Source of the DNA: Escherichia phage vB-Eco-KMB26
Reading direction: 5' to 3' (one strand)
Length of the DNA stretch: 64,000 bases
Sequence record: OR539218.1
Shown: positions 1 to 64,000 of the stretch, in pieces
Layout of the letters: every line of letters starts with the position of its first letter
How positions within the stretch are numbered: position 1 is the first letter of the stretch
Translations under genes and position numbers: made by a program
The notes under the pieces: generated by a model
Databases searched by the model: none
What the model saw: the letters and a program-made list of their open reading frames with translations, nothing else
What the model was told of the DNA's origin: nothing

Positions 1-136
1 TTTTAAAATCTTTAACGCGCTTACCGTTTGCCACATGCTTACGAACTATACCAAAAACACGCGGCAATTCACGGTATTCTGCGATTAAATGTTGATCAGC
101 AAGTTCAGATACTAAAGTCAAATTAATACGAGTCAT
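1..136 (-). CDS. denV: Endonuclease V (pyrimidine-dimer DNA glycosylase), N-terminal fragment; gene runs off the left edge
   Basis: Reverse-strand ATG at 134-136 behind a GGAGGG Shine-Dalgarno; reads [45 protein letters not shown], matching the T4 DenV N-terminus as I recall it. Confidence 0.8.
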
Positions 137-195
137 TTTATCCCTCCAAGTAACTGTGAATATACTATCACAATTCTAGGAGAAAGTAAACAACT

Positions 196-726
<531 letters not shown>

Positions 727-1182
727 TTAAAAGAGGCTGTTCATTATTCGGTAAAGTGAAGGACCCATCACATATTGCCACTGAGTACGAGGAATAAGAG
801 CAAAAGCATCCATCTCTGGAATCATAACGCCATCTTTATTTTCAAAATAAGACTCGCAATGGCAATTTCTAAACATCTCATGCTCTACTGGAATCGTATA
901 ATAAAATAACTGTAAGTCTTTATTACTAGAATATTTAAATACACCTAGGTCTTCTAGAAGGTCTGGATTATAATTGCTAAAACCGGTCTCTTCTAAGCAT
1001 TCTCTTTTTGCAGCTTCCAGTGCATTCAAATCAGAACTTTCTACGCGGCCCTTTGGAATATCCCAGCGATGTGCCATCATTCCAGGCTTACGAGAACCAG
1101 TAACCCGACCCATAAATAAATCTTTATCTTCTGTCATAAAGATAATACCAGCTGATAGTGTTTTCATTTTAATTTCCTGCAT
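727..1182 (-). CDS. nudE: Nudix hydrolase (T4 gene e.1 / NudE-like)
   Basis: 151-aa ORF with Nudix box GRVESSDLNALEAAKRECLEETG (REx2EExG); position matches T4 e.1. A second ATG at 1165-1167 with AGGAAA SD may be the true start. Confidence 0.85.
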   Translation of the reverse strand: MQEIKMKTLSAGIIFMTEDKDLFMGRVTGSRKPGMMAHRWDIPKGRVESSDLNALEAAKRECLEETGFSNYNPDLLEDLGVFKYSSNKDLQLFYYTIPVEHEMFRNCHCESYFENKDGVMIPEMDAFALIPRTQWQYVMGPSLYRIMNSLF

Positions 1183-1652
1183 TCAGTGATAAAGTTATTT
1201 AAATTTTGAGTATATTTCTTTTCATCAAAAATCTTTTGTTGTCTGCGTAAACGCCATGGCATTTCAATGAACATACGCCATATTCCTGATAATACTGCTG
1301 CTGTAAAAATATTAACAAGTATAGTTAAAAGAACCCAATCTCCTATTCTGTCCATTGGATTTTTTATAAAAAAGTAAAATACGAACGATGATATAGGAAG
1401 ACTAATGATATACCACAGAAGAACCTTCTTATCTGTGAACCAATCAGCATTCGTTAACTTAGCGCGACCGTTTTGAATACATACGAACTTATCATCTGTT
1501 ACAGTAAATGGCTTAGCTGCTTGATATCCCATTCTAAACTCCCTAATCAACAAATTTTTCATATCTTCGGAACAACCATTCCAGTCAACTCTATCAACTG
1601 AAATGCCATCGTCCCCATCATCTAAATCATACCAGCGAGTTTTTAAAATCAT
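1164..1652 (-). CDS. Small membrane protein: N-terminal soluble domain, two predicted TM helices, basic tail ending FITECRKLK
   Basis: 162-aa ORF, ATG start overlapping the upstream stop (ATGA), hydrophobic stretches LLWYIISLPISSFVFYFFI and WVLLTILVNIFTAAVLSGIW. Confidence 0.7.
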   Translation of the reverse strand: MILKTRWYDLDDGDDGISVDRVDWNGCSEDMKNLLIREFRMGYQAAKPFTVTDDKFVCIQNGRAKLTNADWFTDKKVLLWYIISLPISSFVFYFFIKNPMDRIGDWVLLTILVNIFTAAVLSGIWRMFIEMPWRLRRQQKIFDEKKYTQNLNNFITECRKLK

Positions 1653-2011
1653 TTAATTTTCCTACAATCACTCACAAACTCTTCCATTGATTCTTTTTCA
1701 ATATAAGACATATAGCTATTATATTCCTTTAATTGTATTTTGTAATCCTTTTTTCTTTGCCAATTTATTTTAAAATTATCATAATGAAAATATAACATGG
1801 TACCAAAGAATGAAAATAATGAAATCGCTATAGTAAAACGAAGTTCACTCCAAACCTCTGTTATAATTACTGTGCCGTCGATATTTAAAATAAAACAGTC
1901 AATTAACAATCCAATAAGACTACCCGCAAGAGCTGTAAATACTGATACAGCAAGAATTAATAGTGCCTCAGGAAACGAATATTTGACTTTATTTAGTTTT
2001 GGCTTTTGCAT
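1649..2011 (-). CDS. Small two-TM membrane protein, tail ending EEFVSDCRKIK
   Basis: 120-aa ORF with ATG start; hydrophobic segments ALLILAVSVFTALAGSLIGLLI and FTIAISLFSFFGTMLYF; coupled start/stop with neighbours. Confidence 0.7.
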   Translation of the reverse strand: MQKPKLNKVKYSFPEALLILAVSVFTALAGSLIGLLIDCFILNIDGTVIITEVWSELRFTIAISLFSFFGTMLYFHYDNFKINWQRKKDYKIQLKEYNSYMSYIEKESMEEFVSDCRKIK

Positions 2012-2385
2012 CGTGATTCCTTAACAAATTTCATAATTTCATCAAATTCATACATATCTAGCTTAAGCTGGTGTTCCTTTTTAATCTTTTTACACTGAGC
2101 TTTCCAATCACGTACACGTTTACGATAATGTCTTCCTTGATACCAGTATCCTACCCAATTTACGGGTACTAATAAAAGTGGAACTATTAATGGAAGAATT
2201 AGCATTAACACAAGTATTTCGCCAGAATCAATATCAGTCATAACATCTAAAACACCTCCAATAATCAATAGAATTACAAATGATATGAGTATAACAGGAC
2301 CTATTAACACATCAGTAGAAATTATCTGACGCTTTGGTTCATACTTCACAGGTTTACTTGGAAGGTATAGTGATGGTTTTGACAT
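1993..2385 (-). CDS. Small two-TM membrane protein, tail ending MKFVKESRCKSQN
   Basis: ORF track starts at a TTG (2406); first ATG is at 2383-2385 (MSKPSLY...) with AAGGAA SD upstream; two hydrophobic helices. Confidence 0.65.
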   Translation of the reverse strand: MSKPSLYLPSKPVKYEPKRQIISTDVLIGPVILISFVILLIIGGVLDVMTDIDSGEILVLMLILPLIVPLLLVPVNWVGYWYQGRHYRKRVRDWKAQCKKIKKEHQLKLDMYEFDEIMKFVKESRCKSQN

Positions 2386-2968
2386 ATTCTCTACATTCCT
2401 TAACAAATTTTTCTAGTAATAAATCACTTTCAAAATTGGGATTTTCTACAAATTTATCAAAAAGATCATCAACAATAGTTAAGATATTCTTTTTACTAAG
2501 AATACGTTTATTTTCATGCTTCGTTTCAGAATCAACTATAAGAGTAAAGAAATATTTCTTGCCCTGAAATTTTACAGTAGTATCAATATAAAATAAATTT
2601 GACTTTTGTAAATTACGTTTAAACCATGCGTCACTTAAACTATAAACACCGAGATAATCAAAATCGTCGTTTAAATAACAAACCGTCCATTCAGGAGAAA
2701 TGAAATCAGTAAATTCAACATCAAAATCACACGTCAATGAATGAATTGATTCAATACTGTTAATGAGTATTCCAGGACGTATTAAAGACTTTTTACCTCT
2801 AGAAAATCTTCCGGAAAGGCTTTCATCAGTTTCATATGAAGACCCCCAATAGTAATTACGTCCTTCTGCCATGCGTTTAAGAGCATTTAGTAATTGGTCT
2901 GGAACATCAACCTGTCTTTGGAACTCTTCAAACATTGAATTGAAATCACTTTGCATTTTCATTTTCAT
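2354..2968 (-). CDS. Hypothetical protein (204 aa), soluble; C-terminus EKFVKECREYVKTITIPSK
   Basis: ORF with three in-frame ATGs at the N-terminus (MKMKM...); GGAG upstream; no recognisable catalytic motif. Confidence 0.65.
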   Translation of the reverse strand: MKMKMQSDFNSMFEEFQRQVDVPDQLLNALKRMAEGRNYYWGSSYETDESLSGRFSRGKKSLIRPGILINSIESIHSLTCDFDVEFTDFISPEWTVCYLNDDFDYLGVYSLSDAWFKRNLQKSNLFYIDTTVKFQGKKYFFTLIVDSETKHENKRILSKKNILTIVDDLFDKFVENPNFESDLLLEKFVKECREYVKTITIPSK

Positions 2969-2985
2969 TCCTATTTACTCCAAGT

Positions 2986-3007
2986 ATAAGGGGCCGAAGC
3001 CCCTTAT
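2986..3007 (-). terminator. GC-rich hairpin between the 197-aa and 204-aa ORFs (weak terminator or RNA-stability element)
   Basis: ataaggggc-cgaa-gcccctt at palindrome; the same hairpin sequence recurs at 42718-42735; no clear U-run on the transcribed strand. Confidence 0.3.
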
Positions 3008-3009
3008 CA

Positions 3010-3603
3010 TTATTTCAGAGAATTAATGTATTCCTGAACATCGGCAGAGGTAGTTTCAACCCCAGAAATATTACCGTTAAAGGTTTCAACTCGAGCAAGG
3101 GTATCTTCAATATCAACCTTAGTCAGTGCTGCAATTTCAACTACATCATCGGCAGTACTAATTCCAAGGGCATTTGCTGCACGAGTTTCACGGATATATT
3201 CCAATTTAACCGCAAGTTCTTGACGAGCATCATCTAACTCAACTACTTTCTTGGCGATTTCAATTCGCATTTCAGCATAACCGTCAGCCTTAGTAGTCAA
3301 CTGCTCAGCTGTTCGACGATATAGTAAACCGAGTTTAGCATGCATTGTTACATCTTGGCCTTCGGAAAGAAGTTTACGAATTTCACGCTCTTTTGATTCG
3401 GCCTGTCGATTCTTTTCGATAACAAGTTCACGAATACGTTTTTCTTCGTTAATAGATTTAACAGAAGCAGTTTTTAGATCTTTAATTTTATCAAGTAGTT
3501 TTGCTGCTGCAGCAGTATACTGTTCTTCGACAGATAGATTTTTAGCCATAGCAGAACCAAGTTTAGTGCGAATAAACTCAACAATTTTCTTCAGTGTGTT
3601 CAT
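3010..3603 (-). CDS. Coiled-coil protein with PspA/IM30 (phage-shock protein A)-like C-terminal signature
   Basis: 197-aa ORF, ATG with AAGGA SD; helical, charge-rich; C-terminal [24 protein letters not shown] resembles the PspA QAANSS..LDSGKLDEAMARFESF region as I recall it. Confidence 0.55.
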
Positions 3604-3646
3604 AGTATTTCCTTAGGTTAATTGAGATTTAAAATCCATGAGAGTA

Positions 3647-3823
3647 TTATACTCCGGATAGTTTGTAAACTATTTCAACATCGCCTTTTGCTGCTTTATA
3701 ACCTTCAGCCCAAGATACAACCGAGTTTTTATCCGAAGATTCAAATTCTGGCATTGGGCTTTCGCCAATGTTCACGCAGTATGTTTCTTCATTTTCGTCG
3801 AACCAAATAATTAAAGTAGTCAT
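3647..3823 (-). CDS. Small hypothetical protein (58 aa), below the ORF-track length cutoff
   Basis: Hand-translated: ATG at 3821-3823 with GGAGAAATAA SD; MTTLIIWFDENEETYCVNIGESPMPEFESSDKNSVVSWAEGYKAAKGDVEIVYKLSGV; fills an otherwise empty 290-bp gap. Confidence 0.45.
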   Translation of the reverse strand: MTTLIIWFDENEETYCVNIGESPMPEFESSDKNSVVSWAEGYKAAKGDVEIVYKLSGV

Positions 3824-3892
3824 TTATTTCTCCGTTTTCTGTATTTGTTTTGATAAGTCTATAATAACACCGTCCTTGGCGTTTGTACACAA

Positions 3893-4156
3893 TTATTTCA
3901 TATTATTGAAATATTCTTCTGCGATTTCATCGTTATCATGGTAAACTTTAGAAGACAGTTTAACATAACCTTCAGCAGTGAACATGTTAATCACAACCTT
4001 TACAGTATACCACTGACCATCTTCATTACCCATTACTGCATAGGTTTCAAACATCGGATGGTCAGGACCGATAACTTTAATATCATTCACTGTACGACCG
4101 AAATCTTCTGAAACACATTTCATAAAGAAGTTGAACAGTTCGCCGTAATTATCCAT
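3893..4156 (-). CDS. Hypothetical protein (~87 aa)
   Basis: ORF track start is a TTG; first ATG at 4154-4156 (MDNYGELF...) with GGAGAATGAA SD; sits directly downstream of the tandem early promoters. Confidence 0.6.
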   Translation of the reverse strand: MDNYGELFNFFMKCVSEDFGRTVNDIKVIGPDHPMFETYAVMGNEDGQWYTVKVVINMFTAEGYVKLSSKVYHDNDEIAEEYFNNMK

Positions 4157-4186
4157 TTCATTCTCCAAGTTGTTTTTGTATCAGTA

Positions 4187-4278
4187 GTTGATAGTTGTAT
4201 AGTACCATGGAAGAACAGGGATGTAAACAGTTGTTGATAGTTGTATAGTACCATGGAAGAACAGGGATGTAAACAGTT
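4187..4278 (-). promoter_or_regulatory. Tandem duplicated sigma70-type T4 early promoter (2 x ~46 bp)
   Basis: Direct repeat gttgatagttgtatagtaccatggaagaacagggatgtaaacag at 4187-4230 and 4233-4276; each copy reads on the reverse strand TTTACA-N17-TACTAT. Confidence 0.6.
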
Positions 4279-4405
4279 TTGTGAAAAAATTTTTTAAAAA
4301 GTTTTAGGGAATTCTAGGGCAGGGAGGGGCAATTAAAAGATAGGATAATATATTATAAAGGGTAGAAACTAAATGATGTCTAGAGAGGCCCGGAAAGGCC
4401 TAGAT

Positions 4406-4436
4406 ACCAAAAAGCCCCAACCTTTTGGTCGGGGCT
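4406..4436 (-). terminator. Rho-independent terminator after the IP-like gene
   Basis: Hairpin agccccaacc-tttt-ggtcggggct at 4413-4436, followed on the reverse strand by a U-run (plus-strand aaaaa at 4408-4412). Confidence 0.6.
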
Positions 4437-4443
4437 AAGAATG

Positions 4444-4917
4444 TTATTTGATTTGTTTAGCAGACCAAATGCGGTCTTTAATAATTTTTTGGATGTCTTC
4501 AACATACTCAAGAGAGTGAACATGTGGGTTATCTTTGAAACTATAAGCACGAGCTAGCTTTTGGCCTTCAGTTTTGATTACTAAAAGCTCTTTAAGGATA
4601 GCTTCATATTTGGAGATAATTCCTTTAACAATATTTTTCTCTTGTGTGACTTTAGGATCTGCTTTAGGAGCAGGTTTACCTGAAGCCTTTGCAAAAGCAG
4701 CTCCAGTAGCAACTAAACTTTTCCAAGCCATACTAACTGCATTCCCTGTAAATCCTTCGGCTTTCATATCACGAGCAAATTGGAATCGTGATTCATCGGA
4801 AGCATCTTTATAGGAATATTTACCCGCGGCAATGGCAGCTTTTGCAACAGCTTGAATTTCAGTGCTAGATGCTTCATTTAACACCGCTTCATTTAAAAAT
4901 TGAGTATATGATTTCAT
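4444..4917 (-). CDS. Internal-protein-like head protein with N-terminal capsid-targeting-like leader (MKSYTQFLNE/AVLNE)
   Basis: 157-aa ORF, ATG with AGGAAATAAG SD; N-terminus resembles the T4 IP capsid-targeting sequence MKTYQEFIAE with L-x-E motifs; TATAAATA late promoter upstream. Confidence 0.6.
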   Translation of the reverse strand: MKSYTQFLNEAVLNEASSTEIQAVAKAAIAAGKYSYKDASDESRFQFARDMKAEGFTGNAVSMAWKSLVATGAAFAKASGKPAPKADPKVTQEKNIVKGIISKYEAILKELLVIKTEGQKLARAYSFKDNPHVHSLEYVEDIQKIIKDRIWSAKQIK

Positions 4918-4953
4918 CTTATTTCCTGTTTTAATTCGGGGTTTTAATATACT

Positions 4954-4961
4954 TATTTATA
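4954..4961 (-). promoter_or_regulatory. T4 late promoter box (TATAAATA, reverse strand) upstream of the IP-like gene
   Basis: Plus-strand tatttata 37 bp upstream of the ATG at 4917. Confidence 0.5.
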
Positions 4962-4991
4962 CTAAAAAGCCCCAACCTTTCGGTCGGGGCT
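4962..4991 (-). terminator. Rho-independent terminator at the distal end of the tRNA cluster
   Basis: Hairpin agccccaacc-tttc-ggtcggggct at 4968-4991 with reverse-strand U-run (plus aaaaa 4963-4967); near-copy of the 4413-4436 hairpin. Confidence 0.6.
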
Positions 4992-5042
4992 AAGCCTTGC
5001 GGCAACCTTGTCGGGGTTCCACCTGCTAAGGCAAGTGTTTGT

Positions 5043-5134
5043 ACGAAACGCCGGGATTCGAACCCGGTTATTAAGCAGTTGACGCTACTCAATATTTTTA
5101 AAAGGCCATATCTCGACCATATCCGAACGTTCCG
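5043..5134 (-). ncRNA. tRNA-like element: canonical T-arm and 7-bp acceptor stem, but no canonical D or anticodon arm (92 nt)
   Basis: Reverse strand reads ...CCGGG-TTCGAAT-CCCGG-CGTTTCG-T at its 3' end, pairing with CGGAACG at the 5' end; AT-rich interior does not fold as a cloverleaf by eye. Confidence 0.3.
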
Positions 5135-5307
5135 TCAAAAACGCTACTCGGCTTACGGCAAAGATATTTCCTCGAATCGATAATTCGGTGCGCCGTTTCT
5201 GCTGTGATATAAGGGGACATTAACAAAACATAAAGATTTATTAATACCAGTCCTTAAACAGGGAACATCAGTCCGACGACTTGCCGGTAGCGACCCGGCT
5301 TCTTGTC

Positions 5308-5383
5308 TGGTCGAGGCAGTAGGGATCGAACCTACGACCCAGGACTTAGAAGGTCCTTGCTCTTCCTTCTGAGCTATGCCTCG
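5308..5383 (-). tRNA. tRNA-Arg (anticodon UCU)
   Basis: 76-nt cloverleaf CGAGGCA..AGGAC-CTTCTAA-GTCCT..GTAGG-TTCGATC-CCTAC-TGCCTCG-A-CCA; encoded CCA. Confidence 0.85.
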
Positions 5384-5387
5384 TATT

Positions 5388-5462
5388 TGGCGGACGTGAT
5401 AGGATTCGAACCTATAACCAATCGCTTAACAGGCGATCGCTCTGCCATTGAGCTACACATCC
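5388..5462 (-). tRNA. tRNA-Asn (anticodon GUU)
   Basis: 75-nt cloverleaf GGATGTG..GCTC/GAGC D-stem, ATCGC-CTGTTAA-GCGAT anticodon arm, ATAGG-TTCGAAT-CCTAT T-arm, CCA encoded. Confidence 0.85.
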
Positions 5463-5466
5463 AAAT

Positions 5467-5553
5467 TGGTGGGGAGTGGTGGAGTCGAACCACCCGAGTC
5501 GCAATGACAATGAATTTACAGTCCACACCGCTACCTCTACGGGATAACTCCCC
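5467..5553 (-). tRNA. Type II tRNA with long variable arm, probably tRNA-Tyr (anticodon GUA)
   Basis: 87 nt: acceptor GGGGAGT/ACTCCCC, T-arm GGTGG-TTCGACT-CCACC, CCA encoded; best anticodon arm GTGGA-CTGTAAA-TTCAT (loop as in bacterial tRNA-Tyr) but D-arm is non-canonical. Confidence 0.55.
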
Positions 5554-5562
5554 AAATTAATT

Positions 5563-5637
5563 TGGTGGCCCTGGGTGGAATTGAACCACCATCTGGCGAT
5601 TATGAGTCGCTTGCTTGAACCTTCCAGCTACAGGGCC
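5563..5637 (-). tRNA. tRNA with CAU anticodon (Ile2 by T4 synteny, Met not excluded)
   Basis: 75 nt: GGCCCTG acceptor, anticodon loop CTCATAA, T-arm GGTGG-TTCAATT-CCACC, CCA encoded. Confidence 0.75.
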
Positions 5638-5638
5638 T

Positions 5639-5714
5639 TGGTGCTGATTGACGGAATCGAACCGCCGACCTTCTCATTACAAGTGAGTTGCTCTACCTAC
5701 TGAGCTAAATCAGC
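5639..5714 (-). tRNA. tRNA-Thr (anticodon UGU)
   Basis: 76 nt: GCTGATT-TA-GCTC..GAGC, ACTCA-CTTGTAA-TGAGA, GGCGG-TTCGATT-CCGTC, AATCAGC-A-CCA. Confidence 0.88.
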
Positions 5715-5719
5715 AAAAC

Positions 5720-5809
5720 TGGCGGAGGCGATAGGATTTGAACCTATGAGTCGCCGGAGCGACTGCCGGTTTTCAAGACCGGTGCATTAAACCACTCTGC
5801 CACGCCTCC
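5720..5809 (-). tRNA. tRNA-Ser (anticodon UGA), type II
   Basis: 90 nt: GGAGGCG acceptor, CCGGT-CTTGAAA-ACCGG anticodon arm, long variable arm, ATAGG-TTCAAAT-CCTAT, CCA encoded; 2-nt spacer to tRNA-Pro. Confidence 0.88.
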
Positions 5810-5811
5810 AG

Positions 5812-5885
5812 TCTCCGTGGCAGGATTTGAACCTACGACATTCTGCTCCCAAAGCAGACGCTCTACCAAACTGAGCTACACGGAG
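5812..5885 (-). tRNA. tRNA-Pro (anticodon UGG)
   Basis: 74 nt: CTCCGTG-TA-GCTC..GAGC, TCTGC-TTTGGGA-GCAGA, GTAGG-TTCAAAT-CCTGC, CACGGAG-A; CCA not encoded. Confidence 0.88.
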
Positions 5886-5895
5886 TAAATTAAAT

Positions 5896-5969
<74 letters not shown>

Positions 5970-5974
5970 AAATT

Positions 5975-6061
5975 TGGTGCGAGAAGTGGGACTCGAACCC
6001 ACAAGGAAATCATTCCGCAGCATTTTAAGTGCTGTGCCTTTACCAATTTGGCCATTCTCGC
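5975..6061 (-). tRNA. tRNA-Leu (anticodon UAA), type II
   Basis: 87 nt: GCGAGAA acceptor, CAGCA-CTTAAAA-TGCTG, long variable arm, GTGGG-TTCGAGT-CCCAC, CCA encoded. Confidence 0.88.
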
Positions 6062-6062
6062 G

Positions 6063-6135
6063 CTGGGAATAAAGGACTCGAACCTTTGCATCCTGGAATC
6101 AAAATCCAGTGCCTTACCAACTTGGCTAATTCCCA
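6063..6135 (-). tRNA. tRNA-Gln (anticodon UUG)
   Basis: 73 nt: TGGGAAT acceptor, CTGGA-TTTTGAT-TCCAG, T-loop GGTTCGAGTCC; 1-nt spacer to tRNA-Leu. Confidence 0.88.
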
Positions 6136-6232
6136 ATTATTAACAAAGGCTCTTAAGCAAGAACCCTTGATGATAGAGGGTATTAATCAGTGCGATATGA
6201 GTTAATAATAACAAATAATTCTTAAAGCATAT

Positions 6233-6520
6233 TTACCATTTATAATAATACATATTTACGATGCATTCAAGACCCAAAGGATTCTTGAAAATATCATATT
6301 CAAGAGGACCTTTTTCTGTTTCAATAAAGAAATCAAAATTTACTGTATTAAATTTACGTTCTTCCTTCACTAATTTAACTTGAGAAGATGAACGGTCAAT
6401 GTAAACCTTTTCAACTTCAAAACATGTTAAAATGCCATAATCATCAATCAAGGCTTTAGCTGCTTCTTGATCATATTTATATCCATTTTCAATGGATGAT
6501 ACTTTCGCATAAAGAATCAT
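6233..6520 (-). CDS. Hypothetical protein (95 aa)
   Basis: ORF only; between tRNA array and internal-protein genes; no recognisable motif. Confidence 0.55.
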   Translation of the reverse strand: MILYAKVSSIENGYKYDQEAAKALIDDYGILTCFEVEKVYIDRSSSQVKLVKEERKFNTVNFDFFIETEKGPLEYDIFKNPLGLECIVNMYYYKW

Positions 6521-6522
6521 TA

Positions 6523-6921
6523 TCAGCCTTCATCAACAATAGTGTGAGTATTAGCATTTACGATTTGCCACCAATCAAAGCGATTAGAATCCATCGGTTT
6601 GTTTTCATTTTCTTTGATAATGTCACGGAGTTCATCTTCAGAGAATGCTTTAGCAATTAAATCGGTATACCCACCACGGGGATAATAATTATCACCTGCA
6701 AACAAAAGGAAATTTACCTTCCCGGAAGCAACATATGCTTCCTTAGGATACTTGTTTCCTGCGTGGTCAACCACTTCAATATAACGGTAAGGAATATCGG
6801 TTCTTTCAACCCATTGCCATGCCGCCGCAGGGGAATCGAAAGCATCTACACCTAAACGATTATCTTCATCTTTAGACGGATTATTTTCGTAATCCGCATA
6901 TACATAATATTCAACGTTCAT
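6523..6921 (-). CDS. Hypothetical protein (132 aa)
   Basis: ORF tightly packed with neighbours (2-bp gap, ATGA overlap upstream); no recognisable motif. Confidence 0.6.
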   Translation of the reverse strand: MNVEYYVYADYENNPSKDEDNRLGVDAFDSPAAAWQWVERTDIPYRYIEVVDHAGNKYPKEAYVASGKVNFLLFAGDNYYPRGGYTDLIAKAFSEDELRDIIKENENKPMDSNRFDWWQIVNANTHTIVDEG

Positions 6922-7106
6922 TATTCACCTTTAGAAATTTTATCCATAACAATAGCAATTAAACCAATTAAAAATGCTACTACAAGTGAAAAAACATTTT
7001 CTGCCGTAGTCAATAATCCGCATATAAATCCAACAAACATTGAAAAACTGAAAGCGGAAGCAGAAATTGCAATAGCAACATTTCGAATTAATTCACAACG
7101 TTTCAT
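6921..7106 (-). CDS. Small hydrophobic membrane protein (61 aa, two predicted TM segments)
   Basis: ORF MKRCELIRNVAIAISASAFSFSMFVGFICGLLTTAENVFSLVVAFLIGLIAIVMD...; early promoter immediately upstream. Confidence 0.55.
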   Translation of the reverse strand: MKRCELIRNVAIAISASAFSFSMFVGFICGLLTTAENVFSLVVAFLIGLIAIVMDKISKGE

Positions 7107-7134
7107 TTTATTCTCCTCAGTAGTAGATAGGGTA

Positions 7135-7163
7135 ATAGTATCACTACCCTATCTAAAAGTAAA
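7135..7163 (-). promoter_or_regulatory. T4 early promoter embedded in a palindrome (PeSL-like)
   Basis: Reverse strand TTTACT-N17-TACTAT (plus atagta 7135-7140, agtaaa 7158-7163); -10 sits inside inverted repeat agggta..taccct. Confidence 0.55.
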
Positions 7164-7164
7164 C

Positions 7165-7398
7165 TTATTTTTTACGAAAAATTGATTTATTTTCTGCTGC
7201 CCATTTTTCAATAACTGCAGCAGGACCAGTAACAACAATTTTATCACCGTAATCTTCTGCGGCGAGTTGACCGAAATTATCTAATGCATCACGAAGAACT
7301 CCATGAGGCATTTCACCCATTTTATCTTTCTTGCCAGTGTAAATAAACTCAACTTTTACATCAGCAGTTTCAGCAATAAATTCTTGGTAAGTTTTCAT
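7165..7398 (-). CDS. ipI: Internal protein I-like head protein with capsid-targeting sequence MKTYQEFIAE
   Basis: ORF track begins MEIKM (7410); the second ATG at 7396-7398 gives the canonical IP leader MKTYQEFIAE; position between tRNAs and 57B matches T4 ipI. Confidence 0.75.
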   Translation of the reverse strand: MKTYQEFIAETADVKVEFIYTGKKDKMGEMPHGVLRDALDNFGQLAAEDYGDKIVVTGPAAVIEKWAAENKSIFRKK

Positions 7399-7432
7399 TT
7401 TGATTTCCATTTGGTTTTGTTTTGATAGGGTA

Positions 7433-7461
7433 ATAGTATCACAACTAAAACCCTATGTAAA
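7433..7461 (-). promoter_or_regulatory. T4 early promoter (PeSL-like) upstream of ipI
   Basis: Reverse strand TTTACA-N17-TACTAT (plus atagta 7433-7438, tgtaaa 7456-7461); flanked by inverted repeat ataggg..ccctat. Confidence 0.55.
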
Positions 7462-7486
7462 CAACTTTGTGAAATTATTTTAAATC
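7454..7486. repeat. 33-bp exact direct repeat, copy 1 (spans stop codon of the IP-like gene and the -35 of the ipI promoter)
   Basis: tatgtaaacaactttgtgaaattattttaaatc, identical to 7785-7817. Confidence 0.9.
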
Positions 7487-7732
7487 TTCTAATCGTTTCT
7501 TCATCTTAGAGCCATTTTTAGCAATTTCTCCTGCATCGGAGCATAATGCTAAAAGTGCTTTAACTTTAGTTTGGTCTCCTTTAAAAGATGAAGGATCGAC
7601 CGCAGCAGCAAGTTCTTTAATACGAGAGAAAAGACGCTCAGCTTCAGCTAAAGCCATTCCAAGCTTTACTTCCATACCGTGGGAAGATTCAGTAATAGTA
7701 GTTTTTGTAGCAAACTCTTTGAAAGTTTTCAT
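7475..7732 (-). CDS. Internal-protein-like protein with capsid-targeting-like leader MKTFKEF..ITE
   Basis: 85-aa ORF, ATG with AGGAAAATAAAA SD; N-terminus resembles the IP leader; ends ..EDLK like 57B (..DDLK) inside the shared 33-bp repeat. Confidence 0.6.
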   Translation of the reverse strand: MKTFKEFATKTTITESSHGMEVKLGMALAEAERLFSRIKELAAAVDPSSFKGDQTKVKALLALCSDAGEIAKNGSKMKKRLEDLK

Positions 7733-7763
7733 TTTTATTTTCCTAATTAATTTTGATGTGGTA

Positions 7764-7784
7764 ATAGTATCACTACCTCATCAG

Positions 7785-7792
<8 letters not shown>
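7764..7792 (-). promoter_or_regulatory. T4 early promoter (PeSL-like) upstream of the IP-like gene
   Basis: Reverse strand TTTACA-N17-TACTAT (plus atagta 7764-7769, tgtaaa 7787-7792); -10 within palindrome ggtaatagtatcactacc. Confidence 0.55.
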
Positions 7793-8490
<698 letters not shown>

Positions 8491-8491
<1 letters not shown>

Positions 8492-9216
8492 TATAGTACC
8501 TTTAGTGTATTTTTAATTTTAGAAAAAAGTTCTTCAAGAGAACCATCGTTTGTAATTACTAAATCGCCATCACGAATTGGCAATCCAGCTTCTGTAATAT
8601 GTGTATCATTGGATTTTTGACCAGGACGAACTACATGAATTACTGTAGCACCCATCGCCCTAGCCGCATCCATTTCATGATCTTGACGGGTATCAGGAAC
8701 GATATAATAATCATAACCTGAGTTAAATTTATCAAGATAATCTAAAGCAAATAATTTTACCCAGTACATGCGGTCGAAGTTATTAACAATCAAATCCGTA
8801 CCTAGGGCTTGCATCAGACGACGGACTGACCATTGATCTTCAATATTATTTATAACGTCAATAATCTTGTTAAATGCTACGGAATTAACTGATTCTTGTC
8901 CTTCGTCATCAAAAACAAACACACCTTTAATTGGGCTTTTACCATTAAGATAGCAAAATGCTTGTTCCATAATCGTGATTACTTCTAATTTAGTTAGATT
9001 TAAATTAGTCTCACGATCATAGTCAATTCCTTCAAACTCTTTACGAGTTAAGCAAGGATAGTCGGTATTTGCAGCAAATACTCCCCATGCATAAGCCAAT
9101 GCATCCTTAATAGGACCAGCAAGTTGGTATTTAACTGCAGAATAATTGCTCATGATAAAATCAGCAGTAGTATCTTTTCCACTACGCTTTACACCGCTTA
9201 AAAAGATTAGTTTCAT
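8491..9216 (-). CDS. 1: gp1, deoxynucleoside monophosphate kinase
   Basis: 241-aa ORF with P-loop GVKRSGKDT; T4 gene 1 position and length. Confidence 0.93.
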
Positions 9217-9265
9217 ATGTTTCTCCTCAAATTTAGTTAAGATTATAACACATGAAACTGAAGCA

Positions 9266-9796
9266 TTAAACTTCTGCTATAATTTTACCATCTTTTTCTA
9301 CTTGAAAATAGGTGTAAGGAATCGTTGCTGTACATACTAAAGCCGGGTCTGAATCTTCCGTGTAGCTAAATTCTACTTCAGATAGGTCAGAAACCCAAGG
9401 CTTATAAAAATTTATTGACATCACGATTTCAGTTTTACTATTATCTAAAATGTAAAGCGTAATGTATTCAGGACCTGTTTTTTGGGCAGTATTTTCGCCT
9501 GTAAGATAGTTACTAGTTCCTAGCATCCATTCATACATTCCTATCCACGACTTAAGCTCTTCGTCAACTATAAATCTCACGATGAGTGGATCGTACTCAA
9601 ATGTAACACCTGGACGTTGTGCTCGACCAAGTCCAAACGGCCCAGTCACGGTATCAGTAACAGGTATTCTAATTCCTGGAATAGGAACTGACTGAGCATT
9701 TAAAGTAAAAGCAGATGTAGTATTACTATGTGGTATTGATACTACAAAGTTAGTTGTATTTGCTTGGTTAAAAATTTGTTGCAGAGCTTGCGACAT
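9266..9796 (-). CDS. 3: gp3, tail completion / tail-tube terminator protein
   Basis: ORF track gives 204 aa from an upstream start; internal ATG at 9794-9796 (MSQALQQIF...) has GAGGAA SD and gives 176 aa; synteny 1-3-2-4. Confidence 0.85.
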   Translation of the reverse strand: MSQALQQIFNQANTTNFVVSIPHSNTTSAFTLNAQSVPIPGIRIPVTDTVTGPFGLGRAQRPGVTFEYDPLIVRFIVDEELKSWIGMYEWMLGTSNYLTGENTAQKTGPEYITLYILDNSKTEIVMSINFYKPWVSDLSEVEFSYTEDSDPALVCTATIPYTYFQVEKDGKIIAEV

Positions 9797-9904
9797 ATAT
9801 TCCTCATAATGCTTTATAACTGTTGGTGGTATAATGGGTCTAAGTCCCTTCCATTCAATTCCATTTAGAACAAACAACAAAAAAGAATGGAAGATAATAG
9901 AGAA

Positions 9905-10729
9905 TTAGATATTTGACCAGACTTTGTTTGCAGAGAAACGTTTTCCTTTTGAAACGAACTGCTGAAGCGGCATTAATACAACGTTCGCCCAGTCTTTCGG
10001 GGCGATTTCAACAAGGCTACCCATAACATTACCAGGTATATATGCCTTAATCATTTGGTCTGCACCCCTAAATCCTTTCACTTGACTCCAATCAATTTTT
10101 AATTTCGTTTTATTAGTAATAGTAGGTGTATTTGCATATTGCTTTAAAAGCTCTTCTAGGAATTGCTGACGAGCTTTAGGTGGAATATAGTGCAAGTTCA
10201 ATCCGTACATTAAATTATGCTTACCTAAACCAAGGTAAATTATCAAAGGAAATTTATCCCAGTAAGGAAGAGTTTCCTTGTGTTTAGCATCATAAGCAAA
10301 AGCATATATTCGTCCCGGCTGCGGGCGAACAACTTTATGTCCTTTTACTTGCTTAATAGTTTCAGCAAACCACTTTCTGGTTTTATTATTAATTGCTGCG
10401 CCTTCATTACGAATTTTATCGCGCAATGTTTGTCTGAATGAATTTATCATAAGCAGTTGTCTTTCTTGCTTATTGAGTTTATTCATTGGTTTTGATTCAA
10501 GCTTTTGAATCTTTTCAGCCGTTTTAATTCCTGAAGCATATTTTGACATTGCTGAAGTAAACGTAGAGTATTTGATTCCTCTTTCTTCAGCAAATTGCTT
10601 TCCTGTCATTCCTTTTGCTTTGGCCTTTTTATATTCAAGACCTATCTGAATCCATTTCTTTTCGTTTAATGATTGCTTAACCTTTGGAACTTGGGGAGTG
10701 CTTTCATTAATTATTTGAAAAATAGCCAT
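9905..10729 (-). CDS. 2: gp2, DNA end protector protein
   Basis: 274-aa ORF; ATG overlaps gene 4 stop; T4 synteny. Confidence 0.9.
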
Positions 10730-11181
10730 TATGCCCCCTTAAAGCCAAGAGCTCGTAATCCATCTTCTGTCAGAATTCTAAATTTTATTCCACGCTTTTC
10801 AGCTAAAGCTTGCGCTGCTTTCCATTTGTCGGTATTAACAGAATATGTATAAATTTCATTCATAAATCTTTTCTTCGCTGCGGTTGTTAGATGTGCTGGT
10901 TTAACTGGTGGTTGTGTTTCTTTTTTAGGTTTTATTTCAATAAAAAATTCTTGTCCAGAAGAATCTTTCATCCAAATATCCATGAAGTATCTACGTTTTT
11001 TCCCTTCTGCATTACAAAAATAAGGAATTACTGCTGTTTCACTACCCCATGCAATAATTTCTGGATTTTTATCTAACCATTCAAAAAAGAATTTTTCCCA
11101 ATTTGATCTATACGTAATTTTTTTAGGGTCACCTCTATACTTTGATATATTTTTAGGAACCCATTTTCCAGAATATGCCAT
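10729..11181 (-). CDS. 4: gp4, head completion protein
   Basis: 150-aa ORF, AAGGAGAA SD; T4 synteny; divergent late promoter pair with gene 53. Confidence 0.9.
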
Positions 11182-11192
11182 TGGATTCTCCT

Positions 11193-11215
11193 TATAAATA
11201 GATAATATATTTATA
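11193..11215. promoter_or_regulatory. Divergent T4 late promoters for gene 53 (plus) and gene 4 (minus)
   Basis: tataaata at 11193-11200 (plus) and tatttata at 11208-11215 (reverse TATAAATA) in the 47-bp divergent intergenic region. Confidence 0.65.
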
Positions 11216-11228
11216 AACAGGAGGGCCC

Positions 11229-11819
11229 ATGCTCTTTACATTTTTTGATCCGATTGAATATGCGGCCAAAACGGTGAATAAAAACGCGCCGACTATTCCT
11301 ATGACAGATATTTTTAGAAACTATAAAGACTATTTTAAACGCGCTCTTGCGGGATACCGCTTACGTACTTATTATATCAAAGGTTCACCACGCCCGGAAG
11401 AATTAGCAAATACTATATATGGAAATCCACAGTTGTATTGGGTTTTATTGATGTGTAATGATAATTATGACCCGTATTATGGATGGATTACTTCACAAGA
11501 AGCAGCTTATCAAGCATCTATACAAAAATACAAAAATGTAGGTGGAGACCAAATAGTATATCATGTGAATGAGAACGGTGAAAAATTTTATAATTTAATA
11601 TCATACGATGATAATCCATATGTTTGGTATGATAAAGGTGATAAAGCTAGAAAATATCCTCAATATGAAGGAGCACTTGCTGCTGTTAATACGTATGAAG
11701 ATGCTGTTCTTGAAAATGAAAAACTTCGTCAAATAAAAATAATAGCAAAATCAGACATTAATTCATTTATGAACGACCTTATACGTATAATGGAGAAATC
11801 TTATGGAAATGATAAGTAA
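11229..11819 (+). CDS. 53: gp53, baseplate wedge protein
   Basis: 196-aa ORF, GGAGGG SD; T4 synteny 4-53-5. Confidence 0.9.
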   Translation: MLFTFFDPIEYAAKTVNKNAPTIPMTDIFRNYKDYFKRALAGYRLRTYYIKGSPRPEELANTIYGNPQLYWVLLMCNDNYDPYYGWITSQEAAYQASIQKYKNVGGDQIVYHVNENGEKFYNLISYDDNPYVWYDKGDKARKYPQYEGALAAVNTYEDAVLENEKLRQIKIIAKSDINSFMNDLIRIMEKSYGNDK

Positions 11820-13530
11820 TAACCTTAATTGGTTTGTTGGTGTTGTTGAAGATAGAATGGACCCATTAAAATTAGGTCGTGTTCGTGTTCGTGTGGTTGG
11901 TCTGCATCCACCTCAAAGAGCACAAGGCGATGTAATGGGTATTCCAACTGAAAAATTACCATGGATGTCAGTTATTCAACCTATAACTTCTGCAGCAATG
12001 TCTGGAATTGGAGGTTCTGTTACTGGACCGGTAGAAGGAACTAGAGTTTATGGTCATTTTTTAGACAAATGGAAAACTAACGGAATTGTCCTTGGCACGT
12101 ATGGTGGAATAGTTCGCGAAAAACCGAATAGACTTGAAGGATTTTCTGACCCAACTGGGCAATATCCTAGACGTTTAGGAAATGATACTAATGTATTAAA
12201 CCAAGGCGGAGAAGTAGGATATGATTCGTCTTCTAACATTATCCAAGATAGTAACTTAGACACTGCAATAAATCCCGATGATAGACCACTATCAGAGATT
12301 CCAACCGATGATAATCCAAATATGTCAATGGCTGACATGCTTCGCCGTGATGAAGGATTAAGACTAAAAGTTTATTGGGATACTGAAGGATATCCGACAA
12401 TTGGTATTGGTCATCTTATCATGAAGCAGCCAGTTCGTGATATGGCTCAAATTAATAAAGTTTTATCAAAACAAGTTGGTCGTGAAATTACTGGAAACCC
12501 AGGTTCTATTACGATGGAAGAGGCGACGACTTTATTTGAACGTGATTTGGCTGATATGCAACGGGACATTAAATCACATTCTAAAGTAGGACCAGTCTGG
12601 CAAGCTGTCAACCGTTCTCGTCAAATGGCGTTAGAAAATATGGCATTTCAAATGGGTGTTGGCGGTGTAGCTAAATTTAACACAATGTTAACTGCTATGT
12701 TAGCCGGAGATTGGGAAAAAGCATATAAAGCCGGTCGTGATTCATTGTGGTATCAACAAACAAAAGGCCGTGCATCCCGTGTTACCATGATTATTCTTAC
12801 GGGGAATTTGGAATCATATGGTGTTGAAGTGAAAACCCCAGCTAGGTCTCTATCAGCAATGGCTGCTACTGTAGCTAAATCTTCTGACCCGGCTGACCCT
12901 CCTATTCCAAATGACTCGAGAATTTTATTCAAAGAACCAGTTTCTTCATATAAAGGTGAATATCCTTATGTGCATACAATGGAAACTGAAAGCGGACATA
13001 TTCAGGAATTTGATGATACTCCTGGGCAAGAACGATACAGATTAGTTCATCCGACTGGAACTTATGAAGAAGTATCACCGTCAGGAAGAAGAACAAGAAA
13101 AACTGTCGATAATTTGTATGATATAACCAACGCTGATGGTAATTTTTTGGTAGCCGGTGATAAAAAGACTAACGTCGGTGGATCAGAAATTTATTACAAC
13201 ATGGATAATCGTCTTCACCAAATAGATGGAAGCAATACAATATTTGTACGTGGCGATGAAACTAAGACAGTTGAAGGCAATGGAACTATCCTAGTTAAAG
13301 GTAATGTTACTATTGTAGTTGAAGGTAATGCTGACATTACAGTTAAAGGAGATGCTACCACTTTAGTTGAAGGAAATCAAACTAACACAGTAAATGGAAA
13401 TCTTTCTTGGAAAGTTGCTGGGACAGTTGATTGGGACGTTGGTGGTGATTGGACAGAAAAAATGGCATCTATGAGTTCTATTTCATCTGGTCAATACACA
13501 ATTGATGGATCGAGGATTGACATTGGCTAA
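11803..13530 (+). CDS. 5: gp5, baseplate central spike with tail lysozyme domain
   Basis: 575-aa ORF; internal lysozyme domain MADMLRRDEGLRLKVYWDTEGYPTIGIGH paralogous to gene e in this window; C-terminal VEGN/VKG beta-helix repeats. Confidence 0.95.
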   Translation: MEMISNNLNWFVGVVEDRMDPLKLGRVRVRVVGLHPPQRAQGDVMGIPTEKLPWMSVIQPITSAAMSGIGGSVTGPVEGTRVYGHFLDKWKTNGIVLGTYGGIVREKPNRLEGFSDPTGQYPRRLGNDTNVLNQGGEVGYDSSSNIIQDSNLDTAINPDDRPLSEIPTDDNPNMSMADMLRRDEGLRLKVYWDTEGYPTIGIGHLIMKQPVRDMAQINKVLSKQVGREITGNPGSITMEEATTLFERDLADMQRDIKSHSKVGPVWQAVNRSRQMALENMAFQMGVGGVAKFNTMLTAMLAGDWEKAYKAGRDSLWYQQTKGRASRVTMIILTGNLESYGVEVKTPARSLSAMAATVAKSSDPADPPIPNDSRILFKEPVSSYKGEYPYVHTMETESGHIQEFDDTPGQERYRLVHPTGTYEEVSPSGRRTRKTVDNLYDITNADGNFLVAGDKKTNVGGSEIYYNMDNRLHQIDGSNTIFVRGDETKTVEGNGTILVKGNVTIVVEGNADITVKGDATTLVEGNQTNTVNGNLSWKVAGTVDWDVGGDWTEKMASMSSISSGQYTIDGSRIDIG

Positions 13531-13564
13531 TATACTTCCAATGAGCGCTGATTTAGGAGAATCC

Positions 13565-14059
13565 ATGGAAGGTTCTTCTATCGACGTCACCTTTACCGCT
13601 CAATTAGAAACAGGTGAAACGTTAGTATCTATAAATATAACTAGTTACGAAGAAACTCCTGGGGTTTTAGTAGAAGAAAATCGCTTATACGGAACATATG
13701 AATCTGTGTTTGGATTTGGAAATGACGCGTTGAAATATCGTTTAGGCGATGAATTTAAAACTGCTGCTTCATGGGAAGAACTTCCTACTGATTCTGATAC
13801 TCAGTTGTATTTATGGAAAGCTCCTCAAAACCTCCAGAAGACATTCACTTACGAAGTAACATTAATATATGACTACCAAGAACAAAGTGAATCTGGAGGT
13901 TCTGGCAGTAATTCTAGGTCATCTTCTGATACTACTGAACCGACAGATCCTCCTGCTCCAGTAAGAAAAACTCTCGTTAAAAATTATACTAAAACTATAG
14001 TTGGAAATTGGAGTCGTTGGGCTAATAAATTAAGAAGCTATGTGTATGAGAGGTCATAG
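13565..14059 (+). CDS. 5.1: gp5.1-like hypothetical protein
   Basis: ORF track starts at TTG 13502; first ATG with a good SD (AGGAG, 6-nt spacer) is 13565 (MEGSS...); ATG at 13505 is an alternative. Confidence 0.6.
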
Positions 14060-14353
14060 ATGTCAGGATTAAGTTATGATAAATGTGTTACTGCTGGTCA
14101 TGAAGCGTGGCCTCCAACAGTTGTGAATGCTACACAAAGTAAAGTATTCACTGGAGGAATTGCTGTTCTCGTAGCAGGTGATCCAATTACAGAACATACA
14201 GAAATTAAAAAGCCATATGAAACACATGGCGGAGTGACACAACCCAGAACTTCTAAGGTATATGTCACTGGAAAGAAAGCTGTTCAAATGGCTGATCCAA
14301 TATCATGCGGTGATACTGTGGCTCAGGCATCATCTAAAGTATTCATTAAATAG
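14060..14353 (+). CDS. 5.4: gp5.4, PAAR-repeat spike-tip protein
   Basis: 97-aa ORF directly after 5.1; T4 synteny and size. Confidence 0.85.
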
Positions 14354-14361
14354 GATTTAAA

Positions 14362-16344
14362 ATGGCAAATACCCCTGTAAATTATCAATTAACAAGAACA
14401 GCAAATGCTATTCCCGAGATATTCGTCGGGGGTACATTTGCTGAAATAAAACAAAACCTCATTGAATGGCTTAATGGCCAAAATGAATTTTTGGATTATG
14501 ATTTTGAAGGCTCAAGATTAAACGTTCTGTGTGACCTTTTAGCTTATAATACATTGTACATTCAACAGTTTGGTAATGCTGCTGTGTATGAAAGCTTTAT
14601 GCGTACTGCTAACTTACGAAGTTCAGTTGTTCAAGCTGCACAAGATAACGGATATTTACCTACTTCAAAATCCGCTGCGCAGACCGAAATTATGTTAACA
14701 TGCACCGACGCATTGAATAGGAATTACATTACTATTCCTCGCGGAACTCGCTTTTTAGCATATGCAAAAGATACTTCTGTTAATCCATATAACTTCGTTT
14801 CTACCGAAGACGTTATTGCTATTCGTGATAAAAATAACCAATATTTTCCGCGTTTAAAATTGGCCCAGGGACGTATAGTAAGAACTGAAATCATTTATGA
14901 TAAATTAACACCTATTATCATTTATGATAAAAATATTGATAGAAACCAGGTTAAATTATACGTTGATGGAGCAGAATGGATTAACTGGACAAGAAAGTCA
15001 ATGGTTCATGCTGGTTCTACATCGACAATTTACTACATGCGTGAAACTATTGATGGAAATACTGAATTCTATTTTGGTGAAGGTGAAATTTCTGTTAATG
15101 CTTCTGAAGGAGCTTTGACCGCTAATTATATCGGAGGTCTTAAACCTACTCAGAACTCTACGATTGTTATTGAGTACATCAGTACTAATGGTGCTGACGC
15201 GAACGGAGCAGTCGGATTTTCATACGCAGATACATTAACAAATATAACTGTCATCAATATTAATGAAAATCCAAACGATGACCCAGATTTTGTTGGGGCA
15301 GATGGCGGCGGTGATCCAGAAGATATTGAGCGTATCCGCGAATTGGGTACTATTAAACGCGAAACCCAGCAACGCTGCGTAACTGCGACTGACTATGATA
15401 CATTCGTTTCAGAGAGATTTGGTTCTATTATTCAAGCAGTTCAGACTTTCACTGATTCTACTAAACCTGGTTATGCATTTATTGCTGCTAAACCTAAATC
15501 AGGTCTGTATTTAACTACTGTACAGCGTGAAGATATTAAAAATTATCTCAAAGACTATAATTTAGCTCCTATTACGCCATCAATTATTTCTCCTAATTAT
15601 CTTTTTATTAAGACTAATTTAAAAGTCACATATGCTTTAAATAAGCTGCAAGAATCCGAACAGTGGCTCGAAGGTCAAATAATTGATAAAATTGATCGTT
15701 ATTATACCGAAGACGTAGAAATTTTTAATTCATCTTTCGCTAAATCTAAGATGTTGACATATGTAGATGATGCAGATCATTCTGTCATTGGTTCATCAGC
15801 GACTATTCAAATGGTTCGTGAAGTACAAAACTTCTATAAAACACCTGAAGCAGGTATTAAATACAATAATCAAATAAAAGATCGTTCTATGGAATCTAAT
15901 ACGTTTTCATTTAATTCTGGACGAAAGGTTGTAAATCCTGATACTGGTTTAGAAGAAGATGTATTATATGATGTTCGTATAGTATCAACAGACCGAGATT
16001 CTAAAGGAATTGGTAAAGTTATTATTGGTCCATTTGCTTCTGGCGATGTTACAGAAAATGAAAACATTCAGCCATATACAGGCAATGATTTTAATAAATT
16101 AGCAAATTCTGATGGACGCGACAAATACTATGTTATCGGTGAAATAAATTATCCGGCTGACATGATTTATTGGAATATCGCTAAAATTAATTTAACATCT
16201 GAAAAATTTGAGGTTCAGACTATTGAATTATATTCTGACCCAACCGATGATGTTATCTTTACCCGTGATGGTTCACTGATTGTATTTGAAAATGATTTAC
16301 GTCCGCAATACTTAACTATCGATTTGGAGCCTATATCACAATGA
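14362..16344 (+). CDS. 6: gp6, baseplate wedge protein
   Basis: 660-aa ORF; T4 synteny and length. Confidence 0.93.
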   Translation: MANTPVNYQLTRTANAIPEIFVGGTFAEIKQNLIEWLNGQNEFLDYDFEGSRLNVLCDLLAYNTLYIQQFGNAAVYESFMRTANLRSSVVQAAQDNGYLPTSKSAAQTEIMLTCTDALNRNYITIPRGTRFLAYAKDTSVNPYNFVSTEDVIAIRDKNNQYFPRLKLAQGRIVRTEIIYDKLTPIIIYDKNIDRNQVKLYVDGAEWINWTRKSMVHAGSTSTIYYMRETIDGNTEFYFGEGEISVNASEGALTANYIGGLKPTQNSTIVIEYISTNGADANGAVGFSYADTLTNITVININENPNDDPDFVGADGGGDPEDIERIRELGTIKRETQQRCVTATDYDTFVSERFGSIIQAVQTFTDSTKPGYAFIAAKPKSGLYLTTVQREDIKNYLKDYNLAPITPSIISPNYLFIKTNLKVTYALNKLQESEQWLEGQIIDKIDRYYTEDVEIFNSSFAKSKMLTYVDDADHSVIGSSATIQMVREVQNFYKTPEAGIKYNNQIKDRSMESNTFSFNSGRKVVNPDTGLEEDVLYDVRIVSTDRDSKGIGKVIIGPFASGDVTENENIQPYTGNDFNKLANSDGRDKYYVIGEINYPADMIYWNIAKINLTSEKFEVQTIELYSDPTDDVIFTRDGSLIVFENDLRPQYLTIDLEPISQ

Positions 16345-19300
16345 CAGTAAAAGCACCTTCAGTCACTAGTCTCAGAATTTCCAAGTTATCCGCAAATCAG
16401 GTGCAAGTACGCTGGGATGACGTTGGTGCTAATTTCTACTATTTTGTAGAAATCGCTGAGACAAAAACGAACTCGGGGGAAAATCTCCCGAGTAATCAAT
16501 ACAGATGGATTAACTTAGGATATACTGCAAATAACAGCTTCTTTTTTGATGATGCTGACCCATTGACATCATACATTATCAGAGTAGCTACAGCTGCGCA
16601 AGATTTTGAGCAGTCTGATTGGATTTATACCGAAGAGTTTGAAACTTTTGCTACAAATGCTTATACATTTCAAAACATGATTGAAATGCAATTAGCCAAT
16701 AAATTCATTCAGGAAAAATTTACTCTTAATAATTCTGATTATGTTAATTTTAACAATGACACTATAATGGCTGCATTGATGAATGAATCATTTCAATTCA
16801 GCCCATCGTATGTTGATGTTTCATCAATAAGTAATTTTATTATTGGTGAAAATGAGTATCATGAAATACAAGGTTCCATTCAGCAAGTATGTAAGGATAT
16901 TAACCGAGTTTATTTGATGGAATCAGAAGGGATTCTATATCTTTTTGAGCGCTATCAACCCGTAGTTAAAGTATCTAATGATAAAGGACAAACCTGGAAA
17001 GCTGTGAAGCTCTTCAATGACCGTGTAGGATATCCTTTATCTAAGACAGTATATTACCAATCTGCGAACACAACATACGTTCTAGGATACGACAAGATCT
17101 TCTATGGCCGTAAATCAACTGATGTTAGATGGTCAGCTGATGATGTCAGATTTAGTTCACAGGATATAACATTCGCTAAACTTGGCGACCAATTACATCT
17201 AGGATTTGATGTAGAAATTTTTGCCACTTATGCGACTTTACCAGCGAATGTATATCGTATAGCTGAAGCCATTACTTGTACGGATGATTATATCTATGTT
17301 GTTGCCAGAGATAAAGTTAGATATATAAAAACGAGCAATGCACCTATAGATTCTGATCCATTATCTCCAACATATTCGGAAAGGCTATTTGAATCTGATA
17401 CAATGACTATAACTGGAAATCCTAAAGCAGTATGCTATAAAATGGATTCTATTGGTGATAAAGTTTTTGCTCTTATTATCGGTGAAGTTGAAACATTAAA
17501 TGCTAATCCTAGAACGTCAAAAATAATTGATTCTACTGATAAAGGAATATATGTTTTAAATCATGACACAAAAACGTGGAAAAGAGTTTTTGGCAACACT
17601 GAAGAAGAAAGAAGACGTATTCAACCTGGGTATGCGAATATGTCAACTGATGGTAAATTAGTTTCTCTATCTTCGAGTAATTTTAAATTTTTAAATGATA
17701 ACGTTGTTAATGACCCTGAAACTGTAGCAAAATATCAGTTAATCGGTGCCGTTAAATATGAATTTCCTCGTGAATGGTTAGCTGATAAGCATTATCATAT
17801 GATGGCATTTATAGCGGATGAAAAATCTGATTGGGAGACTTTTACTCCTCAACCAATGAAATACTACGCAGAACCGTTCTTTAATTGGTCTAAAAAATCT
17901 AACACACGCTGTTGGATAAACAACTCTAATAGAGCTGTAGTAGTTTATGCTGATTTAAAATACACTAAAGTTATAGAAAATATTCCGGAAACATCACCAG
18001 ATAGATTAGTTCATGAATACTGGGATGATGGTGATTGTACGATAGTAATGCCAAATGTTAAATTCACGGGATTTAAAAAATATGCGTCTGGGATGCTTTT
18101 TTATAAATCTTCTGGTGAAATAATTTCTTACTATGATTTTAACTATCGTGTGAGAGATACAGTAGAAATTATTTGGAAGCCGACTGGAGTATTTTTAAAA
18201 GCATTTTTACAAAACCAAGAGCATGAGACTCCTTGGTCACCAGAAGAAGAGCATGGATTAGCTGATCCTGATTTAAGACCATTAATTGGCACAATGATGC
18301 CTGATTCTTATTTGTTGCAGGATTCGAATTTTGAGGCATTTTGCGAAGCATATATTCAGTATCTTTCTGATGGATATGGAACTCAGTATAACAATTTACG
18401 AAATTTAATTCGTAACCAATATCCACGAGAAGAGCATGCGTGGGAATATTTGTGGTCAGAGATATATAAAAGAAACATTTATTTAAATGCTGATAAACGT
18501 GATGCTGTTGCGAGATTCTTTGAATCACGTAGCTATGATTTTTATTCTACTAAAGGAATTGAAGCATCATACAAATTTCTTTTTAAAGTTCTTTATAATG
18601 AAGAAGTTGAAATTGAAATTGAATCTGGGGCTGGTACTGAATATGACATAATCGTTCAATCTGATTCTTTGACTGAAGATTTAGTAGGACAAACGATTTA
18701 TACAGCCACAGGAAGATGTAATGTTACTTATATAGAAAGAAGTTATTCTAATGGTAAATTGCAATGGACCGTGACTATACATAATCTTTTGGGGCGTTTA
18801 ATAGCAGGGCAAGAAGTTAAAGCAGAAAGACTTCCTAGTTTTGAAGGCGAAATTATTCGTGGGGTTAAAGGAAAGGATTTGCTTCAAAATAATATAGACT
18901 ATATTAATAGAAGTCGATCATATTATGTAATGAAAATTAAATCCAATTTACCTTCTTCTCGTTGGAAATCTGACGTTATTCGTTTTGTTCATCCAGTAGG
19001 ATTTGGATTTATAGCAATCACGCTTTTAACTATGTTTATTAATGTCGGTTTAACTCTTAAACACACAGAGACAATAATTAATAAATATAAAAACTACAAA
19101 TGGGATTCTGGATTGCCTACTGAATATGCTGATAGAGTAGCTAAATTAACTCCAACCGGTGAAATTGAGCATGATTCAGTAACAGGCGAAGCAATTTATG
19201 AGCCTGGCCCAATGGCTGGTGTAGAATATCCTCTTCCTGATGACTATAATGCTGAAAATAATAATTCAATATTTCAAGGTCAATTGCCGTCTGAACGACG

Positions 19301-19439
19301 TAAATTAATGAGTCCTTTATTTGATGCATCTGGAACAACATTTGCGCAATTTAGAGATTTAGTTAATAAACGTCTAAAAGATAATATAGGAAATCCAAGA
19401 GACCCTGAAAATCCAACACAGGTTAAAATAGATGAATGA
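16341..19439 (+). CDS. 7: gp7, baseplate wedge protein
   Basis: 1032-aa ORF overlapping gene 6 stop by 4 nt; T4 synteny and length. Confidence 0.93.
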   Translation: MTVKAPSVTSLRISKLSANQVQVRWDDVGANFYYFVEIAETKTNSGENLPSNQYRWINLGYTANNSFFFDDADPLTSYIIRVATAAQDFEQSDWIYTEEFETFATNAYTFQNMIEMQLANKFIQEKFTLNNSDYVNFNNDTIMAALMNESFQFSPSYVDVSSISNFIIGENEYHEIQGSIQQVCKDINRVYLMESEGILYLFERYQPVVKVSNDKGQTWKAVKLFNDRVGYPLSKTVYYQSANTTYVLGYDKIFYGRKSTDVRWSADDVRFSSQDITFAKLGDQLHLGFDVEIFATYATLPANVYRIAEAITCTDDYIYVVARDKVRYIKTSNAPIDSDPLSPTYSERLFESDTMTITGNPKAVCYKMDSIGDKVFALIIGEVETLNANPRTSKIIDSTDKGIYVLNHDTKTWKRVFGNTEEERRRIQPGYANMSTDGKLVSLSSSNFKFLNDNVVNDPETVAKYQLIGAVKYEFPREWLADKHYHMMAFIADEKSDWETFTPQPMKYYAEPFFNWSKKSNTRCWINNSNRAVVVYADLKYTKVIENIPETSPDRLVHEYWDDGDCTIVMPNVKFTGFKKYASGMLFYKSSGEIISYYDFNYRVRDTVEIIWKPTGVFLKAFLQNQEHETPWSPEEEHGLADPDLRPLIGTMMPDSYLLQDSNFEAFCEAYIQYLSDGYGTQYNNLRNLIRNQYPREEHAWEYLWSEIYKRNIYLNADKRDAVARFFESRSYDFYSTKGIEASYKFLFKVLYNEEVEIEIESGAGTEYDIIVQSDSLTEDLVGQTIYTATGRCNVTYIERSYSNGKLQWTVTIHNLLGRLIAGQEVKAERLPSFEGEIIRGVKGKDLLQNNIDYINRSRSYYVMKIKSNLPSSRWKSDVIRFVHPVGFGFIAITLLTMFINVGLTLKHTETIINKYKNYKWDSGLPTEYADRVAKLTPTGEIEHDSVTGEAIYEPGPMAGVEYPLPDDYNAENNNSIFQGQLPSERRKLMSPLFDASGTTFAQFRDLVNKRLKDNIGNPRDPENPTQVKIDE

Positions 19440-20436
19440 TTCAAGTGTTATCTATCGTGCGATAGTTACTTCAAAATTTAGAACAGAAAAAATGTTGAAT
19501 TTTTATAATTCAATTGGAAGTGGTCCGGATAAAAACACTATCTTTATCACATTTGGAAGATCAGAACCGTGGTCATCAAATGAAAATGAGGTGGGCTTTG
19601 CCCCACCTTATCCAACCGATTCTGTATTAGGCGTAACTGACATGTGGACGCATATGATGGGAACAGTAAAGGTTCTTCCATCAATGCTTGACGCAGTTAT
19701 TCCTCGTCGAGATTGGGGAGATACTAGATATCCGGATCCATACACATTTAGAATTAACGATATTGTAGTGTGTAACTCAGCTCCTTACAACGCTACTGAA
19801 TCAGGCGCAGGCTGGTTAGTATATCGTTGTTTAGATGTTCCTGATACTGGAATGTGTTCAATTGCATCTTTAACTGATAAGGATGAATGCCTTAAATTAG
19901 GCGGAAAATGGACACCTTCTGTTAGGTCAATGACTCCTCCTGAAGGTCGAGGAGATGCTGAAGGAACAATTGAACCTGGGGACGGGTATGTATGGGAATA
20001 TCTTTTTGAGATTCCACCCGATGTATCTATAAATAGATGCACGAATGAATATATTGTGGTTCCTTGGCCTGAGGAATTAAAAGAAGACCCGACTAGATGG
20101 GGATATGAAGATAATCTCACTTGGCAACAAGATGATTTTGGATTAATTTACCGGGTTAAGGCAAATACTATCCGTTTTAAAGCATATTTAGATTCAGTTT
20201 ATTTTCCTGATGCTGCATTGCCAGGAAATAAAGGATTTAGACAAATATCAATAATCACGAATCCTCTTGAAGCTAAAGCTCATCCAAATGACCCAAACGT
20301 TAAAGCTGAAAAGGATTATTATGATCCAGAAGATTTAATGAGGCATTCGGGCGAAATGATTTATATGGAAAATAGGCCACCTATTATCATGGCAATGGAT
20401 CAGACAGAAGAAATCAATATTCTGTTTACATTTTAA
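19432..20436 (+). CDS. 8: gp8, baseplate wedge protein
   Basis: 334-aa ORF; T4 synteny and length. Confidence 0.93.
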   Translation: MNDSSVIYRAIVTSKFRTEKMLNFYNSIGSGPDKNTIFITFGRSEPWSSNENEVGFAPPYPTDSVLGVTDMWTHMMGTVKVLPSMLDAVIPRRDWGDTRYPDPYTFRINDIVVCNSAPYNATESGAGWLVYRCLDVPDTGMCSIASLTDKDECLKLGGKWTPSVRSMTPPEGRGDAEGTIEPGDGYVWEYLFEIPPDVSINRCTNEYIVVPWPEELKEDPTRWGYEDNLTWQQDDFGLIYRVKANTIRFKAYLDSVYFPDAALPGNKGFRQISIITNPLEAKAHPNDPNVKAEKDYYDPEDLMRHSGEMIYMENRPPIIMAMDQTEEINILFTF

Positions 20437-20440
20437 ATTA

Positions 20441-20465
20441 AGGGAGCCCATGGGCTCCCTTTTTC
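20441..20465 (+). terminator. Rho-independent terminator after gene 8
   Basis: Perfect palindrome agggagcc-catg-ggctccct followed by tttt. Confidence 0.65.
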
Positions 20466-20467
20466 TT

Positions 20468-20475
20468 TATAAATA
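20468..20475 (+). promoter_or_regulatory. T4 late promoter box for gene 9
   Basis: tataaata 25 bp upstream of the gene 9 ATG. Confidence 0.6.
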
Positions 20476-20499
20476 CTATAAACTCATAAGGAAACCGCT

Positions 20500-21366
20500 A
20501 TGTTCATTCAAGAACCAAAGAAATTGATTGATACCGGCGAAATTGGTAACGCTTCTACTGGTGATATCTTATTCGACGGTGGTAATAAAATTAATAGTGA
20601 TTTTAACGCAATTTATAATGCGTTTGGCGATCAGCGTAAAATGGCAGTAGCAAATGGCACTGGAGCAGATGGTCAAATTATCCATGCTACTGGATATTAT
20701 CAAAAGCACTCTATCGCGGAGTACGCAACTCCAGTGAAAGTTGGCACTAGACATGATATTGATACCTCTACTGTAGGTGTTAAAGTTATTATTGAAAGAG
20801 GAGAACTTGGCGATTGTGTTGAATTCATTAACTCTAATGGATCAATATCAGTTACTAATCCTTTAACGATTCAGGCTATTGATTCAATTAAAGGCGTTTC
20901 AGGTAATTTAGTAGTAACTAGCCCATATAGTAAAGTAACTTTACGCTGTATTTCATCTGATAATTCTACATCGGTTTGGAATTATTCTATTGAAAGTATG
21001 TTTGGACAAAAGGAATCACCAGCTGAAGGTACATGGAATATTTCTACATCCGGATCAGTTGATATTCCACTATTTCATCGCACTGAATACAATATGGCTA
21101 AATTGCTAGTTACGTGCCAATCAGTAGATGGAAGAAAAATTAAAACAGCAGAAATAAATATTCTTGTGGATACTGTTAATTCAGAAGTTATTTCTTCTGA
21201 GTATGCTGTCATGAGAGTTGGAAATGAAACAGAAGAAGACGAGATTGCTAATATTGCATTTAGTATTAAAACCAACTATGTAACGGCGACTATAAGTTCT
21301 TCTACCGTTGGCATGAGAGCAGCAGTTAAAGTTATCGCTACGCAGAAAATCGGGGTGGCTCAATAA
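20500..21366 (+). CDS. 9: gp9, baseplate wedge / long-tail-fibre connector
   Basis: 288-aa ORF; T4 synteny and length. Confidence 0.93.
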   Translation: MFIQEPKKLIDTGEIGNASTGDILFDGGNKINSDFNAIYNAFGDQRKMAVANGTGADGQIIHATGYYQKHSIAEYATPVKVGTRHDIDTSTVGVKVIIERGELGDCVEFINSNGSISVTNPLTIQAIDSIKGVSGNLVVTSPYSKVTLRCISSDNSTSVWNYSIESMFGQKESPAEGTWNISTSGSVDIPLFHRTEYNMAKLLVTCQSVDGRKIKTAEINILVDTVNSEVISSEYAVMRVGNETEEDEIANIAFSIKTNYVTATISSSTVGMRAAVKVIATQKIGVAQ

Positions 21367-23171
21367 TGAAACAAAATATTAATATCGGTAATGTTGTTGA
21401 TGATGGTACCGGTGACTACCTGCGTAAAGGTGGTATAAAAATAAATGAAAACTTTGATGAACTTTATTATGAACTTGGCGATGGAGATGTTCCATATTCA
21501 GCCGGTGCCTGGAAAACTTATAATGCTTCATCTGGTCAAACATTAAAAGCTAAGTGGGGAAAATCATACGCTATTAATACCTCTTCTGGAAGAGTAACTT
21601 TACAACTTCCTAAAGGAACTGTTAATGATTATAATAAAGTAATTAGAGCTAGGGATGTATTTGCAACATGGAACATTAATCCAGTTACTTTAGTAGCTGC
21701 TTCTGGAGATACAATTAAAGGGTCGTCATCATCGGTTGAAATTAATACTCAATTTAGTGATTTAGAGCTCGTTTATTGCGCTCCAGGACGTTGGGAGTAT
21801 GTCAAAAACAAACAAATTGACAAAATTATTAGTTCAGATATTAGTAATGTAGCACGTAAAGAATTTTTAGTCGAAGTTCAAGGACAAACGGACTTTTTAG
21901 ATGTTTTCCGCGGAACTAGCTATAATGTTAATAACATCCGAGTAAAACACCGTGGTAATGAATTATATTACGGCGATGTATTTAGTGAAAACAGTGACTT
22001 TGGCTCTCCTGGGGAAAATGAAGGAGAATTGATTCCTCTTGATGGATTTAATATTAGGTTAAGACAGCCTTGTAATATTGGTGACACTGTTCAAATTGAA
22101 ACATTTATGGATGGTATATCACAATGGAGAAGTTCATATACAAGACGCCAAATAAAAGTATTAGATTCAAAATTAACGTCAAAAACTTCTTTAGAAGGAA
22201 GTATTTACGTTACTGATTTATCAACAATGAAATCAATTCCATTCTCTGCATTTGGATTAATTCCTGGAGAACCTATTAATCCTAATTCTCTTGAAGTTCG
22301 TTTTAATGGAATTTTACAACAACAAGCTGGAACAGCAGGATATCCTCTGTTTTTGTGTGAAGGTGCTAACTCAGATACGCAAGCAGGATGTATATCTCTT
22401 GGTGGTGAATGGAAAGAATCGAACACAGATTATTCTATAGAATATGAAGATGGAAAACCTGTCAGTCTTTTATTTGATAGAAAATTTGAATCAGGTGATA
22501 TAATCGTTATAACATGGTTTAATAATGATTTAGGAACTCTTTTAGAAAAAGATGACATTATTGAATTAACTGATGACCGTTATGTTAGTAAAGGATCATC
22601 TACCGAAGTTACTGGTGATGTAGCCTTAACAGATTTTGATAAAATCGGTTGGCCAAATGTTGAAAAAGTTGATTCTTATACTAGAACGTATAATTCAATA
22701 TCATCTATTTTCGATAGCATTTATCCTGTAGGTTCAATTTATGAAAATGCTATAAATCCAAATAATCCGGTGACTTATATGGGATTTGGTTCATGGAAAT
22801 TATTTGGTAAAGGACAAGTTTTAGTAGGATGGAATGATGATGTTACGGATCCAAACTTTGCTTTAAACAATAATGATTTAGATTCTAGCGGAAATCCTTC
22901 ACATACTGCCGGTGGAACAGTTGGAACAACATCGGTGACACTTGAGAACGCAAATCTTCCTGCGACTAAAACTGATGAAAAAGTTTTAATTGAAGATGAA
23001 AACGGATCAGTTATTATTGGAGGTTGTCAATATGACCCAGACGAAACTGGTCCTATATATACAAAATATCGTGAAGACTACGCAACAACAAACTCTTCAC
23101 ATACTCCTCCTACTAATATTAGTAATATTCAACCGTCTATTACTGTATACCGTTGGATAAGGATTGCATAA
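21366..23171 (+). CDS. 10: gp10, baseplate wedge / tail pin
   Basis: 601-aa ORF; TAATG overlap with gene 9 stop; T4 synteny. Confidence 0.93.
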
Positions 23172-23830
23172 TGAGTTTACTTAATAATAAAGCGGGAGTT
23201 ATTTCCCGCTTAGCAGATTTTCTTGGTTTTAGAACTAAGAAAAATGATATTTCGGTTATGAATAATCAGCCAGTAGGCGCTGTAACAATTTCACAAATAG
23301 CAAAAGGTTTTTATGACCCGAATGTAGAATCTGCTATCAATGATGTTAGAAATATGGCAGAGCAACCGGTTGGAGCTGTATTAGTTAATATAAGCGGCGT
23401 ATCTCCTACTGGCGTGCAACAAACCGACTATTGGTCATTTGAAGGAACTGTTACTGATACTTCAGTCAAATCAGGTGACCCAGTTATTGTTAACATGTTT
23501 GGTATTCCAGTTAAAGCTACTAATGGAATGACTTCAATTGAATTTACTAGTGCCGTTAGAATAGCTCTACAGGAAATGGTTGTAAAATTTATTGCAATTG
23601 ATTCATTTGAAGACCATCCTACCATAGGAAATAAAATACAAGTTAAGTATTTAGATAACCAAGAACATATCTTAGAACAATACTCTGATAAAGGAATTAC
23701 TTTCAAACAGGAAATAATTTCTCCTTCTAAACCTGGGTATGGAACTTGGCAATTATTAGGTGCGCAAACTGTTACGCTAGATAGTCACACACAACCTACA
23801 GTATTTTATTATTTTGAGAGAGTAGCATGA
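23171..23830 (+). CDS. 11: gp11, baseplate wedge / short-tail-fibre attachment
   Basis: ORF track starts at TTG 23153; ATG at 23171 ([14 protein letters not shown]...) overlaps gene 10 stop (TAATG) and gives 219 aa. Confidence 0.9.
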
Positions 23831-25377
23831 GTAACAATACATATCAGCACGTATCAAATGAATCAAAATATGTTAAATTCGATCCTACTGGATCGAATTT
23901 TCCTGGCACTGTTACGACAGTACAGTCTGCATTATCAAAAATAAGTAATATCGGCGTAAATGGTATTCCTGATGCAACTATGGAAGTTAAAGGAATAGCA
24001 ATGATTGCGTCAGAGCAAGAGGTTTTAGATGGAACTAATAATTCTAAAATCGTTACACCAGCTACATTAGCAACAAGATTATTGTATCCAAATGCTACTG
24101 AAACTAAATATGGTTTAACGCGTTATTCAACAAATGAAGAAACATTAAAAGGCTCAGATAATAATTCATCAATAACACCACAAAAACTGAAATACCACAC
24201 TGACGATGTGTTCAAAAATAGATATTCGTCTGAGTCATCAAACGGGGTTATTAAAATATCATCTACACCTGCAGCTTTGGCTGGAGTTGATGATACTACT
24301 GCGATGACTCCGCTAAAAACCCAAAAACTTGCAATAAAATTAATTTCGCAAATAGCTCCTTCAGAAGACACTGCAACAGAATCGGTGAGAGGAGTAGTTC
24401 AATTATCTACTGTTGCACAAATTCGTCAAGGAACTCTCCGCGAAGGATATGCAATTTCCCCGTATACCTTTATGAATTCTGTTGCAACACATGAATATAA
24501 GGGTGTTATACGCCTAGGAACGCAGACTGAAATTAATAATAATTTGGGTGGTGTTGCAGTAACAGGTGAAACACTAAATGGTCGAGGAGCTACCGGTTCT
24601 ATGCGTGGAGTAGTTAAATTAACGACGCAAGCCGGTATTGCCCCTGAAGGTGATAGCTCTGGAGCATTAGCATGGAACGCAGATGTAATTAATACTCGTG
24701 GTGGACAAACTATTAATGGTTCTTTAAATTTAGACCATCTTACAGCAAATGGAATTTGGTCACGCGGTGGAATGTGGAAAAATGGCGATCAACCTGTTGC
24801 CACTGAAAGATATGCGTCCGAACGAGTTCCGGTTGGAACTATTATGATGTTTGCGGGTGATTCAGCACCTCCAGGTTGGATTATGTGTCATGGTGGAACC
24901 GTGTCAGGTGACCAATTTCCTGATTATAGAAACGTAGTTGGAACAAGATTTGGTGGCGATTGGAATAATCCTGGCGTTCCTGATATGCGGGGTCTTTTCG
25001 TCAGAGGAGCCGGCACAGGCGGTCATATTTTAAATCAACGTGGACAAGATGGCTATGGAAAGGATAGACTGGGCGTAGGATGTGACGGAATGCATGTTGG
25101 TGGTGTTCAGGCACAACAAATGTCATACCATAAACATGCTGGTGGTTGGGGTGAATATAACAGAAGTGAAGGCCCATTTGGCGCGTCAGTTTATCAAGGA
25201 TATCTTGGAACTAGAAAATATTCCGACTGGGATAATGCTTCATACTTCACTAATGATGGATTTGAATTAGGTGGACCGAGAGATGCTCATGGTACACTTA
25301 ATCGTGAAGGATTAATTGGTTATGAAACTAGACCATGGAATATATCATTAAACTATATTATTAAAGTTCATTACTAA
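23827..25377 (+). CDS. 12: gp12, short tail fibre
   Basis: 516-aa ORF overlapping gene 11 stop; T4 synteny. Confidence 0.9.
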
Positions 25378-25386
25378 GGATTACAA

Positions 25387-26844
25387 ATGATTGAATTAAA
25401 AGAGTTACCTTTTGTTGATAGCGTTCCTGACGAAGGTCAGGAACGTATTTCATGGATTAAAAATGGTGAAGAAATATTAGGAGCTAGTACTAAGTATGGA
25501 AATGATGGATCAATGAATAGACCAATTGTTTCCGTGTTTAAAAACGTCGAAGTTCTTGATGAAAATGTGGGAATTCTTAAAACTGCCATTGAAACATCAC
25601 AGAAAGATATTAAAACAATTCAAGGAGTTTTAGATGTATCAGGAGATATAGAAGCACTATCGCAGATCAGTGTTAATAAAAATGACATATCGAATTTAAA
25701 GACACTTACCAGTGAACACACTGATATATTAACTGGAACTAATAATACAGTTGACAAAATTATTGCTGATATAGGTCCATTTAATGATGAAGAAAACTCT
25801 GTTTATAGAACAATTAGAAATGATTTATTGTGGATTAAACAGGAATTAGGACAATATTCTGGCCAAGACATTAACGGTCTTCCTGTTGTTGGTAATGCTA
25901 GCACAGGAATGAAACACAGAATAATAACAAACAGTACATTATTATCTTCACAGGGCATTCGTTTAAGCGAATTAGAAAATAAATTTACTGAATCTGACGT
26001 AGGATCATTAACTGTTGAAGTTGGTAAATTACGTGATGAACTTGGTAATAAACCAGTAGATTTTGGGCCAAATATTTATAATAGATTAAACACCATAGAT
26101 GATAAACAAACTTTAATAATTTCTGATATAGCAGAAATTAAATCTTCTATTGGATACCCAGAAAATGTTTCTATAATAACAGAAATTAATAATAACAAAA
26201 GTAGCATTGAAGCTATTAATAATGAATTAAATCAGAGTGAAGGTGTTAAACAGCGCTTAACGGCTATTGAAACTTCTATAGGTTCAGATGATATTCCTTC
26301 TAGTATTAAAGGAAAAATTAAAAATCACACAACTTCTATTGAGTCTTTAAACGGAATTGTTGGTGAAAACACTTCGTCTGGTTTAAGAGCGAATGTTTCG
26401 TGGTTAAATCAAATTGTTGGAACTGACTCCAGCGGAGGACAACCGTCTCCTTCTGGATCTCTATTAAATAAAGTTTCAGTGCTTGAAGGAGAAGTTTCAG
26501 TTTTAAACAATAATGTTCAAAATATACAAGTTGAAATAGGAAATAATAGAACAGGAATTAAAGGTCAAGTTATTGAACTTACTTCACTTATAAATGGAAA
26601 TAATCCTGACGGATCAACTGTTGAAGAACGAGGATTAACTAATTCTATAAAAACGAATGAAACCAACATTGCGGCAGTCACACATGAAGTAAATACAGCT
26701 AAAGACAATATATCCTCTTTACAGAGCAGCGTTCAAGCTCTACAAGAAGCAGGTTATATTCCTGAAGCTCCAAAAGATGGCCAAGCTTACGTTCGTAAAG
26801 ACGGCGAATGGGTACTACTTTCTACCTTTTTATCACCAGCATAA
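25387..26844 (+). CDS. wac: Fibritin (whisker antigen control)
   Basis: 485-aa ORF, coiled-coil heptads; C-terminal foldon [27 protein letters not shown]. Confidence 0.95.
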
Positions 26845-26875
26845 CATGGGGCCGCAAGGCCCCAAAGGATTTTAA

Positions 26876-28577
<1,702 letters not shown>

Positions 28578-28618
28578 TAAATATTATAAACTAATTAAAG
28601 CCCAGATTAGGAGAAATC

Positions 28619-31759
<3,141 letters not shown>

Positions 31760-31787
31760 TATTAAAGCATATTAAAGAGGATTAAAA

Positions 31788-33767
31788 ATGACTTTATTAT
31801 CTCCGGGCATTGAGCTCAAAGAAACTACGGTTCAAAGCACCGTGGTTAATAACTCTACTGGTACAGCAGCTTTGGCCGGTAAATTCCAGTGGGGTCCTGC
31901 TTTTCAGATTAAACAGGTTACAAACGAAGTAGATTTAGTTAATACTTTTGGTCAACCTACAGCTGAAACTGCTGACTATTTTATGTCTGCAATGAATTTC
32001 TTACAATATGGAAATGATTTGCGAGTTGTGCGCGCTGTCGATAGAGATACCGCTAAAAACTCATCTCCGATTGCTGGTAATATTGAATACACAATTTCTA
32101 CCCCAGGTAGTAACTACGCGGTTGGAGATAAAATCACGGTCAAATATGTTTCAGAAGATGTTGAAACAGAAGGTAAAATTACCGAAGTAGATGCTGATGG
32201 AAAAATTAAGAAAATTAATATTCCTACTGCAAAAATTATTGCTAAAGCTAAAGAAGTTGGCGAATACCCAACATTAGGTTCTAACTGGACTGCAGAAATT
32301 TCTTCATCTTCTTCCGGTTTAGCTGCAGTAATAACTCTTGGAAAAATTATTACTGATTCTGGTATTTTATTAGCTGAAATTGAAAATGCTGAAGCTGCTA
32401 TGACAGCGGTTGACTTTCAAGCAAATCTTGAAAAATATGGAATTCCAGGAGTAGTAGCTCTCTATCCAGGCGAATTAGGCGATAAAATTGAAATTGAAAT
32501 CGTATCTAAAGCTGACTATGCGAAAGGCGCTTCTGCATTACTGCCAATTTATCCAGGTGGTGGTACTCGTGCATCTACTGCCAAGGCAGTATTTGGATAT
32601 GGGCCGCAGACTGACTCACAGTACGCTATTATAGTTCGTCGAAATGATGCTATTGTTCAAAGCGTTGTTCTTTCAACTAAGCGTGGTGAAAAAGATATTT
32701 ACGATAGTAACATCTATATCGATGACTTTTTCGCAAAAGGTGGTTCAGAATATATTTTTGCAACTGCACAAAACTGGCCAGAAGGCTTCTCTGGAATTTT
32801 AACTCTGTCTGGTGGATTATCATCAAATGCTGAAGTAACAGCAGGAGATTTAATGGAAGCTTGGGACTTCTTTGCTGACCGTGAATCTGTTGATGTTCAA
32901 CTGTTTATTGCGGGTTCTTGTGCCGGTGAATCTTTAGAAACAGCATCTACTGTCCAAAAACACGTCGTTTCAATTGGAGATGCTCGCCAAGATTGCTTAG
33001 TATTGTGCTCTCCTCCGCGTGAAACTGTAGTTGGAATTCCTGTAACTCGTGCAGTAGATAATTTAGTTAACTGGAGAACTGCGGCAGGTTCATACACTGA
33101 TAATAACTTTAATATCAGTTCAACCTATGCAGCAATCGACGGCAACTACAAATATCAGTATGACAAATATAATGATGTGAATCGTTGGGTTCCATTAGCA
33201 GCTGATATTGCCGGTTTATGCGCGAGAACTGATAACGTTTCTCAGACTTGGATGTCTCCAGCTGGTTATAATCGTGGTCAGATTCTTAACGTTATTAAAC
33301 TTGCTATTGAAACTCGCCAAGCTCAGCGCGACCGTTTATATCAAGAAGCTATCAACCCAGTAACTGGTACAGGTGGTGATGGTTACGTATTGTATGGTGA
33401 TAAAACAGCTACTTCTGTTCCTTCTCCATTTGATCGTATTAACGTTCGTCGTCTGTTTAATATGTTGAAAACGAATATCGGACGTAGTTCAAAATATCGT
33501 TTGTTCGAATTAAACAACGCGTTTACTCGTTCATCATTCCGCACAGAAACTGCCCAATACTTACAGGGAATTAAAGCTCTCGGTGGAATTTATGAATATC
33601 GTGTAGTTTGCGATACAACAAATAACACTCCGTCAGTAATTGATAGAAATGAGTTTGTTGCAACATTCTACATTCAACCGGCGCGCAGTATAAATTATAT
33701 TACTTTGAATTTCGTCGCAACTGCTACTGGTGCAGATTTCGATGAGTTAACTGGTCTTGCTGGTTAA
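31788..33767 (+). CDS. 18: gp18, contractile tail sheath protein
   Basis: 659-aa ORF; T4 synteny and length. Confidence 0.95.
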   Translation: MTLLSPGIELKETTVQSTVVNNSTGTAALAGKFQWGPAFQIKQVTNEVDLVNTFGQPTAETADYFMSAMNFLQYGNDLRVVRAVDRDTAKNSSPIAGNIEYTISTPGSNYAVGDKITVKYVSEDVETEGKITEVDADGKIKKINIPTAKIIAKAKEVGEYPTLGSNWTAEISSSSSGLAAVITLGKIITDSGILLAEIENAEAAMTAVDFQANLEKYGIPGVVALYPGELGDKIEIEIVSKADYAKGASALLPIYPGGGTRASTAKAVFGYGPQTDSQYAIIVRRNDAIVQSVVLSTKRGEKDIYDSNIYIDDFFAKGGSEYIFATAQNWPEGFSGILTLSGGLSSNAEVTAGDLMEAWDFFADRESVDVQLFIAGSCAGESLETASTVQKHVVSIGDARQDCLVLCSPPRETVVGIPVTRAVDNLVNWRTAAGSYTDNNFNISSTYAAIDGNYKYQYDKYNDVNRWVPLAADIAGLCARTDNVSQTWMSPAGYNRGQILNVIKLAIETRQAQRDRLYQEAINPVTGTGGDGYVLYGDKTATSVPSPFDRINVRRLFNMLKTNIGRSSKYRLFELNNAFTRSSFRTETAQYLQGIKALGGIYEYRVVCDTTNNTPSVIDRNEFVATFYIQPARSINYITLNFVATATGADFDELTGLAG

Positions 33768-33802
33768 TACGGTGCATTCTAAAGGCCTGTTTCGGCAGGC
33801 CA

Positions 33803-33869
33803 TATAAATACACTATATCCTTAATTCTTTAATTCTATATGCCCTAGGTTAAACATAGGGATATAAATA
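33803..33869 (+). promoter_or_regulatory. Two T4 late promoter boxes upstream of gene 19
   Basis: tataaata at 33803-33810 and 33862-33869 in the 116-bp intergenic region; preceded by hairpin ggcctg-tttcgg-caggcc. Confidence 0.6.
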
Positions 33870-33883
33870 CTACAGAGGCTAAT

Positions 33884-34375
33884 ATGTTTGTAGATGATGT
33901 AACACGAGCGTTTGAATCTGGTGATTTTGCTCGACCTAACTTATTCCAAGTAGAAATTTCTTATCTTGGACAAAATTTTACATTCCAATGTAAAGCCACT
34001 GCTTTACCAGCTGGTATTGTAGAAAAAATTCCAGTCGGATTTATGAACCGTAAAATTAACGTAGCAGGCGATCGTACATTCGATGACTGGACTGTTACAG
34101 TAATGAACGATGAAGCTCATGATGCTCGCCAGAAGTTTGTTGATTGGCAAAGCATTGCTGCTGGTCAAGGAAACGAAATTACTGGTGGAAAACCTGCAGA
34201 GTATAAAAAGAGCGCTATTGTTCGTCAATATGCTCGTGATGCTAAAACAGTAACAAAAGAAATTGAAATTAAAGGTCTGTGGCCTACTAACGTGGGTGAA
34301 CTTCAATTAGATTGGGATTCAAACAATGAAATCCAAACCTTTGAAGTAACTCTTGCTCTCGATTATTGGGAATAA
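33884..34375 (+). CDS. 19: gp19, tail tube protein
   Basis: 163-aa ORF; T4 synteny 18-19-20. Confidence 0.95.
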   Translation: MFVDDVTRAFESGDFARPNLFQVEISYLGQNFTFQCKATALPAGIVEKIPVGFMNRKINVAGDRTFDDWTVTVMNDEAHDARQKFVDWQSIAAGQGNEITGGKPAEYKKSAIVRQYARDAKTVTKEIEIKGLWPTNVGELQLDWDSNNEIQTFEVTLALDYWE

Positions 34376-34407
34376 AATGAATGGGGAGAAATCCCCATCC
34401 TGCTTAA

Positions 34408-36032
<1,625 letters not shown>

Positions 36033-36033
<1 letters not shown>

Positions 36034-36272
36034 TGGAAGGTTTAATTGAAGCTATTAAATCAAACGACCTCGTAGCCGCTCGTAAATTATTTGCTGAAGC
36101 CATGGCTGCAAGAACGACTGATTTAATTAAAGAAGAAAAAATCGCTATCGCTCGTAATTTCTTAATCGAAGGTGAAGAACCTGATGACGAGGATGATGAC
36201 GAAGACGAAGATAGTGATGATAAAGACGACAAAAAAGACAAAGACTCTGACGAAGACGAGGATGATGAATAA
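36033..36272 (+). CDS. 67: gp67, prohead core protein (acidic C-terminal tail)
   Basis: 79-aa ORF with D/E-rich tail [32 protein letters not shown]; TAATG coupling to gene 20. Confidence 0.88.
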
Positions 36273-36697
36273 TGCTTCTGATCCCTGAAACTCATGAATT
36301 AGTTCTCGAGAATGTCGAAGCACTTATTCCTGAAGCACAGGGTCGCTTTGACGAATTGTCTTCTGCTTTAAATAAAGACGATATAAATACAATTGTCGAG
36401 AATATGCTTGATGATGAAACTGATTTAGCGGTTGCATTAGCTTCTATTAATGAAAATATGCCGTTAAATGAATTTATCGTTAAACATGTTTCTGCCCGTG
36501 GTGAAATTACTCGCACTAAAGATCGCAAAACCCGCGAACGTAATGCATTTCAAACTACCGGGTTGTCTAAAGCAAAACGTAGACAAATTGCTCGTAAAGC
36601 TACCAAAACGAAGATTGCCAATCCAGCAGGTCAATCTCGTGCTCAGCGTAAGCGTAAAAAAGCTCTTAAACGCCGTAAAGCATTAGGATTAAGCTAA
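36272..36697 (+). CDS. 68: gp68, prohead core protein
   Basis: 141-aa ORF with basic C-terminus; TAATG coupling on both sides. Confidence 0.88.
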
Positions 36698-37335
36698 TGA
36701 ATGAACCCCAATTACTAATTGAAACTTGGGGTCAACCTGGCGAAATTATTGATGGCGTACCAATGCTTGAATCTCATGATGGAAAAGACTTAGGTTTAAA
36801 ACCGGGTTTATACATCGAAGGAATATTCATGCAAGCGGAAGTCGTCAATAGAAATAAACGTCTTTATCCAAAACGTATATTAGAAAAAGCGGTAAAAGAC
36901 TATATTAATGAGCAAGTTTTAACTAAACAAGCTCTCGGAGAATTAAATCATCCTCCACGCGCTAATGTTGACCCGATGCAAGCCGCTATCATTATAGAAG
37001 ATATGTGGTGGAAAGGAAATGACGTATACGGACGAGCTCGTGTTATTGAAGGTGACCACGGTCCTGGAGATAAATTAGCAGCTAATATTCGTGCCGGATG
37101 GATTCCAGGAGTTTCTTCTCGTGGATTAGGTTCATTGACTGACACAAATAAAGGTTATCGTATCGTAAACGAAGGATTCAAATTAACTGTAGGTGTTGAT
37201 GCAGTATGGGGTCCAAGTGCTCCAGATGCATGGGTAACTCCTAAGGAAATTACCGAATCACAGACGGCGGAAGCCGATACAAGTGCCGATGACGCCTATA
37301 TGGCTCTCGCAGAGGCCATGAAAAAAGCGTTATAA
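36697..37335 (+). CDS. 21: gp21, prohead core scaffold protease
   Basis: 212-aa ORF; T4 synteny 68-21-22. Confidence 0.93.
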   Translation: MNEPQLLIETWGQPGEIIDGVPMLESHDGKDLGLKPGLYIEGIFMQAEVVNRNKRLYPKRILEKAVKDYINEQVLTKQALGELNHPPRANVDPMQAAIIIEDMWWKGNDVYGRARVIEGDHGPGDKLAANIRAGWIPGVSSRGLGSLTDTNKGYRIVNEGFKLTVGVDAVWGPSAPDAWVTPKEITESQTAEADTSADDAYMALAEAMKKAL

Positions 37336-37338
37336 ATA
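37331..37338 (+). promoter_or_regulatory. T4 late promoter box for gene 22
   Basis: tataaata overlapping the gene 21 stop, 28 bp upstream of gene 22. Confidence 0.6.
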
Positions 37339-37365
37339 TTATTATCTAAACAACAGGACTACAAA

Positions 37366-38175
37366 ATGCTTAAAGAACAACTGATTGCTGAAGCGCAAAA
37401 AATTGATGCTTCCGTTGCTCTTGATAGTATTTTCGAATCAGTTAATATTTCTCCGGAAGCAAAAGAAACTTTCGGCACTGTATTCGAAGCTACCGTCAAG
37501 CAGCACGCCGTTAAATTAGCTGAATCTCATATCGCTAAAATTGCTGAAAAAGCAGAAGAAGAAGTAGAAAAAAATAAAGAAGAAGCAGAAGAAAAAGCTG
37601 AGAAGAAAATCGCTGAGCAAGCTTCTAAATTCCTTGACCATCTTGCAAAAGAATGGCTCACTGAAAATAAATTAGCAGTAGATAAAGGTATCAAAGCCGA
37701 ACTGTTTGAATCCATGCTTGGTGGATTGAAAGAGCTCTTCGTTGAACACAACGTTGTTGTTCCAGAAGAATCAGTTGATGTTGTAGCTGAAATGGAAGAA
37801 GAACTGCAAGAACATAAAGAAGAATCAGCTCGTCTGTTCGAAGAACTCAATAAGCGTGACGCATATATCAATTATGTGCAGCGTGAAGTGGCATTGAGCG
37901 AAAGTACTAAAGATCTGACTGAGTCTCAAAAAGAAAAAGTCTCTGCTCTGGTCGAAGGTATGGATTATTCAGATGCATTCTCAAGTAAATTGAGTGCAAT
38001 CGTAGAAATGGTGAAGAAATCTAATAAAGATGAAAGCACTATTACTGAGAGTATAAATACTCCTGATACTGAAGCAGCCGGACTGAATTTCGTCACTGAA
38101 GCTGTAGAAGATAAATCTGCACAAGGTGCAGAAGATATTGTAAGTGTATATGCGAAAGTCGCATCTCGTTTCTAA
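37366..38175 (+). CDS. 22: gp22, major prohead scaffolding core protein
   Basis: 269-aa helical E/K-rich ORF; T4 synteny. Confidence 0.93.
   Translation: MLKEQLIAEAQKIDASVALDSIFESVNISPEAKETFGTVFEATVKQHAVKLAESHIAKIAEKAEEEVEKNKEEAEEKAEKKIAEQASKFLDHLAKEWLTENKLAVDKGIKAELFESMLGGLKELFVEHNVVVPEESVDVVAEMEEELQEHKEESARLFEELNKRDAYINYVQREVALSESTKDLTESQKEKVSALVEGMDYSDAFSSKLSAIVEMVKKSNKDESTITESINTPDTEAAGLNFVTEAVEDKSAQGAEDIVSVYAKVASRF
38052..38059 (+). promoter_or_regulatory. Candidate late promoter for gene 23, inside the 3' end of gene 22
   Basis: tataaata ~135 bp upstream of the gene 23 ATG; no box in the short 22-23 intergenic gap. Confidence 0.4.
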
Positions 38176-38193
38176 TTTTAAAGGTTAACACAA

Positions 38194-39759
38194 ATGACTA
38201 TCAAAACTAAAGCTGAACTTTTGAACAAATGGAAGCCATTACTGGAAGGTGAAGGTTTACCGGAAATTGCTAATAGCAAACAAGCGATTATCGCTAAAAT
38301 CTTTGAAAACCAGGAAAAAGATTTCCAGACAGCTCCGGAATATAAAGACGAAAAAATTGCTCAGGCATTCGGTTCTTTCTTAACAGAAGCTGAAATCGGT
38401 GGTGACCACGGTTACAATGCTACCAACATCGCTGCAGGTCAGACTTCTGGAGCAGTAACTCAGATTGGCCCAGCTGTTATGGGTATGGTACGTCGTGCTA
38501 TTCCTAACCTGATTGCTTTCGATATTTGTGGTGTTCAGCCAATGAACAGCCCGACTGGCCAGGTATTCGCACTGCGCGCAGTATATGGTAAAGACCCAAT
38601 CGCTTCCGGTGCTAAAGAAGCATTCCACCCAATGTATGGTCCAGATGCAATGTTCTCTGGTCAGGGTGCTGCTAAGAAATTCGCTGCTTTGAAAGCAAGT
38701 GATACTCTTGAAGTCGGAACTATTTACACTCACTTCTTCCAGGAAACTGGTACAGTATATCTGCAAGCTACAGAAGTTAAACAAATTGATTCAGGCGCAT
38801 CTGACGCAGACAAATTAGATGCTGAAATTAAGAAACAAATGGAAGCTGGTGTACTGGTAGAAATCGCTGAAGGTATGGCTACTTCTATCGCTGAACTTCA
38901 GGAAGGTTTTAACGGTTCTACCGATAACCCATGGAATGAAATGGGCTTCCGTATCGATAAGCAAGTTATCGAAGCTAAATCTCGTCAGCTGAAAGCTGCT
39001 TACTCTATTGAATTAGCACAAGACCTTCGCGCTGTTCACGGTATGGATGCTGATGCTGAACTGTCTGGTATTCTGGCTACCGAAATTATGCTGGAAATCA
39101 ACCGCGAAGTTGTTGATTGGATTAACTACTCCGCTCAGGTTGGTAAATCTGGTATGACCCTGACTCCGGGTTCTAAAGCTGGTGTATTTGACTTCCAGGA
39201 CCCAATCGATATTCGTGGTGCTCGCTGGGCAGGTGAATCCTTTAAAGCTCTGTTGTTCCAGATTGACAAAGAAGCAGTTGAAATTGCTCGTCAGACTGGT
39301 CGCGGCGAAGGTAACTTCATTATCGCTTCCCGTAACGTAGTTAACGTTCTGGCTTCAGTTGATACCGGCATTTCTTATGCTGCACAAGGTCTGGCTACTG
39401 GCTTTAACACTGATACTACCAAGTCAGTATTTGCTGGTGTTCTGGGTGGTAAATACCGTGTATATATCGACCAGTATGCTAAACAGGATTATTTCACCGT
39501 AGGTTATAAAGGTCCGAACGAAATGGATGCTGGTATTTACTATGCTCCATATGTAGCTCTGACTCCGCTGCGTGGTTCTGATCCGAAGAACTTCCAACCG
39601 GTAATGGGATTCAAAACTCGTTACGGTATCGGTATCAACCCATTTGCAGAATCCGCTGCTCAGGCTCCGGCTTCTCGCATCCAGAGCGGTATGCCTTCTA
39701 TTCTGAATAGCCTTGGTAAAAACGCTTACTTCCGCCGTGTATATGTTAAAGGTATCTAA
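38194..39759 (+). CDS. 23: gp23, major capsid protein
   Basis: 521-aa ORF; strong codon bias; followed by a strong terminator. Confidence 0.97.
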   Translation: MTIKTKAELLNKWKPLLEGEGLPEIANSKQAIIAKIFENQEKDFQTAPEYKDEKIAQAFGSFLTEAEIGGDHGYNATNIAAGQTSGAVTQIGPAVMGMVRRAIPNLIAFDICGVQPMNSPTGQVFALRAVYGKDPIASGAKEAFHPMYGPDAMFSGQGAAKKFAALKASDTLEVGTIYTHFFQETGTVYLQATEVKQIDSGASDADKLDAEIKKQMEAGVLVEIAEGMATSIAELQEGFNGSTDNPWNEMGFRIDKQVIEAKSRQLKAAYSIELAQDLRAVHGMDADAELSGILATEIMLEINREVVDWINYSAQVGKSGMTLTPGSKAGVFDFQDPIDIRGARWAGESFKALLFQIDKEAVEIARQTGRGEGNFIIASRNVVNVLASVDTGISYAAQGLATGFNTDTTKSVFAGVLGGKYRVYIDQYAKQDYFTVGYKGPNEMDAGIYYAPYVALTPLRGSDPKNFQPVMGFKTRYGIGINPFAESAAQAPASRIQSGMPSILNSLGKNAYFRRVYVKGI

Positions 39760-39773
39760 TCTTTGACGATTTA

Positions 39774-39803
39774 AGGGACCTTCGGGTCCCTTTAGTTGTT
39801 TTT
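39774..39803 (+). terminator. Rho-independent terminator after gene 23
   Basis: Hairpin agggacc-ttcg-ggtccct followed by ttagttgttttta. Confidence 0.7.
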
Positions 39804-39807
39804 ATGG

Positions 39808-39815
39808 TATAAATA
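39808..39815 (+). promoter_or_regulatory. T4 late promoter box for gene 24
   Basis: tataaata 28 bp upstream of the gene 24 ATG. Confidence 0.6.
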
Positions 39816-39842
39816 AATCATATAAACTGAAAGGAAAGCGCA

Positions 39843-41126
39843 ATGGCTAAAATCAACGAACTTCTGCGCGAATCAACCACAACGAATAGCAACTCAATCG
39901 GTCGCCCAAATCTCGTTGCTTTGACTCGCGCTACCACTAAATTAATATATTCTGACATTGTAGCAACGCAAAGAACTAATCAACCTGTTGCTGCTTTTTA
40001 TGGTATAAAATACCTTAACCCAGACAATGAATTTACATTTAAAACTGGTGCTACTTATGCTGGCGAAGCTGGATATGTAGACCGAGAACAAATCACAGAA
40101 TTAACAGAAGAGTCTAAATTAACTCTCAATAAGGGCGATTTATTCAAATATAATAATATCGTTTATAAAGTATTAGAAGATACACCATTTGCTGATATTG
40201 AAGAAAGCGATTTAGAATTAGCTCTTCAGATTGCAATTGTTCTTTTAAAGGTTCGTCTATTTTCTGACGCAGCGTCAACAAGCAAATTTGAAAGCTCTGA
40301 TAGTGAAATTGCGGATGCTAGATTTCAGATTAATAAATGGCAAACCGCAGTTAAATCTCGTAAACTTAAAACTGGTATCACAGTTGAATTAGCACAAGAT
40401 TTAGAAGCAAATGGATTCGATGCTCCTAATTTCTTGGAAGATTTGCTTGCAACTGAAATGGCAGATGAAATCAATAAAGATATTCTGCAGTCTTTGATTA
40501 CAGTGTCAAAACGCTATAAAGTTACAGGAATTACTGATACTGGATTCATTGATTTGAGTTATGCATCTGCACCTGAAGCTGGTCGTTCATTATACCGAAT
40601 GGTGTGTGAAATGGTTTCACATATCCAGAAAGAATCAACTTATACAGCAACGTTCTGTGTTGCTTCAGCTCGTGCCGCTGCGATTCTTGCTGCATCAGGT
40701 TGGTTAAAACATAAACCAGAAGATGACAAATATCTTTCACAAAATGCCTACGGGTTCTTAGCTAATGGTTTACCGCTTTATTGCGATACCAACAGTCCAT
40801 TAGATTATGTAATCGTTGGCGTAGTAGAAAATATTGGTGAAAAAGAAATTGTTGGATCAATTTTCTATGCTCCGTATACAGAAGGTCTTGACTTAGATGA
40901 CCCTGAACATGTAGGTGCATTTAAAGTTGTAGTTGATCCAGAAAGTTTGCAGCCATCTATCGGTTTATTAGTTAGATATGCTTTATCTGCAAATCCTTAC
41001 ACTGTAGCAAAAGATGAAAAAGAAGCAAGAGTAATTGATGGTGGAGATATGGATAAAATGGCGGGTCGTTCAGATTTGTCTGTTTTATTAGGTGTTAAGC
41101 TACCAAAAATTATCATTGATGAATAA
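39843..41126 (+). CDS. 24: gp24, capsid vertex protein
   Basis: 427-aa ORF, paralogue-like to gp23 in position; T4 synteny. Confidence 0.95.
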   Translation: MAKINELLRESTTTNSNSIGRPNLVALTRATTKLIYSDIVATQRTNQPVAAFYGIKYLNPDNEFTFKTGATYAGEAGYVDREQITELTEESKLTLNKGDLFKYNNIVYKVLEDTPFADIEESDLELALQIAIVLLKVRLFSDAASTSKFESSDSEIADARFQINKWQTAVKSRKLKTGITVELAQDLEANGFDAPNFLEDLLATEMADEINKDILQSLITVSKRYKVTGITDTGFIDLSYASAPEAGRSLYRMVCEMVSHIQKESTYTATFCVASARAAAILAASGWLKHKPEDDKYLSQNAYGFLANGLPLYCDTNSPLDYVIVGVVENIGEKEIVGSIFYAPYTEGLDLDDPEHVGAFKVVVDPESLQPSIGLLVRYALSANPYTVAKDEKEARVIDGGDMDKMAGRSDLSVLLGVKLPKIIIDE

Positions 41127-41156
41127 AACAAAGGGACCGAAAGGTCCCTTTTTATT
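41125..41156. terminator. Bidirectional terminator between convergent genes 24 and rnlB
   Basis: Hairpin agggacc-gaaa-ggtccct flanked by A-run upstream and T-run downstream. Confidence 0.65.
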
Positions 41157-42160
41157 TAACTTACCAATTCAATCCAAGCCGGACGAAGTACATCTTGTAC
41201 CATTTTAACTAATTCCTTCTTAATCAAAGAAGGATTATCCGCTTGAGTTAGAGTAATACCTTCACGAGAAGTTTCTTCCAAAATATCTTGAACAGTTAGT
41301 CCCATCACCTTTCCAAAATCCTTCGGACCAATTTCACCAATTTTAGAAATAACGTTATTTACTCGGTTCAGTGTAACGTAGCAAGCTAAAATTCCCACCA
41401 ATTTGTTATCAGCTTCTGATAGTTCAACTTTAGCTTTAATAGGCTTATCAGACTTTTTCTTTTCACTAAATTTGGAATTCTTGCATTTGATGGCTACACG
41501 ATTTCCATTATGAAGCCAAGAAGGATAACAAGGTTTCAATACATATCCTTCAGCGGTAAATACTTCGCCTTTGGCTTCAGCTTTCCAAACACATTTGTTA
41601 GCGTCAACTAATCCAGCATGGTCTACTGTAAAATTATAATCTTGGACGACAGAATCTAAATCATTTGGCAATTTAATAAGCTCTTCAAATTTACCGCGAC
41701 CTAAAAGTGGAGCCATTTTAAATTTAAATGTATTGCAGAATGATTCCATCATATAATCATCGACATAAGTCACATCACCACTTTCTGTAGTAACAATAAT
41801 GTCAAATACATAAAAATCTTTATCGCCATAATCGACATTCTTCTGAATGCCAGGTCCAGCGAATTCGCCAAAAACTTGATAAGATACAACCGCTGAAGTT
41901 TCCATAATATCTTGTACTGCTTTAATGGAATCAGAGTAATTCTTCAAAATAATTTCATACCCAAAGAAATCTTCAGCAGGAAGAATAGGACCAGTGCGTT
42001 TAGCGCAAGTTACTTTATCACGCTCAATAATCAATGAGAAATTTGTGCCGTGAATCTTTTCACGAGCTACCCACTCCCCACCAGTCAATCCCAAGCTATA
42101 AAGTTTTTCAATAAATTTAGAGTTGTAATGATTTTCAAGACTGCTATACTTTTTAAACAT
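41156..42160 (-). CDS. rnlB: RNA ligase 2
   Basis: 334-aa ORF, nucleotidyltransferase lysine motif EKIHGTNF (KxxG); T4 position after gene 24. Confidence 0.9.
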
Positions 42161-42169
42161 AATTAATCC

Positions 42170-42448
42170 TCAAAATGTAATTTCTAACCAATCACCATCA
42201 CGCTGATCACTATTGACTTTAAAGCTAAATCCTTCTTTTCTCAGCCAATCACCAATTTCTTCAGTAATCAATTTATCGCGAGCAGTACAATAATAACTAA
42301 AATATGTTTTACCTTGTTCAGCTGCTTTATTAGCAAGTTCCGAAAAATCTTTAATAAAACACTCTAGCTTAAACTGTTTACTTTTAAGTGCTTTTTCGCG
42401 TAATCGATTAGCAAAAGATTCATTTTCATAAAGATCATACTGTTCCAT
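42170..42448 (-). CDS. Hypothetical protein (92 aa)
   Basis: ORF only; compact spacing between rnlB and hoc. Confidence 0.6.
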   Translation of the reverse strand: MEQYDLYENESFANRLREKALKSKQFKLECFIKDFSELANKAAEQGKTYFSYYCTARDKLITEEIGDWLRKEGFSFKVNSDQRDGDWLEITF

Positions 42449-42451
42449 TTT

Positions 42452-42649
42452 TCACCTTTTATTAATATGTCTTTTTCTATAGACAACTTTTTCTCGAGTT
42501 TCAAATTTATTCTTAGCAGTCATAGCTCGAGCCCATAATACAGCCACTTCTTTCGCCTGTAAGTTTAATTCACGAGCAATTTCAATGAATGACTTTCCAG
42601 ACTCATGAAGAGTAAACACCACAACCTCAGTTCTCATAATCAATCTCAT
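42452..42649 (-). CDS. Small hypothetical protein (65 aa), possible helix-turn-helix
   Basis: ORF; segment SGKSFIEIARELNLQAKEVAVLWARA looks HTH-like by eye. Confidence 0.55.
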   Translation of the reverse strand: MRLIMRTEVVVFTLHESGKSFIEIARELNLQAKEVAVLWARAMTAKNKFETREKVVYRKRHINKR

Positions 42650-42704
42650 GTTATCGAGTTGATGCCATTATATACATCATTTTCTGAGTATGTTTTGTGT
42701 GCTT

Positions 42705-42738
42705 TCAAAATGAAGAAAGGGGCCGAAGCCCCTTATGA
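42705..42738 (-). terminator. Rho-independent terminator after hoc
   Basis: Hairpin aaggggc-cgaa-gcccctt at 42718-42735 followed on the reverse strand by a U-rich run; preceded by (ATAATC)x3 after the hoc stop. Confidence 0.6.
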
Positions 42739-42750
42739 TTATGATTATGA

Positions 42751-44457
42751 TTATGGATAGGTATAGATGATACCAGTTTCTAAAGCAGTTTTATGAATGA
42801 TGTATCCATTGCGTGATTCTTGAACATCAACTTCTGGATAGTCTTTCATCATCTTCTGAAGAGTGTAACGATGCAGGTAGTATTTACTGTCTGGATCTTC
42901 AGTTTTCCAATCTTTACCTTCTTCGGTCATTTTTTGGATTTCATCCATAACCCACCAACCGCACCAGATATAAGCTGAAGTACGATGTGGAAGAGGATGA
43001 ACATAAGGCAATTCACCTTCTGGTTCTGGAGCAACTTTATCAGTTACCTGAACTTGACCTTCTGCTGTAATAGTTTTGCTATCGTAATCAGTTGCAGTAA
43101 CGACAGCAGTAACTTCAATAGTTTGACTTCCAACAGATGAGGTATCGACAGTATATACGTTAGTTGACCCTTCTACAGGAGAAGAATCTTTCTTCCATGA
43201 GTAAGTAATTTGTGCTTCTTCTGGAGCACCCGTAACATTAGCCGTAAATGTAGCCGAAGCATCTTGCTGAACGTTAATAGAAGGAGGAGTCAATGTAACC
43301 TGTGGATTCATTGTTTTCTTATTAACAGTCAATGATACTTCATTAGAAGTAACTTCCTTTTCATTGTAATTTTCTGCAGTTACTTGCGCTACACACTTAA
43401 CTGTTTTAGCTCCAACTGTGGTAGGAGTATAGTTAAATGTAGTAGTAGTTTCTCCATCGACCAGAGAACCGTCAACATACCACTGATACGTAGCAGACGC
43501 TCCTGGTGGCTGTGAATCCAAGGCAGCAGTAAATTGAACTGGGGTTCCAATTACTCCGGCAGCAGGATTAGCAGGAGTTACGGCTAACGTAGTTGTCTGT
43601 GTCTTCTTATTAACTGTTAATGATACTTCATTAGAAGTAACTGTTTTTGCGTCATAATCTGTTGCTGTTACTTGCGCTACGCATTTAATTCTTTTTACTC
43701 CACTTGTAGTTGGAGTATAGCTAAATGTAGCAGAAGTCGCTTCACCAATTTGAGAATCATCTACATACCACTGATACGTAGCAGATGCCCCATCAGGTTG
43801 AGAAGCTAAGGCAGCAGTAAATTCAACGGCTGTTCCAATCACTCCAGCTGGAGGACTATCAGGAGTTACTGCCAAGGTAGTCGTCTGCGTCTTTTTATTA
43901 ACAGTCAATGATACTTCATTAGAAGTAACGCTTAGTGCATCATAATCTGCCGCAGTTACTTGAGCTACACACTTGATTTTTTTAACTCCGCTTGTGTCAG
44001 GAGTGTAATTGAATGTAGCGTCAGTTGCTTCGTCTACAGGAGAACCGTCAACGTGCCATTGATACGTAGCGTTTGCACCTGATGGCTGTGAAGCTAAGGC
44101 AGCGGTAAATTCAATTGGAGTTCCAATCACTCCAGCATCAGGGCTACCAGGAGTTACAGCTAAAGTAGTTGTTTGTGTCTTATTTTGAACTGTGATAGTT
44201 GTAGTAGCTTCTGCTGTTTCAGCATCAGTATCTGGAACTGTATTTGTTGCAACTACTTTAATAGTCTTTTGTCCAGCAGGTCCTTTTAATACATAATCAA
44301 AAGTTGCTTCAGCTCCATCTTGTGGAGCATCATCTACAGTCCAAGCATATGTAATAGTTCCGCCTCCAGTTTCACCACTGGGTGTAGCAGTAAACTGCTT
44401 AGTTTCATCAATAACCCCTGTCGGTGTTTTAGGAGTTATATCAACTGTAAAAGTCAT
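42751..44457 (-). CDS. hoc: Highly immunogenic outer capsid protein, expanded to five Ig-like domains plus capsid-binding domain
   Basis: 568-aa ORF; N-terminus MTFTVDITPKTPTGVIDETKQF and C-terminal capsid-binding domain ..WCGWWVMDEIQKMTEEGKDW.. as in T4 Hoc; three tandem ~96-aa units each starting KTQTTTLAVTP. Confidence 0.93.
   Translation of the reverse strand: MTFTVDITPKTPTGVIDETKQFTATPSGETGGGTITYAWTVDDAPQDGAEATFDYVLKGPAGQKTIKVVATNTVPDTDAETAEATTTITVQNKTQTTTLAVTPGSPDAGVIGTPIEFTAALASQPSGANATYQWHVDGSPVDEATDATFNYTPDTSGVKKIKCVAQVTAADYDALSVTSNEVSLTVNKKTQTTTLAVTPDSPPAGVIGTAVEFTAALASQPDGASATYQWYVDDSQIGEATSATFSYTPTTSGVKRIKCVAQVTATDYDAKTVTSNEVSLTVNKKTQTTTLAVTPANPAAGVIGTPVQFTAALDSQPPGASATYQWYVDGSLVDGETTTTFNYTPTTVGAKTVKCVAQVTAENYNEKEVTSNEVSLTVNKKTMNPQVTLTPPSINVQQDASATFTANVTGAPEEAQITYSWKKDSSPVEGSTNVYTVDTSSVGSQTIEVTAVVTATDYDSKTITAEGQVQVTDKVAPEPEGELPYVHPLPHRTSAYIWCGWWVMDEIQKMTEEGKDWKTEDPDSKYYLHRYTLQKMMKDYPEVDVQESRNGYIIHKTALETGIIYTYP
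43318..44184. repeat. Three tandem ~288-bp coding repeats inside hoc
   Basis: Plus-strand ttattaacagtcaatgatacttcattagaagtaac recurs at ~43319, ~43607 and ~43896 (period 288-289 bp); coordinates approximate. Confidence 0.85.
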
Positions 44458-44466
44458 AAGTTATCC

Positions 44467-45147
44467 TTATTTTAATGTTACGAAAGAAGAGTTGCGTGTT
44501 TCACGAATTAAAACTGATCCGTCACGGTTAATGTAATAAATTAAGCTAAATAAAGTTTGGTGTGCTGACGCATGTTCAAAACTAGTTGGGTGAGATTTCC
44601 AATCAGGAGTTTCAGCAATCCATTGATAAATCCACCAAGGAACAGTACAGAATCCTGGATTTTTTCCAATCAACTGAAGATTCGGGCTAAAGTTTTCCGG
44701 AAGAGTAAATACAGACGGCTTTTCAGATTCAATAATCTCAGCTACAGCCTGTTCAAATTTTTCTTCAACAAATGGAGTATCTTCAATCAAAACATCGGTA
44801 TTTTCAGGAATTTTATCTGTTTCTACTACTTCAATTTTAATGTCAGATTTAACCGGAGAATCAATCAAAAGTGCTGCTTCTGGATTGACTTCTTCATCGT
44901 CATATTTTAACCCCTCTGCAGCATCAGCAGCATCAATTAAGTCTTTAATAGATAACCCATCAGTCTCTGGCATAGGTTCACTAGCGAGCTTCTGGAGAGA
45001 TTCTTCAATATCATTAACGATATTATCAAAAGATTTATTCTTTTTGACCTTTATACCAAACTGTTCAGCATATTCAGCTAATTTAGCTTTAGCTTCTTTA
45101 TTATCATCAAGAGCCTTCAGCTCTGCAATATAATCTTTATCTATCAT
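44467..45147 (-). CDS. inh: Inhibitor of prohead protease gp21
   Basis: 226-aa ORF downstream of hoc; T4 synteny hoc-inh. Confidence 0.85.
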   Translation of the reverse strand: MIDKDYIAELKALDDNKEAKAKLAEYAEQFGIKVKKNKSFDNIVNDIEESLQKLASEPMPETDGLSIKDLIDAADAAEGLKYDDEEVNPEAALLIDSPVKSDIKIEVVETDKIPENTDVLIEDTPFVEEKFEQAVAEIIESEKPSVFTLPENFSPNLQLIGKNPGFCTVPWWIYQWIAETPDWKSHPTSFEHASAHQTLFSLIYYINRDGSVLIRETRNSSFVTLK

Positions 45148-45160
45148 AATATTTCCTCAG

Positions 45161-45168
45161 TATAAATA
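45161..45168 (+). promoter_or_regulatory. T4 late promoter box upstream of uvsW
   Basis: tataaata 30 bp upstream of the uvsW ATG. Confidence 0.5.
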
Positions 45169-45197
45169 TAGATATATTTATTACATGGTATTTAGAC

Positions 45198-46709
45198 ATG
45201 ACTGACATTAAAGTACATTTTTATGATTTTAGTCACGTGAGAATTGATTGCGAAGAAAGTACATTTCATGAACTCCGTGATTTCTTTAGCTTTGAAGCTG
45301 ATGGGTATCGTTTTAATCCGAAGTACAAATATGGCCACTGGGATGGACGAATTCGTCTTTTAGATTATAATCGTCTTCTTCCATTCGGCTTAGTCGGGCA
45401 AATTAAAAAGTTCTGTGATAACTTTGGCTATAAAGCCTGGATTGACCCACAAATTAACGAAAAAGAAGAATTATCAAGAAAAGATTTTGATGAATGGCTT
45501 TCTAAATTAGAAATCTATTCAGGAAATAAAAGAATTGAACCACACTGGTATCAAAAAGATGCAGTGTTCGAAGGATTAGTTAATCGTCGTAGAATTCTTA
45601 ATCTTCCAACATCCGCTGGTAAATCGTTAATTCAAGCTTTGCTTGCGCGATATTATTTGGAAAATTATGAAGGTAAAATTCTTATCATTGTTCCAACAAC
45701 TGCTCTAACAACTCAGATGGCTGATGACTTCGTTGACTATCGTTTATTCAGTCATGCAATGATAAAGAAAATTGGTGGCGGAGCATCAAAAGATGATAAA
45801 TATAAAAATGATGCACCAGTCGTTGTTGGTACATGGCAAACTGTAGTAAAACAACCGAAAGAATGGTTCTCACAGTTTGGAATGATGATGAATGATGAAT
45901 GCCATCTTGCTACAGGAAAAAGTATTTCATCTATCATATCAGGTTTAAATAACTGCATGTTCAAATTTGGTCTATCTGGTTCATTACGTGATGGCAAAGC
46001 CAATATCATGCAGTATGTTGGAATGTTTGGTGAAATATTTAAGCCAGTAACGACTTCTAAGTTAATGGAAGATGGACAAGTAACTGAGCTAAAAATTAAT
46101 AGTATTTTTCTTCGCTATCCCGATGAGTTCACTACTAAATTAAAGGGAAAAACTTATCAAGAAGAAATAAAAATTATTACGGGGCTTAGTAAAAGAAATA
46201 AATGGATCGCTAAATTGGCTATTAAGCTTGCACAAAAAGATGAAAACGCTTTTGTCATGTTTAAACACGTATCGCACGGTAAAGCTATTTTCGATTTAAT
46301 TAAAAATGAATACGATAAAGTTTATTACGTATCAGGGGAAGTTGATACCGAAACCCGCAATATAATGAAAACCTTAGCTGAAAACGGTAAAGGAATAATT
46401 ATAGTAGCTAGTTATGGTGTATTTTCTACTGGTATTTCAGTTAAAAATCTGCATCACGTTGTTTTAGCGCACGGTGTTAAATCAAAAATCATTGTATTAC
46501 AAACAATCGGTCGTGTATTACGTAAGCATGGTTCTAAGACAATAGCAACCGTCTGGGACCTCATAGATGATTGTGGCGTTAAGCCAAAATCTGCTAATAC
46601 GAAAAAGAAATACGTTCATTTGAACTATCTTTTAAAACACGGCATTGATCGTATTCAGCGCTACGCAGATGAAAAATTTAATTACGTAATGAAAACAGTT
46701 AATTTATAA
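45198..46709 (+). CDS. uvsW: UvsW, SF2 DNA/RNA helicase
   Basis: 503-aa ORF; Walker A PTSAGKS, DEAH-type box MMNDECH, helicase C-terminal motifs. Confidence 0.93.
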   Translation: MTDIKVHFYDFSHVRIDCEESTFHELRDFFSFEADGYRFNPKYKYGHWDGRIRLLDYNRLLPFGLVGQIKKFCDNFGYKAWIDPQINEKEELSRKDFDEWLSKLEIYSGNKRIEPHWYQKDAVFEGLVNRRRILNLPTSAGKSLIQALLARYYLENYEGKILIIVPTTALTTQMADDFVDYRLFSHAMIKKIGGGASKDDKYKNDAPVVVGTWQTVVKQPKEWFSQFGMMMNDECHLATGKSISSIISGLNNCMFKFGLSGSLRDGKANIMQYVGMFGEIFKPVTTSKLMEDGQVTELKINSIFLRYPDEFTTKLKGKTYQEEIKIITGLSKRNKWIAKLAIKLAQKDENAFVMFKHVSHGKAIFDLIKNEYDKVYYVSGEVDTETRNIMKTLAENGKGIIIVASYGVFSTGISVKNLHHVVLAHGVKSKIIVLQTIGRVLRKHGSKTIATVWDLIDDCGVKPKSANTKKKYVHLNYLLKHGIDRIQRYADEKFNYVMKTVNL

Positions 46710-46734
46710 GGGCTTCGGCCCTTTGGAGAAAAAG

Positions 46735-46965
46735 ATGTTACTAGAATTTAAACAATTTCTTTATGAAGCTTCTATTGATGAATTTATGGGTAAAATTGCC
46801 TCTTGTCAAACATTAGAAGGTTTAGAAGAACTTGAAGCTTATTATAAGAAAAGAGTTAAAGAAACTGAATTAAAAGATACTGATGACATCTCAGTCAGAG
46901 ATGCTTTGGCAGGAAAAAGAGCTGAATTAGAAGATTCAGACGATGAAGTAGAAGAAAGCTTTTAA
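46735..46965 (+). CDS. uvsW.1: UvsW.1 small acidic protein
   Basis: ORF track starts at TTG 46723; ATG at 46735 (MLLEFKQF...) with GGAGAAAAAG SD gives 76 aa. Confidence 0.8.
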   Translation: MLLEFKQFLYEASIDEFMGKIASCQTLEGLEELEAYYKKRVKETELKDTDDISVRDALAGKRAELEDSDDEVEESF

Positions 46966-47020
46966 ATTAAAAAAGGCCCAACCAAAAAGGAAGGGCCAAA
47001 ACTATAGACTAAAGGTCACA

Positions 47021-47188
47021 CTATAGCAAAAGTTGCGTTTCATTTAATTGTTCTTCCGAACTTTCTGAAACTGGTAGTTCTTTAATGTAATTATAGCAAG
47101 GCCCAGGATGTACAGGACCTTTGTCTGTTTCAACAACCAATGCAGAATCGATTGGAGTTTTACAGACAACACAAATCTTATCTGACAT
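47021..47188 (-). CDS. Small Cys-containing protein (55 aa), possible zinc ribbon
   Basis: Hand-translated: ATG at 47186-47188 with GAGGAG SD and a TATAAATA box at 47214-47221; MSDKICVVCKTPIDSALVVETDKGPVHPGPCYNY... Confidence 0.5.
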   Translation of the reverse strand: MSDKICVVCKTPIDSALVVETDKGPVHPGPCYNYIKELPVSESSEEQLNETQLLL

Positions 47189-47213
47189 GATTGTCTCCTC
47201 TGAATTATATATC

Positions 47214-47221
47214 TATTTATA
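47214..47221 (-). promoter_or_regulatory. T4 late promoter box (reverse strand) upstream of the 55-aa ORF
   Basis: Plus-strand tatttata 26 bp upstream of the ATG at 47188. Confidence 0.5.
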
Positions 47222-47441
47222 CAACTCTCATATGCATATCAATGCCCATATCTTTAGAATAAAAATATTCATCAAGATATCCGGCAAATTTTCCTTTAAT
47301 ATAAAGGACATCTTCACCACACGGGTGATCGGCCAGGATACGAATATCCTGACGCTTGAGATTATACTTTTTCATTAAGAATTGAATTTCCGTTTCAAAT
47401 TCTTCTTCATAATTAAAAGCATCATCAATGCTATATCTCAT
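47217..47441 (-). CDS. Hypothetical protein (74 aa)
   Basis: ORF with ATG start overlapping uvsY stop; position corresponds to the small ORFs flanking uvsY in T4. Confidence 0.65.
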   Translation of the reverse strand: MRYSIDDAFNYEEEFETEIQFLMKKYNLKRQDIRILADHPCGEDVLYIKGKFAGYLDEYFYSKDMGIDMHMRVV

Positions 47442-47854
47442 TATTTTCCAGCCTCAAATGCCCGCATGTCTTGAATATGCTTAATAGCAAATCCACGTGA
47501 TTTAATAGCATCAAGAGCTCCGCTACAGAAATCTAATAAAATCCCCCAATACTGCAACGAGGTATCAACCTTTAAAACATCCTTATCAGCTGATAGAACT
47601 GTCTTCATTTCTGATTTCTCGTAACGATCCATACTAAATTCATCACCATCTCCTCGTCCCGAGTAGTAGTCTAATTTAGCTTTAAGAGCAACTTTTTTCT
47701 GGGCGTCAATTCTAAGCATTTCCTTTTTAATACTTGAATGCTTATTAAGCCATTTACTATATAACATCACATTATTAGCTGCTTCATACTGTAATTTAGT
47801 CGAATCTATAAACACATCTTTCTTCAATTCTTCTTGAAGATCTTCTAATCTCAT
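47441..47854 (-). CDS. uvsY: UvsY, recombination mediator
   Basis: 137-aa ORF MRLEDLQEELKKDVFIDSTKLQYEAANNVMLYSKW...; T4 synteny. Confidence 0.92.
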   Translation of the reverse strand: MRLEDLQEELKKDVFIDSTKLQYEAANNVMLYSKWLNKHSSIKKEMLRIDAQKKVALKAKLDYYSGRGDGDEFSMDRYEKSEMKTVLSADKDVLKVDTSLQYWGILLDFCSGALDAIKSRGFAIKHIQDMRAFEAGK

Positions 47855-47920
47855 ATTGTTCTCTATTCAATTGTTATTGGATGGACTTAGATTCATTATA
47901 CCACGTTTATACGTTAAGCA

Positions 47921-48319
47921 TTATACTCTATTACTGGAAGCCAGTTGTAGTTTTATCTGCTCAATATCATCAGGGTTATCGATGACTGAAAAGCGTATTT
48001 CTACTATCAAAGTATAATCATCATAAACCGGTATTACATTAACTGCTAATTTATCAATACGTGGCTCATAGTTTCTTACTGCGCTTTCGATATTACGCTC
48101 AACCGTGTCAGCAGTAAGAGGAGTCATATTCTCAAAAAGTTGGTCAGATAAATCGCATCCAAATTCAGGGTCAAACGGTCTTGAACCTTTTCTTGTTGTA
48201 ATAATTCCTAAAAGACTATTTTTAATTGACCTTAATCCAAGTGATCTTGAAACGTCTTTGTTCCAATCCATTTTCATCTCTGGGTCAATATCAGAATAAA
48301 GCTTATTAATATTTGCCAT
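47921..48319 (-). CDS. 25: gp25, baseplate wedge / sheath initiator (LysM-like fold)
   Basis: 132-aa ORF; T4 synteny 25-26 divergent from 51. Confidence 0.93.
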   Translation of the reverse strand: MANINKLYSDIDPEMKMDWNKDVSRSLGLRSIKNSLLGIITTRKGSRPFDPEFGCDLSDQLFENMTPLTADTVERNIESAVRNYEPRIDKLAVNVIPVYDDYTLIVEIRFSVIDNPDDIEQIKLQLASSNRV

Positions 48320-48945
48320 TACAATAGCTCAAAGAATTCTTTGAGTCCTCTTATTACATGAGCGTGAGTTTTTCCACACTCTGGACATTTAATTGGAACA
48401 GCCAAATAAACAGTAGGCTTTAAAAGCATATCTTTTATAGCTACAATATCTGACTCTGTGATGATAGAATATAAATCTTCCAGTTCTTTTTCATTTAAGT
48501 CTTCAACTGGAATGCTTTCACCGTTAGCATGAATCGTTTCTATACATGATACTATCATGTGGGCTATATTTTTATCATCAAAAATTTTAGGGTAATGGAA
48601 TTTAATTTTAATGTCACCCAGTGTATACCAGAGGTCTTCTGGTGCATCTATTTGTGTATGTAATAGATTTATATGGGTTGGTATTTCAGTTCCACAGGTG
48701 CACTTCCAGGAGTTTTCGTGATTAACTTCTCCAAGAGAATGCGCCCATAAATGAATCAGTAATAGTTCTGATTCTTGGCGGTTTAAATCTTTTGCATTTG
48801 TACAGTCTTTGATTAGCTTTTTAACAATCTCTTCTACTGAACCATTCTTTTTAGCAGTAATAAGTTCTAGATATTCTTTAAGAGTAAATGCGCGACAGTT
48901 GATTATTTTAGAACCAACTCTCACATCAAATTTGTATTCATACAT
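48319..48945 (-). CDS. 26: gp26, baseplate hub subunit
   Basis: 208-aa ORF overlapping gene 25 start; T4 synteny. Confidence 0.9.
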
Positions 48946-48966
48946 ATTTAGCTCCTTTATTTATCA

Positions 48967-48978
48967 TATTTATAAATA
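48967..48978. promoter_or_regulatory. Divergent overlapping late promoters for gene 26 (minus) and gene 51 (plus)
   Basis: tatttata 48967-48974 and tataaata 48971-48978 in the 50-bp divergent intergenic region. Confidence 0.6.
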
Positions 48979-48995
48979 GAATAAAAGGAGCATCT

Positions 48996-49748
48996 ATGGC
49001 AAACATTATTCGTTGTAAATTACCAGATGGTGTTCATCGTTTTAAACCATTTACGGTAGAAGATTATCGAGATTTTTTGTTAGTTCGAAACGATATAGAA
49101 CATCGGTCACCACAAGAACAAAAAGAAGTAATTACTGATTTAATTGATGATTATTTTGGAGACTATCCGAAGACTTGGCAACCATTTATATTTTTGCAGG
49201 TATTTGTAGGTTCAATAGGTAAAACTAAAGTACCAGTCACATTTGTATGTCCAAAATGTAAAAAAGAAAAGACAGTTCCATTTGAAATATATCAAAAAGA
49301 ATTAAAGGAACCTATTTTTGATGTAGCTAATGTTAAAATTAAATTAAATTTTCCTTCTGAGTTTTATGAAAATAAAGCAAAGATGATTACTGAAAATATT
49401 CATTCTGTTCAAGTAGATGAAATATGGTATGATTGGAAGGAAATTAGCGAATCGAGTCAAATAGAACTTGTTGATGCCATCGAGATAGAAACATTAGAAA
49501 AAATTCTCGATGCAATGAATCCTATTAATTTAACACTGCATATGTCGTGTTGTAATAAGTATGTAAAAAAATACACTGATATAGTAGATGTGTTTAAGCT
49601 ATTAGTTAATCCAGATGAGATATTTACTTTTTATCAAATTAATCACACACTTGTAAAAAGTAATTATAGCTTAAATTCAATAATGAAAATGATTCCTGCT
49701 GAGCGCGGATTCGTATTAAAACTGATTGAGAAGGATAAACAACAATGA
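48996..49748 (+). CDS. 51: gp51, baseplate hub assembly catalyst
   Basis: 250-aa ORF with Cys pairs CPKCKK / CCNKY; T4 synteny. Confidence 0.9.
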
Positions 49749-50917
49749 GTATGTTGCAACGCCCCGGATATCCAAATCTCAGCGTTAAATTATTTGAGAG
49801 TTATGACGCTTGGAGTAATAATAGATTTGTTGAATTAGCTGCTACTATTACCACATTAACTATGCGGGATTCTCTTTATGGTCGAAATGAAGGAATGCTG
49901 CAGTTTTATGATTCTAAAAATATCCATACAAAAATGGATGGAAATGAAATAATTCAGATTTCTGTAGCTAATGCAAACGATATTAATAATGTTAAAACAC
50001 GAATTTATGGATGTAAGCACTTTTCCGTATCGGTAGATTCAAAGGGTGATAACATCATTGCTATTGAATTGGGAACTATTCATTCTATAGAAAATCTTAA
50101 ATTTGGCAGACCGTTTTTCTCTGATGCAGGTGAATCTATAAAGGAAATGCTTGGTGTCATTTATCAGGATCGCACGTTATTAACTCCAGCAATAAATGCT
50201 ATAAATGCTTATGTTCCTGATATTCCATGGACTAGTACATTTGAAAATTATTTGTCCTATGTAAGAGAAGTTGCTCTAGCGGTAGGAAGCGATAAGTTCG
50301 TATTTGTATGGCAAGACATCATGGGAGTTAACATGATGGACTATGATATGATGATAAATCAAGAACCATATCCAATGATTGTAGGTGAGCCAACTTTAAT
50401 AGGTCAATTCGTCCAAGAATTGAAATATCCATTAGCATATGATTTTGTTTGGTTGACTAAATCAAACCCGCATAAACGTGATCCAATGAAAAATGCTACT
50501 ATCTATGCTCATTCGTTTTTAGATTCTTCACTGCCAATGATTACTACAGGAAAGGGTGAAAACTCTATTGTAGTGTCAAGGTCAGGTGCTTATTCTGAAA
50601 TGACTTATAGAAATGGCTATGAAGAAGCTATTCGTCTTCAAACTATGGCGCAATATGATGGCTATGCTAAATGTTCTACTGTCGGTAATTTTAACTTGAC
50701 TCCTGGTGTTAAAATTATTTTTAATGATAGTAAAAACCAATTTAAAACAGAATTTTACGTTGATGAAGTTATCCATGAATTATCAAATAATAATTCAGTA
50801 ACTCATCTATATATGTTCACTAATGCGACGAAACTGGAAACAATAGACCCAGTTAAGGTTAAAAATGAATTTAAATCTGATACTACCACTGAAGAAAGTA
50901 GTTCTTCCAATAAGTAA
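49745..50917 (+). CDS. 27: gp27, baseplate hub subunit
   Basis: 390-aa ORF; T4 synteny 51-27-28-29. Confidence 0.93.
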
Positions 50918-51398
50918 TAAAGAAGTTTCTATTCCTAAGATGGGTCTTAAACATTATAACATTTTAAAAGATGTTAAAGGTCCTGATGAAAATTTAAAAC
51001 TTCTTATTGATTCTATTTGTCCGAATTTATCACCGGCAGAAGTTGATTTCGTTTCTATTCATTTATTGGAATTTAATGGAAAGATTAAATCTCGTAAAGA
51101 AATAGATGGTTATACTTATGATATTAATGACGTTTATGTATGTCAAAGATTGGAATTTCAATACCAAGGAAATACATTTTATTTTAGACCTCCTGGAAAA
51201 TTTGAACAATTTTTAACTGTAAGCGATATGTTATCCAAATGCTTGCTTAAGGTCAATGATGAAGTTAAAGAAATTAATTTTCTTGAGATGCCAGCATTTG
51301 TTTTAAAATGGGCAAATGATATTTCTACAACTTTAGCAATTCCTGGCCCTAATGGTCCAATAACCGGAATTGGCAATATTATTGGATTATTTGAATGA
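50865..51398 (+). CDS. 28: gp28, baseplate hub distal subunit
   Basis: 177-aa ORF overlapping gene 27 3' end in another frame; T4 synteny. Confidence 0.9.
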
Positions 51399-53167
51399 AA
51401 AAGCCACAAGAAATGCAAACGATGCGTAGAAAAGTTATTTCAGATAATAAACCAACACAGGAAGCGGCTAAATCCGCTTCTAATACTTTATCTGGTCTTA
51501 ATGACATTTCTACAAAATTAGATGATGCTCAAGCTGCCTCTGAATTAATAGCTCAGACTGTTGAAGAAAAATCAAATGAAATAGTTGGAGCAATTGATAA
51601 CGTTGAAAGCGCAGTAAGTGATACTACTGCCGGTTCTGAGTTAATTGCCGAGACTGTTGAAATTGGCAATAATATCAATAAAGAAATAGGCGAATCACTC
51701 GGAAGCAAATTAGATAAATTAACGAGTTTATTAGAACAAAAAATTCAAACAGCTGGAATTCAACAGACTGGAACGAGTTTAGCAGTAGTCGAAAATGCTA
51801 TTCCTGTTAAAGTCGTCGAGGATGATACAGCTGAATCTGTGGGTCCTTTATTACCGGCTCCTGAAGCAGTTAATAATGATCCTGATGCTGATTTTTTCCC
51901 TACTCCTCAGCCAATTGAACCAAAACAAGAGTCTCCAGAAGAGAAGCAAAAAAGAGACGCATTTAACTTAAAATTATCTCAAGCTTTAGATAAATTAACA
52001 AAGACAGTTGATTTCGGATTTAAGAAATCTATTTCAATTACTGATAAAATATCTAGCATGCTATTTAAGTATACCGTCAGTGCTGCTATTGAAGCTGCTA
52101 AAATGGTTGCATTGATAATGGCTGTTGTTATTGGAATAGACCTGCTGATGGTTCATTTTAAATACTGGTCAGATAAATTTTCAAAAGCCTGGGATTTATT
52201 TAGCACTGATTTTAAAACTTTCTCAAGCGAAACAGGAACTTGGGGCCCTTTATTACAAAGCATCTTTGAATCTATTGATGAAATTAAAAAGTTCTGGGAA
52301 GCTGGAGATTGGGGCGGATTAACAGTAGCTATTGTTGAAGGGCTTGGAAGTGTTCTTTATAATTTAGGAGAGCTTATTCAATTAGGTATGGCTAAATTAT
52401 CTGCAGCAATTCTTCGAGTCATTCCTGGCATGAAGGATACTGCTGATGAAGTAGAAGGAAGAGCATTAGAAAATTTCCAAAATTCTACTGGAGCATCTCT
52501 TAATAAAGAAGACCAAGAAAAAGTAGCAAATTATCAAGATAAACGAATGAATGATGATCTTGGCCCAATAGCAAAAGGATTAGACAAAATTGCGAACTGG
52601 AAAACTCGTGCATCTAACTGGATTCGTGGTGTAGATAATAAAGAAGCATTGACTACTGACGAAGAACGTGCAGCAGAAGAAGAAAAATTAAAACAACTTT
52701 CACCGGAAGAAAGAAAAAATGCTTTAATGAAAGCTAATGAAGCTCGTGCTGCGATGATTCGTTTTGAAAAATATGCTGATTCAGCTGATATGAGCAAAGA
52801 CTCGACAGTTAAATCAATTGAAGCTGCTCATGAAGACCTTAAAAAACGAATGAATGATCCGGATTTAAATAATTCACCAGCAGTTAAAAAAGAACTTGCT
52901 TCTAGATTTGCTAAAATTGATGCCACTTATCAAGAGCTCAAGAAAAATCAACCTGAAGCAAAACCTGAAACTTCTGCTAAATCACCAGAAGCAAAACAGG
53001 TCCAGGTGATTGAAAAGAACAAAGCACAACAAGCTCCTGTTCAACAAGCATCTCCTTCAATCAATAATACTAATAATGTTATTAAGAAAAATACTGTCGT
53101 TCATAATATGACACCTGTCACAAGCACAACTGCTCCTGGTGTATTTGGTGCGACGGGAGTTAATTAA
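51395..53167 (+). CDS. 29: gp29, tail tape-measure / baseplate hub protein
   Basis: 590-aa ORF, long helical segments; T4 synteny and length. Confidence 0.93.
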   Translation: MKKPQEMQTMRRKVISDNKPTQEAAKSASNTLSGLNDISTKLDDAQAASELIAQTVEEKSNEIVGAIDNVESAVSDTTAGSELIAETVEIGNNINKEIGESLGSKLDKLTSLLEQKIQTAGIQQTGTSLAVVENAIPVKVVEDDTAESVGPLLPAPEAVNNDPDADFFPTPQPIEPKQESPEEKQKRDAFNLKLSQALDKLTKTVDFGFKKSISITDKISSMLFKYTVSAAIEAAKMVALIMAVVIGIDLLMVHFKYWSDKFSKAWDLFSTDFKTFSSETGTWGPLLQSIFESIDEIKKFWEAGDWGGLTVAIVEGLGSVLYNLGELIQLGMAKLSAAILRVIPGMKDTADEVEGRALENFQNSTGASLNKEDQEKVANYQDKRMNDDLGPIAKGLDKIANWKTRASNWIRGVDNKEALTTDEERAAEEEKLKQLSPEERKNALMKANEARAAMIRFEKYADSADMSKDSTVKSIEAAHEDLKKRMNDPDLNNSPAVKKELASRFAKIDATYQELKKNQPEAKPETSAKSPEAKQVQVIEKNKAQQAPVQQASPSINNTNNVIKKNTVVHNMTPVTSTTAPGVFGATGVN

Positions 53168-53175
53168 GGAATAAT

Positions 53176-54270
53176 ATGGCAATTGTTAAAGAAATAACTG
53201 CTGATTTAATTAAAAAGTCCGGTGAAACAATTTCAGCCGGACAGAGTACTAAATCAGAAGTAGGAACTAAAACATACACAGCCCAGTTTCCAACTGGGCG
53301 TGCTAGTGGTAATGACACTACAGGGGACTTCCAGGTAACAGATCTATATAAGAATGGATTATTATTTACTGCATACAATATGTCATCTAGGGATTCTGGA
53401 AGTCTTAGAACGATGAGATCTAACTACTCTTCTTCATCTTCGAGTATTTTACGTACAGCCAGAAACACTATCAGTAATACAGTATCAAAACTATCAAATG
53501 GACTAATATCAGATAATAATTCAGGAACAATAAGTAAAGTTCCTGTTGCAAATATTCTTTTACCTAGATCTAAATCTGACGTCGATACGTCATCACATAG
53601 ATTTAATGATGTTCAAGATAGTCTTATTACAAAAGGTGGAGGTACTGCTACTGGTGTGCTAAGCAATATGGCTTCAACCGCAGTATTTGGAGCGCTGGAA
53701 AGTATAACACAAGGTATAATGGCTGATAATAATGAACAGATTTATACGACAGCCAGAAGCATGTACGGCGGTGCTGAAAATAGAACTAAAGTGTTCACTT
53801 GGGATTTGACTCCGCGCTCAACAGAAGATTTAATGGCTATTATTAATATCTATCAGTATTTTAACTATTTTTCTTACGGTGAAACTGGTAAATCTCAATA
53901 TGCTGCTGAAATAAAAGGATATTTAGATGAGTGGTACCGTTCTACTTTTATTGAGCCGTTAACTCCAGAAGATGCAGTTAAAAATAAGACGTTATTTGAG
54001 AAAATGACATCGAGTTTAACTAACGTTCTTGTAGTTTCAAACCCGACAATTTGGATGGTGAAAAACTTTGGTGCAACATCTAAGTTTGATGGAAAAACGG
54101 AAATATTCGGTCCATGTCAAATCCAGAGTATCAGATTTGATAAAACACCTAATGGTAACTTTAACGGATTAGCTATTGCTCCAAATCTCCCTAGTACATT
54201 TACTCTCGAGATTACTATGAGAGAAATTATCACGTTAAACCGTGCTTCTTTATATGCGGGGACTTTTTAA
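53176..54270 (+). CDS. 48: gp48, baseplate tail-tube cap
   Basis: 364-aa ORF; T4 synteny. Confidence 0.93.
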   Translation: MAIVKEITADLIKKSGETISAGQSTKSEVGTKTYTAQFPTGRASGNDTTGDFQVTDLYKNGLLFTAYNMSSRDSGSLRTMRSNYSSSSSSILRTARNTISNTVSKLSNGLISDNNSGTISKVPVANILLPRSKSDVDTSSHRFNDVQDSLITKGGGTATGVLSNMASTAVFGALESITQGIMADNNEQIYTTARSMYGGAENRTKVFTWDLTPRSTEDLMAIINIYQYFNYFSYGETGKSQYAAEIKGYLDEWYRSTFIEPLTPEDAVKNKTLFEKMTSSLTNVLVVSNPTIWMVKNFGATSKFDGKTEIFGPCQIQSIRFDKTPNGNFNGLAIAPNLPSTFTLEITMREIITLNRASLYAGTF

Positions 54271-55235
54271 TGTATTCTTTAGAGGAATTTAATAATCAAG
54301 CAATAAACGCAGATTTCCAACGTAATAATATGTTCAGCTGTGTTTTTGCTACAACTCCATCAACTAAAAGCTCTTCGTTGATAAGTTCAATTAGCAACTT
54401 TTCTTATAATAACTTGGGCCTAAATTCAGATTGGTTAGGATTAACTCAAGGCGATATTAATCAGGGAATTACTACGCTAATTACAGCTGGCACACAAAAA
54501 CTGATAAGAAAATCAGGGGTTAGTAAATATCTTATTGGTGCCATGAGTCAACGTACAGTTCAAAGTTTATTAGGCTCATTTACAGTTGGTACATATTTAA
54601 TTGACTTCTTTAACATGGCATATAACTCATCTGGATTGATGATATACTCTGTAAAAATGCCAGAGAATAGATTATCCTATGAAACTGACTGGAACTATAA
54701 TTCTCCTAATATTCGTATAACTGGGAGAGAATTAGACCCTTTGGTTATTTCATTCAGAATGGATTCAGAAGCTTGTAACTATCGTGCAATGCAAGACTGG
54801 GTTAACGCTGTTCAAGACCCAGTAACTGGATTGCGTGCTTTGCCGCAAGATGTCGAGGCAGATATTCAGGTTAATCTTCATTCTCGCAATGGATTACCAC
54901 ATACTGCGGTGATGTTCACTGGATGCATTCCAGTGTCCGTAAGCGCTCCTGAGTTATCATATGATGGAGATAACCAAATAACTACATTTGATGTTACTTT
55001 TGCGTATAGAGTGATGCAGGCTGGAGCAGTTGATAGACAAGCTGCCCTTGAATGGCTTGAATCTGCTACTATAAATGGTATTCAAAGCGTTCTCGGAAAT
55101 AGTGGAGGTGTTACTGGACTATCTAATTCGCTTTCACGACTTAGTAGATTAGGGGGAACTGCAGGAAGCATTTCAAATATTAATACTATGACAGGAATTG
55201 TCAATTCGCAAAGTAAAATATTAGGAGCAATATAA
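54270..55235 (+). CDS. 54: gp54, baseplate tail-tube initiator
   Basis: 321-aa ORF; TAATG coupling to gene 48; T4 synteny. Confidence 0.93.
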   Translation: MYSLEEFNNQAINADFQRNNMFSCVFATTPSTKSSSLISSISNFSYNNLGLNSDWLGLTQGDINQGITTLITAGTQKLIRKSGVSKYLIGAMSQRTVQSLLGSFTVGTYLIDFFNMAYNSSGLMIYSVKMPENRLSYETDWNYNSPNIRITGRELDPLVISFRMDSEACNYRAMQDWVNAVQDPVTGLRALPQDVEADIQVNLHSRNGLPHTAVMFTGCIPVSVSAPELSYDGDNQITTFDVTFAYRVMQAGAVDRQAALEWLESATINGIQSVLGNSGGVTGLSNSLSRLSRLGGTAGSISNINTMTGIVNSQSKILGAI

Positions 55236-55239
55236 CAAT

Positions 55240-55266
55240 GGGGACCTTTCGGTCCCCATATTTTTA
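55240..55266 (+). terminator. Rho-independent terminator after gene 54
   Basis: Hairpin ggggacc-tttc-ggtcccc followed by atatttttattta. Confidence 0.65.
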
Positions 55267-55554
55267 TTTACGGAATGAAATGAAAGCAGAAACTGAAGCA
55301 ACTAAACTGTCTTCAATATAAACTTCAATTTTTACCGGAGCTTCTGACTCAAATTTACCTGTTACTACACCCTGAAAAATACTTTCAGTCTGTTCTGGCT
55401 TTGAAAAATTTTCAGAAGGAAAAATTCCGAACTTTTTATCTGTTCCAAAAATTTTAATAAATTCATCGTAAACTGCTTCATTAAAAGCGTTATCAGCAGG
55501 AATAACGCCTTCAACTACAAGTTCTTGACCTAAAAAGCGTAAAGAAGATTTCAT
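55264..55554 (-). CDS. Hypothetical protein (96 aa) downstream of the alt paralogs
   Basis: ORF with ATG start; own early promoter at 55586-55614. Confidence 0.6.
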   Translation of the reverse strand: MKSSLRFLGQELVVEGVIPADNAFNEAVYDEFIKIFGTDKKFGIFPSENFSKPEQTESIFQGVVTGKFESEAPVKIEVYIEDSLVASVSAFISFRK

Positions 55555-55585
55555 TTTGTGTTCCTCATGTTATGTCAGTAAGATT

Positions 55586-55614
55586 ACTATAACACAACAC
55601 GAGGGACTTGTAAA
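55586..55614 (-). promoter_or_regulatory. T4 early promoter immediately after the stop codon of alt paralog A
   Basis: Reverse strand TTTACA-N17-TATAGT (plus actata 55586-55591, tgtaaa 55609-55614). Confidence 0.5.
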
Positions 55615-57672
55615 CTACATTTTGAACTTTTTAGACATTCCGTTGATGTTAACCAAAGAAGCTAAGATTTGAGAAACTTCATTTTCCTCTTCTTTTGATT
55701 CTTCTACAAGGAATTGATTAAATCCAGCCATTGGACGAACTTCACCAGTTTCCATTAGATGGTCTCCATCATATACTGATTCTTCTAATTGTTCAGAAGG
55801 AGGAACGATTGTACCTTCGATTAGATACTTGTTATAAGCAGTTTCTTTCATAAAGTACGTACTTACTTTATTAATCTTCAGTAAAATTCCACGTGGTAGA
55901 ATAACTTCAGCTTCTGATGGAAATCCTGATAAATGACCTGGAACGATAACTTTGATTCGCTCAGCTCCTTTAATTACCATACCCACGCTAGTTTCAGCAT
56001 CTTCATTAGCATATGTAGAATGACTACCCATATGCATCAAATCTTCTGCATCAACGGAACCTTCTCCTTCGCCAGAAAATACTGCGCCAGAATCATCTAG
56101 AGCCATATAGTTTTTACCATGCTCACCGAAGATATTTGGTTTAAGCGATGTGGATACGAAGTTCTTGAAATAGAACATTTTGTTTTCAATGTTATGACGC
56201 AAAGTTTTAAAGGTAACTTCTTGTCCACGATAAAGCGTAGTTCCTGGAGGAAGAACTGAACCTTTAGCGAATGCAGAATCCAACGTCTCGATGTGCTTAA
56301 TAGCTCGTTCCATATATTCTTCACGGGTAGAATCTGGTTTACCCAAAAGGAACGAGTTCATTTCAACATATGAATCTGCACAATAATCTTCAATTACATC
56401 AGATTCAGCCTGAGTCAGTCCTTTTGGAGCTACTTCGGTGCTTGCGTATTCATATGCCTGGGCAGCAGATTCATTAATCAATTTATAAATGCCATTCATG
56501 ACAAATTGAATAATAGCTGTCTTTTCATCTGGTGTGGTTTTAGAACCTTTAACTAAATCATTAATAATTTTCTTAATAACATCAAAGCTATTAGAAATAT
56601 TAATGTCAGCAAGATCGCTTAAAATTTTATCAGTTTTATAATCAAAGAATTCTTTATTCTTTAAATATTCTTGAGAACCTTGATATGTTATATCGCTCTG
56701 CAACTTGATAGATGGATCACGTAAACGTGCATGGGCCAATGCAATATGATTTCGGAAGCTTTCTAGTTCATAATCGTTAGATTTAAAACGAGAAGCACTT
56801 CTCATACCACCGATAGCTCCTTTGCTGAAGTTTGAACCAATCTGGATAACGCCAGAGTTCATCGGACCTTCTGCTTTATATACCGGAACTTTAGATTCAA
56901 ACTCTTGATATTTCTTAGCAGCGAAGCTATCACCCTGAAGCGAAGCATCAACAGTAGAATATTGAGCTTGTGCTGCTAATCGACGACTAATTTTAGTTTT
57001 CTGAATAACAGCTTGGTCCGTGCGCTTATCATTTTCTAAAGCAATAGAAGCAGCAACAGCAACAGCTTTAGGAACAGCATTTCCTGTTTTAACGTCTACA
57101 TAAACATCACCGACCTTTGATTCAACTTTTGTGAATAACTCAGTTGAAATAGGAGGTACACCTGGAATGTCTTCTAAATTGGCATTTTTACGGTAAACCA
57201 TAATATATGCATATTTCTTATCATAGTCCCAGATTTCCTTTAAAAGAACATATCGACCTGCTCCTTTAGTACGTACTAAACGGTCAGCAATAACTTGCAT
57301 TTGACGAGCTGCGCCATTTGTTTTACTTTTTAGTACGCGGAATAGGCATGCGTCGATTTTATACTGTTTCATTGTTTGAAGAGCAGTATCAAAAACGGCA
57401 TTAATGACACCAATTGGATTTCCACCCAAGTTTTTAAGCTTAACTAATGATAGTTTCTCATTAACACCTATCATTACGATATGCATCATTTTATCGCCTG
57501 GCTTAACGTTTTTATTCGTATCACCACCAGAGGTATATGTACAAAATCTAAATCCAGGAAGCACGCTTTCTTCGCCGGCTTGAATAGCAAAAATTTGTGG
57601 TATTTTATGCTTAGGATTTAAGTTAACAACCGGCGCCGAAGCGCCGTCAAATAATTCTGTAATAAGTTCCAT
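55615..57672 (-). CDS. Alt-like ADP-ribosyltransferase, divergent paralog (A)
   Basis: 685-aa ORF; N-terminal ~200 aa colinear with the adjacent alt gene (both start MELITELFD); C-terminal ART motifs YRG .. FVSTSL .. EAEVILPRG. Confidence 0.85.
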   Translation of the reverse strand: MELITELFDGASAPVVNLNPKHKIPQIFAIQAGEESVLPGFRFCTYTSGGDTNKNVKPGDKMMHIVMIGVNEKLSLVKLKNLGGNPIGVINAVFDTALQTMKQYKIDACLFRVLKSKTNGAARQMQVIADRLVRTKGAGRYVLLKEIWDYDKKYAYIMVYRKNANLEDIPGVPPISTELFTKVESKVGDVYVDVKTGNAVPKAVAVAASIALENDKRTDQAVIQKTKISRRLAAQAQYSTVDASLQGDSFAAKKYQEFESKVPVYKAEGPMNSGVIQIGSNFSKGAIGGMRSASRFKSNDYELESFRNHIALAHARLRDPSIKLQSDITYQGSQEYLKNKEFFDYKTDKILSDLADINISNSFDVIKKIINDLVKGSKTTPDEKTAIIQFVMNGIYKLINESAAQAYEYASTEVAPKGLTQAESDVIEDYCADSYVEMNSFLLGKPDSTREEYMERAIKHIETLDSAFAKGSVLPPGTTLYRGQEVTFKTLRHNIENKMFYFKNFVSTSLKPNIFGEHGKNYMALDDSGAVFSGEGEGSVDAEDLMHMGSHSTYANEDAETSVGMVIKGAERIKVIVPGHLSGFPSEAEVILPRGILLKINKVSTYFMKETAYNKYLIEGTIVPPSEQLEESVYDGDHLMETGEVRPMAGFNQFLVEESKEEENEVSQILASLVNINGMSKKFKM

Positions 57673-57675
57673 GAT

Positions 57676-59733
57676 TTATCCTTGAACGAACTTGTAAGGC
57701 ATGTTTGCAATATCTATACAAGACGCAATAATTCCAAGAGATGATTCTACTTTCTGTTTAACGTTTGATGAAACAAATGATGCAAAGTCAACTCTGTCTT
57801 CTATTTCAATATCACCTGTCATTGCAACTACTTCGCCGGTTTCCATTAGACGGTCACCGTCATAAATTACCGATTCGGTGAGTTCTTCTGTGGTCATAAC
57901 TTCAGCTTGAATAAGCTTGTTGTTAGTTTTAACTGTTCCATCATTGTAAGATGCATCGGTTATTTTATTAACTTTGACCATTAATCCACGTGGCAAAATG
58001 ACTTCCATTTCATTTGAAGGTGCTAAACTTCCACCTGGTAAAACAACATTGACTTTATCAGCCCCAGTAATAACCCATCCAATTCCAACTAAATTATCGC
58101 TAGAATTTACTAGTCCTTCATCAGTTTTATCAATAGAAACACTTAAACGCTTTTCGTCTGGTAAAACACCCACAGATGAATCAGTCATCCAGGTACCAAA
58201 AATATTTGGATATAATGATGTTGACACAAAGTTTCTAAAATAAAAAACTCGATTTTTTACCAGTGCTTCATATATTGAAGGTAACATTCGTTGTGAACGA
58301 TACAAAGTAATACCTTTTGGTAATCGTTCACCATTTTTAAAGGCAGAATCTAAATTATCAATAGCTTTTTCTATATCAGATGCTGTCAAAATACTTGTAC
58401 GCTCATCTGGATTATATAATCCCAAAAGAGCGTTATTTATGTCTACATATCCTGAACTTACGTATTCACGAATTCCGCGTTTTTGTGCCGGTGTGTATTT
58501 AGATGAATCTTTATTTTCGACTATAGGATGTAGTGACCATCCAGCGGTAAGAGCATATCCACGCAATTCTCTTCGAATAATCTTTGTTTTTATTGCATTC
58601 CAAGAATTTTGTACTAACTCATTCGCAGCATCTTGATTTAAATGCGAATGCTTGTTAATGTTTCTTTCTAACCAAGCACCTTTATATTTTTCTAAAGTAT
58701 CATCAACTATAGAAGCAATAGTTTCTAAAGTTTTTATTGAAGTAATAGATTCTTTTCGTAATCTTTCTAAAGCTTTATTTTTTATTTCTGCATTAACATC
58801 AGATTCTTTATCTTCAGGAATTATAGAAGCTTCTCTGAATGCCATTCCAGCTGTAACACTACTAAGAGCATTCTCTAATGCAAATCCTGAAGTAGAAATA
58901 ACAGTTAATTCATTAGCGTCAGAAATTAAAGGAGCGTCAGCAGGTTTATTTAATTCTGCTGCTGAAGCCTCAAATTTTTGAAACATCGGCGTTTCAAATC
59001 TAGAAGATTCCAATGATTGACTTTGCGCAATTGCTCTACGGGAAATTTTAACTTTAACGATTACAGCTTGGTCAGAACGTTTATCATTTTCTTGCGCAAT
59101 AGATGCTGCAATTGCCTCATTTTTAGTTACTTGAGCTCCAGTATCTTTATTGATATAAACATCACCGACCTTCGATTCAACTTTAGTAAAGAGCTCAGTA
59201 CTAATTTCCGGAACTCCCGGAATGTCTTCTAGTGATACATTTTTGCGATGTATAAGAATATATGCATACTTTTTATCGTAATCCCAGAGTTCCTTAAGAA
59301 GGACGTATCTGCCACCTGAACGACTACGGATAAGTCTATCAGCAATAACTTGAATTTGTCGAGCTTGACCAGCGGTTTTAGACTTAAGAATACGAAGCAT
59401 ACAGGCATCAATTTTATACTGACGCATTGTTTGCATCGCAACAGTAAAAACTGAATTGATATAATTAATTGGGCTTGGACCAAGACCTTTTAATTTAGCA
59501 ATTGAACCTTTAGCAGTTAATGTAAAAGGAACAATATGCATCATTTTATCGCCCATCTTTAAATCGCGATTAGTATCACCTCCAGATGTATAGGTACATA
59601 AACGAAAGCCTGGTTGTTCAATTGCATCATCAACATGAACTGAAAAAATTTGCGGTATTTTCTTCTTTGGATTTAAGTTTGTAATCGGAAGAGTAGTATC
59701 TTCGTCAAATAATTCTGTAATAAGTTCCATCAT
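57676..59733 (-). CDS. alt: Alt, ADP-ribosyltransferase (head-packaged); likely T4 Alt orthologue
   Basis: 685-aa ORF; ART motifs LYRSQ .. FVSTSL .. EMEVILPRG; stop 3 nt before the start of paralog A; TATAAATA box upstream; second ATG at 59730 is an alternative start. Confidence 0.88.
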   Translation of the reverse strand: MMELITELFDEDTTLPITNLNPKKKIPQIFSVHVDDAIEQPGFRLCTYTSGGDTNRDLKMGDKMMHIVPFTLTAKGSIAKLKGLGPSPINYINSVFTVAMQTMRQYKIDACMLRILKSKTAGQARQIQVIADRLIRSRSGGRYVLLKELWDYDKKYAYILIHRKNVSLEDIPGVPEISTELFTKVESKVGDVYINKDTGAQVTKNEAIAASIAQENDKRSDQAVIVKVKISRRAIAQSQSLESSRFETPMFQKFEASAAELNKPADAPLISDANELTVISTSGFALENALSSVTAGMAFREASIIPEDKESDVNAEIKNKALERLRKESITSIKTLETIASIVDDTLEKYKGAWLERNINKHSHLNQDAANELVQNSWNAIKTKIIRRELRGYALTAGWSLHPIVENKDSSKYTPAQKRGIREYVSSGYVDINNALLGLYNPDERTSILTASDIEKAIDNLDSAFKNGERLPKGITLYRSQRMLPSIYEALVKNRVFYFRNFVSTSLYPNIFGTWMTDSSVGVLPDEKRLSVSIDKTDEGLVNSSDNLVGIGWVITGADKVNVVLPGGSLAPSNEMEVILPRGLMVKVNKITDASYNDGTVKTNNKLIQAEVMTTEELTESVIYDGDRLMETGEVVAMTGDIEIEDRVDFASFVSSNVKQKVESSLGIIASCIDIANMPYKFVQG

Positions 59734-59753
59734 AGCCTCTCTAGTGTTTATTC

Positions 59754-59761
59754 TATTTATA
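59754..59761 (-). promoter_or_regulatory. T4 late promoter box (reverse strand) upstream of alt
   Basis: Plus-strand tatttata 21 bp upstream of the ATG at 59733; hairpin aaggcc-cgaa-ggcctt just upstream. Confidence 0.5.
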
Positions 59762-59782
59762 AAATTAAAGGCCCGAAGGCCT

Positions 59783-59971
59783 TTAATAATCTAGTGGTAA
59801 GAGAGTACGGTATATTTCAAACTTTGGACCTTTTTCATAGGCATCAATTGTTTCTGTGAATTTATTATAAGCGTATGCATCTACAAATTCGAGAATGACT
59901 TGTGATACAGAAGTAGAAACATCTCCACCTTCTTTTTGAGCAATGACAATTGTTTCTAAGTAAGCTTTCAT
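59783..59971 (-). CDS. Small hypothetical protein (62 aa)
   Basis: ORF with ATG overlapping ligase stop (ATGA); no motif. Confidence 0.5.
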   Translation of the reverse strand: MKAYLETIVIAQKEGGDVSTSVSQVILEFVDAYAYNKFTETIDAYEKGPKFEIYRTLLPLDY

Positions 59972-61431
59972 AAACCAGTTACCTCATGAAAATCACCAAA
60001 TACATCCTCGAATGTATTAGCTTTAGTTTTATCTTCACGCAAACGAATCGCAATCGGAAGAAATAATTTAACGTAATCAGTGCGGCCATCAGATTTTAAC
60101 CAACCGTTGCATTCGCACTCTAGAATTTTTCCAATATAATAATTTTGGTTTTCCATAATGCGAGTACGGTCAAGTTCATGCGATTTTACACCGGCTTTAT
60201 CTTTTAAGCCTGAACCAGCATTTACTTTAATTTTTCCACACTCTGACTCAAGAATAAATCCACCTGCTTTAGTAGGGTCTTTACGGTGAGGATAAATTCC
60301 TACAATTTTTAAATCAACATCAATTACTTCTTTAAATTTATAGAGATTTTTTGAACGAGCATTTTCCCATAATCCATCGATATTTTTGAGAATAATACCT
60401 TCAAGACCTTGGTCAATATACTTTTTATAAATTACCTTGGCTTCGTCTAGGTTATTTACTACCTGGTTTTCAATTAAAATTACTTTATCATAGCCTGATG
60501 TCATTTGTTCTAGTTTAGAAAAACGTACATCATATTTCAAACGAAATGCAGGAAGACCGTATATTTCTACCAACGGTACATAATCCCAGACCTGAAACTT
60601 CATGCATTGTGCTTCTTTTTCAGAAATGGTTCCCTTTAAAGATTTATTGGCGATGCCATTAGATGCAGTACGTGATTCAGCTACTTCGGCGAATTCTTTA
60701 GCTTTACTGTTTTCAGGATAAGCATCAAAAAGAAAATCTAGGCCTTCTGGCTCCTTTTCAACTTGCTCATGGTATACCAATTCGCCATCAATTAACACGC
60801 CTTCTGGATGAATCTGGCGGGCTTCAGCGGTCATTTTGATTAATTCTTCCTTAAGAAGATCTAATCCTAGATATTCATTACCAGCTCGTGATAAAAGACG
60901 AACGTCATCTAATTCATCACCTCTGACTTCGGCAAAGCACCGAGCTCCATCAGCTTTTAACTGGGCAAAGGCTGGAAATTTGATATTCTTATTAATGCCT
61001 TTTTCATCATAAGAACTTGCGAGCATTTGAGGTTGTTCAGGAATTAAACCTGGCCAAACTTTGTTTGCAATAGATACTGAAGCACCACATTCAAGGTCTC
61101 GCATCATCACTCGACGCAAAACTTCAACATCATCTTTTTTACCGTCAGTAATATAACCTACTAATTCCTCAATTGCCGCATTTCCGGTCAATTTTCGAGT
61201 AGCTAATGTAAATTCAATGAAGTCAAGCATATCAGTAATAGTCAGCATTCCAAAACTCTGGGTAGCAATACCAGGTTTAGGCCATTTCTTGATATAATAC
61301 TGTAACCCACGAGAATAAGTCAGACGATATACTCGTTTAAGCAATTCATTATCTTTATTCTTTTCAAGAATTGCTTGCTTCTGCTTAGTTGAACCAATAG
61401 ATGCTATTTCGTTCAGAATTTTAAGAATCAT
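59968..61431 (-). CDS. 30: gp30, ATP-dependent DNA ligase
   Basis: 487-aa ORF; N-terminus MILKILNEIASIGSTKQKQAILEKNKDNELLKRVYRL..; adenylation lysine motif QLKADGARCF (KxDG). Confidence 0.95.
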   Translation of the reverse strand: MILKILNEIASIGSTKQKQAILEKNKDNELLKRVYRLTYSRGLQYYIKKWPKPGIATQSFGMLTITDMLDFIEFTLATRKLTGNAAIEELVGYITDGKKDDVEVLRRVMMRDLECGASVSIANKVWPGLIPEQPQMLASSYDEKGINKNIKFPAFAQLKADGARCFAEVRGDELDDVRLLSRAGNEYLGLDLLKEELIKMTAEARQIHPEGVLIDGELVYHEQVEKEPEGLDFLFDAYPENSKAKEFAEVAESRTASNGIANKSLKGTISEKEAQCMKFQVWDYVPLVEIYGLPAFRLKYDVRFSKLEQMTSGYDKVILIENQVVNNLDEAKVIYKKYIDQGLEGIILKNIDGLWENARSKNLYKFKEVIDVDLKIVGIYPHRKDPTKAGGFILESECGKIKVNAGSGLKDKAGVKSHELDRTRIMENQNYYIGKILECECNGWLKSDGRTDYVKLFLPIAIRLREDKTKANTFEDVFGDFHEVTGL

Positions 61432-61697
61432 TGTTCATCCTTTAGAGTTTGGTTTACAGCTCTATTATAAATCAATTCATCATTAAGCTCAGTCAAAGAC
61501 CTGTGGTACGTGGTTCTAACTTTATTTCCTTGCATCCAGTGCTTGACGTAAATGAAACCTTGCTCTACGCATTTTTTAAAAATTCGTTCGTCTTTTTGAG
61601 CTCGGAATTCTGGATTGCATCTAAAAAATTGATTTACGTGACCGTAATCACGTGTAGTATTACCTTCATTTTCATAAATAGTGTGAACAACAAACAT
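61428..61697 (-). CDS. Hypothetical protein (89 aa)
   Basis: ORF overlapping ligase start by 4 nt; no motif. Confidence 0.6.
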   Translation of the reverse strand: MFVVHTIYENEGNTTRDYGHVNQFFRCNPEFRAQKDERIFKKCVEQGFIYVKHWMQGNKVRTTYHRSLTELNDELIYNRAVNQTLKDEQ

Positions 61698-62533
61698 TAG
61701 AATGCTCCTTGGAAAATATTATTAGCACCAGTAGGTCTATTATACAAATACTCTATGCCACCGGGTTTAATATAGTTCCATGTCTGAAACGGATGCGTCT
61801 GATATGGATGATATGGATTATAAGGATTAAATCCAGGAGTTCTCCAGGTAGTGTTCCAAGGAAAAGAATCGTTTTTAATCATCTTTTCAATTACATCTTT
61901 TATAGCTTTTTCACTATCAAAACTTTCTTTATTTTCCTTCGGTGAAAAAAGCTTATTTTCTACATCATTCCATGTATAAACTCGCTGAGCAGTTTTTGGA
62001 ATATTGTCACGCTCTCCTCGAGCCATCCAATAAACAGGAACATTTAATATTTCACTCGCATGATCGCAATGGTGAGCGAGATCGTCAATATAACAAATCA
62101 CGTTATATTTCTCTTTTGCCTTTTTAAACAACTCTTCTTTTGAAGAATCATGACCACACATCAGTACTTCTGAGAAGGCACCAGGAAAAAGAGCGTTTAA
62201 ATTAAATTGACGATTCAGCAGAGCGTCAATAGAATCACCCAATGCTGTAACAGCTACAAAATTATAATCTTCTTTTAATTTGTTAATTACACACAGAGCA
62301 TCTTTATATGGAGACAAGTAACGAATAAAATCTGAACGATTGTATTTTTCAATTAGCTTGACGCCAAGTTCTTCGTCACAATTAAAGAGTTTACCTGGAG
62401 AAATAAATTTCTCATCCTGGATCATTTTTAAAATATGTTCTAACGGAAGATTATATTTCTGAGCAAAATAAGGAAGACCTGATTGCCAGCTTAAACATAC
62501 TCCATCAATATCAGTTAAAATAGTAGGCTTCAT
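61697..62533 (-). CDS. HAD-superfamily-like hydrolase (possible nucleotidase/phosphatase)
   Basis: 278-aa ORF; N-terminal motif ILTDIDGV (DxDG nucleophile motif of HAD enzymes). Confidence 0.6.
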   Translation of the reverse strand: MKPTILTDIDGVCLSWQSGLPYFAQKYNLPLEHILKMIQDEKFISPGKLFNCDEELGVKLIEKYNRSDFIRYLSPYKDALCVINKLKEDYNFVAVTALGDSIDALLNRQFNLNALFPGAFSEVLMCGHDSSKEELFKKAKEKYNVICYIDDLAHHCDHASEILNVPVYWMARGERDNIPKTAQRVYTWNDVENKLFSPKENKESFDSEKAIKDVIEKMIKNDSFPWNTTWRTPGFNPYNPYHPYQTHPFQTWNYIKPGGIEYLYNRPTGANNIFQGAF

Positions 62534-62994
62534 AGAGAGTCTCTTAATAGGTTTAACACATCAATAAATTCAGCTTCGGTTAGTATTGTATCATCTTTTG
62601 TTAGACCACTAGCCATGCTGTGCTTCAAAACTTTTCCTTTCGAGGCTTGTAATGCATCACGAAAGCCCTTGTTTTGAATCGCTGCTTCAAAATATGCATT
62701 TGTGTATAATTCTTTCCACGCCGGGGAGTATCTTGAAAATGGAACTCCAAGCCAGAAGAGGGTCCCACGGTCCTGAGCTCTAGCATAAGACCTTCCAGCT
62801 TGTTGAGCGGCAAGCCCGGATAACCCAAATATACGACGTTGTTGTTCAACGTTTTTCACCTTGCATCCTTGGAGGAATCCTTCAAGACCTCCAAATTGAA
62901 TACCATCCATAACGAAAGGCCAATGGGCGAAATTACTTAATGCACATGATGGCCACCTAAAATTACTTCTAATCTCTAACTCAGACATTTTCAA
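62530..62994 (-). CDS. NADAR/YbiA-like (DUF1768) protein, predicted ADP-ribose / N-glycoside processing enzyme
   Basis: 154-aa ORF; ALSNFAHWPFVMDGIQFGGLEGFLQGCK resembles the YbiA core FSNFAAWPIKVDGKTWPTSEHYFQAQK as I recall it. Confidence 0.55.
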   Translation of the reverse strand: MKMSELEIRSNFRWPSCALSNFAHWPFVMDGIQFGGLEGFLQGCKVKNVEQQRRIFGLSGLAAQQAGRSYARAQDRGTLFWLGVPFSRYSPAWKELYTNAYFEAAIQNKGFRDALQASKGKVLKHSMASGLTKDDTILTEAEFIDVLNLLRDSL

Positions 62995-63187
62995 TGCTTA
63001 TAATTTCAACATCAGCCCAATGACCATAGTTTGGTAGACGAAATTCAACTGGCCAGTCACTGCCTTTTTCTAATATAATAGACTCAATTTGTGGTTCTTC
63101 ATGTTCATCGGTATATGGATTTTTATCTGTTACTTTATATGTGACCTTAATGTACTGAATTCCAAAAATCTTATTAATTATATTCAT
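62981..63187 (-). CDS. Small hypothetical protein (68 aa)
   Basis: ORF overlapping neighbours at both ends; no motif. Confidence 0.5.
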   Translation of the reverse strand: MNIINKIFGIQYIKVTYKVTDKNPYTDEHEEPQIESIILEKGSDWPVEFRLPNYGHWADVEIISIENV

Positions 63188-63381
63188 ACTAATTCCTTTA
63201 ATCCGTAGATAGGAGATAATTCATCGCCCATACGAAGGTCTTCATTTCCATCTACCCAAGAAACAATATAAGCCTCTTTTATTTGAATACCACTCCATTT
63301 AAACGAAGGTAGAACCTTAGAAATTAATCCAGGTATACCAACTCCCTTTAATTCAACAGTTTGACCTAAAAAGAATTTCAT
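63184..63381 (-). CDS. Small hypothetical protein (65 aa)
   Basis: ORF, ATGA-coupled to upstream gene; no motif. Confidence 0.5.
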   Translation of the reverse strand: MKFFLGQTVELKGVGIPGLISKVLPSFKWSGIQIKEAYIVSWVDGNEDLRMGDELSPIYGLKELV

Positions 63382-63668
63382 TAAAACCTCATCTGAAAAC
63401 CGTGCGATTTAACATTACCGCCATTAATATCAGAACTATTAATTTCACGCGCAATTGAAGGGTCAATGTCAATTTCGCGATTGAGTTTAGTGATAGCTAA
63501 AGTATCGCGCCCATTTACAGTACGAAACTCTAAAGGACAAACCACATCAACGTAGTTTTTAATCGATTCGCTAGTAGGTTGCAAATGTGCAGGAAGGTCT
63601 TTAGGCGCCTTTGAGAAAACTACTTCGCAGAAGTTTTTACGGGTATCAAAATAAGTAGTCATAAACAT
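63381..63668 (-). CDS. Hypothetical protein (~95 aa)
   Basis: ORF track starts further upstream (63719) across a GC hairpin; ATG at 63666-63668 (MFMTTYFDT...) has GAGGAAAA SD. Confidence 0.5.
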   Translation of the reverse strand: MFMTTYFDTRKNFCEVVFSKAPKDLPAHLQPTSESIKNYVDVVCPLEFRTVNGRDTLAITKLNREIDIDPSIAREINSSDINGGNVKSHGFQMRF

Positions 63669-63708
63669 AACATTTTCCTCAGTAAGGGGCCAAAGCCCCT
63701 CATTTATT

Positions 63709-63960
63709 TTAAATATCAAATTCGTTAAGAACTACATCAAAGATTGCTTCAAGATGCTCAGGTTTAGCTCTGTTACTCAGAATATGACGAATCCAAGTTT
63801 TAACCAAAAGCTTGCGATTAACGCCATTCCAGCAAGGATGAGTCCCTAAATCGCGTTCACGGAAATCATCATCCAGAGCGATTTTAAAGTTGGAACCTTC
63901 CATCGTGATTGAAACCGTGATACCGTTTTCAAATCGCATATAAACGTAATTAGGAGTCAT
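63709..63960 (-). CDS. Hypothetical protein (83 aa)
   Basis: ORF with AGGAG-containing leader; followed by hairpin aggggc-caaa-gcccct at 63688-63703. Confidence 0.55.
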   Translation of the reverse strand: MTPNYVYMRFENGITVSITMEGSNFKIALDDDFRERDLGTHPCWNGVNRKLLVKTWIRHILSNRAKPEHLEAIFDVVLNEFDI

Positions 63961-64000
63961 ATACTGCTCAATTTCGCATACTGATCCATTTTGATGTTTC

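Follow-up and report, generated by a model that had tools for sequence, protein, structure and literature searches.

Even in T4, the large phage studied best, about half of the genes are without known function. In the T4 internal proteins IPI, IPII and IPIII, the N-terminal sequence MKTYQEFIAE directs packaging, and the gp21 protease cleaves after I-x-E. Modular shuffling in T4-type genomes is reportedly mediated by PeSL cassettes, each consisting of an early promoter and a stem-loop. Small membrane proteins of T4 are Imm and Sp, which function in superinfection exclusion, RI and RIII, which function in lysis inhibition, and the holin T. The T4 genes e.2 to e.5 (UniProt Y06M-type names; PF26896 [Phage_T4_Y06M] for e.2 and PF26876 for e.5; PHROGs 2203, 2330, 2604, and 2607) are treated by databases as unrelated families, and the C-terminal box described here is not mentioned for them in searchable sources. 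No paper on e.2 to e.5 came up when the literature was searched for the gene names, in line with a preliminary description of this DNA that gave no described function for them.

The window (64,000 nucleotides of Escherichia phage vB-Eco-KMB26, record OR539218.1) is from a Tequatrovirus, and its first 3.7 kb are 100% identical to phage Bas37/KarlGJung. Four minus-strand ORFs (Table 1) are direct orthologues of T4 e.2, e.3, e.4, and e.5, with identities of about 84 to 97%. They matched their PHROG families with E-values of 3e-78, 2e-58, 2e-70, and 9e-110, respectively, and lie in the same place as in T4 and Bas37, between e.6 and nudE. Relatives carry precomputed PF26896 and PF26876 assignments. 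The T4 copy of e.2 is broken (102 aa, annotated as e.2a/e.2b), whereas e.2 of the window is intact (162 aa). Coordinates and tails of the ORFs agreed with the preliminary description, apart from a few corrections. The ORFs had been placed downstream of the lysozyme gene e but are transcriptionally upstream of it; they are not directly beside e, since nudE intervenes between e.2 and e; and e.5, said to end with EKFVKECREY, continues for nine further residues (VKTITIPSK). The true start of e.4 is the ATG at 2385: in the ORF that begins with TTG, the match to the PHROG profile starts at residue 8, and annotations concur.

All four proteins have the box F-[IV]-x-[ED]-C-R no more than 11 codons from the stop; in e.4, it has the form FVKESRC. 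The pattern F[IV]x[ED]CR matched 3 times in six frames of the window (0.09 expected), and a loose form of the box added e.4 as the sole extra match. The same matches were found in six frames of the assembled genome, with 0.17 expected. Every match is 3 to 11 codons ahead of a stop, in four consecutive genes. The common C-terminal motif noticed earlier at the gene junctions is real, and the box is absent elsewhere in six frames of the genome. If the likeness were due to chance or convergence among unrelated genes, one would expect full-length alignments at background without the motif, as was found, and PHROGs indeed keeps the genes apart in four separate families. However, 3 to 4 matches versus 0.09 to 0.5 expected, all in equivalent positions of four neighboring genes, the recurrence of the pattern in three genera and in metagenomic contigs, and profile P values of 1e-5 to 1e-7, stronger than all block-shuffled controls, effectively refute this explanation. 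The common box is a modest new observation on known genes, and one conserved peptide unites four T4 orphan families, and in relatives a fifth member, as one module that can be tested.

Table 1. Features of the e.6-to-nudE region and of the encoded proteins (nucleotide positions in the window)
Feature	Position	Strand	Remarks
nudE (Nudix hydrolase)	727-1182	minus	closes the overlapping run; start is either 1182 or 1167
e.2 orthologue (bas37_0236)	1164-1652	minus	162 aa; phrog_2203, PF26896; tail ..NNFITECRKLK, then stop
e.3 orthologue (bas37_0237)	1649-2011	minus	120 aa; phrog_2330; tail ..EEFVSDCRKIK, then stop
e.4 orthologue (bas37_0238)	1993-2385	minus	130 aa; phrog_2604; tail ..MKFVKESRCKSQN, then stop
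e.5 orthologue (bas37_0239)	2354-2968	minus	204 aa; phrog_2607, PF26876 (precomputed)
e.6 orthologue (bas37_0240)	3010-3603	minus	conserved coiled-coil protein, immediately upstream of e.5
UUCG-loop hairpin	2986-3007	minus	between e.6 and e.5; upstream edge of the overlapping e.5-to-nudE run
Box of e.5, F-V-K-E-C-R	2390-2407	minus	e.4 ATG next, at 2385
Box of e.4, F-V-K-E-S-R-C	2008-2028	minus	e.3 ATG (2011) within R-C codons; AAGGA of K-E codons is SD of e.3
Box of e.3, F-V-S-D-C-R	1661-1678	minus	AGGAAA of R-K codons is SD of e.2; ATGA stop/start overlap 1649-1652
Box of e.2, F-I-T-E-C-R	1176-1193	minus	AGGAAA is SD for ATG 1167; annotated nudE ATG (1182) within E-C codons
16-nt exact repeat AAATTTGTTAAGGAAT, copy 1	2395-2410	minus	e.5/e.4 junction
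16-nt exact repeat AAATTTGTTAAGGAAT, copy 2	2016-2031	minus	e.4/e.3 junction
e.4 TM1, about residues 27-49	2239-2307		
e.4 TM2, about residues 57-75	2161-2217		followed by tail of 55 aa, cytoplasmic (predicted)
e.3 TM1, about residues 16-42	1886-1966		
e.3 TM2, about residues 59-75	1787-1837		followed by tail of 45 aa
e.2 soluble N-domain, residues 1-77			
e.2 TM1, residues 78-96	1365-1421		
e.2 TM2, residues 106-129	1266-1337		followed by tail of 33 aa

The genes e.2 to e.5 and nudE form one overlapping run (overlaps of 32, 19, 4, and then 4 or 19 nt from e.5 to nudE), and the box codons usually hold the Shine-Dalgarno sequence (SD) of the next gene, near or over its start. As had been noted, the junctions carry both the SD and the start of the next gene, with AAGGA or AGGA at a spacing of 6 to 7 nt: AAGGA is 6 nt ahead of the ATG of e.3, AGGA is 7 nt ahead of the ATG of e.2 and likewise 7 nt ahead of the ATG at 1167, and the ATG of e.4 sits within the E-Y-V codons of e.5. 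The tail nucleotides are TGTAGGAAAATTAAATGA in e.3 and TGCAGGAAATTAAAATGA in e.2. The 16-nt sequence AAATTTGTTAAGGAAT occurs exactly twice in the window, which has 21 exact direct repeats of at least 16 nt in all, this one included (about 1.1 expected). No promoter or terminator was found between the genes of the e.5-to-e.2 run; promoter-like sites were not in excess, and none was conspicuous at the junctions. Since all four genes overlap their neighbors, with the SD inside the preceding gene and neither promoter nor terminator in between, the translational coupling proposed earlier is plausible at the sequence level, and the run from e.5 to nudE is probably translationally coupled. An out-of-frame ATG in GA-ATG-Y was also considered as a conserved start, but it opens only M-stop or short in-frame extensions and has no correctly spaced SD.

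Such junctions could mean that the box acts purely at the RNA level, as a ribosome-binding and coupling cassette (U-rich enhancer, SD, spacer, and AUG) copied between junctions, with the peptide likeness as a by-product. Indeed, all genes overlap, and the SD of the next gene was within the box in 23 of the 35 distinct junction variants as scored, and in more after correction of mis-called internal ATGs; the contexts in the window concur. Also, positions 3 and 4 of the box shift from K-E to K-G while AAGGA/AAAGGA stays; these positions (K-E, K-G, E-E) can largely be explained by the embedded SD alone, and the U-rich F-I/V codons could serve as a translational enhancer. In Mosigvirus, Dhakavirus, and metagenomic relatives, however, the box persists while its codons vary synonymously (TGT/TGC, AGA/AGG/CGT/CGC/CGA, and TTT/TTC), so that Arg and Cys are retained even through changes from AGR to CGN. 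Among the conserved 7-residue windows across genera, the box ranks 1 of 179 in e.2, 2 of 117 in e.3, and 8 of 125 in e.4, and in e.5, ECREYVK ties for rank 1. F154, I155, C158, and R159 are invariant in nine sequences of the e.2 family, down to 25% identity with the window. The box is also retained where a different gene follows (Mosigvirus e.3 and Dhakavirus e.2). The e.5-like protein of Dhakavirus keeps FIAECREY without an SD in the box, the next start being 22 nt past it and having its own GAGG, and in the e.2 gene of the metagenomic contig L047, the SD of the next gene is placed after the stop. Since the box is retained when the downstream gene differs or has its own ribosome-binding site, it is a protein-level motif, and it is under purifying selection at the protein level. 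The likeness is thus not merely a by-product of ribosome-binding-site codons, and an element acting purely at the RNA level is unlikely.

Searches of IMG/VR with e.4 gave only 5 to 6 loci; e.4/e.5 are present in roughly 640 Tevenvirinae genomes. A scan of IMG/VR for FIxECRK-stop/ATGA gave matches in long ORFs from T4-like contigs of about 120 to 172 kb and from one short contig (L006); the remaining matches were in reading frames of at most 74 codons and look like chance. Five matches of the e.2 search to long repetitive proteins (P0112, P0118, P0120, P0121, and P0123) were rejected because they looked low-complexity; the sequence of P0123 is repetitive. P0122 (83 aa, with an e.2 tail) was left out of the comparisons because translation of its locus did not give the query sequence.

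Gene number at this locus differs between T4-like genomes, as the preliminary description had suspected. In phage T2 and others, e.2 is missing owing to a crossover within the box: in T2, PP01, PST, ZN18, and others, e.3 ends with CRK-LK, which are e.2-type final codons, and nudE follows directly. The repeated box is the crossover point for the presence or absence of e.2, and tandem duplication and deletion through unequal crossover at the box would alter gene number. The locus illustrates how gene number changes in hyperplastic regions of phages with reading frames and coupling intact. Could the box then be mainly a recombination linker, a boundary repeat for in-frame gain, loss, and shuffling that is homogenized by gene conversion and has no protein role? 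The exact joint of e.2 gain or loss inside TGCAGGAAA, the restriction of the 16-nt identity of two junctions to Tequatrovirus, and the occurrence of the same box ahead of different genes in different genera would all be expected. PeSL boundary cassettes are a precedent from T4-like phages. However, the repeats are just 9 to 16 nt long, the nucleotides differ between genera while the amino acids are kept, and evolvability alone leaves the invariant F-I-x-x-C-R over deep divergence unexplained; we regard a mere linker as quite unlikely. Like PeSL cassettes, the junctions are short conserved boundary sequences in hyperplastic regions at which genes are gained and lost by recombination. Unlike these noncoding promoter/terminator units, they belong to coding sequence and their conservation is that of a peptide, and neither a hairpin nor a strong promoter was found at the four junctions; the sole hairpin (Table 1) is upstream of e.5. 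In a terminator scan, this UUCG-loop hairpin had a terminator-like score on the plus strand only. The locus is a small, clean case in which a single short sequence is constrained in three ways at once, as peptide motif, ribosome-binding site, and recombination joint.

The four genes had been described as one tandem-duplicated paralogous family. Pairwise similarity over the full length was at background without the motif (z-scores of -1.7 to 0.4, except for e.3/e.4 at 2.4), so one family of all four cannot be demonstrated. The profile-profile signal was confined to the last 15 to 40 residues; e.5 aligned with the other three over 7 to 17 columns (P about 1e-3 to 0.2), and e.3-type genes versus e.2 without the box gave a P of 0.003. 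As judged from these alignments, e.2 has a tail module in common with the others, and e.5 only the box, with 8 to 15 columns in common. Tandem duplication did hold for e.3-type genes, on the related contig L047 rather than in the window: BLASTP aligned two adjacent genes (L047:391-768 and L047:755-1114) along their full length at 34% identity (E = 4e-19), and the 126-aa gene of this contig is e.3-type. In Dhakavirus, a single e.3-type gene takes the place of the e.3 and e.4 of Tequatrovirus and Mosigvirus. This gene matched the e.4 profile over 113 columns (Prob 90.8, P = 1.2e-6) with a score of 41.1, versus a mean of 17.9 and a maximum of 29.3 for block-shuffled controls; without the box, the match was weaker (P = 1.4e-4 over 63 columns). 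The e.3-type genes of L047 did not match e.4 (P = 0.004 and 0.064). The N terminus M-x-K-P-x-L is common to e.3 and e.4, and without the box the TM bodies show weak homology. A tandem paralogy of e.3 and e.4 is probable.

Hydropathy analysis revealed, for each of e.2, e.3, and e.4, two TM segments and a tail that is rich in K/R near the membrane, which is the architecture that had been assigned to three of the four proteins; e.5 has no TM segment and is soluble. The three are small inner-membrane hairpin proteins, each with a short acidic loop, two TM helices, and flanks rich in K/R on the N and C sides, and e.2 has an additional soluble N-terminal domain of 77 aa. In the AF2 model of e.2, TM2 and the tail are a single helix (residues 103 to 161). 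e.5 is an alpha/beta protein, and its AF2 model, with a moderate pLDDT of 65, has FVKECREY in the last helix (residues 183 to 198) and gave no informative fold match. Sequence searches for solved structures with e.2, e.5, and e.6 also gave no match, and the Pfam, NCBIfam, and PADLOC family libraries gave only sub-threshold noise for the cluster proteins. All four tails are amphipathic helices capped by the box [LM]-x-x-F-[IV]-x-x-C-[RK], and the spacing L/M-xx-F-xxx-C-xx-I/L/Y, as read from the sequences, is a heptad pattern. Replacement of Cys by V, S, or I in some members fits a position on the hydrophobic face. The positive-inside rule predicts an N-in/C-in topology for e.2, e.3, and e.4, with which every box would face the cytoplasm.

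Our best guess is that the box is a common cytoplasmic helix-packing or docking motif. Such a surface would assemble e.2 to e.5 with each other and tether e.5 to the membrane; alternatively, the boxes may bind one common cytoplasmic partner. The conserved Cys might instead be the functional center, as a metal, redox, or disulfide site between tails or between C27 and C158 of e.2. Cys is indeed present in most boxes, a second invariant Cys is found in the N-domain of e.2, and e.5 has a conserved W-x-V-C. However, Val takes its place in some Dhakavirus e.5-like proteins and in e.3a of L047, Ser or Ile is found in e.4, where Cys is displaced by two residues, and the predicted location of the tails is the cytoplasm, a reducing compartment, which makes a Cys-centered function improbable.

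Like the internal proteins, e.2 to e.5 are otherwise unrelated proteins of a hyperplastic region with a common terminal peptide of about 10 residues at the gene boundary. The box might be kin to the capsid-targeting sequence and mark proteins for prohead contact or gp21 cleavage. F-I-x-E is common to both, the FIAE codons of the Dhakavirus e.5-like gene (TTTATTGCTGAA) are those of an internal-protein-like gene of the window (7369-7398), and internal-protein genes are found in the same genome region. However, the match comprises these four residues only, and some relatives of e.2 have M or G in place of E. Moreover, unlike the internal-protein signal, which is N-terminal and cleaved, the box is C-terminal, is partly on membrane proteins, and overlaps the ribosome-binding site of the next gene. 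A role in capsid targeting is thus highly improbable. For comparison, Bas37_0260 has been described as having no homology to known internal proteins beyond the N-terminal signal sequence (HIDEN-SEQ, 10.1101/2025.11.20.689424).

Like Imm, Sp, RI, RIII, and holin T, the proteins e.2 to e.4 are small and associated with the membrane, are early or accessory, and are not needed in the laboratory. Those proteins are encoded elsewhere in the genome, unlike e.2 to e.4, and no sequence similarity of e.2 to e.5 to any of them was found with Pfam, PHROGs, NCBIfam, or PADLOC. The late promoters (TATAAATA) are at 704-724 only, just before e, and none is inside the cluster. According to the HIDEN-SEQ transposon data for this phage, e.2 to e.6 are all non-essential on K-12 (10.1101/2025.11.20.689424, Extended Data Table 7). 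On the uropathogenic E. coli strain CFT073, where e.5 and e.6 are strongly required, the same data give log2FC values of -3.62 for e.5 and -6.49 for e.6 (adjusted p 0.00000 for both) and no significant effect for e.2, e.3, and e.4, which had no significant phenotype across K-12, CFT073, CFE299, and CFE303 (10.1101/2025.11.20.689424). The lysozyme gene e was classed as essential and the e.2 to e.5 insertion mutants as non-essential; knock-out plasmids were built, and the text gives no pairing of e.2 to e.6 with a defense system (10.1101/2025.11.20.689424). With no late promoter in the cluster, no holin-family match, and insertion mutants that are fit in these data, the lysis-timing role suggested earlier is not supported. 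An anti-defense or host-range role has indirect support for e.5 only, by its depletion on CFT073, and not for the membrane proteins e.2 to e.4. These have no significant phenotype in the four conditions above, and T4 carries a broken e.2 while T2 has none, so an obligatory partnership of the membrane members with e.5 is excluded.

The module would have an accessory, host-specific fitness function and be expressed before the late genes. Taken as a whole, this explanation (box-capped tails, a coupled run, a docking surface, and a host-specific accessory module) has, in our judgment, about an even chance of being correct. A more specific version, which we consider rather speculative and somewhat unlikely, is that the docking helix recruits e.5, as a soluble host-range factor acting with e.6, to the inner membrane via redundant, rapidly duplicating two-TM anchors (e.2, e.3, e.4, and the "EX" member of Mosigvirus and L047), or that all of them grip one host target. 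e.2 to e.5 would then be a membrane-associated counter-defense or host-adaptation module of T-even phages whose repeated box also drives the evolution of its copy number. The phenotypes of single genes may be masked by redundancy among the membrane members, and the silent single knock-outs may reflect it, as is suggested by the HIDEN-SEQ values for CFT073, a clinical E. coli strain on which e.5 and its neighbor e.6 matter.

The products of four consecutive genes, e.2 to e.5, carry near their C termini one peptide, F-[IV]-x-[ED]-C-R (the box; a variant in e.4), the tails being ..NNFITECRKLK in e.2, ..EEFVSDCRKIK in e.3, ..MKFVKESRCKSQN in e.4 and ..EKFVKECREYVKTITIPSK in e.5. The shared ending reported in the preliminary description was indeed found in all four, but its fourth tail stopped too early: e.5 runs nine residues further, and the ATG of e.4 lies within the E-Y-V codons of e.5. 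Chance ranks last of five alternative explanations of the box. In six frames of the 64-kb window, F[IV]x[ED]CR has 3 matches versus 0.09 expected, and a looser form adds e.4 only; in the assembled genome of Escherichia phage KarlGJung (Bas37, MZ501089; Tequatrovirus), the strict form finds e.2, e.3 and e.5 only (0.17 expected), and e.4 appears with the looser form, as do two matches in short spurious ORFs. Moreover, the 16-mer AAATTTGTTAAGGAAT has exactly two copies in the window, one where e.5 meets e.4 and one where e.4 meets e.3. A window should hold about one exact repeat of this length by chance; for a pair in the same frame and the same place of adjacent genes, chance is not plausible. 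The Mosigvirus equivalents of the two junctions are identical at 11/18 positions, and the restriction of full 16-nt identity to Tequatrovirus suggests local homogenisation. Exact direct repeats of 16 to 46 nt also occur elsewhere in the window (see the table).

Over its first 3.7 kb the window is 100% identical to Bas37 and two Yersinia phages, PYps14T and PYps15T, and several hundred further T-even genomes are 90 to 99% identical there. The T4 and Bas37 annotations served to assign gene order and names; by this comparison, the four ORFs are already known, uncharacterised T4 genes. They had been placed downstream of lysozyme; instead, they lie transcriptionally upstream of e, with nudE in between. 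The annotated ATG of nudE (1182) lies inside the e.2 box without a Shine-Dalgarno sequence (SD), and an alternative ATG (1167) overlaps the e.2 stop (ATGA) with AGGA 7 nt upstream; the start is ambiguous, the N-terminus length in orthologues fitting 1182. denV directly adjoins e, and ipII and ipIII, which separate the two in T4, are absent.

Positions of genes and sequence elements, in the window unless another locus is named
Feature	Position	Strand	Remark
denV	~1-200		cut by window start
e (lysozyme)	196-690	minus	
Late promoters	704-724		two copies
nudE	727-1182	minus	
e.2	1164-1652	minus	162 aa, intact
e.3	1649-2011	minus	120 aa
e.4	1993-2385	minus	130 aa, start ATG 2385
e.5	2354-2968	minus	204 aa
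Hairpin	2986-3007		between e.6 and e.5
e.6	3010-3603	minus	197-aa coiled-coil protein
Tandem 46-nt repeat copy	4187/4233		region 4187-4278
Repeated 18-33-nt blocks	7126-7817		around 7.1-7.8 kb
Internal-protein-like gene	7369-7398	minus	77 aa; starts with capsid-targeting sequence MKTYQEFIAE
Repeat series	43319-44136		43.3-44.1 kb, 288-nt spacing
Three repeats	57100-59730		57.1-59.7 kb, ~2055 nt apart
Fifth two-TM protein	L008:6652-6957; L013 about 6644-6949; L047:56-391		Mosigvirus; Mosigvirus-like; metagenomic
Soluble paralogues after e.3	L008:4231-5025; L015:4294-5330		Mosigvirus; Dhakavirus
Box-like 109-aa protein	L015:5582-5911		Dhakavirus; also L009, L016, L033
e.3-nudE junction	L005:5560-5900		Yersinia phage ZN18 type
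T4 e.2	L001:2153-2461		annotated e.2a/e.2b

A pure RNA element, the first-ranked alternative, would reduce the box to its role at the gene junction. The SD of the next gene, said earlier to be carried by the junction, does lie within the box codons in most junction variants, as AAGGA (K-E or K-G codons), GAGGA (E-E) or AGGAAA (R-K), and this embedding accounts for much of the variable box positions 3 and 4. The peptide, however, is kept across genera. Mosigvirus has ..FIMECREYVK.. in e.5, ..FVKEIRCKSLNS in e.4, ..FIKECRK in e.3 and ..NFIKECRGK in a fifth two-TM protein; Dhakavirus has ..FIAECREYAKEVRNV in an e.5-like protein, ..FIKECKS in the e.3-type protein and ..FIEECRK in e.2; and the boxes of metagenomic contig L047 read, in order, ..NFVKECRGQ, ..QFIREVRNAKTR, ..KFIDDCKNWR and ..NFIKMCRNS, followed by nudE. 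Compared between genera, the box is the best or near-best conserved 7-residue window of each family. Among 1.84 billion representative proteins searched, every full-length e.2 relative ended with F-I-x-x-C-R, and F154, I155, C158 and R159 are included in just 19 invariant positions. Its codons change synonymously (TGT/TGC, five Arg codons, TTT/TTC), and it is retained where another gene comes next and where the next start lies 22 nt past it with its own GAGG. On these comparisons, cross-genus conservation, synonymous changes and persistence in altered downstream contexts show that the box peptide is under selection; with the SD inside it, the box is best read as a composite of peptide motif and embedded ribosome-binding site.

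The fifth box-bearing protein (~100 aa, ending ..NF[IV]KECRG[KQ]) was found in Mosigvirus and the metagenomic contig and is absent from the window. A Dhakavirus 109-aa soluble protein ends with ..KLFLEYCRSDVQL, which is box-like (F-L-x-x-C-R). Another tandem family, of 3 to 4 small soluble paralogues in which a C-terminal Cys is conserved, follows e.3 in Mosigvirus and Dhakavirus: most end WVSSSxxC, more divergent copies FSSSMSC or YPSSC, with TGCTAAGGNNNNNNNATG at most junctions.

Hydropathy bore out the architecture of two TM segments and a basic tail in three of the four proteins, e.2, e.3 and e.4; in e.5 it gave no TM segment. K/R-rich N-flanks and membrane-proximal tails together with short acidic loops predict, by the positive-inside rule, an N-in/C-in topology. 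The AF2 model of e.2 has a small N-domain, TM1 and a single long helix (103-161, pLDDT 74.6) with the box at its tip; that of e.5 is an alpha/beta protein with the box in its last helix (183-198, pLDDT 65). Cysteine chemistry, ranked third, would assign the box a catalytic or metal-binding role through its Cys, but some members have V, S or I in its place, and in the heptad pattern L/M-xx-F-xxx-C-xx-I/L/Y it occupies the hydrophobic face, which favours helix packing. Taken together, the analyses show a C-terminal helix cap under peptide-level selection, common to membrane hairpins and one soluble protein, whose codons also serve, in an overlapping run, as the ribosome-binding site for the cistron that follows. 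In the most likely mechanism, the cap would offer a shared interface for packing or docking that faces the cytoplasm, used either between these proteins or to bind a single partner of all of them.

A single paralogous family of four did not stand: without the motif, single-sequence alignments were at background, and PHROGs holds four separate families (2203, 2330, 2604, 2607). A Pfam version predating newer accessions gave no match to the four ORFs; PF26896 (Phage_T4_Y06M) and PF26876 now cover relatives of e.2 and e.5. With profiles of Tequatrovirus, Mosigvirus and Dhakavirus sequences, similarity among the four was located in the tails (e.2/e.3, P = 1.8e-5, 15 columns; e.3/e.4, P ~1e-4, 37-39 columns; e.5 versus e.2 or e.3, P 8e-4 to 4e-3, 13-15 and at most 17 columns), and no tail match was found between e.5 and e.4 (P = 0.22). 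The one e.3-type gene of Dhakavirus matched e.3 over its full length (6e-13) and the e.4 profile over 113 columns (P = 1.2e-6; score 41.1 versus a mean of 17.9 and a maximum of 29.3 for block-shuffled controls), weakening to 1.4e-4 without the last residues. The e.3-type profile also matched TM1-TM2-tail of e.2 over 84 columns (P = 9.7e-7; score 43.3 versus a shuffled maximum of 25.9), and this signal was tail dependent (P = 0.003 without the tail). Two neighbouring genes in L047 (34% identity, E = 4e-19) were both e.3-type, not e.4, by profile comparison. Of the proposed array there remain tandem duplication in the e.3 family, which this adjacent pair shows, and probable paralogy of e.3 and e.4; e.2 has at least a homologous tail in common with the others, and e.5 nothing but the box.

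In the copy-number comparison proposed earlier, membrane members differ by lineage: one e.3-type gene and e.2 in Dhakavirus, e.3 and e.4 in T2-type phages, e.2, e.3 and e.4 in the window, e.3, e.4 and the fifth protein in Mosigvirus (with e.2 as well in Mosigvirus-like L013), and four consecutive genes in L047 (the fifth protein, two e.3-type genes, e.2). In T2, PP01, PST, the ZN18 type and many others, e.3 ends ..FVIDCRK-LK and carries the last codons of e.2 (AAA TTA AAA TGA AAA CAT); nudE follows directly, e.2 is precisely absent, and the crossover lies in the common TGCAGGAAA. A pure recombination linker, ranked second, would see in the box this joint and nothing else; we read the repeated, peptide-selected cap as also the crossover site of gene gain and loss, as these junctions show. 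Truncated e.2 forms of 102 to 122 aa are common, the broken e.2 of T4 (102 aa) among them. Dhakavirus e.2 occurs in two mosaic forms (L018, L030, L036 and others) with a common N-domain and box and different TM regions, one Tequatrovirus-like (..AIEMPWRLRRQQRLYDEGK..).

The genes themselves are in every T4 annotation; one box common to e.2-e.5 with three roles, as peptide, ribosome-binding site and recombination joint, appears undescribed. In T4-type phages, genes are known to be shuffled by boundary elements called PeSL cassettes, but those are non-coding promoter/hairpin units, unlike the junctions here. The nearest parallel is the capsid-targeting sequence common to otherwise unrelated internal proteins, which differs in terminus, fate and function. 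A relation between this sequence and the box ranks fourth: the TTTATTGCTGAA codons are the same in the internal-protein-like gene and the Dhakavirus e.5-like box FIAE, but the resemblance is short and possibly chance.

In the supplementary files of CRISPRi-ART, T4 e.2-e.6 are of unknown essentiality with knock-down scored 'Not Fit' (PMC11879866). HIDEN-SEQ used a transposon library of Bas37, the same phage as here, and bas37_0236-0240 (e.2-e.6) were non-essential on K-12 (10.1101/2025.11.20.689424). On CFT073 versus K-12, log2FC was -1.65, -0.36 and -0.33 for e.2, e.3 and e.4 (not significant), -3.62 for e.5 and -6.49 for e.6 (both adjusted p 0.00000), the strongest depletion in the neighbourhood; on CFE299 all five were not significant, as on CFE303 (e.2, -2.50, p 0.10; e.6, -1.37). 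Plasmids for knocking out 0239 and 0240 were made, but the text pairs neither with a defence system (10.1101/2025.11.20.689424). By these published transposon data, e.5, depleted on CFT073 and non-essential on K-12, is thus a host-specific fitness factor, and the membrane members are singly dispensable on K-12, CFT073, CFE299 and CFE303. The module would then be accessory and host specific, with redundant membrane members. A family search with e.6 gave no match; the protein is strongly conserved in three genera. The UUCG-loop hairpin sequence AAGGGGCCGAAGCCCCTTAT beside it has two exact copies in the window, at 2988-3007 and 42717-42736, ~40 kb apart.

What the first reader, a model, noticed from the sequence alone, without database searches (positions are those of the whole stretch)
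3010..3603. PspA/IM30-like coiled-coil protein next to the lysis gene
The 197-aa product is an all-helical, charge-rich coiled coil whose C-terminal block ([24 protein letters not shown]) lines up with the PspA/Vipp1 signature region (QAANSS..LDSGKLDEAMARFESF). A phage-encoded membrane-stress (ESCRT-III-like) protein near the endolysin could stabilise the inner membrane before lysis or counter membrane-disrupting abortive-infection effectors.
Basis: partly seen in the sequence, partly recalled or inferred. Interest (0 to 1): 0.45.

Follow-up and report, generated by a model that had tools for sequence, protein, structure and literature searches.

The report
Phage T4 e.6: divergent PspA homolog
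This gene (e.6 of T4-like phages) encodes a very divergent viral relative of the bacterial membrane-repair protein PspA; the kinship was already noted in two papers, and a 2025 transposon screen shows the identical gene is dispensable on lab E. coli but needed on the uropathogenic strain CFT073, although nobody has shown what it does.

Summary
The ORF is real: 3010..3603, minus strand, 197 aa, about 85% helical, 34% charged. It is gene e.6 of a T4-like phage.

- A direct Pfam scan gives no PspA_IM30 hit even at E<=10.
- A 38-sequence e.6 family profile matches a PspA/Vipp1 profile almost end to end (hhalign 93%, E 3e-7; reversed and shuffled controls <1%).
- Its best matches among solved structures are Vipp1 (E 1e-4, residues 1-146 vs 1-147).
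- Two e.6-family members from Ackermannviridae phages pass Pfam's own PspA_IM30 cutoff.

**Context.**
- Linkage to the lysozyme gene is incidental: five genes lie between them, e.6 RNA is early while e has its own late promoters, and e.6 sits elsewhere in other phage lineages.

**Function.**
- Published HIDEN-SEQ data for Bas37, whose e.6 and e.5 proteins are 100% identical to the window's, show both genes are non-essential on K-12.
- They are strongly required on E. coli CFT073 (log2FC -6.5 and -3.6).
- Best reading: an early-made, phage-supplied membrane-stabilising polymer needed against a host-specific insult.

The homology and the anti-abortive-infection idea are already in print. The mechanism is untested.

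The parts
3010..3603 (-). Gene e.6 (197 aa): divergent PspA/IM30-family protein; protein 100% identical to bas37_0240 of phage Bas37/KarlGJung
   Evidence: ORF; named e.6 in T4-type records; PHROG 1203; identity to bas37_0240; homology to PspA/Vipp1
3538..3600 (-). Codons 2-22: predicted N-terminal amphipathic, cationic helix (a0 equivalent)
   Evidence: AF2 helix 2-22; hydrophobic moment 0.45 against 0.43-0.61 in PspA/Vipp1; net charge +4 against 0 to +2; aligned to PspA a0 by HMMER and hhalign
3169..3531 (-). Codons 25-145: long helical hairpin (a1 = 25-80, turn 81-85, a2/3 = 86-145), the part that carries the significant similarity to PspA/Vipp1
   Evidence: AF2 pLDDT 89-98 over most of this stretch; A2 profile against Vipp1 1-146 vs 1-147, E 1e-4; Pfam PF04012 matches of P0185/P0186 cover 6-146
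3016..3153 (-).
   Evidence: AF2; low-confidence hhalign pairing; last helix 185-197 pairs collinearly with PspA 202-214 (rank 7 of 38,850)
3610..3615 (-). Shine-Dalgarno-like TAAGGA, 6 nt upstream of the ATG
   Evidence: read from the sequence
2986..3007 (-). G+C-rich hairpin (GGGGC-UUCG-GCCCC on the sense strand) just after the e.6 stop and before e.5; no U-tract on the sense strand, so probably an RNA-stabilising or partial terminator element
   Evidence: annotated 'terminator' in some GenBank records
4182..4273 (-). Two tandem 46-nt units, each with a sigma-70-like TG-extended promoter (TTTACA-17-TACTAT), upstream of e.8; probable early promoters of the e.8-e.7-e.6-e.5 transcript
   Evidence: the closest relatives carry a single copy; e.6 RNA is classed early in T4
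2354..2968 (-). Gene e.5 (204 aa, no recognisable domain), immediately downstream; co-required with e.6 on CFT073 in Bas37
   Evidence: narrower distribution than e.6 (643 against at least 1,099 phage records)

Best explanation
e.6 is a phage-borne, highly divergent member of the PspA/IM30/Vipp1 (bacterial ESCRT-III-like) family. It is transcribed early from sigma-70-type promoters upstream of e.8, and the protein accumulates in mid-infection. Inferred mechanism: like PspA, it binds the cytoplasmic face of the inner membrane through its cationic amphipathic N-terminal helix. It then polymerises through the a1-a2/3 hairpin and the C-terminal helices into a coat that seals leaks and preserves the proton-motive force. 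The phage supplies this effector itself because a T4-infected cell mounts at most a weak Psp response of its own. The function is dispensable on E. coli K-12. It becomes necessary in hosts where infection provokes a membrane insult, most plausibly a membrane-targeting abortive-infection or toxin system of E. coli CFT073, and in Tequatrovirus it may act together with e.5. Shown: homology, helix layout, early expression, and strain-specific requirement. Inferred: membrane binding, polymerisation, PMF protection, and the nature of the CFT073 factor.
For: Homology: the e.6 family profile (A2) puts Vipp1/PspA chains in 8 of its 9 best PDB matches, collinear from residue 1 (E 1e-4). hhalign of A2 against a PspA/Vipp1 alignment gives 93.2%, E 2.9e-7 over 200 columns, reaching PspA residues 1-219 of 222. 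Reversed and 30+ column-shuffled controls score 9-18 against 51.6, all <1% probability. e.6-family members P0185 and P0186 score 35.1 and 39.0 bits on PF04012 against a cutoff of 33.9. They match the e.6 profile at E 1e-21 and 3e-20, and T4-type e.6 by BLASTP at about 5e-12. The AF2 model (pLDDT 83) has helices 2-22, 25-80 and 86-145, which HMMER and hhalign align residue-for-residue with the N-terminal 145 residues of PspA/Vipp1. The top 9 Foldseek PDB hits are all Vipp1. Published HHpred and HHsearch reports agree. Expression: early RNA and middle-class protein in T4. Promoter-like sites lie at 4199-4273, and there is no late promoter between 725 and 4953 on this strand. Phenotype: the identical protein bas37_0240 is non-essential on K-12 (42/44 TA sites hit). 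On CFT073 its mean insertion count falls from 634.7 to 6.1 (log2FC -6.49, adjusted p 0). e.5 shows -3.62, and flanking genes are unaffected. There is no effect on CFE299 (-0.39) or in a further isolate sheet (-0.20). T4 induces the host psp operon only weakly or partially compared with PhiX174. The family is kept in at least 1,099 phage records across Straboviridae and Ackermannviridae.
Confidence: 0.5

Rival explanations
1. e.6 is a PspA mimic that acts on host proteins rather than on lipid. It might co-polymerise with and poison host PspA, bind PspF or PspBC, or act as a decoy for a defence pathway that uses PspA as a platform (in Bacillus, a type II CBASS cyclase is held inactive by conjugation to PspA).
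For: It keeps the PspA hairpin. From established knowledge of E. coli PspA, that region is the oligomerisation and PspF-binding part. CBASS cyclase-PspA conjugation is documented. The strain-specific requirement suits a specific protein target. e.6 has lost many PspA-invariant residues, as expected if it no longer does PspA's own job.
Against: The psp operon is core to E. coli (K-12 has it), so a host-PspA-directed role would not obviously be CFT073-specific. Regulating sigma-54/PspF transcription has little value once T4-type shut-off has begun (established knowledge). The conserved cationic amphipathic N-terminus points to lipid binding. No interaction data exist.
Confidence: 0.17
2. e.6 serves lysis timing, the reader's first idea: it stabilises the inner membrane so that holin does not trigger prematurely, or it supports lysis inhibition.
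For: It lies in the same gene block as lysozyme e. From established knowledge, holin triggering is sensitive to PMF collapse, and PspA family proteins preserve PMF.
Against: e.6 RNA is early, whereas e has its own two late promoters at 704-724. e.6 is not near e in RB43, Aeromonas phage 65 or Ackermannviridae. Insertions and knock-downs have no fitness cost on K-12, where lysis timing matters as much. The requirement is host-strain specific.
Confidence: 0.1
3. The resemblance to PspA is convergent coiled-coil composition. On this view e.6 is an unrelated helical scaffold or adaptor, or a virion 'host specificity' component as some GenBank records state.
Against: Reversed and shuffled profiles with the same composition and periodicity score <1%. 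Alignments are collinear from residue 1 in three independent methods. Two family members pass Pfam's curated cutoff. Early transcription argues against a virion protein. The GenBank labels trace to an automated ACLAME family name with no evidence attached.
Confidence: 0.06

Closest known systems
E. coli PspA (phage shock protein A; Pfam PF04012; PDB 4WHE)
   Same: Collinear profile alignment reaching PspA residues 1-219 of 222. Same order of elements: N-terminal amphipathic helix, long a1/a2-3 hairpin, C-terminal helices. Similar charge content (34% against 37%).
   Different: 25 residues shorter, with an 11-residue deletion in a2/3 and a compressed a4/a5. Lacks the E-D-P junction motif and most PspA-invariant residues. 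The N-terminal helix is much more cationic (+4 against 0). Not in a psp operon, with no PspB/C/F-like neighbours. Expressed from phage early promoters rather than a sigma-54/PspF promoter.
Cyanobacterial Vipp1/IM30 (Synechocystis sll0617; PDB 7O3W, 8QFV, 6ZVR)
   Same: Best sequence-profile matches in the PDB (E 1e-4, residues 1-146 against 1-147) and best Foldseek matches (top 9).
   Different: Vipp1 has an extra C-terminal extension absent here. 14-18% identity. Ring, rod or carpet formation is unknown for e.6.
ESCRT-III proper (Snf7, archaeal CdvB)
   Different: No sequence-level signal. No Vps4-type ATPase or MIM motif evidence. The fold match is no better than to BAR or SMC coiled coils.
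e.6-like proteins of Ackermannviridae (Kuttervirus, Taipeivirus; e.g. Salmonella phage SeF3a Gp_125, P0186)
   Same: Same family (PHROG 1203). Full-length alignment, 23-25% identity, E about 1e-11. These were proposed in print as phage PspA with an anti-Abi role.
   Different: They keep a more PspA-like N-terminus (RIFxxxEANVN against PspA RFADIVNANIN) and reach PF04012 directly. They sit between the gp41 helicase and DNA ligase genes and are followed by membrane-anchored proteins, not by e.5.
T4 rIIA/rIIB
   Same: Functional analogy only. These are non-essential early T4 genes needed only on hosts carrying a membrane-depolarising abortive-infection system (RexAB), recovered in the same kind of screen.
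   Different: No sequence relationship. The rII target is known, the e.6 target is not.

Membership tests
PspA/IM30 family (Pfam PF04012) | The protein itself matches the PF04012 HMM above the gathering score | tested here: not met
   No PF04012 hit for the window protein even at E<=10. No PspA-type NCBIfam hit.
PspA/IM30 family (Pfam PF04012) | Homology demonstrable at family level (profile-profile or through intermediate sequences) | tested here: met
   hhalign 93.2%, E 2.9e-7, 200 columns, with clean controls. A2 profile against Vipp1, E 1e-4. P0185 and P0186 pass the PF04012 cutoff and belong to the e.6 family. Published HHpred 99.9% to 4WHE.
PspA/IM30 family (Pfam PF04012) | N-terminal amphipathic helix a0 ahead of the hairpin | tested here: met
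   Predicted helix 2-22. Hydrophobic moment 0.45, comparable to PspA at 0.49, and the pattern is kept across the family. Caveats: pLDDT is only about 60, and the moment is not significant against shuffles (529/5000).
PspA/IM30 family (Pfam PF04012) | Long a1 / a2+a3 helical hairpin that aligns collinearly with that of PspA/Vipp1 | tested here: met
   Helices 25-80 and 86-145 at pLDDT 89-98. They fall inside the collinear HMMER and hhalign alignments to PspA/Vipp1 residues 1-147. The fold alone is not specific.
PspA/IM30 family (Pfam PF04012) | C-terminal helices a4 and a5 (F-E-R-M-E-type a4 motif) | tested here: inconclusive
Three short helices are predicted. hhalign pairs the region with low confidence. 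The last helix pairs collinearly with PspA 202-214.
PspA/IM30 family (Pfam PF04012) | Conserved a0-a1 junction motif (A-E-D-P-x-K) | tested here: not met
   E23 and P25 are invariant and D24 nearly invariant in the PspA/Vipp1 alignment. e.6 has K-N-L-S-V-E at the aligned positions.
PspA/IM30 family (Pfam PF04012) | Binds anionic membranes and self-assembles into rings, rods or carpets | not testable with these tools
   Needs purified protein, liposome assays and electron microscopy.
Psp system (operon level) | Encoded with PspF/PspB/PspC or LiaI-type partners | tested here: not met
   Neighbours e.5, e.7, e.8 and e.2-e.4 have no Pfam, PADLOC or informative PHROG match. The context differs between phage lineages.
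Phage anti-defence genes | Dispensable on a naive host, required on a host carrying a specific defence, with the defence identified | tested here: inconclusive
   Literature only. The first two criteria are met. The host factor in CFT073 is not identified.

The most novel reading that the evidence does not exclude
e.6, possibly together with e.5, is a counter-defence that works by ESCRT-III-type membrane repair. The phage would install its own PspA-like polymer to neutralise a membrane-permeabilising abortive-infection or toxin system present in E. coli CFT073. That would make it the first viral PspA/ESCRT-III homolog with a defined infection phenotype, and a new class of anti-defence that repairs the damage instead of inhibiting the sensor or effector.
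Probability: 0.33. Interest if true: 0.75.

Novelty: already known. Interest (0 to 1): 0.5.

Why it matters
PspA/Vipp1 proteins are the bacterial branch of the ESCRT-III membrane-remodelling superfamily, and how they protect membranes in living cells is still debated.

A small viral version with a clean on/off phenotype would be a convenient genetic handle on that question. It is dispensable on K-12, and its insertion counts fall roughly 100-fold on CFT073. It would also help show how phages cope with membrane-targeting immunity.

None of the GenBank records of T4-like phages listed in my searches names this gene as PspA-like. They call it 'hypothetical protein' or, without evidence, 'host specificity protein'. 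The HIDEN-SEQ preprint that found the CFT073 phenotype does not mention PspA. So joining the homology to the phenotype gives a concrete, testable hypothesis.

Tried and rejected
- **Direct scans of the single protein:** Pfam, NCBIfam, PADLOC and phmmer against the PDB gave nothing useful.
- **First, shallower alignment (A1, >=47% identity):** it gave only sub-threshold Vipp1 hits (E 1.8-4.4). Diversity from the 1.84-billion-protein search was needed.
- **Building a PspA alignment:** the search with E. coli PspA returned only near-identical enterobacterial sequences. Plasmid and phage tblastn gave few distant ones. The PspA/Vipp1 alignment was therefore assembled from six diverse and four close sequences.
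not distinctive.
- **Conserved gene neighbourhood as a clue:** rejected. The context differs between T4, RB43, Aeromonas phage 65 and Ackermannviridae, and e.5 is not co-distributed with e.6.
- **A late promoter or lysis-cassette link:** none found.
- **One script** that sliced the alignments for separate N- and C-terminal hhalign runs timed out and was replaced by a matrix calculation.
- **Other isolates:** I could not read the HIDEN-SEQ rows for CFE303 and CFE336, or the T4 RexAB sheet, within the look-up cap.

Full report
**What is there.**
- Positions 3010..3603 (minus strand) hold an ATG-to-stop ORF of 197 codons with a TAAGGA ribosome-binding site 6 nt upstream.
- The product is 22.1 kDa and 34% charged, has no Cys, Trp or Pro, and is predicted to be about 85% helical.
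- The window is a T4-like (Tequatrovirus) genome. Lysozyme e is at 196..690, followed upstream on the same strand by nudE, e.2, e.3, e.4, e.5, this ORF, e.7 and e.8.
- The DNA is 99.9% identical to Escherichia phage KarlGJung (Bas37) and Yersinia phage PYps14T.
- GenBank records that name the gene call it e.6. It belongs to PHROG 1203, 'unknown function'.

**Distribution.**
- tblastn finds the protein in at least 1,099 phage records from Escherichia, Klebsiella, Shigella, Aeromonas, Enterobacter and others, down to about 32% identity.
- An exhaustive HMMER search of 1.84 billion representatives found only 45 clusters, nearly all 195-209 aa. It is a compact family, and every member I traced lies in a phage genome or phage-like contig.
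- The most distant members come from Ackermannviridae: Kuttervirus, Taipeivirus and 155-160 kb Klebsiella, Salmonella and Serratia phages.

**Is it a PspA/IM30 relative?**
- Taken alone, the protein fails the simple test. There is no PF04012 hit at E<=10, no PDB hit by phmmer, and only sub-threshold Vipp1 hits with a shallow family profile.
- A diverse 38-sequence alignment (A2, down to 18% identity) changes the picture.
  - (a) 8 of its 9 best PDB matches are Vipp1/PspA chains. The best is E 1e-4, aligned from residue 1 to 146 against 1-147.
  - (b) hhalign against a PspA/Vipp1 alignment (A3) gives 93.2% probability and E 2.9e-7 over 200 columns, reaching PspA residues 1-219 of 222.
  - (c) Reversing either alignment, or shuffling the PspA columns more than 30 times, gives scores of 9-18 against 51.6 and probabilities below 1%. 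Coiled-coil composition therefore does not explain the match.
  - (d) Five of the 38 family members hit PF04012 on their own.
  - (e) Two of those, P0185 and P0186, exceed Pfam's gathering score: 35.1 and 39.0 bits against 33.9, residues 6-146 on profile positions 2-143. They are full-length members of the e.6 family, at E 1e-21 and 3e-20 to the e.6 profile and BLASTP about 5e-12 to the window protein. Their N-termini (..KRIFRIAEANVN..) visibly resemble PspA's (..SRFADIVNANIN..).
- The AlphaFold2 model built on A2 (mean pLDDT 83, pTM 0.66) has helices at 2-22, 25-80, 86-145, 151-160, 165-174 and 186-196. The first three lie within the collinear alignments to PspA/Vipp1 residues 1-147.
- Foldseek against the PDB puts nine Vipp1 chains first.
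- Two papers reached the same conclusion. HHpred gave 99.9% to PspA 4WHE for the e.6 homolog of Klebsiella phage Metamorpho (PMC7862958). HHsearch against pdb70 linked phrog_1203 in Salmonella phage SeF3a to PspA (PMC9409062).

- The block e.6 163-175 against PspA 159-171 scores 24 with BLOSUM62, among the best diagonals. Non-collinear pairings score equally or better, and at family level it ranks 56th of 38,850.
- hhalign aligns that region about 12 residues differently and with low confidence.
- The conclusion was right. The cited signature is not what supports it.

**How it differs from canonical PspA.**
- It is 25 residues shorter, with an 11-residue gap in a2/3 and compressed C-terminal helices.
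- The E-D-P junction motif and most PspA-invariant residues are missing. Conservation profiles correlate only weakly (rho 0.16, p 0.03).
- The N-terminal helix carries +4 net charge against 0 to +2.
- It has no psp-type neighbours.

**Context and expression.**
- On the minus strand the only T4 late-promoter motifs (TATAAATA) near here are at 704-711 and 717-724, just upstream of e, and at 4954.
- Two sigma-70-like TG-extended promoters sit at 4199-4273 upstream of e.8, just downstream of a terminator-like hairpin at 4413-4436.
- T4 time-resolved omics class e.6 as early RNA with a middle-class protein (PMC9697503). The protein is therefore made, but it is not co-regulated with lysis.
- In RB43 the gene lies between nrdD and nrdG. 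In Aeromonas phage 65 it follows gene 31. In Ackermannviridae it lies between the gp41 helicase and DNA ligase genes. Proximity to e is therefore incidental.
- e.5 is absent from many e.6-bearing lineages.

**Functional data already published.**
- CRISPRi-ART knock-down of T4 e.6 has no fitness effect (PMC11879866).
- The HIDEN-SEQ preprint (doi 10.1101/2025.11.20.689424) finds T4 e.6 non-essential, with 43/43 TA sites hit.
- The window's e.6 and e.5 proteins are 100% identical to bas37_0240 and bas37_0239.
- Bas37_0240 is non-essential on K-12 (42/44 sites). In competition on the uropathogenic strain CFT073, its mean insertion count falls from 634.7 to 6.1 (log2FC -6.49, adjusted p 0). bas37_0239 falls from 318.4 to 24.9 (-3.62). 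Genes 0236-0238, 0241 and 0242 are unaffected.
- Upstream insertions in e.7 and e.8 are neutral, and e.6 is hit harder than the downstream e.5. Polarity therefore cannot explain the e.6 effect (inference).
- On CFE299 the values are -0.39 and -0.09. In a further sheet, by position CFE331, they are -0.20 and -0.08.
- The authors built clean deletions of both genes and tested candidates against cloned defence systems. Only SanaTA was taken from CFT073, and no pairing is reported for these genes. The preprint never mentions PspA.

**Most likely mechanism.**
- e.6 is an early-made, phage-supplied PspA-type effector.
- It would bind the inner membrane through the cationic amphipathic helix. It would then polymerise and limit proton leak in a cell whose own Psp response is at most weakly induced under T4 infection (host shut-off is established knowledge).
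- It would become necessary where infection provokes membrane damage, plausibly a membrane-targeting abortive-infection or toxin system specific to CFT073.
- I put homology at about 0.9 and a membrane-protective effector role at about 0.5. A decoy or antagonist role gets about 0.17, a lysis-timing role about 0.1, and no real kinship about 0.06.
- T4 screens against RexAB and one CBASS named other genes as hits. This counts mildly against a generic anti-depolarisation role, although rII may mask it.

**Novelty.**
- The gene, its PspA homology and the anti-Abi hypothesis are all in the literature. The phenotype is in a preprint's supplementary table.
- What is not in the papers I could read is the connection between the two, or any mechanism.
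- The finding is therefore correct in substance and biologically interesting, but not new as an annotation.

Noticed in passing
window 4182-4273: A 46-nt unit is tandemly duplicated (98% identical copies). Each copy carries a sigma-70-like TG-extended promoter on the minus strand upstream of e.8. The closest relatives listed (Bas37, PYps14T, fFiEco06 and others) have only one copy, so this phage may drive the e.8-e.5 block, including e.6, from a doubled early promoter.
   Followed up: partly
window 1164-2968 (e.2, e.3, e.4, e.5; minus strand): The four consecutive, overlapping genes end in a similar tail, (L/M)xxF(I/V)x(E/D)(C/S)R. e.4 and e.5 share an identical 16-nt string at their 3' ends (2016-2031 = 2395-2410). 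e.2-e.4 have long hydrophobic stretches that look like membrane-spanning segments, and T4 annotation calls e.2 and e.4 predicted membrane proteins. They may be distant paralogs or share a recombination or translational-coupling element.
   Followed up: partly
window 2354-2968 (e.5): e.5 has no Pfam, PDB or PADLOC match yet is co-required with e.6 on CFT073 in Bas37 (log2FC -3.62). It is restricted to Tequatrovirus and close relatives (643 records). It could be a partner of e.6 or a separate host-specific factor.
   Followed up: partly
L009 (Escherichia phage RB43) 2855-3447: The e.6 homolog is split into a 54-aa N-terminal ORF and an 87-97-aa C-terminal ORF. Only the latter is annotated as e.6. 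This is a frameshift, a pseudogene or a sequencing error.
   Followed up: no
L007 6614-7383; L011 3497-4383; L012 3646-4334: In Ackermannviridae the e.6-like gene is followed by a conserved protein of roughly 180-240 aa carrying a hydrophobic segment near its N-terminus, and then a 51-60-aa hydrophobic protein. The arrangement is reminiscent of PspA with PspB/C, or LiaH with LiaI. No homology to e.5.
   Followed up: partly
GenBank/UniProt records of e.6 homologs (e.g. L001 3711-4304): Many records label the protein 'host specificity protein (ACLAME 1259)', and one UniProt entry says 'Tail completion protein'. Nothing supports either label, and the gene's RNA is early.
   Followed up: yes
window 4169-4443 against L013 4358-5285: Bas37 carries an extra 564-nt ORF (bas37_0243) between e.8 and the 157-aa ORF. 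It scored 'Essential' in HIDEN-SEQ (1/48 TA sites hit), yet it is absent from this window and from PYps14T. An essential-looking gene that relatives lack suggests an addiction, immunity or homing module.
   Followed up: no
phage collections (H96, H97; BFVD A0A172Q0S7): Canonical full-length PspA/IM30 genes are rare in phage records. There were two unverified gut 'Bacteriophage sp.' contigs, and BFVD holds an annotated PspA/IM30 protein from Acinetobacter phage vB_AbaM_ME3. The e.6 family is thus the main phage-borne branch found here.
   Followed up: partly

Follow-up and report, generated by a model that had tools for sequence, protein, structure and literature searches.

A candidate internal head protein family encoded between e.8 and the tRNA region of T4-like phages

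The internal proteins of T4-like phages enter the cell with the DNA, ahead of any phage gene expression, and act as first responders. Their packaging has been reviewed on the basis of work from the Black laboratory: head incorporation needs no more than the first 10 residues of IPIII, and the 10-residue T4 leader alone is enough to package foreign proteins. The leader targets proteins to the prohead core, of which gp22 is a part. In IPIII, targeting proceeds mainly via residues 4 and 7 and processing via residues 8 and 10, and gp21 cleaves after L/I-x-E. Within the head, the lysines of T4 internal proteins contact DNA phosphates.

IPI is packaged and injected, and IPI* inhibits the GmrSD of E. 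coli CT596. The first-pass annotation of the present DNA named IPI* as the known example of an anti-restriction internal protein, a statement that has been overtaken, as Ip2, Ip3 and Bas37_0260 have now also been shown to inhibit type IV enzymes. Ip1, Ip2 and Ip3 each inhibit one distinct GmrSD-type enzyme, with no cross-protection; Ip2 blocks the GmrSD of ECOR21 and Ip3 that of ECOR17, a strain on which the requirement for IPIII was first seen by Srikant et al. Bas37_0260, one of the two ipI-locus genes of Bas37, inhibits McrBC according to a preprint. Wherever the target of an internal protein is known, it is a type IV restriction enzyme, a different one in each case, and several GmrSD variants that are active against T-even phages are without a known inhibitor. 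Silas et al. 2025 described "two Ip loci" and tested ip1-10.

The coding sequence, its leader and its expression signals

The DNA analyzed here (the window) is a stretch of 64,000 nucleotides from Escherichia phage vB-Eco-KMB26 (OR539218.1), a T4-like phage (Tequatrovirus) whose minus-strand gene order follows that of T4. At 4444-4917 its minus strand contains an ORF of 157 residues, the first of which are MKSYTQFLNEAVLNE (also given as MKSYTQFLNEAVLNEASS). The elements of this gene are as follows, a slash marking a predicted cut:

4444-4917, minus strand: precursor coding sequence, 157 aa, 17.3 kDa, pI 9.46; stop codon at 4444-4446
4873-4917, minus strand: leader/propeptide, codons 1-15 (MKSYTQFLNE/AVLNE/A), with predicted gp21 cuts after E10 and/or E15
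4888-4917, minus strand: capsid-targeting core, codons 1-10, part of the leader
4924-4927, minus strand: Shine-Dalgarno sequence AGGA, 6 nt before the ATG, kept in relatives
4954-4961, minus strand: T4-type late promoter TATAAATA, exact, 36 nt upstream of the ATG
4959-4993, minus strand: 35-bp direct repeat, upstream copy, with a terminator hairpin (4968-4991) that ends the rnaC/tRNA transcript
4404-4438, minus strand: 35-bp direct repeat, downstream copy, with a terminator hairpin (4413-4436) that ends the ORF's own transcript

The resemblance to the T4 capsid-targeting sequence noted in the first-pass annotation holds at all four positions that were mapped in IPIII (Y4, F7, L8 and E10). The gp21-type L-x-E sites claimed there are likewise present in the leader, as L8-N9-E10/A and L13-N14-E15/A; the Ala that follows E10 is the same as in IPII and IPIII. 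A further L-K-E inside the ORF (residues 108-110) represents a possible extra cleavage site. Among the 562 Met-starts of at least 40 codons in the 64-kb window, only three begin with MK[ST][YF]xxF, namely the ORF and two genes of the ipI locus, and the pattern K2,[ST]3,[YF]4,F7,[LIV]8,E10 would be expected 2.7e-4 times per window, given the amino-acid composition of the window. The resemblance is therefore not a matter of chance.

The two ipI-locus genes stand in place of T4 ipI:

7165-7398, minus strand: internal protein, 77 aa, leader MKTYQEFIAE/T (phrog_8111, internal virion protein)
7475-7732, minus strand: second internal protein, 85 aa, leader MKTFKEFATKTTITE/S (phrog_3499, internal head protein)

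The same pair is carried by T6 (98.7% and 100% identical, respectively), and T2 has the 85-aa gene. The mature 77-aa protein is not basic (pI 6.5). A loose-motif match at 59968-61230 was considered as a fourth leader-bearing gene and rejected, since its ORF matches an ATP-dependent DNA ligase domain (Pfam). To judge from the T4 gp30 sequence, its Met is presumably internal to the ligase gene.

The late promoter that had been claimed for the ORF is an exact match, to a motif that is commoner than expected in the window (24 occurrences versus 9.3). It is kept in exact form upstream of the homologues in related loci L002-L007 and L010. No late promoter was found within 110 nt upstream of the homologue in the Yersinia phage locus L011 (fHe-Yen9-01), where a gene for a 189-aa paralogue directly precedes it. 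Together with the two near-identical intrinsic terminators that bracket the ORF, these signals support an arrangement in which the gene would be expressed late, when proheads assemble.

Location, distribution and conservation of the family

On the minus strand, the window runs through denV (from 136, off the end), e (690-196), nudE, e.2 to e.8 (4168-3893) and the ORF (4917-4444), followed by an rnaC/rnaD-like stretch, ten tRNA genes (5308-6135), trna.2-.4, the two internal protein genes, 57B, 57A and gene 1. The tRNA genes number eight in T4, the extra ones here being tRNA-Asn and tRNA-Tyr, and the window lacks segB, the homing endonuclease gene by which the T4 cluster is split. Between the ORF terminator and e.8, a 46-bp unit is repeated in tandem (4182-4278; 2.1 copies, 98% match), and each copy contains a minus-strand sigma-70-like promoter (TTTACA-17-TACTAT, with an upstream TG). 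In T4 the corresponding interval is shorter by about 48 bp, suggesting that only one copy is present there.

The direct adjacency of denV and e (136 to 196), with neither ipII nor ipIII between them, was confirmed:

137-195, minus strand: e-denV intergenic gap, 59 nt, no ORF; T4 has ipIII and ipII here

A tblastn search of the whole window with T4 IPII and IPIII returned nothing but a leader of 10-19 residues, that of the gene at 7398. The absence of the two genes thus stands for the window, but not as something linked to the ORF, since in six of ten related loci (L006-L011) the homologue is accompanied by ipII and/or ipIII; on this ground the idea that the ORF replaces ipII/ipIII was rejected. 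The e-denV gap is variable in relatives, being empty or occupied by ipII, ipIII or a gene for a 93-aa internal protein. In ECML-123-2, the nearest relative, the ORF that comes after denV (195 aa) corresponds to vs.8 in its position, and no internal-protein gene was found on either side of denV.

The position of the ORF, described in the first-pass annotation as non-canonical, is so relative to T4; for the family, the interval between e.8 and the rnaC/tRNA region is the conserved home. In all ten related loci (IMG/VR) the homologue lies there. Leader-type starts in the related loci occur in three places, i.e., the ipI locus, the e-denV-vs.8 region and the e.8-rnaC/tRNA interval, the last of which contains leader-bearing genes in L003, L005-L011 and RB69. 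Its occupants in the related loci are the family gene alone, or the family gene plus a 187-aa gene of the RB69ORF149c type. RB69 is without the family gene and carries another leader-bearing gene, RB69ORF149c (MKTYAEFLTE/AAK...), at the same site. The ORF is thus outside both recognized Ip loci (ipI; e-denV), residence in which is customary and not mechanistically required. Leader-bearing genes have in the e.8-rnaC/tRNA interval a third conserved locus, previously unrecognized.

Some further leader-bearing genes were noted in the relatives. RB69ORF149c and RB69ORF148c (L013 13429-13991; RB69 73428-73990) look like one frameshifted 187-aa leader-bearing gene, which is intact in L003 (10600-11163), L005 and L009; the RB69 copy would be a pseudogene, unless the reference record contains a sequencing error. 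The fHe-Yen9-01 locus (L011) exhibits seven leader-type starts in 20 kb, among them one upstream of 57B (4210-4446) and a 52-aa ORF inside the tRNA region (8700-8858) with a perfect leader, MKTYIEFINE/IIV.... Just after denV, L005 encodes a different 157-aa leader-bearing protein (15665-16138; MKTYQEFITEAAINSQIIAE/S...). Possible counterparts of the latter, of the same length and in equivalent position, are fD1 g129 ("Head protein") and T2 L014 7430-7903. The T2 gene adjoins lysozyme e under the annotation "valyl tRNA synthetase modifier", and the T2 stretch gave no match to denV.

The ORF and its promoter and terminator form a 520-bp cassette flanked by the 35-bp direct repeats. In T4, a 35-bp terminator hairpin (L001 7326-7360) aligns to both copies; it is the single copy of the repeat, without the 520 bp between copies, and the same arrangement is present in T2 and T6. 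A single repeat copy with no gene in these three phages fits a loss by recombination between the repeats. Since several genera share the gene at this position, its loss from T2, T4 and T6 would be more parsimonious than gain.

The distribution of the protein was compared with those of the T4 internal proteins and of the neighboring gene product by tblastn (E <= 1e-5) against 50,697 phage records:

ORF protein: 511 records (467 with at least 80% coverage)
IPI: 291 records
IPII: 198 records
IPIII: 261 records
e.8 (neighboring gene): 596 records

The family occurs in Tequatrovirus, Mosigvirus and T4-like phages of Klebsiella, Yersinia, Salmonella and Citrobacter. It is found in more records than IPI, IPII or IPIII, yet it is absent from the three model T-even phages and annotated as hypothetical. 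The identical protein is present in the closest records (ECML-123-2, vB_EcoM-G3F6 and vB_EcoM-PM136). Among some 100 named cluster members, all are "hypothetical" with the exception of one record, from Klebsiella phage KPKp, termed "Internal head protein". The ORF matches phrog_2280 in PHROGs, a family of unknown function, and has no match in Pfam or NCBIfam. The genes ip4-10 reportedly originate from Repoila et al. 1994. Sequence strings of the ORF protein are absent from the supplements of Silas et al. 2025.

The family was gathered by a word-indexed search together with a full HMM search of 1.84 billion representatives, the latter of which yielded only 13 clusters, all of one small family. 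Identity in Tequatrovirus and Mosigvirus loci is 74-98%. Across a 14-member alignment whose most distant sequences are about 27% identical, no column is invariant except M1, F7 and the Glu of the cleavage site (E15); L8 is nearly invariant, and position 4 is Y or F in all 14 sequences. Leader length varies by indels, while its end is always [LIVT]-x-E. The leader is thus more conserved than the body, as expected of a propeptide for targeting and cleavage. The internal L-K-E is not kept in the Klebsiella and Yersinia members, which retain the N-terminal domain and have a different C-terminal domain.

An AF2 model of the ORF (pLDDT 75; below 50 at residues 4-15) is predicted to be all-helical; in it, a disordered leader precedes an N-terminal domain of four helices, which a Pro/Lys-rich linker joins to a helical hairpin at the C-terminus. 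Foldseek comparison of this model with the PDB and BFVD returned only matches within its own family, and no fold of a known inhibitor.

A 94-aa metagenomic sequence (P0013, on a 2898-bp contig) proved to be a chimera. It opens with a Trna.3-like part (window 6523-6921) and closes with 32 residues that form the C-terminus of the ORF's family, which suggests a deletion that joined Trna.3 to the family gene and removed the tRNA cluster.

Packaging, possible function and competing explanations

We consider the ORF to be the precursor of a T4-type internal head protein that is packaged, processed by gp21 to about 15.5 kDa and injected, and we assign this reading a probability of roughly 0.7 (0.7-0.75 for internal-protein identity as such). 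The genes for gp67, gp68, gp21, gp22 and gp23 are all encoded within the window, and two of the products bear directly on the proposed pathway:

36697-37335, plus strand: gp21 prohead protease (Peptidase_S77, E = 1.5e-111), the enzyme expected to remove the leader
37366-38175, plus strand: gp22 scaffolding core protein (T4_CASP, PF25623, E = 5e-90), of the prohead core

The gene is equipped for late transcription by a TATAAATA promoter of its own, between the two terminators, and the first 10-15 residues of its product constitute a capsid-targeting sequence. In the proposed sequence of events, this sequence would bring the product into the prohead core. There, gp21 would cut after E10 and/or E15 (L-N-E/A). 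A cut after E10 would leave A11 as the mature N-terminus (peptide AVLNEASSTEIQAVAK), and one after E15 would leave A16 (ASSTEIQAVAK). The product so released would be a basic (pI ~9.5), all-helical protein of 142-147 residues, which would presumably stay in the head with the DNA and be ejected into the next host cell. By analogy, it may then neutralize a first-line host defense, the likeliest target being a type IV (modification-dependent) restriction enzyme of the GmrSD/McrBC kind.

Evidence from particles is available for Yersinia phage fD1 (HE956711), whose g140 is an orthologue of the ORF product (98.7% identical). Skurnik et al. (Table S3) scored g140 as particle-associated in virions purified by ultracentrifugation, at a strict LC-MS/MS threshold that called for peptides in every replicate and a spectral count averaging 2 or more. 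At least two g140 peptides were recovered from mature particles, and the same mark is given to g129 and g146, which are annotated as head proteins. The dataset is unspecific: between 113 and 137 of the 277 gene products were scored as particle-associated, including DenV, lysozyme e and NudE, and the detection is consequently weak evidence of true packaging. The data show that g140 is expressed and co-purifies with particles, not that it is specifically packaged. The absence from purified particles that the first-pass annotation had in mind was thus not observed for this close orthologue, with the same reservation as to the dataset. No other usable virion proteomes of carrier phages were found in the literature.

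A late cytoplasmic protein that is never packaged, its leader being a non-functional relic of recombination among the 5' ends of late genes, would agree with a position outside the two recognized Ip loci, with the label "hypothetical" in nearly all records and with the unspecific nature of the proteomic data. We regard this as very unlikely, for no other part of the family is as conserved as the leader, which would not be so for a relic, the orthologue passed the strict threshold in purified particles, and, as a 10-residue leader suffices in T4, a protein that carries one should be packaged in a phage that possesses gp21 and gp22. More improbable still is an accessory of the prohead core like gp67 or gp68, i.e., a protein with a role in assembly that is fragmented by gp21 and mostly expelled before DNA packaging. 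Its three L/I-x-E motifs, one of them internal, and its long helices (as in scaffold proteins) would suit such a role; the lack of conservation of the internal motif in the Klebsiella and Yersinia members, the fact that T2, T4 and T6 dispense with the gene and the recovery of peptides from mature particles all argue against it.

If the protein is packaged, its role could also be a physical one, with no specific host target. The mature product is basic (pI 9.5-9.6, close to those of IPII* and IPIII*) and lysine-rich, with 24 Lys+Arg and a Lys/Pro-rich linker, and might neutralize DNA charge or organize the genome, in keeping with the lysine-phosphate contacts of the T4 internal proteins; the family is moreover unusually widespread and less variable than would be expected of an arms-race effector. 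On the other hand, T2, T4 and T6 manage without the gene, the four internal proteins whose role is known are all specific defense inhibitors, and the combination of one N-terminal domain with different C-terminal domains, along with tandem paralogues, is what an evolving effector would exhibit. On balance we judge a purely physical role to be improbable.

Some role against host defense, of whatever kind, is in our estimate an even chance, argued from analogy. The single most likely role is that of a type IV restriction inhibitor, which we propose tentatively, because all four of the internal proteins with known targets act in this manner; the results on Ip2, Ip3 and Bas37_0260 sharpen the anti-defense suggestion of the first-pass annotation. 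Published tests of T2, T4 and T6 say nothing on the targets of the gene, as these phages lack it, and a widespread, unstudied family that is absent from the model phages makes a candidate for the orphan GmrSD targets. A bolder and rather unlikely possibility is that the e.8-rnaC/tRNA interval is a third hotspot of injected proteins whose occupant acts on a host system other than GmrSD/McrBC. On that view the main occupant would be the T-even group's most widespread leader-bearing protein, built from a conserved N-terminal and exchangeable C-terminal domains. Were such a hotspot real, it would reveal a new first-line defense or a new kind of injected effector, one that would have been missed because the cassette was lost in T2, T4 and T6. 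Beyond this, leader searches outside the two classical loci can find more injected proteins, and T4-based delivery vectors could use the leader variant to package proteins.

Comparison with known internal proteins

BLASTP of the ORF against T4 IPI, IPII and IPIII gave nothing significant, and when BLASTP and hhalign were applied to these three and to the 85-aa internal protein of the window, the alignment was limited to residues 1 to about 17. The alignment to IPII and IPIII proposed in the first-pass annotation therefore shows that the ORF is not their orthologue, and a displaced ipII or ipIII was rejected, as the likeness ends with the leader. In the IPIII/IPII leader (MKTYQEFIAE/A), positions 1, 2, 4, 7, 10 and +1 are as in the ORF, and positions 3 and 8 are conservative. 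As with the ORF, the genes of IPIII and IPII are small, non-essential and cassette-like, have a late promoter and encode a protein that is basic when mature (pI ~9.6). Unlike them, the ORF possesses a second L-x-E site five residues downstream of the first, and is located at the e.8-rnaC locus as opposed to e-denV.

IPI resembles the ORF in its longer leader, in which the MK[TS][YF]xEF core is followed at some distance by an I-x-E site for gp21. There is no sequence similarity between the two, and IPI* is a compact alpha/beta protein of 76 residues, whereas the ORF product is predicted to be all-helical, with 142-147 residues in two domains and a linker. The 15-residue leader with two nested L-x-E sites (F-L-x-E-x-[IV]-L-N-E) recurs in annotated internal proteins of relatives, one of 93 aa (MKTYSEFLSESILNE/A) and one of 90 aa (MKSYQEFITESILNE/E). 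Their mature parts are unrelated to that of the ORF, and their genes are located at the classical e-denV and ipI loci. Of the two, the 93-aa protein shares 47% identity with the 85-aa protein of the window.

The 187-aa protein of the RB69ORF149c type and the 189-aa paralogue of fHe-Yen9-01 share with the ORF both the e.8-rnaC/tRNA locus and the layout, i.e., a helical domain, a Pro/Lys/Ala linker and a second helical domain. Both are annotated as hypothetical, and their leaders are MKTYAEFLTE/A or MLQYNEFLKESLISE/A. According to hhalign, the 189-aa protein is a distant relative of the ORF family (probability 86%, E = 5e-6) and matches the 187-aa protein with E = 1e-4; pairwise BLAST of the ORF against the 187-aa protein aligns the leader alone.

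Bas37_0260, from a non-model T-even phage, is likewise non-essential and shares with IPI-III solely the N-terminal packaging signal. It is encoded at the ipI locus, its target McrBC has been shown experimentally, and it is likened to the ORF by description only. The likeness of Ip1-3 to one another is confined to the leader as well. The known inhibitors are thus mutually unrelated, and the missing similarity to them is no argument against an inhibitor function of the ORF product. Judged by its sequence, the mature part resembles no known internal protein and appears to constitute a new family within a known kind of system; the mechanism would be the expected one, and the candidate is widespread and unstudied.

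Follow-up and report, generated by a model that had tools for sequence, protein, structure and literature searches.

Which gene occupies the position directly after 57B/acb1 in this phage, and what does its product do? The DNA analyzed here (the window, 64,000 nucleotides of Escherichia phage vB-Eco-KMB26, OR539218.1) is part of a T4-like (Tequatrovirus) genome, and an ORF of the following extent lies at that position.

7475..7732, minus strand, ip5 coding sequence, 85 codons and a TAA stop at 7475-7477

Identification of the ORF as ip5

The ORF list gives this frame an ATG start and a product of 85 aa whose first residues are MKTFKEFATKTTITESSHG. Along its entire length, the product matched PHROG 3499 ('internal head protein', E 1.2e-49), and a tblastn search with it gave matches in 496 phage records, so the ORF lies far beyond chance. 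Its amino acid sequence is 100% identical to the Ip5 proteins of RB15 and RB32 and 98.8% identical to the copy in T2. This full-length similarity to named Ip5 proteins, together with the PHROG 3499 match, places the product in the Ip5 family. 'Internal head protein' is also the annotation of ip5 in many genomes, and the note in the RB32 record reads 'similar to RB15 T6 T2 RB70 Ip5, RB69ORF127c, replaces ipI'. Based on this note and on the promoter and leader of ipI that ip5 shares, ip5 is the positional replacement of ipI. From the sequence matches, the flagged ORF is practically certain to be ip5, a T-even internal protein (IP) gene.

The gene is already known: ip5 was named in 1994 by Repoila et al., as cited in later papers (PMC3012670, PMC2839356, PMC12373910), and databases label its product internal head protein. 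As a discovery, the identification is minor, because the work of 1994 already covered the gene, the leader, the promoter cassettes and the hypothesis on host range. The sequence-only reading had recognized an IP gene with a capsid-targeting leader, in agreement with the PHROG 3499 match and the identity to RB15 and RB32 Ip5, but the gene that it put forward as a candidate already had a name. Its own refuting condition, clear orthology to a characterised IP, applies by half: Ip5 is an ortholog of an internal protein that is named but not functionally characterised.

Searches for more distant relatives were less productive. Neither Pfam nor NCBIfam gave a match to Ip5 above noise, and the best hit of a PDB sequence search reached only E about 1. 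A word-indexed protein search returned 5 close relatives, and when 1.84 billion cluster representatives were searched exhaustively, 3 Ip5-family clusters were obtained, none of them outside Tevenvirinae, so distant homologues that would give a functional hint are absent.

Organization of the IP locus

7806..8264, minus strand, 57B/acb1, anti-CBASS phosphodiesterase family (Pfam PF23474 Acb1, E 6.1e-60), positioned as T4 57B
7165..7410, minus strand, ip6 (ipVI) (PHROG 8111, E 1.5e-52, aligned from residue 5)
6921..7106, minus strand, trna.4 homologue of 61 aa (PHROG 1692, E 6e-35), in the same position as T4 trna.4

The gene order on the minus strand is gene 1 (dNMP kinase), 57A, 57B, ip5, ip6 (81/77 aa), trna.4, trna.3, trna.2 and ten clustered tRNA genes. 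The IP locus has 57B as its conserved left border and trna.4 as its conserved right border; ip5 lies between the two, at one of the loci (57B-trna.4 or e-denV) that characterize the IP class. The neighbor at 7165..7410 was considered as T4 ipI and rejected, since its PHROG 8111 match and its names in the records of fFiEco06, JK08, VR7 and PST (ip6 or ipVI) identify it as ip6/ipVI. The sequence-only reading, which had placed the ORF between ipI and 57B/acb1, was thus right about the acb1 side and wrong about the other neighbor.

The ip6 gene has two in-frame ATGs (MEIKMKTYQEFIAE...), and the records are split between products of 81 and 77 aa; DalCa annotates the 77-aa form. Judging from the sequence, the start is likely to be the second ATG at 7398, giving MKTYQEFIAE/T (the slash marks the cleavage position, here and below), because that codon is where the PHROG profile starts to align and where the canonical leader starts. 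Ip8 of RB15 shows the METKMKTYQ... pattern as ip6 does.

The remaining genes on this side were also inspected. The trna.4 homologue is very hydrophobic, is probably membrane-embedded and has its own IP-type promoter/stem-loop cassette. At 6233-6921 (minus strand) lie homologues of trna.2 (95 aa) and trna.3 (132 aa), which are T-even-conserved (PHROGs 2023 and 1411) and have no Pfam family. The tRNA cluster at 5308-6135 (minus strand) comprises Arg, Asn, Tyr, Met (CAT anticodon), Thr, Ser, Pro, Gly, Leu and Gln genes, ten in the window compared with eight in T4. The Asn and Tyr genes occupy the place of the T4 segB homing endonuclease gene, and the tRNA with the CAT anticodon is annotated as tRNA-Ile in T4 and Paracelsus.

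Promoter, stem-loop and repeated cassettes

7764..7793, minus strand, early promoter, GTTTACA (-35), 17 nt, TG-n-TACTAT (-10), sigma-70/T4-early type, equivalent to T4 PE2
7754..7783, minus strand, stem-loop/inverted repeat over the -10 hexamer
7739..7744, minus strand, Shine-Dalgarno sequence AGGAAA, 6 nt before the ATG
7751..7821, 71-nt cassette, copy 1, upstream of ip5, starting in the last four 57B codons
7420..7490, 71-nt cassette, copy 2, downstream of ip5, starting in the last four ip5 codons
7122..7192, 71-nt cassette, copy 3, upstream of trna.4
8847..8854, minus strand, nearest upstream late-promoter motif TATAAATA, inside gene 1

The early promoter of ip5 was detected with a consensus scan, which by itself was not above chance (6 sites compared with 5.2 expected). 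What makes the promoter credible nevertheless is its location in a 71-nt cassette that is present three times. It is also nearly base-identical to PE2, annotated upstream of T4 ipI (X03016), and the Shine-Dalgarno sequence is identical to that upstream of T4 ipI. The stem-loop over the -10 hexamer had an RNA folding energy of -13.3 kcal/mol (z -2.2), and those of the two sister cassettes had z values of -3.7 and -4.3; a potential stem-loop is annotated at the equivalent place in X03016.

All three cassettes contain GTTTACA, 17 nt and TACTAT with a stem-loop overlapping the -10 element. Copy 2, with 86% identity to copy 1, holds the promoter of ip6 (7461..7433) together with a stem-loop, and copy 3 is more diverged (61% identity), with a perfect stem of 10 bp or more. 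Both flanks of ip5 therefore bear the early-promoter/inverted-repeat element of about 70 bp that is typical of IP-class genes. The coding sequences of 57B/acb1 and ip5 end on the same GAT TTA AAA TAA (D-L-K-stop), at 7806-7821 and 7475-7490, respectively. Since the cassette starts inside the coding sequence with these shared codons, it may be the recombination cassette, and not the function of the protein, that fixes the C-terminal residues of Ip5.

PE1, in T4 a single promoter upstream of trna.4, appeared to be split when the window at 7107-7196 and 7399-7494 was compared with positions 2185-2275 of the T4 record: the ip6 cassette corresponds to its 5' half and the trna.4 cassette to its 3' half. 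In the alignment, this looks like the footprint of an ip6 insertion by recombination in the conserved GTGATACTATTACCCTATC core.

A motif search for late promoters found none directly upstream of ip5, with no TATAAATA on the coding strand between 6481 and 8847. The nearest motif upstream lies inside gene 1, where X03016 annotates the late promoter PL1 of T4. By this analogy, a gene 1 late promoter is a possible source of late read-through for 57A-57B-ip5-ip6.

Leader and predicted cleavage site

7688..7732, minus strand, leader/capsid-targeting propeptide, residues 1-15 (MKTFKEFATKTTITE), ending in the predicted gp21 site I-T-E15/S16
36697..37335, plus strand, gp21 prohead protease (Pfam Peptidase_S77, E 1.5e-111)
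37366..38175, plus strand, gp22 scaffolding core protein (Pfam T4_CASP, E 5.2e-90)

The internal proteins of T4 all enter the core via a targeting sequence, and gp21 removes the propeptides after Glu (PMC5694885, which also describes the part of the core in targeting leader-bearing proteins). The leader of Ip5, MKTFKEFATKTTITE, has the form MKT[YF]xEF... of the IP class, and a start of the type MKT[YF]x.F occurs in just two ORFs of the 64-kb window, namely ip5 and its neighbor ip6. The leader of T4 IPI is MKTFKEFTSTTTPVSTITE, cut before A and continuing ATLTSEV..., and the Ip5 leader aligns with it (MKTFKEF..TITE/A) at both the protein and DNA levels. In BLASTP, residues 1-22 of Ip5 aligned with IPI and nothing further did.

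The leader ends in I-T-E15/S16, that is, in the [LI]-x-E plus small residue expected of a gp21 site in the IP class. Despite identities of 38-54%, every Ip5 homologue keeps [LI]-x-E among its first 15 residues, in the forms ITE/S, LNE/A, LAE/S and LSE/A. The mature form of IPI contains 76 of 95 residues, hence the cut lies after ..ITE19 (PMC3012670), and by analogy Ip5 should be cut after I-T-E15. The gp21 encoded in this window is the enzyme expected to trim the Ip5 leader. GenBank X03016 annotates a mature IpI of 80 residues (cut after residue 15), in contrast to the 76-residue IPI* of the structural literature; the latter, cut after ..ITE19, suits the Glu-specific gp21 motif. With respect to Ip5 itself, the 85-aa ORF, its IP-like leader with an I-x-E motif and its own early promoter, all noted in the sequence-only reading, were confirmed by the ORF list, the alignment with the IPI leader ending in I-T-E, and the PE2-like promoter within the 71-nt repeat.

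At the DNA level, T4 ipI and ip5 are nearly base-identical over the end of 57B, the PE2 promoter, the stem-loop, the Shine-Dalgarno sequence, the ATG and the start of the leader. In the alignment with X03016, the similarity stops directly behind ACT/ACC GAA (..T-E), the last codons of the leader. Judged from this alignment, ip5 is an allelic swap in which the mature-coding part of ipI is exchanged and the control region and leader are kept, because the near-identity extends to the leader end and the divergence follows directly. Orthology of ip5 to T4 ipI was rejected, as just the leader aligns; Ip5 shows no detectable homology to the mature domain of IPI, and its model lacks the 76-residue alpha/beta fold. 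Consistently, tblastn searches with T4 IPI and with Ip5 returned separate gene sets at different loci.

Mature protein and predicted fold

7478..7687, minus strand, predicted mature Ip5*, residues 16-85, small helical bundle (composition and AlphaFold2)

According to its composition, the predicted Ip5* has 70 aa, 7.5 kDa, a pI of 9.2 and a net charge of +2.5, compared with 76 aa, a pI of 9.0 and a charge of +2.0 for IPI*. The structure prediction that the sequence-only reading had proposed was performed with AlphaFold2 on a six-sequence alignment. The model had a mean pLDDT of 84, with values above 90 across residues 21-80 and about 50 in the leader, and showed helices at residues 15-44, 54-63 and 67-84, so that the leader is predicted to be disordered and the remainder to form a confident helical bundle. 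Across genera, 23-36 positions of the folded domain are invariant at 38-54% identity.

The confident model did not lead to an informative structural neighbor. Foldseek with the model gave no match in PDB, and its sole match in BFVD was the own family (VR26 'internal head protein'). No similarity of Ip5* to IPI* or to any known inhibitor was detected by BLASTP, PDB sequence search or Foldseek.

Distribution of Ip5 among phages

Dozens of Escherichia phages, among them DalCa, Elenatom and Paracelsus, share the 1.2 kb around ip5 at 99.4-99.6% identity, and tblastn found Ip5 at an identity of at least 80% in about 270 records. A diverged form of 93-94 aa, with 38-54% identity, occurs in Gaprivervirus and Mosigvirus. 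There, the homologue sits between the lysozyme gene e and denV, which is the other IP locus; this placement was observed in VR25 and O157 typing phage 3. In T4, the e-denV locus is the site of ipIII and ipII. Two tblastn searches showed that an IPI homologue and an Ip5 homologue are both present in the Mosigviruses Phaginator, JK45 and pEK20, so the two proteins are not simply redundant; such co-occurrence is as expected for different, non-redundant targets.

Proposed function of Ip5

We propose that transcription of ip5 would start at its own early promoter, as indicated by the sequence identity to T4 PE2, and that late transcription would probably arise by read-through from the gene 1 late promoter. 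The 15-residue leader, near-identical to that of IPI, would steer Ip5 into the gp22 prohead core, and gp21 would cut after I-T-E15, freeing the 70-residue, mildly basic helical-bundle Ip5*, which would be kept with the head DNA. Ip5* would then be injected with the DNA and bind a host defence protein one to one before phage gene expression. From the analogy with Ip1, Ip2 and Ip3, its most likely target would be a type IV GmrSD-family nuclease attacking glycosylated hmC DNA.

An injected anti-defence role is the standing hypothesis for the IP gene class (Repoila 1994, as cited in PMC3012670, PMC2839356 and PMC12373910). IPI* inhibits GmrS/GmrD, the type IV restriction enzyme found in E. coli CT596 (PMC3012670), and Ip2 and Ip3 block GmrSD-ECOR21 and GmrSD-ECOR17, respectively, which are highly diverged enzymes (PMC12373910, Silas et al. 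2025). Each of Ip1, Ip2 and Ip3 inhibits a distinct GmrSD without cross-protection, indicating strict one-to-one specificity (PMC12373910). As IPI*, Ip2 and Ip3 each block a GmrSD enzyme, an injected stoichiometric nuclease inhibitor is considered the likeliest role of Ip5. By analogy with these proteins, Ip5 is very likely to be packaged, processed and injected, and it is probably, though less securely, an anti-defence inhibitor of whatever kind. A GmrSD-type or other modification-dependent nuclease as its target is plausible and slightly short of evenly balanced. The whole reading, in which the ip5 cassette in the ipI slot encodes an injected inhibitor of a modification-dependent nuclease, is held tentatively, as close to an even balance without reaching it.

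The choice of target is complicated by published assays. Representatives of 15 enterobacterial GmrSD groups were challenged with ip4-10, and no reproducible inhibition was observed (PMC12373910); 'ip5' in that screen is assumed to be the Ip5 family described here. This negative result is weak evidence, because the GmrSD family is vastly diverse, just 8 of the tested systems acted on T-even phages, and expression in the assays was non-native (PMC12373910). T2 and T6 are restricted by all three characterised enzymes, GmrSD-CT596, GmrSD-ECOR21 and GmrSD-ECOR17 (PMC12373910). Both phages are listed as Ip5 carriers in the RB32 record note, and the T2 copy was found directly by tblastn, so Ip5 does not block these three GmrSDs at its natural dose. 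The negative screen and the restriction of T2 together suggest that the target of Ip5, if any, may lie outside the GmrSD groups sampled. The injected inhibitor foreseen in the sequence-only reading is thus in line with the hypothesis standing in the literature, but 'strong candidate' was an overstatement in view of the screen and of a literature search in which no source reached demonstrated packaging of Ip5.

It is possible, although on the unlikely side, that Ip5* inhibits a host defence outside the GmrSD groups tested, either a new nuclease subtype or a mechanistically different system. If this is true, the helical bundle of Ip5* would be a new inhibitor fold, and ipI and ip5 would be functional alleles switching which host immune system the phage pre-empts.

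Unlikely, in our estimation, is a packaged and injected Ip5 with a target outside GmrSD altogether, such as a modified-DNA sensor, a DNA glycosylase, abortive infection or a host nuclease. The negative screen is compatible with such a target, as are the all-helical predicted fold, unlike that of IPI*, and the position of ip5 beside acb1, whose product inhibits a defence other than restriction. Homologues in Mosigvirus point in the same direction, as this is the genus of RB69, whose DNA contains arabinosyl-hmC and not glucosyl-hmC (PMC6024577). However, all three internal proteins with known targets act on GmrSD enzymes, and the diversity of that family and the expression conditions of the screen reduce the weight of its negative outcome.

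More doubtful still is a packaged Ip5 with no specific host target, that is, a dispensable, mildly basic filler or DNA-associated core part subject to neutral cassette turnover. Packaged T4 DNA embeds about 1000 internal protein molecules (PMC3012670), and the basic character of the predicted mature protein, the lack of a target in the ip4-10 screen and the tiny, Tevenvirinae-restricted family would fit this explanation. Nevertheless, a DNA counter-ion would be expected to carry a larger net charge, and a confident fold with 23-36 invariant positions across genera argues for a specific interaction surface. Ip2 and Ip3 were also once deemed functionless and proved to be specific inhibitors (PMC12373910).

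It is very improbable that Ip5 is an unpackaged early cytoplasmic protein whose IP-like N-terminus was left over when it recombined into the promoter-leader cassette of ipI. In favor of this, the promoter directly upstream is an early one only, the recombination breakpoint falls within the leader, and the sources reached in the literature search, which did not include the 1994 paper, contained no proteomic report of Ip5 in virions, but T4 ipI has the same layout (PE2 only, with PL1 far upstream in gene 1) and a classically packaged product, and the leader with [LI]-x-E is kept in distant homologues at the other locus behind a different upstream gene, which is not expected of a relic.

About 270 sequenced Tequatrovirus genomes, T2 included, have Ip5 instead of IPI. 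Finding the target would add a further matched inhibitor-defence pair to those known from the arms race of T-even phages with modified-DNA-sensing restriction, and would help to predict the host range of therapeutic T4-like phages.

Comparison with known systems

The slot of ip5 in this phage is the slot of ipI in T4 (57B to trna.4). The two mature products, IPI* and the predicted Ip5*, are alike in size and charge, whereas IPI* folds into two beta sheets flanked by helices (PMC3012670) and Ip5* is predicted to be all-helical. RB15 and RB32 carry the same ip5 in the same position directly after 57B, with the same flanking promoter/stem-loop cassettes. The locus differs downstream of it: ip5-ip6 in this phage, ip5-ip9-ip7-ip8 in RB15 and ip5-ip9-ip7 in RB32. 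Ip2 and Ip3 of T4 belong to the same class as Ip5, being leader-bearing, non-essential head-internal proteins of polymorphic IP loci, and have no sequence relationship to it.

More than 30 IP variants are known (PMC2839356, PMC3012670, PMC12373910). As cited in the same papers, Repoila et al. (1994) described two highly variable IP loci, where PeSL-like elements may drive cassette shuffling. PeSLs (promoter-early stem-loops) were described in RB49 and phi1 and proposed as the substrate of cassette shuffling (PMC2839356, Arbiol et al. 2010). Like the PeSL cassettes, the flanks of ip5 and ip6, which are repeats of about 70 nt, combine an early promoter with a stem-loop. The two are analogues rather than homologues; the T-even IP elements are based on T4 early promoters and have weaker, AT-rich stems (PMC2839356).

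Follow-up and report, generated by a model that had tools for sequence, protein, structure and literature searches.

[quoted passage not shown] It is very probable that these units are old paralogous domain-2 cassettes, whose number has risen and fallen through in-register recombination at boundaries that hardly vary, and which would make the fibre longer. The evidence comes from the divergence between the units, from their counterparts in other phages, and from the patchwork composition of the shorter hoc alleles.

The hoc locus and the domains of the Hoc protein

The gene at 42751-44457 is hoc, as shown by PHROG matches, by the match to T4 Hoc in the PDB and by synteny. The 568-aa protein is matched by PHROG 1149 (“Hoc-like head decoration”) with an E-value of 4.7e-175 and also by PHROG 21694, and T4 Hoc (5vf3_Z) gave an E-value of 2e-213, with the best stretch covering query residues 369-568. 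The Pfam families PKD, Ig_2, Ig_3, PKD_3 and PKD_4 scored above their cut-offs, and I-set slightly below. Based on ORFs and PHROG matches the locus has the T4-type order rnlB-24.2-24.3-hoc-inh-(segD)-uvsW, with hoc placed between inh and 24.3, and the identical order is annotated in EC101, ime09, T4 and YUEEL01. The features of the region are as follows.

41156-42160: RNA ligase, 334 aa, on the opposite side of hoc from inh (ORF and PHROG match)
Between hoc and the RNA ligase ORF: small 24.3- and 24.2-like ORFs
42717..42734, minus strand: terminator-like GC-rich hairpin followed by a T-run (consensus scan, pattern match only)
42751..44457, minus strand: hoc coding sequence, 568 aa plus stop (ATG-started ORF, PHROG 1149, Pfam and PDB match)
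42754..43035, minus strand: linker and C-terminal capsid-binding domain, aa 475-568 (98% aa identity to T4 Hoc)
43036..43317, minus strand: Ig-like domain 3 (D3), aa 381-474 (Pfam Ig_3 and I-set at aa 385-469)
43318..43605, minus strand: unit 3 (“g”), aa 285-380 (unit HMM 182 bits)
43606..43893, minus strand: unit 2 (“b”), aa 189-284 (unit HMM 186 bits)
43894..44181, minus strand: unit 1 (“a”), aa 93-188 (unit HMM 187 bits)
44182..44457, minus strand: Ig-like domain 1 (D1), aa 1-92 (AlphaFold2 beta-sandwich, pLDDT 82-93)
44467-45147: Inh-like protein (prohead-protease inhibitor), 226 aa (ORF and PHROG match)
45198-46709: UvsW-type helicase, divergent, beyond inh (ORF and PHROG match)

The putative terminator is located 17 nt 3' of the hoc stop codon and contains 7 base pairs, 5 of which are G-C (AAGGGGCTTCGGCCCCTT and then TCTTCATTTT), and a “terminator” is annotated beneath the hoc match in several relatives. 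On the minus strand the exact late-promoter motif TATAAATA was absent immediately 5' of hoc or inh. The sole nearby copy of TATAAATA lies at 45161-45168 on the plus strand, pointing to uvsW.

From the N- to the C-terminus the Hoc protein consists of D1, unit a, unit b, unit g, D3, a linker and the capsid-binding domain. Compared with the Hoc protein of T4 (376 aa; PDB 5VF3, 8T1X), which is encoded at the same locus, D1 is 87% and D3 89% identical at the amino acid level, and the capsid-binding domain, homologous to T4 Hoc residues 281-376, is the best conserved part of the alignment. D1 is furthermore 100% identical to D1 of HY03. The AlphaFold2 model, calculated from a 51-sequence alignment, has a mean pLDDT of 84.6 and contains five separate beta-sandwich domains with pLDDT about 90 (about 86-93 for D3), followed by the linker (aa 476-499) and a helix-containing C-terminal domain, both predicted with low confidence (pLDDT 39-65 for the linker and the C-terminal domain). 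A search of the PDB with the whole model in Foldseek yielded multi-Ig proteins of a generic kind (complement C3, cadherins, ICAM) at TM-scores of 0.15-0.3; the scores are low because of inter-domain flexibility, and the result tells no more than “Ig-like domain string”. The presence of such an N-terminal string of Ig-like domains of the PKD/I-set type is agreed upon by Pfam, AlphaFold2 and the multi-Ig ectodomains found by Foldseek.

Tandem Repeats Finder reported the interval 43312-44181 with a period of 288, 3.0 copies, 77% matches, 1% indels and a score of 1019, and a second repeat search returned three copies at 288-nt spacing with 79% identity to the reference copy. The three in-frame units of 288 nt (96 aa) span 43318-44181, with KTQTTTLAVTP beginning at residues 93, 189 and 285 and SNEVSLTVNKK ending at residues 189, 285 and 381. 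All three are homologous to domain 2 of T4 Hoc, to which they are 80-89% identical, unit 2 being the nearest (90% identity in nucleotides and 89% in amino acids). When an HMM built from the three window units was applied with strong matches defined as over 60 bits, homologues of 376, 472 and 568 aa contained exactly 1, 2 or 3 strong matches, respectively, and D1 and D3 reached merely 19-36 bits (33 bits for D1 of the window). The extra 192 aa compared with T4 Hoc are exactly two added Ig units of the domain-2 type. An earlier note on this DNA had described three tandem domain-2 copies of about 96 aa in hoc and a shorter T4 protein with one such unit; the former is borne out by the ORF, the repeat searches and the motif positions, and the latter is confirmed by the lengths of 376 aa in T4 and 568 aa in the window.

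Divergence of the units and their counterparts in other phages

The same note had regarded the nucleotide repeats as still highly similar and taken them as a sign of recent duplication. The similarity was overstated, since pairwise identity among the window units amounts to 76-79% at the DNA level and 74-81% at the protein level, and a recent duplication is contradicted by the synonymous divergence. The Nei-Gojobori dS values between units are 1.16 (units 1-2), 0.54 (units 1-3) and 0.68 (units 2-3), compared with window-versus-T4 orthologous values of 0.11 for inh and 0.22-0.25 for D1, D3 and the C-terminal domain. Because the unit-unit dS exceeds the dS between the window and T4, the units diverged well before the sampled Tequatrovirus genomes, or were imported from further away. 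Near-identical DNA combined with a dS below that of close relatives, which we took as the mark of a recent tandem duplication, was not found for any pair; in the adjacent pair a-b, which has the highest dS, the protein identity (81%) is even higher than the DNA identity (76%). With dN/dS values of 0.11-0.30 between units, each of them is under purifying selection.

Each window unit has a counterpart with 93-100% identity, at the matching position, in phages carrying 2 or 4 units. Unit 1 is 99% identical in nucleotides to unit 1 of ime09 and 93% identical to unit 1 of slur14, unit 2 recurs with 100% identity in the hoc gene of Yersinia phage phiD1, which has two units, and is 95% identical to unit 3 of slur14, and unit 3 is 97% identical in nucleotides to unit 2 of ime09 and 99% identical to both unit 4 of slur14 and unit 3 of T4_ev151. 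The 2-unit hoc of ime09 (1419 nt) corresponds to window units 1 and 3, and aligns with a single 288-nt gap at the unit boundary. A recent in situ tandem triplication of domain 2 in the lineage of the window's phage would account for the exact 288-nt period, the preserved reading frame and the identical unit ends, but we find it very improbable in view of these counterparts, of the DNA identity of merely 76-79%, and of a unit dS exceeding the window-versus-T4 orthologous dS by a factor of 2-10. Moreover, 0 of 58 within-protein unit pairs are above 85% aa identity, and therefore no fresh duplication was sampled anywhere.

The Hoc protein of the window is identical to that of Escherichia phage EC101 (UIS74392.1), from which the gene differs by 2 synonymous nucleotides. 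Over the flanking region the identity to EC101 is 98.5%, and the window therefore comes from a different isolate. A 3-unit hoc of 1707-1713 nt was found at 93-99.9% identity in 12 distinct GenBank genomes (EC101, YUEEL01, TOPO13, ECML-123-2, OMNI12, UGKSEcP1, UGKSEcP2, ESh16, ESh26, ESh34, ESh36 and T4_ev151), and separate assemblies from ENA and Logan contain the gene at 88-92% identity as well. Apart from EC101 the 3-unit genes are 93-98% identical in nucleotides to the window gene, with nothing of substance being different. Of the four among the 12 records whose origin was looked at, one names Denmark, one names South Korea and two state no country. Although mis-assembly is a general hazard of tandem repeats, it is very unlikely that the assembler expanded the repeat in the window, since the longest in-register identical run between two window units is 23-35 nt, so that ordinary reads and k-mers separate the units, since the reading frame is intact, and since a gene of the same length range recurs in these 12 independently sequenced genomes besides the ENA and Logan assemblies.

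Hoc genes with four units (1995 nt, 664 aa) are annotated in slur03, slur08, slur14, vB_EcoM_FJ1 and Sfk20. They have the same architecture and unit order as the window gene with one more unit, “d”, placed between a and b, making a-d-b-g, as in slur14, the fullest known array, compared with a-b-g in the window. The nine 3-unit arrays among the best 120 protein clusters comprise three a-b-g, three a-d-b and three a-d-g arrays, with T4_ev151 being a-d-g. The order a-d-b-g is kept in all nine of these and in most 2-unit arrays of the same protein set; it is broken in eight 2-unit proteins that classify, mostly ambiguously, as b-d. The units are orthologous by type and conserved in order in the window, ime09, phiD1, slur14, Sfk20, T4_ev151 and the nine 3-unit arrays, and since many units are mosaic we claim conservation of order for these named examples and the nine arrays only. 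The four types were also tried as clean clades and rejected as such: when 169 units were sorted into three groups by average-linkage clustering, a and b fell together.

For an impression of how common each form is, the 288-nt unit was used as query in sensitive mode, which gave matches at 889 places in 616 phage records. Of 60 records drawn from these at even spacing, 34 had one place, 23 had two (one of them a match split at the record end), one had three and two had four. As a rough estimate, slightly over half of the records have 1 unit, about a third have 2, about 2% have 3 and about 1% have 4. The best 120 protein clusters, which were ranked against the 3-unit query and do not constitute a frequency estimate, comprise 80 proteins with one unit, 31 with two and 9 with three. 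The 2-unit Hoc (472 aa; ime09, phiD1, HP3, PST and many others) is built from the same cassettes with one fewer than in the window and is the common multi-unit form. The capsid-binding domain alone retrieved 137 family representatives of 70-1473 aa, almost always with the match at the C-terminus, and 31 of the 137 are at least 568 aa long, so that the length of the window's Hoc is within the family's usual span. These long representatives agree with the published Hoc-like protein of Serratia phage Muldoon, which has 1174 aa and 10 Ig domains (PMC10385173).

The domain count of the window, presented in the earlier note as unusual, is so only in part: three units are uncommon, but two are common and four occur in five genomes. 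When Hoc lengths were compared across relatives, as the note had proposed, the count turned out to be largely shared, with 12 genomes having three units. Judged from these comparisons, the 568-aa Hoc with five Ig-like domains is an ordinary, already deposited variant of a well-known protein. A variable number of Hoc Ig domains has also been reported in general terms (PMC10385173; PMC11150434), and a literature search on the 1-4 unit polymorphism returned general statements only, with no description of this cassette series found. As a discovery the window gene adds little, the exact protein having been deposited and the variable domain number being in the literature.

Recombination between hoc alleles

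Phages that are 95-96% identical to the window over a 5.5-kb region have 1, 2 or 3 units. The clearest case is HY03, in which 0 of 276 nt in D1 and 3 of 288 nt in D3 differ from the window, and which carries one mosaic unit, the clustered mismatches to the window all falling within nt 288-507 of the HY03 gene. The 1- and 3-unit alleles are therefore found on the same recent haplotype. In YUEEL01 the three units, D3 and the C-terminal domain are identical to those of the window, whereas D1 differs by 14% in DNA.

The single units of T4 and HY03 are both patchworks, with a b-like middle followed by an a-like 3' end in T4 and by a g-like 3' end in HY03 (36 of 36 nt). We considered them as simple collapse products of an a-b-g array; the g-like 3' end of HY03 fits this explanation, but the a-like 3' end of T4 does not, and the explanation was rejected. 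When 169 units were divided into thirds, the class of one third was independent of that of the others, and the segment classes are shuffled. The mean entropy is 0.13 at the unit boundaries compared with 0.49 in the rest of the unit, and when sorted by predicted structure the variation is 0.60 outside strands and 0.24 in strands.

Collectively, the HY03 and YUEEL01 comparisons, the mosaic units and the invariant boundaries argue for in-register homologous recombination at conserved boundaries. Arrays of 1, 2, 3 or 4 units represent a cassette polymorphism throughout Tequatrovirus, in which units are very probably gained, lost and exchanged patch by patch when phages co-infect a cell, by means of unequal crossing-over and patch conversion, the presumed recombination sites being the almost invariant boundaries ...TSNEVSLTVNK|KTQTTTLAVTP.... 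The a-b-g array of the window could have been formed by unequal crossing-over between an ime09-like a-g allele and a phiD1-like allele, the b unit of phiD1 being identical to that of the window, but it would be equally well explained by loss of d from an a-d-b-g array. The change may have started from a 4-unit ancestor that lost units, or from shorter arrays that were extended. In phage T4, recombination is very frequent and tandem duplications are unstable, both of which fit the lack of unit pairs above 85% aa identity.

Fibre length and mucin binding

The Hoc protein of T4 is described as a four-domain fibre with a length of 180 Å, in which a capsid-binding domain carries three Ig-like domains, and is located at the centre of the gp23* hexamers (PMC10385173). 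It is present as one copy per gp23* hexamer, or 155 per capsid, and is dispensable for growth (PMC10385173; PMC9958956). Extrapolating with about 45 Å per domain, the Hoc fibre of the window may measure roughly 270 Å, which would be about half longer than that of T4.

The units may also matter for binding. In domain 2 of PNJ-9 Hoc, mutation of S183, L184 or T185 abolished binding to MUC2 (PMC11853027), and the corresponding S-L-T is found in the EVSLTVNK strand of all three window units, at S183-T185, S279-T281 and S375-T377. Because each extra Ig domain would lengthen the fibre and each unit repeats the S-L-T, the extra units may change the reach of Hoc and its avidity for mucin glycans or cell surfaces, and the earlier note's suggestion that a longer fibre could alter adherence is a reasonable one. 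PNJ-6 Hoc speaks against a simple avidity story, since its domain 1 bound MUC2 whereas its domain 2, taken in isolation, did not (PMC11150434).

The PNJ-6 result would also be expected if the number of units were effectively neutral, the units being tolerated spacers that drift by T4 recombination with no effect on adherence. Neutrality would likewise agree with Hoc being dispensable in the laboratory (PMC9958956) and with the variation in unit number, in no obvious pattern, among the relatives that are 95-96% identical over 5.5 kb. On the other hand, all units are under purifying selection according to the dN/dS values and are predicted to fold well, their variation gathers in predicted loops, a large share of genomes keep multi-unit alleles, and the S-L-T needed for MUC2 binding in PNJ-9 domain 2 is conserved in all three units. 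We consider neutrality a possible but rather unlikely explanation.

A further reading goes beyond the gain and loss of old cassettes and is put forward as speculation that we ourselves think will probably turn out wrong: the domain-2 units of Tequatrovirus could act as a recombination-driven “length and avidity dial”, where 1-4 cassettes and swapped loop variants would tune fibre reach and mucin-glycan binding to each host, and where arrays would persist only since the synonymous divergence of neighbouring units shields them from homologous recombination. Such a reading is consistent with the 0 of 58 unit pairs above 85% aa identity and with the excess of protein over DNA identity in the pair a-b.

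Natural alleles with 1, 2, 3 and 4 cassettes in otherwise near-identical phages amount to a ready-made experiment. Such an allele series could show if mucus adherence and persistence in the gut are tuned by the length and valency of the fibre, and an effect of unit number there bears on the choice of therapeutic T4-like phages.

In crAss-like phages, variable tandem repeats of BACON domains are mentioned (de Jonge et al. 2019, as cited in PMC9271167). According to that mention they too are putatively glycan-binding beta-sandwich domains in tandem on a structural protein, and as they belong to an unrelated family the likeness is an analogy only. The Hoc proteins of Muldoon, PG7 and PNJ-9, the last of which lacks domain 3 (PMC11853027), share with the window an Ig-like string of variable number on a conserved capsid-binding domain. 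Their differences lie between distant phages, whereas the differences involving the window are found among near-identical Tequatrovirus phages and arise through one repeated domain type.

Hoc variants in related phages

Longer, chimeric and irregular versions of Hoc were found in relatives, and those with locations in the comparison sequences are as follows:
slur14 (comparison sequence L007), 1649-3643: four-unit hoc, 664 aa
Sfk20 (comparison sequence L008), 1649-3643: four-unit hoc, 664 aa
Logan SRR17833564 contig (comparison sequence L009), 4001-5704: 567-aa Hoc (protein P0086), same locus as the hoc gene of the window

Tequatrovirus includes a 664-aa Hoc in which four units give six Ig-like domains, as seen in slur14 and Sfk20, where the fourth unit, type d, begins KEQTTT and is placed between a and b. 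No five-unit hoc was present among the top matches.

The 567-aa Hoc of the Logan contig recurs in phage CCU7 (PV806175.1), again at the locus of the window hoc. Its Tequatrovirus-like part consists of D1 and the first unit, while the second unit is only 52% identical to the window units and the third about 40%. RB69 hoc matches nucleotides 553-1704 of this gene at 97% identity; judged by these alignments, the protein looks like an intergeneric chimera.

Certain two-unit hoc genes of GenBank relatives have lengths of 1418, 1420 or 1430 nt, and for certain ones the annotation breaks the gene into two or three pieces ("Hoc part 1 / part 2"); relatives with such odd-length or split genes include PM105, PM107, UPWr_E2, SfPhi01, Ec_YwIITB1, FriedrichMiescher and PST. 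The odd lengths and the split annotation suggest that these alleles contain frameshifts or sequencing errors.

Neighbouring units and the inh-uvsW gap

For the neighbouring units 1 and 2 of the window (43606-44181) the protein identity of 81% exceeds the DNA identity of 76%, and their dS of 1.16 is the highest of the three window unit pairs. This contrast and the high dS would fit either age alone or selection that disfavours recombination between adjacent units.

In the window only 50 nt (45148-45197) separate inh from the divergent uvsW, whereas T4, HY03 and T4_ev151 carry a 618-nt ORF, segD, in this position; the T4 and HY03 records label it a homing endonuclease. ESh16 and ESh34 have approximately 600 nt more than the window in the 5.5-kb region around hoc, and in ESh16 the annotation beneath the match to this region includes a homing endonuclease. 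A homing endonuclease adjoining hoc could promote the local recombination observed in that gene.

tRNA genes and other repeats

Further features of the window include:
5308-6135 (-): cluster of 10 tRNA genes (Gln, Leu, Gly, Pro, Ser, Thr, Met, Tyr, Asn, Arg)
13269-13401: 24/48-nt periodic repeat within a 575-aa ORF, 11803-13530 (+)

Since T4 has eight tRNA genes, the ten found here may include extras beyond the T4 set in vB-Eco-KMB26.

The 575-aa ORF encodes a gp5-like baseplate hub/lysozyme protein, and the periodic repeat codes for VxGxxxxx-type octapeptides close to its C-terminus, which are the ordinary, already known beta-helix needle repeat. A 46-nt repeat (4182-4278; 2.1 copies, 98% identity) overlaps only a 44-aa ORF (4120-4254) and otherwise lies outside ORFs of at least 40 aa.
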